DNA from: a virus
Lineage: Duplodnaviria > Heunggongvirae > Uroviricota > Caudoviricetes
Strand: one strand, 5' to 3'
Virus record (IMG/VR): IMGVR_UViG_2585427743_000008
DNA: 16,822 nucleotides
Below are positions 1-16,822 of the stretch, piece by piece. The position numbers and the translations under genes are program-made. How positions within the stretch are numbered: the first letter of the stretch is position 1; each line of letters begins with the position of its first letter. The notes beneath the pieces are model-generated. The model was not told the origin of the DNA. It saw only the letters and a program-made list of their open reading frames with translations, and did not search any database.

Positions 1-1559
1 CAGATCAACTTTCCAGGGCAACAGATCGCGTACCCGGTTTGCCGGCCAGTCCTGGATATGTTCAATGACGTAACGCAGCCACTTTTCTGGCTCCACATTG
101 TTCAGACGGCATGTGCCGATCAGCGAGTACAACACCGCCGCATGTTCACCACCGCTGTCGGAACCCGCGAACATCCAGTTTTTCCGGCCTACGGCCACTC
201 CCCGTAAGGCGTTCTCTGCGATGTTGTTGTCGATTTCCACCCAGCCATTACTGCAGTACACGTTCAGTGCATCCCACTGTTTCAGCAGGTATGCGAACGC
301 TTTTGCCGTATCTGAGTGACGCGACAGTGTTTTCATCTGTTGCTGTATCCAGTCATACAGTGACTGCATCAGTGGCGCGGCTCTGGCTTTTCTTGCCGCC
401 AGACGCTGTTCTGCTGAACAGCCCCGGACCTCTGCCTCGATGGCATACAGTTCACCGATACGCTGCAGGGCTTCCGTGGTGATGTAGGTGGGCGCTCTTG
501 CATGCACATCGTGGATTTTTCTCCGGGCATGAGCCATACACGCGGCTTCCGTTATTCTGCCGGATTCGTATAACGCCCGGTAACCACCGTAAGCATCGGC
601 CTGAAGCACACCGCTGTAACCGGCCGGTGATTTTGTGGATGGATACCTTTCCGGTCCGGACTGTACGCGAACCAGACCGCCGGGGGCATCTGTGAACCGG
701 CGTTACGGTCATCACGGACGTAGACCCACAGCCGGGCTGTCCGGGTTTTACCGCTGCCCGGCTCCTGGACCGGGACGGGGATATCATCAGCATGGACTTT
801 ACCGGGCATCAGCACATACTGGCGCAGGACGTCATACAGCGGCTCCAGCAGTTCAGCAACAGCACCTGTCCAGCGCCCCAGTGTGGCACGGCTCAGCTCC
901 ACTCCCTGACGACGGTATATTTCTGACTGGCGGTATAACGGCAGATGGTCTGCATATTTCCCGGTGACAACATGGGCCAGAAGCCCCGCTCCGGCATAAC
1001 TGCGTGCAATGGGTTTTGAAGGTACTGGTGCCTGCACGATATGGTCGCACCGGCAACAGGCCTGTTTCGGACGTTGTGTTTCGATAACCTTAAAGGCGCT
1101 GCTGATAAGCTCCAGTTGCTCTGACACATCACATCCCAGAGAACTGAGTTCACCACCACAGGCAGGACAGCATTCCTCTTCCGGCCGGATAACCCGGGTT
1201 TCACGGGGAAGTGAGGCCGGTAACGGTTTACGGGCTGAAGACTGGCGCAGGGCGGATGGCAGTACCGGGTCATATTGCTCACCCAGCGTTTCCGCCATTT
1301 CTTCCTGAAGTGCGCTGATTCGCTCCTGTGCTTCCTGTATCTGCCGTTCGGTTTTTGCACGAAGTTTTTCTGAGCTTTTACCGAACTGCATACGTTGCAG
1401 TTTCGCAACCAGCGCCTTCAGCCGGTTGATTTCGGAAGCATAAGCCGCCACCCGCTGTGAGAGCAGGCGGTTGTATTCAGCCATCTGGCGGATGGTGTCC
1501 TGTTGCGTCTGCAACAGTGCCCGCAGGCGGGCGTTCTCATGAGCAAGTGAGGTGTCCAT
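1..1559 (-). pseudogene. IS66-family transposase TnpC, disrupted by an apparent single-base frameshift near 620-635; C-terminus lies beyond base 1
   Basis: ORF 552-1559 encodes the TnpC N-terminal region (leucine-zipper-like start, CxxC...CxxC zinc-finger-like segment ECCPACGG...CCRCDH) and ends shortly after ...[16 protein letters not shown]. The conserved continuation (...[21 protein letters not shown]...[30 protein letters not shown]...) is in a different frame from ~626 down to base 1. Confidence 0.75.
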
Positions 1560-1578
1560 ATCCTCACTTTACAACGGG

Positions 1579-1926
1579 TTATATGCGGATTCCAGCGCGT
1601 TCCGTTCGTTTCGGGTGCTTCCAGTTGATACCTTCAAGAAGCATGGATAACTGAGCCGGAGTAAGGTGCACCTTGCCGTCACGGGTGACTGGCCAGACGA
1701 AGCGGCCCCGCTCCAGGCGTTTGGTGAAGAGGCACAGTCCGTCACTGTCAGCCCACAACACTTTTATCTGGTCACCCCGGCGTCCGCGGAAGATGAACAG
1801 GTGTCCGGAGAACGGGTCATCCTTCAGGACGTTCTGAACTTTTGATGCCAGGCCGTTAAAGCCATTTCGCATATCGGTGATACCTGCAACCAGCCAGATA
1901 CGCGAACCTGCAGGGAGAGATATCAT
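1579..1926 (-). CDS. IS66-family accessory protein TnpB (Orf2)
   Basis: 115-aa ORF of typical size and position for IS66 Orf2; start overlaps the tnpA stop by one base. Confidence 0.88.
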   Translation of the reverse strand: MISLPAGSRIWLVAGITDMRNGFNGLASKVQNVLKDDPFSGHLFIFRGRRGDQIKVLWADSDGLCLFTKRLERGRFVWPVTRDGKVHLTPAQLSMLLEGINWKHPKRTERAGIRI

Positions 1927-2603
1927 CAGTGGCTGCTCCCTTTTATTTCGCGGATAAGTGTCTGTAATAACGCCGGCGTCAGTTTACCTTTAAGCCTGAG
2001 AGTTCCGGCCGGCAGAACCAGCTCACAACACAGACTGTCGGGCGGGGTATTTATCTGCTCTGGTTCCTGTGCGGGGGCCGGGATTTTATTATCCGGCTCC
2101 GGCGTTAACGTCACGGGAAGCAGTGCCGGCATATTTTTTCCGGAAGGCAGCAGGCCACCTTTCCGGTATTGATGGCGCCAGTTGAAGAGCAGGTTATCGT
2201 TGATTCCGTTTTCCCGGGCGATCTGCGCCACACAGGCTCCGGGCTGCAGTGACTGCTCCACTAAGGCGATTTTAAACTCATAAGGGAAGTTGGGCCGCCG
2301 GGGACGTTTTTTTACCACGGGGGCTTCGGATATAACGGTGCTTTCAGGACGTACGACTGGTACCGTGGAAAATTGTCCGTAAAGGCAGGCATCAAGTTCC
2401 TGCTCCGACATGCCTGCGGGCAAAGGCCACGAAAGGCCAGCTCTCCGAAAGCGCACGAACATACTACAAACAGTTGATTTTGGTACACCCAGGCGACGCC
2501 CGGCCACAACCCGGGGTAAATGTTCTTCAAAGTGAAGACGTAAAGCTTCAGTGATCCAGGTCCGGTGTTTCATACGATAGTGTCCATTAAAAATGATGGA
2601 CAT
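1926..2603 (-). CDS. IS66-family TnpA (Orf1) with an N-terminal extension carrying an extra HTH-like segment
   Basis: The C-terminal half (...FPYEFKIALVEQSLQPGACVAQIARENGINDNLLFNWRHQYRKG...) resembles the IS66 Orf1 HTH. At 225 aa it is longer than I expect for Orf1; an alternative start at MKHRTW (2573) is possible. Confidence 0.75.
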   Translation of the reverse strand: MSIIFNGHYRMKHRTWITEALRLHFEEHLPRVVAGRRLGVPKSTVCSMFVRFRRAGLSWPLPAGMSEQELDACLYGQFSTVPVVRPESTVISEAPVVKKRPRRPNFPYEFKIALVEQSLQPGACVAQIARENGINDNLLFNWRHQYRKGGLLPSGKNMPALLPVTLTPEPDNKIPAPAQEPEQINTPPDSLCCELVLPAGTLRLKGKLTPALLQTLIREIKGSSH

Positions 2604-2639
2604 TATTTTTGTAGAGCCGGAGGAAACAGACCAGACGGT

Positions 2640-3158
2640 TTAAATGAGCCGGTTACGTGTCACCTGCAAGATGTATTCATGCTCGACAGCCAGGACACGC
2701 TTCTCTTTCTTCCGTTCGTTCATTAACCGACTGCCGATCGTACCTTTCAGCTTTGAGCGTGTTTCTTTGATGGCGTAGCGGTGCTGCATTTCTTCGCCAA
2801 TTGCCATGCGGCGGCTCAGTTGTTCTGCCATCCAGTTGAATGCTGCGATATAGCTCTCCTTGATTGCCGCAGCAGCTTTCCCGGTGAACCCCATCACAAC
2901 CATGATCCAGCCATCTTTCGTCAGGCTGTACATCGGGCGAACCTTGCCCTGCTCATCGATATAATCAGCCGACGCAAAATTGCGTTGGCTAAACTCACGC
3001 GAGCAATCAGCCTTAACCTGCTCGATTTTCCTGAGAACATCACCGTGTCGCTTGCCGAAGTACTTGGCAATTTTTCTGGATGTGGTAACGACCTCTCCGT
3101 TTTTGGCTTGCACCATTTCTCGGAAGTCGAAGGCTGGAATAACTGAATGATTATTCAT
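2640..3158 (-). CDS. phage regulatory protein, Rha-like (antirepressor-type)
   Basis: Start taken at the internal MNNHSV (ATG 3158-3156), preceded by an AAGG-containing RBS; the 253-aa track ORF has an implausible N-terminal extension. The N-terminal region (VTTSRKIAKYFGKRHGDVLRKIE...MYSLTKDGWIMVVMGFTGKAA) looks like the Rha domain. The 3' end abuts the IS66 element and may be altered by it. Confidence 0.6.
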   Translation of the reverse strand: MNNHSVIPAFDFREMVQAKNGEVVTTSRKIAKYFGKRHGDVLRKIEQVKADCSREFSQRNFASADYIDEQGKVRPMYSLTKDGWIMVVMGFTGKAAAAIKESYIAAFNWMAEQLSRRMAIGEEMQHRYAIKETRSKLKGTIGSRLMNERKKEKRVLAVEHEYILQVTRNRLI

Positions 3159-3500
3159 AGCGTCTTTACCTTTTAGAAAGTGAGCCTGTCTCACAGAAAA
3201 GCCGCCCGAGAGAGGTCGCCACCTATAACGGCATTTCTCAGGCTCGCTTACTGAAAGGCTCTCGTTAATATGCGCGTGAGATGCGCTGTGAAATTCAGAT
3301 ATAAAAAGCCCCGCGAATGCGAGGCTAAATCCTGGTATTTGTAATGAACTGGCTCTTATCTCAACGCAGCCCCTTACTGCGCGCCAGATGCTCAATATCA
3401 AGCATCAGCAATGAGATGTTTAATCTGGATTTACTCCAGAAGTGATCACCACCCTGTCTACAGAGCCAGATGTGAAGGATGATGAGTAAAATTATCGCTA

Positions 3501-3968
3501 TCATCGAAGGCATTGCGTCCTAATGTATTCCTGAAGCGTTCTCAGTGCTGTTTGGTCGCGGATAATTCCGTCCCGGATATCGAGAACGTTTCGTCCAGCA
3601 ACTGGAGAGAGTTCGACGGTGGCATCATTGCCCATGCCGGAGGCGCTGGAGGTTTCGGCAGAGGATGGCACAGGGCATTTTCCTTTGACGAGCACCCTGC
3701 CACCATTATCAAGCTTCCGCAGAAGAGCATCATTTTCAGCTTTCGCATCAGCTAACTCCTTCGTGTATTTTGCATCGAGCGCAGCAACATCACGCTGACG
3801 CATCTGCATGTCAGTAATTGCCGCGTTCGCCAGCTTCAGTTCTCTGACATTTTTGTCGCGCTGGGCTTTGTAGGTAATGGCGTTATCACGGTAATGATTA
3901 ACAGCCCATGACAGGCAGACGATGATGCAGATAACCAGAGCGGAGATAATCGCGGTTACTCTGTTCAT
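3501..3968 (-). CDS. rzpD: Rz i-spanin (lambdoid lysis cassette)
   Basis: N-terminal signal-anchor followed by a coiled-coil-rich region, closely resembling lambda/phage 21 Rz ([68 protein letters not shown]...). Start ATG overlaps the endolysin stop (ATGA). Confidence 0.85.
3542..3748 (-). CDS. rzoD: Rz1 o-spanin lipoprotein, embedded in the +1 frame of Rz
   Basis: 68-aa ORF wholly inside Rz in another frame, with a lipobox (VAGC) and a Pro-rich segment ([11 protein letters not shown]), the classic Rz1 signature. Confidence 0.75.
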
Positions 3969-4462
3969 TGCTGACCCCACAAACAGATTTCACGCTCAAT
4001 CTCACGACGAGTCATGAGACCTTTCCATTGCTTACCGCCAGCATATGTCCAGCGACGTAGCTGATCACATGCGCCTTTGATATCGCCCTGGTTTATTTTG
4101 CGAAGAAGCGTCGATGTTCTGAAATTGCCAGCACCCACGTTGTAAACGAATGAGTAAAGAGCGCCGCGCATTGTTTCCGGTATATCGACTTTGATGTACG
4201 GGTTAATTTGTCTGGCGACCGTGGCAAGGTCTTTATTCAGGAGGGCTTTGCATTCTGCTTTGGTATACGTTTTACCGAGCATGATGTCTTTTCCTGTATG
4301 CCCGTGACATACAGTCCATACACCAACAATATCTTTGTATGGTATGTAGCTGACACCTTCCAGACCATCGTTACCACTTGGGCCAGTAATTAACACTGAT
4401 GCTATAGCAATTGCTCCGCCACCAATAGCAGCAGCAACGGCTTTTCGTAATGATGGAGGCAT
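3965..4462 (-). CDS. rrrD: SAR endolysin (phage 21 R-like lysozyme)
   Basis: 165-aa ORF with a Gly/Ala-rich weakly hydrophobic N-terminal SAR segment ([20 protein letters not shown]) followed by a lysozyme-like domain; one-base overlap with the holin stop. Confidence 0.9.
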
Positions 4463-4677
4463 TATTCACCTCTCGCAGCCTTGCGCTTATCTTCTTTAAT
4501 CTTGAAATAAAGGTTTGTCAGGTACGTCAGCAGGCCAAATACCAGGCTACCCAGCACACCTATTGCTGCCCACTGTGAGGGCGTGACTTTATCGAGCAGC
4601 TGTAAAAACCAGTAACCGGCACTACCTGCTGAGGTGCCATAGGCGACACCCGTTGTTAACTTATCCATGGATTTCAT
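4462..4677 (-). CDS. essD: pinholin (phage 21 S-like holin) with dual-start motif
   Basis: Start taken at MKSMDKL (Met1 and Met4 dual start as in S21); two TM segments and a charged C-terminus ([13 protein letters not shown]). The track ORF starts 15 codons further upstream (4722). Confidence 0.85.
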
Positions 4678-4802
4678 AACCCCACCTCGCAGACAAAGCG
4701 GGTGTAAATTGAGGGAATACAACGTATCGCAAAAAAGCAGAAACGTAACAGACTCGGAGTCAGTGAATAACTCAGGTATTGGGTTATCAGCTAATATCGA
4801 GA

Positions 4803-4838
4803 CTCAAAAAATGGAAAAACCCGCTCGACGGCGGGTTT
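4803..4838 (-). terminator. intrinsic terminator on the minus strand upstream of the holin; candidate tR'-like element of the late region
   Basis: 8-bp GC-rich stem AAACCCGC / GCGGGTTT (4817-4824 and 4831-4838) with a 6-nt loop; on the minus strand it is followed by TTCCATTTTTTGAG. Confidence 0.5.
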
Positions 4839-5264
4839 AAGCTGTGTGACGAAGTAACCACTCTTAACAGCATAACCAATTTTTTACGTACGTAAACCAC
4901 TAAATGATATTTGCGAGAATGCTACCGAGTATTGAAAACACCACTACAAATACATAAGCAAATCTCAACAAATAACCAACAAATAATTTCCAGCGTTATT
5001 TTTAGCTGGTTTAAATTGAATCTTCAAATTATAGAGCACTTATAAATAACAGCCATTAATATAAATTGGCTAATAGATTTATTTTTATTCAGCCAAGAGC
5101 CATGAATAGGATTCGATAGAAAAAGTTCAGATAAAAATAGAGATCTACTTCACAAATCAAATGAGAAACCAAAACTTACATCTTGAAATAATCACATTGA
5201 TTAGATGAATATTTATCGCGCAGTGACATCATTTTTTAATAATAGTTCAAAAAAAGGGCTCACG

Positions 5265-6347
5265 ATGAAAAAATTAACAGTGGCAATTTCTGCTGTAGCT
5301 GCATCAGTACTGATGGCGATGTCTGCTCAGGCAGCTGAAATTTATAATAAAGACAGTAACAAGCTGGATCTGTACGGGAAAGTTAATGCTAAGCACTACT
5401 TCTCCTCTAATGATGCAGATGATGGTGATACTACTTATGCCCGTCTTGGCTTCAAAGGTGAAACCCAAATCAACGATCAACTGACTGGTTTCGGTCAGTG
5501 GGAATATGAATTCAAAGGCAACCGCGCTGAATCTCAAGGTTCCTCCAAAGATAAAACCCGTCTTGCCTTCGCTGGCCTGAAATTCGGTGACTACGGCTCC
5601 ATCGATTATGGCCGTAACTACGGTGTAGCATACGATATTGGTGCATGGACCGACGTTCTGCCAGAATTCGGTGGCGATACCTGGACCCAAACAGATGTAT
5701 TCATGACTGGTCGCACCACAGGTGTTGCAACTTATCGTAACAATGACTTCTTTGGTCTGGTTGATGGTCTGAACTTTGCTGCTCAGTATCAGGGTAAAAA
5801 TGACCGCACTGACGTAACTGAAGCTAATGGTGATGGTTTCGGTTTCTCCACTACTTATGAGTATGAAGGATTCGGTGTAGGTGCAACCTATGCTAAATCT
5901 GACCGCACTAATAATCAGGTTATCTACGGTAACAACAGCCTGAATGCATCTGGTCAAAATGCTGAAGTATGGGCAGCTGGTCTGAAATATGATGCGAACA
6001 ACATCTATCTGGCTACCACCTATTCTGAAACCCAGAACATGACTGTTTTTGGTAATAACCATATTGCCAACAAAGCACAAAACTTCGAAGCTGTTGCACA
6101 ATATCAGTTCGACTTCGGCCTGCGTCCATCCGTTGCTTACCTGCATTCTAAAGGAAAAGACTTGGGTGTTTGGGGTGATCAGGACCTGGTTGAATATGTT
6201 GATGTAGGTGCAACCTATTACTTCAACAAAAATATGTCCACTTTTGTTGACTACAAAATCAACCTGATTGATAAGAGCGATTTCACGAAAGCATCTGGCG
6301 TTGCTACCGATGATATCGTTGCTGTAGGTATGGTTTACCAGTTCTAA
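5265..6347 (+). CDS. nmpC: general bacterial porin, prophage-associated NmpC/OmpD-like
   Basis: Start taken at [23 protein letters not shown] (Sec signal, AQA cleavage), RBS AAGGG upstream; porin hallmarks include the C-terminal aromatic residue (...VYQF). The 20-codon upstream extension in the track ORF is unlikely. Confidence 0.9.
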
Positions 6348-6362
6348 TTTGATTACTAAAAG

Positions 6363-6445
6363 ATATGTTGTGGGGGGCTTTGCCTCCCCAACATATAAGT
6401 GGCTCCCTCAAGCCACTTCCTTTAGAAGCACAACCTTGCTTCTAA
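6363..6445. other. three consecutive stem-loops in the porin-Q intergenic region
   Basis: Hairpin A 6363-6396 (ATATGTTG...CAACATAT flanking a G-rich core), hairpin B 6397-6418 (AAGTGGCT / AGCCACTT), hairpin C 6422-6445 (TTAGAAGCA / TGCTTCTAA). Confidence 0.45.
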
Positions 6446-6483
6446 CTATACAAACCTTCTGTTATATATTACCCTTTATTTTT

Positions 6484-6518
6484 GGGGGCGTTTCAACGCC
6501 CCATTTTTAATAACTTTT
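6484..6518 (+). terminator. intrinsic terminator, plus strand
   Basis: GGGGCG-TTTCAA-CGCCCC stem-loop followed by ATTTTTAATAACTTTT. Confidence 0.5.
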
Positions 6519-6535
6519 AGTAAATAATTGGCGTA

Positions 6536-6919
6536 TTAATTAGAGTTATTAACAACGATATCCATCTCTAACCGGATATCTAATGCCATTAACATCCCTT
6601 CAATTATGCCCTCAGCCTTCTGTAACCTTTTCCCGATATAACCATCAGAGCAGCAATGCTTACCTGCCAGTGACATGAATGTCATACCGACTACATAATA
6701 ATCTACTAATAAATCGTGCAAATCGCTGTTGTTCTTTTTCAGACGGGCCATGCACCCGCAAATGATCATCGCGTCATCGTCACAACATTGCGGGCGAGAT
6801 TTTACTTTTGAAGTAATTAATCCCTTAAAACCGGCGGCAATGGACGACCAGGTCACATCTTCATGATTATTAGCCGCCCACGCTCCCCAACGCTCAAGAA
6901 CCATCTGAATATCACGCAT
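6536..6919 (-). CDS. quuD: late-gene antiterminator Q (DLP12 QuuD-like)
   Basis: Start taken at [22 protein letters not shown]... (127 aa), recalled as matching the DLP12 Q-family antiterminator; Cys-rich segment ([16 protein letters not shown]) consistent with Q zinc binding. Sits upstream of the lysis genes on the same strand. Confidence 0.75.
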
Positions 6920-7004
6920 CAACTTACTCCACAAAAATCAGACCAGAACGCCAATTACAAGCAAAAATCAACAAAACAGTATTAGTTGATTGTTATCTCT
7001 GACT

Positions 7005-7145
7005 TCATACTCCTGCTCCTGTCAGGGTTTTGGCGTAATTCTTCAGTATTCGGTAATCGGTCAAAACAGAACCGGGGAAACGATATAAGCGCAGACGCCC
7101 CCAGCGGTGGCGAAGACGTCCTGCCATATAAAACTCAAACATCAT
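7005..7145 (-). CDS. ylcG: small prophage protein YlcG-like (46 aa)
   Basis: Below the ORF-track cutoff; found by translating the minus strand ([46 protein letters not shown]). Start ATG overlaps the rusA stop (ATGA). Confidence 0.6.
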
Positions 7146-7504
7146 TCATTCCCCATTTCGGTGATGGTCAGTTCCAGCCTCCCACCTTTGGTAACAGGCA
7201 TCTTCACAACGCGGTAATCAACGACCTGAGCATCATCCAGCCAGAAACCTGCTTTAGTGAGTGCGTCAAAAGCGGCTTTTTGCAGATTATCCAGGTCACG
7301 GCGACGGCGATCCGGCATGTGGCACTCAATGCGGATTTTCACAGGCATAGCCAGGCCGATATCCAGCATTGCGTTTTTAATGATTCGGGCGACGTTATCG
7401 CGGTATGCCTGCCCCTCTGCGCTGACGTGCGTGCGCCCGCGATTATGGCGGTAATAGCGATTATTGCTCGGAGGCCAGGGTAATGTGATGCTGTAGGTAT
7501 TCAC
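7142..7504 (-). CDS. rusA: Holliday junction resolvase RusA
   Basis: 120-aa [49 protein letters not shown]..., recalled as essentially the DLP12 RusA sequence; ATGA coupling with ybcO. Confidence 0.9.
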
Positions 7505-7791
7505 GCCTTAATAACCCCCTCTTTCAGCCAGATAACCTGTGTTCTCGCCATACCTTCCAGCGCGCATTCTTTTGCATATGCAGCATCGACAAAATGAGTG
7601 CGGCGGTCGATTTCGTCGTGGCAGGCAGAACATGCAATGGTGGCAATCAGGTCTGGCGGTTTCGTACCGGTGCCGCACAATCCAGTCAGCCGGATATGTG
7701 CCAGTACAGACGTTTCAGGGTTGCCATTACATACGCCAGGGATTCTTACCTGGCATTCCCGACCACGCGCTGCTTTTCTCAAATCAGCCAT
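7501..7791 (-). CDS. ybcO: YbcO-like prophage protein (DUF1364, Cys-rich putative nuclease)
   Basis: Start taken at [15 protein letters not shown]... with a strong SD (GGAGGAG) 5 nt upstream; 8-nt overlap with ninE. Confidence 0.8.
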
Positions 7792-7954
7792 GACTCCTCC
7801 TTGCTGCCAGTCGCAACCATTTTTTATCAACCAGGCTGGCGGTATATCCGAGCAGTGTTGGTATTTCGGATGGCTTCAGCTCAGGTTTACGCTTACGACG
7901 ATTTGGTACTCTGTAGATGTGTCCGTTCATGACACGAATAAGCGGTGTAGCCAT
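7784..7954 (-). CDS. ninE: NinE-like prophage protein
   Basis: 56-aa product [37 protein letters not shown]... in the nin-region position; start overlaps the ybcN stop by one base. Confidence 0.75.
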   Translation of the reverse strand: MATPLIRVMNGHIYRVPNRRKRKPELKPSEIPTLLGYTASLVDKKWLRLAARRSHG

Positions 7955-8409
7955 TACGCCTCCTGCTTGTCGCGCAGCAGCTGGAACTCGCAGCTCTGTG
8001 GAATAGTCAGGTGGCAACCAATATTCATCGCCCAGGCTTCAACCTTACACAGGAAGACATACATCTCTCCGGTATCAAGATCGGAGGTATGGCGTAACGA
8101 CTGGATAGTGGTGATATCACCGGTTACGACATCAACCAGGTCTTTGGTTTCATAACCGAGATATGTGTGTTTGAGAGCATCTTTTACCCAAGCTGGAGTG
8201 GCGAACGTTTTACCCCTGCTGATGAGGTATTCACTGATTTCGCTGTACCACATGTGGCTGAGTGCATTCTGGGAAAGACTGCGTCTCTCGCACCACGGTT
8301 TAAGCACCATGCGAAAGCATTTGCCTTCCTCCAGATAAGGCTGGATCTGCTGGCCGATAGCGGTGAAGTTGCCGCGATGTAATTTGATGCCGTCTTGTGG
8401 GAGGTTCAC
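7954..8409 (-). CDS. ybcN: NinB/YbcN-like recombination-associated protein
   Basis: 151-aa ORF with a NinB-like core (...[22 protein letters not shown]...) at the head of the nin-like gene run. Confidence 0.8.
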
Positions 8410-8672
8410 GCTTCACCTCCGCAGAGGTCAAACGCTAGATGCAAAGAATTGCAGGTGCATTTCTGCATCTGTGAAAGGAGAAGATAGTTTGGATTGTATG
8501 TGCGCATAAACGTCCCCGTTTAGCGCAGAAGTCACCGGAGTTGTTCAGACTCCGATTACTTAATTATGGCAAGTTGATTATCGCAAATCAAAGGTTTTAA
8601 TTGTGCTTTATTCTTTCAAGCGTTTCCTTCATACCAAAGCCTATAAAGTTTTTCTTCTTCGTTTGGGTTAAT

Positions 8673-8705
8673 GTAAGCGTCAACGGAGCACCGTATTGAC
8701 GCTTA
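8673..8705. repeat. candidate IS66-family terminal inverted repeat with internal 10-bp palindrome
   Basis: GTAAGCGTCAACGGAGCACCGTATTGACGCTTA: begins GTAAGCG, sits at the outer end of the transposase C-terminal fragment, and contains TAAGCGTCAA / TTGACGCTTA separated by 12 nt. Confidence 0.4.
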
Positions 8706-9371
8706 TTTATTGGTGAGTACTACGTTCCATGGCAGGAGTTCGTCAACACGGTTGGAGGGCCATTCCGGCAGTACGCTCAGAATATGGCGCAGATACGCTT
8801 CCGGATCGATACCGTTCAGTCGGCAGGTGCCGATCAGCCCGTACAGCAGTGCTCCACGCTCGCCGCCGTGATCGCTACCGAAGAACACGTAATTTTTCTT
8901 TCCGAGACAGACTGCACGAAGCGCTCTTTCCGCTGTGTTATTGTCCACCTCCGCCAGACCGTCATCACTGTAATAACAGAGGGCGTCCCACACAGCCTGA
9001 CGTTTGACTTCTGGTTCAAAGGGCGCAACCGGACTGGTCTTACTGGTAAATATACGTCGTCTGCCGGGATAAAGTTCATTAACCCAGCGAGCGAGCACAT
9101 CAGTGCAGGGATAACCCAGGGCTCTGCTGGTAAACGCCAGGCAGCAGCCGTGGTTAAGATAATGTTCAACGGCAACCTGTTTTTGCTCATCGGAGTAACG
9201 GTGCTTATGACGAATGGATTCTTTTGCGCCATCACCTGCTTTCCATGAACGGATCCAACGCCGCAGATTTCTTTTCGAAGGGTAGCCCGGCTCGCGTACG
9301 ACGAGAGCCAGCTTCTTACCATATTTGAAATAAAGCTCAATGGTGCGGATTTTTTCTTCCTCCGTAAACAT
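8703..9371 (-). pseudogene. chimeric ORF: IS66-family transposase C-terminal fragment (~8703-9000) fused in frame to an unrelated N-terminal double-HTH transposase-like segment (~9000-9371)
   Basis: The C-terminal ~100 aa ([89 protein letters not shown]) aligns by eye with the IS66 TnpC C-terminus seen at 1-450 but is clearly divergent. The N-terminal ~120 aa (MFTEEEKIRTIELYFKYGKK...RNLRRWIRSW...) is not IS66 TnpC-like. Confidence 0.6.

Positions 9372-16822: not shown

Follow-up and report, generated by a model that had tools for sequence, protein, structure and literature searches.

How does an intact porin gene come to lie among the late genes of a phage, on a DNA piece enclosed by insertion sequences and followed by virulence genes? 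The window analysed here comprises 16,822 nucleotides and corresponds to the full length of one draft contig, terminating in IS elements. Our analysis indicates that positions 2657-8672 are very probably a piece of a lambda-like temperate phage, from its late-control and lysis region and with a module of the DLP12/PA-2/phage-21 type. Such modules are already well known from lambda-like prophages of E. coli, and in this respect the segment is ordinary.

Results

Gene content and limits of the phage segment

The following features were assigned:

1-2656, minus strand: ISCro1 (IS66 family), 99.5-99.9% identical to annotated ISCro1 copies
From 1559 past the contig end, minus strand: ISCro1 tnpC, with Pfam domains
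1926-1579, minus strand: ISCro1 tnpB
2603-1926, minus strand: ISCro1 tnpA
2657-8672, no strand assigned: phage-derived segment, 6,016 bp, lambdoid late region
2640-3158, minus strand: rha-family regulator gene (Pfam Phage_pRha, E 2.3e-28)
3361-3513, minus strand: hydrophobic ORF of 50 aa; its overlap with the Rz stop is 13 nt
3501-3968, minus strand: Rz, i-spanin (Pfam Phage_lysis, E 6.6e-31)
3748-3542, minus strand: Rz1, o-spanin lipoprotein, embedded in Rz in another frame (Pfam Rz1, E 7.6e-19)
3965-4462, minus strand: rrrD-type SAR endolysin, 165/165 identical to PDB 3HDE
4462-4677, minus strand: essD, S21-type pinholin with Met1/Met4 dual start (Pfam 'Bacteriophage P21 holin S', E 2e-35)
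4815-4870, minus strand: conserved terminator-like hairpin and U-run upstream of the holin gene (terminator scan match 4838-4817)
5265-6347, plus strand: intact general porin of the NmpC/Lc/OmpD type, 360 aa, with signal peptide and C-terminal Phe
6348-6514, plus strand: porin 3' UTR, 167 nt, four hairpins, inferred boundaries
6536-6919, minus strand: quuD, Q-type late antiterminator (Pfam Phage_antitermQ, E 3.5e-53)
7005-8507, minus strand: nin-region block of 6 genes (Pfam and NCBIfam matches, 93-100% protein identity to K-12 DLP12)
7145-7005, minus strand: ylcG
7504-7142, minus strand: rusA
7791-7501, minus strand: ybcO
7954-7784, minus strand: ninE
8409-7954, minus strand: ybcN
8507-8406, minus strand: ylcH
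8673-8991, minus strand: end of ISEc47 (IS66 family), 319 bp, with the C-terminal end of tnpC and the inverted repeat
8992-9450 (9450 approximate), minus strand: left-end fragment of an IS3-family element, 95% identical in DNA to the full element up to exactly 8992

On the minus strand the segment reads ylcH-ybcN-ninE-ybcO-rusA-ylcG-quuD, the opposite-strand porin, essD, rrrD, Rz/Rz1, the 50-aa ORF and rha. All genes named in the initial annotation are present in the order and orientation given there, yet its limits of 2640-8410 were wrong. Position 2640 is not a phage limit because it is the stop of the rha ORF, whose last 17 nt derive from ISCro1, and on the other side phage DNA extends past ybcN (7954-8409) via ylcH (8406-8507) to 8672. 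Four features had gone without mention: rha (2640-3158), the 50-aa ORF (3361-3513), ylcH and the structured porin 3' UTR (6348-6514). RefSeq and phage records list the 50-aa ORF as a 'hypothetical protein', and it had no match in Pfam or NCBIfam.

QuuD is identical to its K-12 counterpart at 127/127 positions and shows only distant kinship (E 7.6e-7) to the solved Q protein chains 6JNX/6P18, which we take to be Q21. EssD is identical to K-12 EssD (71/71) and gives a full-length match to the P21 holin family of Pfam, which bears out its assignment as an S21-type pinholin. The proposed SAR endolysin was likewise confirmed by its complete identity to PDB 3HDE, presumably the phage 21 endolysin as the chain is labelled only 'Lysozyme'; it also matches PDB 4ZPU, 'Lysozyme RrrD' (E 4.6e-111), and shares 163/165 residues with K-12 RrrD. 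The Pfam matches uphold Rz and Rz1, the latter nested in the former, and their allele differs from that of K-12 (Rz 100/155 and Rz1 27/68 identical). Successive genes had been described as joined by ATGA-type overlaps. This holds broadly: eight junctions overlap (nin block: GTGA, TAATG, 8 nt, GTGA, ATGA; lysis block: TAATG, ATGA, 13 nt).

Flanking insertion sequences and the join to virulence genes

IS66-family sequence had been proposed on both sides and was found there: ISCro1 on the left (1-2656, with 99.8% identity to annotated copies), where it has entered the 3' end of rha, and the end of ISEc47 on the right, 165 bp past ylcH. At the 2656/2657 junction the last few rha codons are swapped for the ISCro1 end, and the exact fusion protein is present in 2 NCBI assemblies and 2 Logan read-set assemblies. 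A 1-bp deletion at roughly 625, an indel relative to a sister contig, breaks ISCro1 tnpC into products of 335 aa and 179 aa. Positions 8673-8991, with Pfam DDE_Tnp_IS66 and IS66_C matches, are 100% identical to the final 319 bp of ISEc47 (strain 602354; sister contig) and are joined in frame to the IS3 fragment, which creates a chimeric ORF of 222 aa (9371-8703).

The contig then runs unbroken from the phage genes through the ISEc47 and IS3 fragments into cexE-aatPABC-aatD, and the segment could thus truly have moved beside these ETEC virulence-plasmid genes, by IS66-family elements or recombination between their copies or by integration of the plasmid into the prophage. Sequence from 8992 to the contig end is essentially identical to ETEC plasmids, the truncation point of the IS3 element is the same as in those plasmids, and the 8991/8992 join shares just 2-3 bp and is therefore not a simple k-mer repeat collapse. 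We nevertheless consider such a relocation unlikely. The 8991/8992 junction and the chimeric ORF were found in no other assembly (153 billion gene positions), and across 5426 complete E. coli genomes neither of the two phage/IS junctions appears as unbroken sequence. Among the PLSDB matches listed, no record holds most of the segment at >95% identity; those above this value are short pieces only, and several of the records are chromosome-sized. A sister assembly carries at least 781 bp of ISEc47 beside the same phage segment instead of 319 bp, and reference plasmids depart from the window by one SNP and, in the IS66 remnant, by precisely its inner 45 bp (8947-8991). Crossing over within the 276 bp in common would be unable to yield the observed sequence, whereas a mixed consensus in the draft could.

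The status of the segment as plasmid-borne is consequently unproven because the join to cexE-aat rests on a junction absent from other assemblies. Its description as a remnant, probably non-inducible, is equally unproven because the window is a whole draft contig ending in IS elements; in a related genome IS66-family insertions sit within a prophage that continues beyond them.

Relationship to DLP12 and other phages

The initial annotation named the DLP12-type gene order and advised a comparison with K-12. This comparison showed that K-12 DLP12 is colinear, with 93-98% DNA identity over 3724-8592. The cryptic prophage DLP12 (qsr') has the order ylcH-ybcN-ninE-ybcO-rusA-ylcG-quuD, nmpC, essD-rrrD-rzpD-rzoD in the orientation found here, its porin occupies the same slot on the opposite strand, and the porin-Q spacer with the IpeX locus shows 96% identity. 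Nine of the 11 proteins compared share 93-100% of residues with DLP12 (ylcH, ybcN, ninE, ybcO, rusA, ylcG, quuD, essD and rrrD products). Although gene order and identity would suit a K-12-type DLP12 of the strain itself that decayed in place at argU, this origin is highly improbable. Left of 3724, where rha and the 50-aa ORF are found in place of borD, there is no K-12 match; the C-terminal part of Rz and Rz1 represent a different allele; the porin gene lacks IS5. Moreover, the closest copy, in ETEC 120899, differs by 2 mismatches in about 6 kb, apart from an additional IS100 at window position 3276-3280, and resides in a full chromosomal lambda-like prophage with integrase and excisionase adjoining ybhC, not argU. 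The segment is thus a mosaic and not DLP12 itself, and 'DLP12-type' fits the module rather than the whole element.

TW10722 and related ETEC, among the top matches listed, have the same coverage at ~100% identity. The query included short ends derived from IS elements. Of 5426 complete E. coli genomes, 5309 showed a match to some part of it and 155 had 80% or more of it at a single site, so the module is not a chance pattern. Complete lambda-like phages (PhiR70_1, ev243, 4A7, Perceval and others) are 92-99% identical over Q-porin-S. The complete 48.8-kb record of PhiR70_1 contains the same module at 98% identity, including rha and the 50-aa ORF, together with int, cI, O/P and head and tail genes; these are whole genomes, whereas here 6 kb lie between two IS elements on a draft contig. 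The lysis cassette resembles that of phage 21 (S21 pinholin, R21 SAR endolysin, Rz/Rz1) in its holin and endolysin; the distant Q protein is the point of difference.

The porin cassette

The proposed intact, oppositely oriented NmpC-like porin is supported by a full-length match to Pfam Porin_1 (E 1e-152) and by 331/365 identical residues (about 91%) relative to IS5-repaired K-12 NmpC, with differences clustering at residues 182-187, 216-231 and 263-267. An identical sequence occurs on 518 contigs under the names OmpD, OmpC or LC. The initial annotation named a chromosomal ompC/ompF paralogue as the case against it. Pipeline labels ('porin OmpC' or 'OmpD') and a best NCBIfam model of the OmpC subfamily might suggest that the porin is such a paralogue of ompC, ompF or phoE merely near phage genes. 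This is next to impossible: every phage and prophage record, complete phage genome records included, places it between Q and S, it is 91% identical to NmpC with conserved DLP12 flanks, and its scores against the PhoE and OmpF equivalog models stay under the curated cut-offs. The nmpC gene itself is carried by a lambdoid prophage that is defective (PMC11677980).

As proposed, the porin occupies the Q-to-S interval, downstream of Q and upstream of S-R-Rz, where Stx-converting lambdoid phages carry stx (PMC8065619). It does not stand 'in place of cargo', however; it is the cargo, a classic moron. This moron is self-contained on the opposite strand, with signals of its own, and consists of an AT-rich upstream region, the porin gene and the structured 167-nt 3' UTR, whereas stx points the same way as late transcription and is driven by it. 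S-type holin genes of Stx phages are 82-87% identical in DNA to the holin gene here, and unlike in these phages no tRNA genes are present here. The conserved hairpin at 4815-4870 marks the S-side edge of the cargo slot: phage cdtI has the same 56 bp at 96% identity, between opposite-strand cargo and late genes, and they are present in Shigella phage SfIV, too.

The 3' UTR folds with a predicted minimum free energy of -57.6 kcal/mol (z-score -7.9) and is closed by an intrinsic terminator at 6485-6502 (terminator scan). It is 158/165 (96%) identical to the K-12 nmpC-quuD intergenic DNA and highly conserved across 80 viral loci, where a large share of the variation falls in the loops of hairpins, for example that of the terminator. 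IpeX is a 167-nt sRNA of DLP12/PA-2 origin processed from the porin transcript (PMC12197685, PMC8065619). Judged by sequence, the 3' UTR, with boundaries taken from reviews, corresponds to this repressor of OmpC and OmpF. The cassette would then resemble the lysogenic-conversion module of the lambdoid phage PA-2, where the transcript of the general porin lc also yields an OmpC/OmpF-lowering sRNA (Blasband et al. 1986; Castillo-Keller et al. 2006; both through citations in PMC11677980, PMC8065619 and PMC12197685); one source calls a member of the porin cluster 'outer membrane porin protein LC'.

Discussion

How the module may work is suggested by the named gene families. Upon prophage induction, the nin-region genes and quuD would be transcribed and QuuD would render RNA polymerase resistant to terminators. 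Late minus-strand transcription would then cross the cargo of about 1.86 kb antisense to the porin gene, pass the conserved terminator at about 4838-4817 and reach essD, rrrD and Rz/Rz1, whose pinholin, SAR endolysin and spanins would lyse the cell. A strict sigma-70 scan revealed no convincing promoter immediately downstream of quuD, the late promoter and Q-binding site were not located, and phages with an 87%-identical Q have nothing detectable in common downstream of Q. The SRRz operon of DLP12 is under the control of Q, RpoE and Hha (PMC7918800).

In the lysogen, the porin would be expressed from its own promoter and IpeX cut from its transcript. As IpeX would lower host OmpC and OmpF while the phage porin is made, the latter would replace the host porins, which may alter permeability as well as receptors for phages and colicins. 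If the segment had indeed been relocated, there would be a physical link between plasmid virulence genes and the phage porin, IpeX and the lysis cassette.

The phage segment and its genes

The locus is a known lambdoid module, in which a porin gene with an IpeX-type 3' region lies between Q and the lysis genes, bracketed by IS66-family elements; the observation is correct, ordinary and already known. An ORF map combined with family searches (Pfam, NCBIfam) confirms the genes named in the initial annotation, whose description of them was correct. Its limits, 2640-8410, were slightly off, the phage-derived DNA extending from 2657 to 8672.

Genes of the phage segment (window coordinates, strand, description)
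8507-8406, minus: ylcH; 31/33 identical to YlcH of K-12 DLP12
8409-7954, minus: ybcN; 147/151 identical to K-12 YbcN
7954-7784, minus: ninE; 56/56 identical to K-12 NinE
7791-7501, minus: ybcO; 95/96 identical to K-12 YbcO
7504-7142, minus: rusA; 120/120 identical to K-12 RusA
7145-7005, minus: ylcG; 43/46 identical to K-12 YlcG
6919-6536, minus: quuD; Pfam Phage_antitermQ, E 3.5e-53; 127/127 identical to K-12 QuuD
5265-6347, plus: porin gene, 360 aa, inside the 1.86-kb gap between quuD and essD
4677-4462, minus: essD; PF04971, E 2e-35; 71/71 identical to K-12 EssD
4462-3965, minus: rrrD; 163/165 identical to K-12 RrrD, 165/165 to PDB 3HDE
3968-3501, minus: Rz; PF03245/PF06085 pair with Rz1; 100/155 identical to K-12
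3748-3542, minus, other frame, embedded in Rz: Rz1; 27/68 identical to K-12
3513-3361, minus: 50-aa hydrophobic ORF; hypothetical protein in RefSeq and phage records
3158-2640, minus: rha-family gene, from family searches

The reading frames of all lysis, Q and porin genes are intact. Successive genes are tightly joined, the junctions being GTGA, TAATG, 8 nt, GTGA and ATGA in the nin block and TAATG, ATGA and 13 nt in the lysis block. A tRNA scan found no tRNA genes in the window. Rfam searches at gathering and permissive thresholds returned nothing beyond a sub-threshold Trp-leader-like match (E 0.4) at 4811-4933, which lies over a putative terminator and was treated as chance.

The porin and its 3' region

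The porin gene lies on the strand opposite to quuD and essD, in the same place as in complete phage genome records, where the Q-porin-S arrangement is 92-99% identical. Its product covers positions 1-337 of 337 of the Porin_1 profile (Pfam, E 1e-152); it also starts with a signal peptide, contains a PEFGGD motif and ends in Phe. It is identical at 331/365 positions to NmpC, the porin of DLP12, for which the two K-12 fragments that IS5 separates were joined to give the reference. The differences, which include two indels, are clustered at residues 182-187, 216-231 and 263-267, and the first two of these patches fall near gap positions in alignments to OmpK37 and OmpC; we infer that all three would be surface loops. 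The exact porin sequence is present on 518 contigs, and its 90% cluster comprises 2741 members with the source names OmpD, OmpC or 'LC'. The correct label should be phage NmpC/Lc-type porin with an IpeX 3' UTR rather than 'OmpC'. The nmpC gene belongs to a defective lambdoid prophage, and in most cases an IS has inactivated it (PMC11677980; PMC3333887). According to a 2026 preprint, IS excision reactivates nmpC, and NmpC activation altered beta-lactam behaviour and permeability (10.64898/2026.08.19.745717).

The initial annotation had missed a feature directly 3' of the porin stop codon:

6348-6514, plus, same strand as the porin: 167-nt 3' UTR with four strong predicted hairpins, the last an intrinsic terminator (6485-6502, terminator scan)

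This region folds with a minimum free energy of -57.6 kcal/mol (z = -7.9 against shuffled sequences) and is identical to the K-12 nmpC-quuD spacer at 158/165 positions. It is near-invariant across 80 porin-carrying viral loci, and much of the variation lies in hairpin loops such as that of the terminator. Covariation was uninformative, the 80 viral loci and K-12 being 97-100% identical, and no Rfam family matched at gathering or permissive thresholds. IpeX is a 167-nt sRNA of DLP12 and phage PA-2 that represses OmpC and OmpF (PMC12197685; PMC8065619; PMC7177473). Position, length and sequence of 6348-6514 agree with IpeX as described in reviews, the ends of this counterpart being putative. Because the 3' UTR fits IpeX, the cargo would be a two-part lysogenic-conversion cassette of porin and sRNA and not a porin alone. 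At window position 6375, in the first hairpin, the sequence reads GGGGGG where most relatives have GGGAGG, which turns an A-U pair of the predicted stem into a G-U pair; the ETEC chromosomal copies also differ from the window here.

The slot between Q and the lysis genes

The position of the porin is a cargo slot. In Stx phages, stx occupies the same Q-to-S slot (PMC8065619), and phages with a similar Q and no porin carry other opposite-strand cargo there. In phage 1H12 this is a blc lipocalin gene (1802-2326 of that locus), and in phage cdtI it is orf53 and orf54, two ORFs of unknown role (3580-4968). At megablast sensitivity, the match to the Q genes of non-porin phages ends near the end of Q, and the match to S-type holin genes ends 16 nt upstream of S. 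In the comparison with 1H12 and cdtI, only one short element was shared, upstream of S:

4815-4870, minus, 56 bp: on the late strand, a perfect hairpin and then a U-run; lies upstream of the holin gene

In cdtI the element stands between cargo and late genes, with 96% identity, and it recurs in Shigella phage SfIV; in the two phages it is 95-96% identical to the window, in otherwise unrelated surroundings. It could be a terminator that guards the lysis genes and is overridden by Q-modified polymerase, and possibly a portable late-operon terminator. A promoter scan and comparison with other phages did not locate a late promoter or a Q-binding element downstream of quuD, nor did phages with a similar Q and other cargo (1H12, cdtI) share a conserved late promoter sequence with the window downstream of Q. 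The solved Q protein chains 6JNX and 6P18 are only distant relatives of QuuD.

The lysis genes have the features of their types. EssD belongs to the Pfam P21 holin family and, with 71 aa and a Met1...Met4 dual start (MKSMDK), is an S21-type pinholin. RrrD carries a Gly/Ala-rich N-terminal signal-anchor-release (SAR) segment before its phage lysozyme domain, as in R21-type SAR endolysins. Rz and Rz1 are two-component embedded spanins; the Rz1 lipoprotein gene lies wholly within Rz and has its lipobox Cys in ...VAGC. As is established for these protein families, Q antitermination drives S-R-Rz/Rz1; the pinholin depolarises the membrane and releases the SAR endolysin, and disruption of the outer membrane falls to the spanins. 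The 50-aa ORF (3361-3513), which shares 13 nt with the 3' end of Rz, is conserved, matches no family and may be a small membrane protein belonging to the lysis region. The SRRz operon of DLP12 is also responsive to RpoE and Hha (PMC7918800).

Relation to DLP12 and to complete prophages

The order ylcH-ybcN-ninE-ybcO-rusA-ylcG-quuD ... essD-rrrD-Rz/Rz1 is colinear with annotated DLP12 of MG1655. In contrast to DLP12, the segment has a different Rz/Rz1 allele (100/155; 27/68) and carries rha and the 50-aa ORF in place of borD, and no K-12 DNA match was found left of window position 3724. A much closer copy is the lambda-like prophage of ETEC 120899, with 2 mismatches in ~6 kb; 103605, 204446, ETEC-2265 and TW10722, the top search rows, show the same coverage and ~100% identity. 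The 120899 prophage has head genes on one side of the module and immunity, replication and recombination genes, excisionase and integrase on the other, and its integrase end abuts ybhC, which we take to adjoin the lambda attachment site. Whereas DLP12 lies at argU and is without head and tail genes, the closest copy of the segment is in a full prophage with int/xis by ybhC. The segment is very probably not DLP12 itself. Phage PhiR70_1 likewise has the module with rha and the 50-aa ORF, in a 48.8-kb genome with int, cI, O/P, head and tail genes.

At window 3276-3280, the ETEC chromosomal copies (120899 and related) contain an additional IS100; the 5-bp overlap there is likely its target duplication, and in the window this site is uninterrupted. 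Outside the window, between ylcH and ren, the 120899 chromosome locus carries a gene annotated as 'type VI secretion system-associated protein TagO' (16748-17242).

IS elements on both sides

The segment is bordered by two IS66-family elements:

1-2656, left flank: ISCro1 (IS66 family) with tnpA, tnpB and tnpC
8673-8991, right flank: last 319 bp of ISEc47, 100% identical, its end at 8673 starting GTAAGCGTC

The tnpA-tnpB-tnpC organisation and the GTAA... termini are those of IS66 elements, and the ISCro1 end lies 23 bp before the natural rha stop. Within ISCro1 tnpC (1559 to the contig end), a 1-bp deletion at ~625 relative to the sister contig, from a related assembly, splits the product into pieces of 335 and 179 aa; this may mean that the gene is truly inactivated or may reflect a sequencing error. 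Two independent read-set assemblies, as well as the sister assembly, also have the ISCro1/rha junction, which is therefore real. The phage/ISEc47 junction is repeated in the sister contig, where ISEc47 runs for at least 781 bp. The two IS/phage junctions were contiguous in 0 of 5426 complete E. coli genomes; in APEC17, ISCro1 lies ~220 bp away at a different site. In this contig the segment does not have the layout of a composite transposon: its flanks belong to two different kinds of IS, only a 319-bp stump of the right one is present, and the outer ends lie off the contig.

The initial annotation took the unit, cut by IS66-family sequence, for a prophage remnant. The chromosome locus of a related ETEC, E. 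coli 602354, has ISCro1 inserted independently in rha, with a different site and orientation (3385-5970), and an independent ISEc47 in ybcN (11483-13938). Its prophage goes on beyond both insertions, and therefore being cut by IS elements does not by itself make a remnant. IS66-family elements seem to hit this module repeatedly.

The apparent join between phage and plasmid DNA

By exact protein matches, the window corresponds to the full length of draft contig JORE01000030.1 (GCA_000713015.1), which ends in ISCro1 and IS3. From 8992 to its end it is nearly invariant relative to ETEC virulence plasmids such as p899037_1 and pTW10722.

Genes of the plasmid locus, 9526-16134 (window coordinates, description)
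from 9526: cexE-like gene, 116 aa; signal peptide with cleavage motif ALA|GG (PMC7943197)
10159-11298: aatP
11295-12500: aatA, TolC-like
12457-13230: aatB
13223-13849: aatC, ABC ATPase
16134-14890: aatD, opposite strand, separate, Lnt-like

Debris of the plasmid mosaic includes a 75-aa fragment of an msbB/lpxM-type lipid A acyltransferase (14101-14328), a 49-aa IstB (IS21) fragment (14722-14871) and, at the right contig end, an IS3 end that is 98.6% identical to K-12 IS3 (16568-16786).

At 8991/8992, the ISEc47 end is fused in frame to the first ~460 bp of an IS3-family element, so that the join connects internal points of two IS elements. The resulting 222-aa chimeric ORF (8703-9371) combines an IS3-family OrfA N-terminus with an ISEc47 TnpC C-terminus and, by exact match among 153 billion gene positions, occurs only on this contig; no other assembly carries the junction. 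The reference ETEC plasmids have the same IS3 truncation point. In place of 8947-8991 (45 bp, the inner part of the IS66 remnant), they carry a different 36 bp, in addition to one SNP at 8820.

The join may be real, as the product of an unusual rearrangement, or may come from a draft assembly with a mixed consensus. That the segment, with its intact porin, IpeX and pinholin/endolysin/spanin cassette, was captured by IS66 elements onto an ETEC virulence plasmid, or fused with one, beside cexE-aatPABC-aatD, we consider unlikely. Among the PLSDB matches listed, no record had most of the segment at >95% identity; only short pieces (16-21% of the query) matched at 96-99% identity, and several hits were chromosome-sized. 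Homologous recombination through the IS66 remnant common to chromosome and plasmid was ruled out: the window has the ISEc47-type 8947-8991, the inner 45 bp in which the plasmids differ, and exchange inside the 276 bp that both share cannot yield such a sequence. The two sides of the join have no long k-mer in common, and neither simple recombination nor k-mer collapse accounts for the 45-bp/36-bp difference. A comparison with a full-length IS3 relative ruled out that the 45 bp, or the 36 bp of the plasmids, are IS3 sequence.

Discussion

The sole unusual aspect of the locus is its adjacency to the cexE-aat plasmid locus, for which one unverified junction of a draft contig is the only basis. 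This phage-plasmid join needs a check at the read level before it is interpreted, and beyond annotation the significance of the findings is slight.

In a lysogen, the porin and IpeX would be expressed from the cassette's own promoter and could remodel the host porin set, and late transcription would cross the cassette antisense. If ISEc47 truly separates the segment from the immunity and replication region, transcription would no longer reach Q from its usual upstream region, and the lysis genes would be silent. If the capture or fusion were true, virulence genes of the plasmid and a phage lysogenic-conversion module would move together, and a real plasmid linkage would add one modest case in which IS66-family elements have brought phage cargo beside such genes. 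With an intact copy of the porin, this ETEC lineage may differ in outer-membrane permeability, in how it takes up antibiotics and in its receptors for phages or colicins.

Follow-up and report, generated by a model that had tools for sequence, protein, structure and literature searches.

An in-frame IS3–IS66 chimera beside cexE-aat in an Escherichia coli draft contig is probably insertion sequence debris joined during assembly

The window, by which we mean the whole stretch of DNA analysed here, is a complete draft contig of 16,822 bp from E. coli 6-319-05_S1_C3 (assembly GCA_000713015.1). It carries a prophage segment on one side, genes resembling a secretion system on the other, and a set of insertion sequence (IS) fragments in between. 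The features, with the basis for each where one applies, are as follows.

1–2656, minus strand: an ISCro1 copy (IS66 family) truncated where the contig ends; left inverted repeat at 2656 (comparison with intact copies).
2657–8672: lambdoid (DLP12-like) prophage segment with rha, lysis genes, porin, Q, rusA, ninE and ybcN (comparison with strain 120899).
8673–8991, minus strand: the final 319 bp of an ISEc47-family (IS66 family) element, right inverted repeat included (319/319 against p120899_146).
8673–8705: IS66-type right inverted repeat, beginning GTAAGCG and containing a 10-bp hairpin (sequence and folding).
8703–9371, minus strand: open frame of 222 amino acids, made of IS3-family OrfA residues 1–127 and ISEc47 TnpC residues 443–537.
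8947–8989: the patch, the one stretch in which window and complete ETEC plasmids disagree; ISEc47 sequence in the window (plasmid comparison).
8992–9371, minus strand: IS3-family orfA codons 1–127, with two HTH motifs, no leucine zipper and no DDE domain (DNA and protein comparison).
9372–9411, minus strand: IS3-family 5' leader and a mutated, short remnant of the left inverted repeat (comparison with L005, L006, L011 and L013).
9526–9876: protein of 116 amino acids, CexE/Aat region.
CexE/Aat region: a permease-sized protein of 379 amino acids, a TolC/OEP-like protein of 401, an adaptor-like protein of 257 and an ABC ATPase of 208.
CexE/Aat region, opposite strand: protein of 414 amino acids with weak similarity to Lnt (aatD-like).

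The genes at 9526–16134 resemble the CexE/Aat lipoprotein secretion system of ETEC. In the window cexE lies about 280 bp upstream of aatP, which is one of the arrangements described in PMC7943197.

The open frame, the GTAAGCG terminus at 8673 and the 10-bp palindrome over the stop codon, all reported in the initial annotation, are present in the sequence as given. That annotation also described the frame as chimeric, with an HTH region foreign to IS66 joined to a tnpC tail of that family. Profile matches bear this out and assign the HTH part to the IS3 family. Residues 2–51 match Pfam HTH_Tnp_1 (34.2 bits; cut-off 24.1), which is an IS3-family DNA-binding domain, and residues 62–109 match the beginning of the IS3 transposase model NF033516. 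Residues 128–222 are the final 95 codons of an IS66-family tnpC: residues 126–171 align with only the final 46 positions (238–283) of the 284-position DDE_Tnp_IS66 model, and residues 179–215 match DDE_Tnp_IS66_C, the IS66 C-terminal element. The complete DDE_Tnp_IS66 catalytic domain is absent from the frame (NF033517: 87.1 bits, cut-off 180), as are the IS3 leucine zipper, the frameshift site and the rve DDE domain (NF033516: 34.9, cut-off 160). LZ_Tnp_IS66, zf-IS66, tnpA and tnpB are found neither in the frame nor in 8992–9500, which is IS3-family sequence. Of the TG...CA inverted repeats of the IS3 family, the left one is mutated at this locus and the right one is missing.

Could the frame nevertheless be a domesticated regulator, built from an IS3 HTH pair and an IS66 C-terminal element? 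It is open in the contig and retains the native IS3 start codon and leader. However, the exact protein (KEM31674.1/WP_077760994.1) is recorded on one contig only, JORE01000030.1, in a search space of about 15 billion proteins, the version carried by its relatives is broken, the leucine-zipper region of OrfA seen in P0006 and P0010 is missing, and a promoter scan upstream found nothing. We regard such a regulator as extremely improbable. The initial annotation would have been overturned by a conserved family of full-length 222-residue proteins; no such family was found in independent genomes, where the best matches cover 57–59% (IS3 part) or 43% (IS66 part) of the protein and at most 77%. Because the IS66 catalytic domain (bar its last helix region), the IS3 leucine zipper and the DDE domain are all absent, and because the protein is not conserved, the frame is predicted to have no function and, in agreement with the earlier opinion, not to encode a functional transposase.

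The IS66 tail was originally thought to be divergent. It is not: 8673–8991 is identical at all 319 positions to the 3' end of an intact ISEc47-family element on p120899_146 (L010 3377–3695), and is 98% identical to ISEc43 (L006) and 94.7% identical to ISEc23 (L005, strain H105). With this element (p120899_146, WP_001744949.1; close relatives ISEc23 and ISEc43) the locus shares TnpC residues 443–537, the stop codon, the hairpin and the GTAAGCG repeat. In contrast to the intact element, it keeps 319 of about 2,541 bp and lacks tnpA, tnpB, the zinc finger, most of the DDE domain and the left end; the right end at 8673 has no matching left end to its right.

The outer end had been proposed to be an IS66-family inverted repeat and is a genuine one: the GTAAGCGTCAACGGAGCACCGTATTGACGCTTA right end is the same in ISEc23, ISEc43 and ISEc47. 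The hairpin stems at 8674–8683 (TAAGCGTCAA) and 8696–8705 (TTGACGCTTA) are perfect complements, and the hairpin overlaps the tnpC stop codon, which is the complement of 8703–8705. On the mRNA strand it folds with −17 kcal/mol (z = −5.2), as good a value being reached by none of 200 shuffles; the hairpin is thus beyond chance. ISCro1 and the other IS66-family element of ETEC plasmids have GTAAGCG and CCGTATTGA without the palindrome. Judging from these comparisons, the hairpin is a clade-specific trait of the right inverted repeat that was not made at this locus. We considered an intrinsic terminator and rejected it, since no T-run follows the hairpin and a scan finds no terminator at 8673–8705. 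A putative role as a 3' stabiliser of the mRNA or as a transposase-binding feature is only a guess.

The remainder of the frame comes from a double-HTH element of the IS3 family that PGAP leaves unnamed (H105, L005 3815–5421; E600003, L011 880–2540). Positions 8992–9406 are 95.9% identical in DNA to the 5' end of the near-full-length copy in H105, and the encoded protein is 92% identical to P0005, P0006 and P0010, which run on with ...QAVMALCTRQ.... Since the intact relatives run on with ...PEVKRQAVMALCTRQ..., the break falls after orfA codon 127, before the coiled-coil region that is present in P0006 and P0010. The locus shares the leader and codons 1–127 with the element; compared with it, the locus lacks the leucine zipper, orfB with its DDE domain and the right end, and what it has of the left repeat is short and mutated. 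H105 also has an IS3-family element adjacent to ISEc23, which we considered as the ancestral arrangement. Its order and orientation are wrong, and H105 was used as a source of parental sequence only.

Copies of this IS3-family element seemingly have two types of end (L005 3815–3828 and 5409–5421, as against L011 880–933 and 2488–2540). One is a short repeat ending ...GTCCGCATCCCCA and the other extends 26 nt further, to ...GGCGTTGACA; reading inward from the outside, each starts with TG. Many E. coli chromosomes and plasmids also carry, alone and unannotated, a unit of about 47 nt with 87% identity to the long inverted repeat (GGAATCGTCCGCATCCCCATAACGG...GGCGTTGACA; e.g., L012 2483–2541 and L013 2490–2545; about 726 E. 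coli records). Its appearance is that of a solo remnant of the inverted repeat with a wide distribution.

Is the joined frame found in other genomes? Positions 8671–16822 are 99.7% identical to plasmids of about 145 kb in ETEC strains 120899, 602354, 103605, 204446, 504237, ETEC-2265 and TW10722, with two differences in 7 kb when the patch is left aside. The IS scar located upstream of cexE in p120899_146 (within about 110,700–111,100), p602354_148 and pTW10722_36 has the same IS3 breakpoint, the same tail and the same downstream cexE-aat genes as the window. In the plasmids, however, the patch is shorter by 10 nt, the halves do not share a frame, and PGAP annotates them as two pseudogenes (CXW56_RS26205 and CXW56_RS26210); the outer flank (ATCGAAAGTTGA...) also differs. 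The same breakpoint with the 10-nt-shorter patch is present in at least 8 complete genomes and in 13 PLSDB plasmids. An out-of-frame ORF of 175 amino acids from the plasmid version occurs in 65 contigs, as against one contig for the 222-residue ORF.

What fills the plasmid patch is the end of an IS3-family element. The order in the plasmid scar is IS3 orfA codons 1–127, the outer 39–40 nt of an IS3-family terminal repeat, and an ISEc47-like tail of 277 bp. On the window strand the 39-nt core of the patch is GTCCGCATCC...GGCGTTGAC, two edge bases of which are common to the window. The repeat terminus within the scar reads TGTCAACGCC...GGATGCGGAC, and its tip abuts orfA as an insertion junction would; the ISEc47-like tail joins the inner part of the repeat at a GGAC microhomology. 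The plasmid-type patch includes TCAACGCCAAGATTATTGGCCG, and orfA codon 127 is followed there by TCAACGCCAAGATTATTGGCCGTTTTGGGGATGC, while in the window GGCTGTG leads directly to TGGGACGCC. The core is 100% identical to the terminus of the IS3-family element in E600003, where it lies between the transposase gene, which it follows directly, and IS100. Both ends of that element carry it, and in pAA of strain 042 it forms the left end. Within the loci we retrieved, the IS3 repeat is the only lead to a templated copy of the plasmid patch. We also considered the reverse, the window patch being ancestral and the plasmid patch a mutated IS66 sequence. This was rejected, as the plasmid patch exactly matches an IS3-family repeat terminus that hundreds of genomes contain. 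Outside the patch, the base equivalent to 8820 is A in the plasmid scar and T, the ISEc47 base, in the window.

These comparisons bear on the origin first proposed, a single IS-mediated deletion or recombination that joined a double-HTH gene straight to a divergent IS66 tnpC where prophage and island meet. The chimeric domain architecture is what such an event would give, and all relatives have the tail next to the IS3 fragment. However, in every complete relative the outer 39 nt of the IS3 repeat lie between the parts and put them out of frame, which calls for at least two events and leaves no direct fusion. The tail is not divergent, and plasmids in strains from The Gambia, Bangladesh and Guinea-Bissau already have the scar, bordered there by another outer flank. 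A one-step fusion is therefore very unlikely. The scar may instead have arisen when a second IS3-family copy inserted into the first and a later illegitimate deletion ran from inside the second IS3 repeat into an ISEc47-like tnpC. The ISEc47 tnpC segment (window 8943–8991) resembles the IS3 repeat (L011 2501–2540) at both edges (GTCC.C.TCC.CCA.A.CG and GGCGT..AC). This likeness may have favoured the original illegitimate join, and it may also confuse aligners.

Two other proteins, P0020 and P0030, are chimeras of a related kind. They join the N-terminus of IS66 tnpA to the same tnpC tail, and as in our frame an HTH is followed by ...WDALCYYSDDG...IS66_C. Unlike the IS3::IS66 frame, both are internal deletions of a single IS66 element. 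The P0020 fusion falls at the same Trp codon of the tnpC tail. We considered this 'V|WDAL' junction as a recombination hot spot and set the idea aside: the junction holds an N (L014 3237, in a genome record described as 'complete'), and the deletion is internal to IS66.

On the other side of the IS66 end, 2657–8672 matches the ETEC 120899 chromosome at 99.96–100% identity; the chromosomal sequence goes on without a break beyond the equivalent of 8672. The join between the prophage and an IS66 end, and the window-type junction, are found in none of 5,426 complete E. coli genomes and in none of the PLSDB plasmids. The 8672/8673 junction coincides exactly with the IS66 terminus and is probably due to a real insertion of ISEc47 into this strain's prophage. 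A complete prophage copy would have its left end followed by GGGTTAAT AGGCTCACC, as for an insertion that duplicates 8 bp. On p120899_146 the intact ISEc47 has a truncated traP on one side, an ANR-family regulator gene on the other and no 8-bp target duplication (L010 1143–1154 and 3696–3707; flanks GAAATTAC and TGACAACT), which suggests that this copy mediated a rearrangement itself.

The IS66 copy at 1–2656 is ISCro1 on the minus strand, in the same orientation as the tail, as had been noted. Its tnpC is broken, relative to intact copies, by a 1-nt deletion at 626 into frames of 335 and 179 amino acids. The contig L015 from a clonal sister lacks this deletion, which may be another assembly error. 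ISCro1 lies in the 3' end of rha in the window and is missing at that place in 120899; the 120899 prophage has IS100 (L009 2342–4297) where window positions 3276–3280 form an empty site with a 5-bp overlap. The idea that the prophage is bracketed by IS66-family ends is not supported: the two ends belong to different elements, ISCro1 and ISEc47, about 69% identical. A composite transposon was considered and rejected on this ground, and also because the second element is a 319-bp stub and the adjacency is doubtful.

A sister colony, C1, of the same sample matches the window over 16.6 kb except for the patch and two other bases. In the C1 assembly (GCA_000713335.1) two contigs, 32 and 182, share 8,145 bp comprising aat, the IS3 fragment, the tail and the right repeat. 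They part exactly at the IS66 end: one leads into the prophage, like the window, and the other into ANR, SNase and Hha genes, which are the flank of intact ISEc47 in eight complete plasmids (100% identity). The three clonal contigs differ in the patch as follows.

C1 contig 32: ISEc47 sequence preceded by 18 nt of IS3 repeat; ORF of 176 amino acids.
C1 contig 182: ISEc47 sequence, with small indels, preceded by 15 nt of IS3 repeat; ORF of 133 amino acids.
C3 (the window): ISEc47 sequence throughout; ORF of 222 amino acids.

No more than one of the three patches can be correct, and the same holds for the outer flanks. ISEc47 reads could not have supplied the repeat-derived bases in C1, and the IS3 repeat fragment must therefore be really present in the clone. 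In other draft assemblies the contigs break at this point and give partial proteins of 126–145 amino acids. The C1 draft has the 8.1-kb cexE-aat/IS region twice (L007 and L015, with differences confined to the patch and to the flank past the IS66 end), either as redundant repeat paths or as a real duplication.

We propose that the locus is non-functional IS debris at the edge of a cexE-aat locus of ETEC-plasmid type, and that the form seen in the window was stitched together in the draft assembly; we put the probability of this reading at about 0.8. The single frame of 222 amino acids is very probably an assembly artefact, a view drawn from comparing assembled contigs rather than reads. The bases at 8947–8989 that create it are probably not the true sequence of the strain, and the adjacency of prophage and cexE-aat, which probably results from repeat collapse, is unreliable. 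In the C3 contig, sequence from an ISEc47 copy would have replaced the inverted-repeat fragment; the whole IS66 part would then read as 100% ISEc47, bringing the halves into one frame, and the contig would leave through the ISEc47 right end into the flank of another ISEc47 copy, in the chromosomal prophage. Either repeat collapse or mixing in the assembler's consensus could have done this. All three clonal contigs carry the ISEc47 base at 8820 instead of the plasmid-scar base, as would be expected if the consensus of a collapsed repeat were dominated by reads from multi-copy ISEc47. A local alignment of the true scar to ISEc47 reaches only about 15 nt into the patch, so overwriting by the read pile-up is not obviously enough to account for all 49 nt up to the IS3 breakpoint.

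The alternative is a real in-frame fusion. The IS3-repeat fragment would then have been replaced through gene conversion or recombination with an ISEc47 copy, and recombination in the tail would have placed cexE-aat beside the prophage ISEc47. Two assemblies show the adjacency (C1 contig 32 and C3 contig 30), as would be the case for a real one, and this counts against an artefact. The IS3 junction falls at the very same base as in the plasmids, and the prophage join at the exact IS66 terminus implies that an ISEc47 end truly abuts the prophage in this strain. However, the IS3 side offers no homology in which a conversion tract could be resolved, and crossovers inside the 277-bp homology would spare the plasmid-type patch. 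Three versions of the patch, with small untidy indels, among clonal contigs also count against it; the same assembly also links the IS66 end to a second flank, and the arrangement is absent from the 5,426 complete genomes. We consider such a replacement unlikely. It is similarly doubtful that the contig is correct as it stands, with a plasmid cexE-aat locus captured in a DLP12-like prophage via ISEc47 and the scar repaired into an open HTH–IS66_C gene of 222 residues.

The single chimeric gene originally flagged at the prophage/island border is most likely not real. An origin at that border is not supported either, given the plasmid location of the scar, the uninterrupted prophage in the chromosomes of the closest complete relatives and the two flanks in the sister contigs. 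All the parts come from known elements, i.e., ISEc47 (with its relatives ISEc23 and ISEc43), an IS3-family element and ISCro1, and the scar is already annotated as pseudogenes. Fragments of IS3 and IS66 elements beside ETEC virulence loci are routine and already carry pseudogene annotations, and this one has little biological weight. The RefSeq entry WP_077760994.1 probably exists only through a collapsed repeat in one draft assembly, and the contig's link between prophage and virulence island should not be used as evidence for a chromosomal or phage-borne cexE-aat. If the adjacency were true, it would be a modest example of a plasmid virulence locus carried into a prophage by way of IS66.
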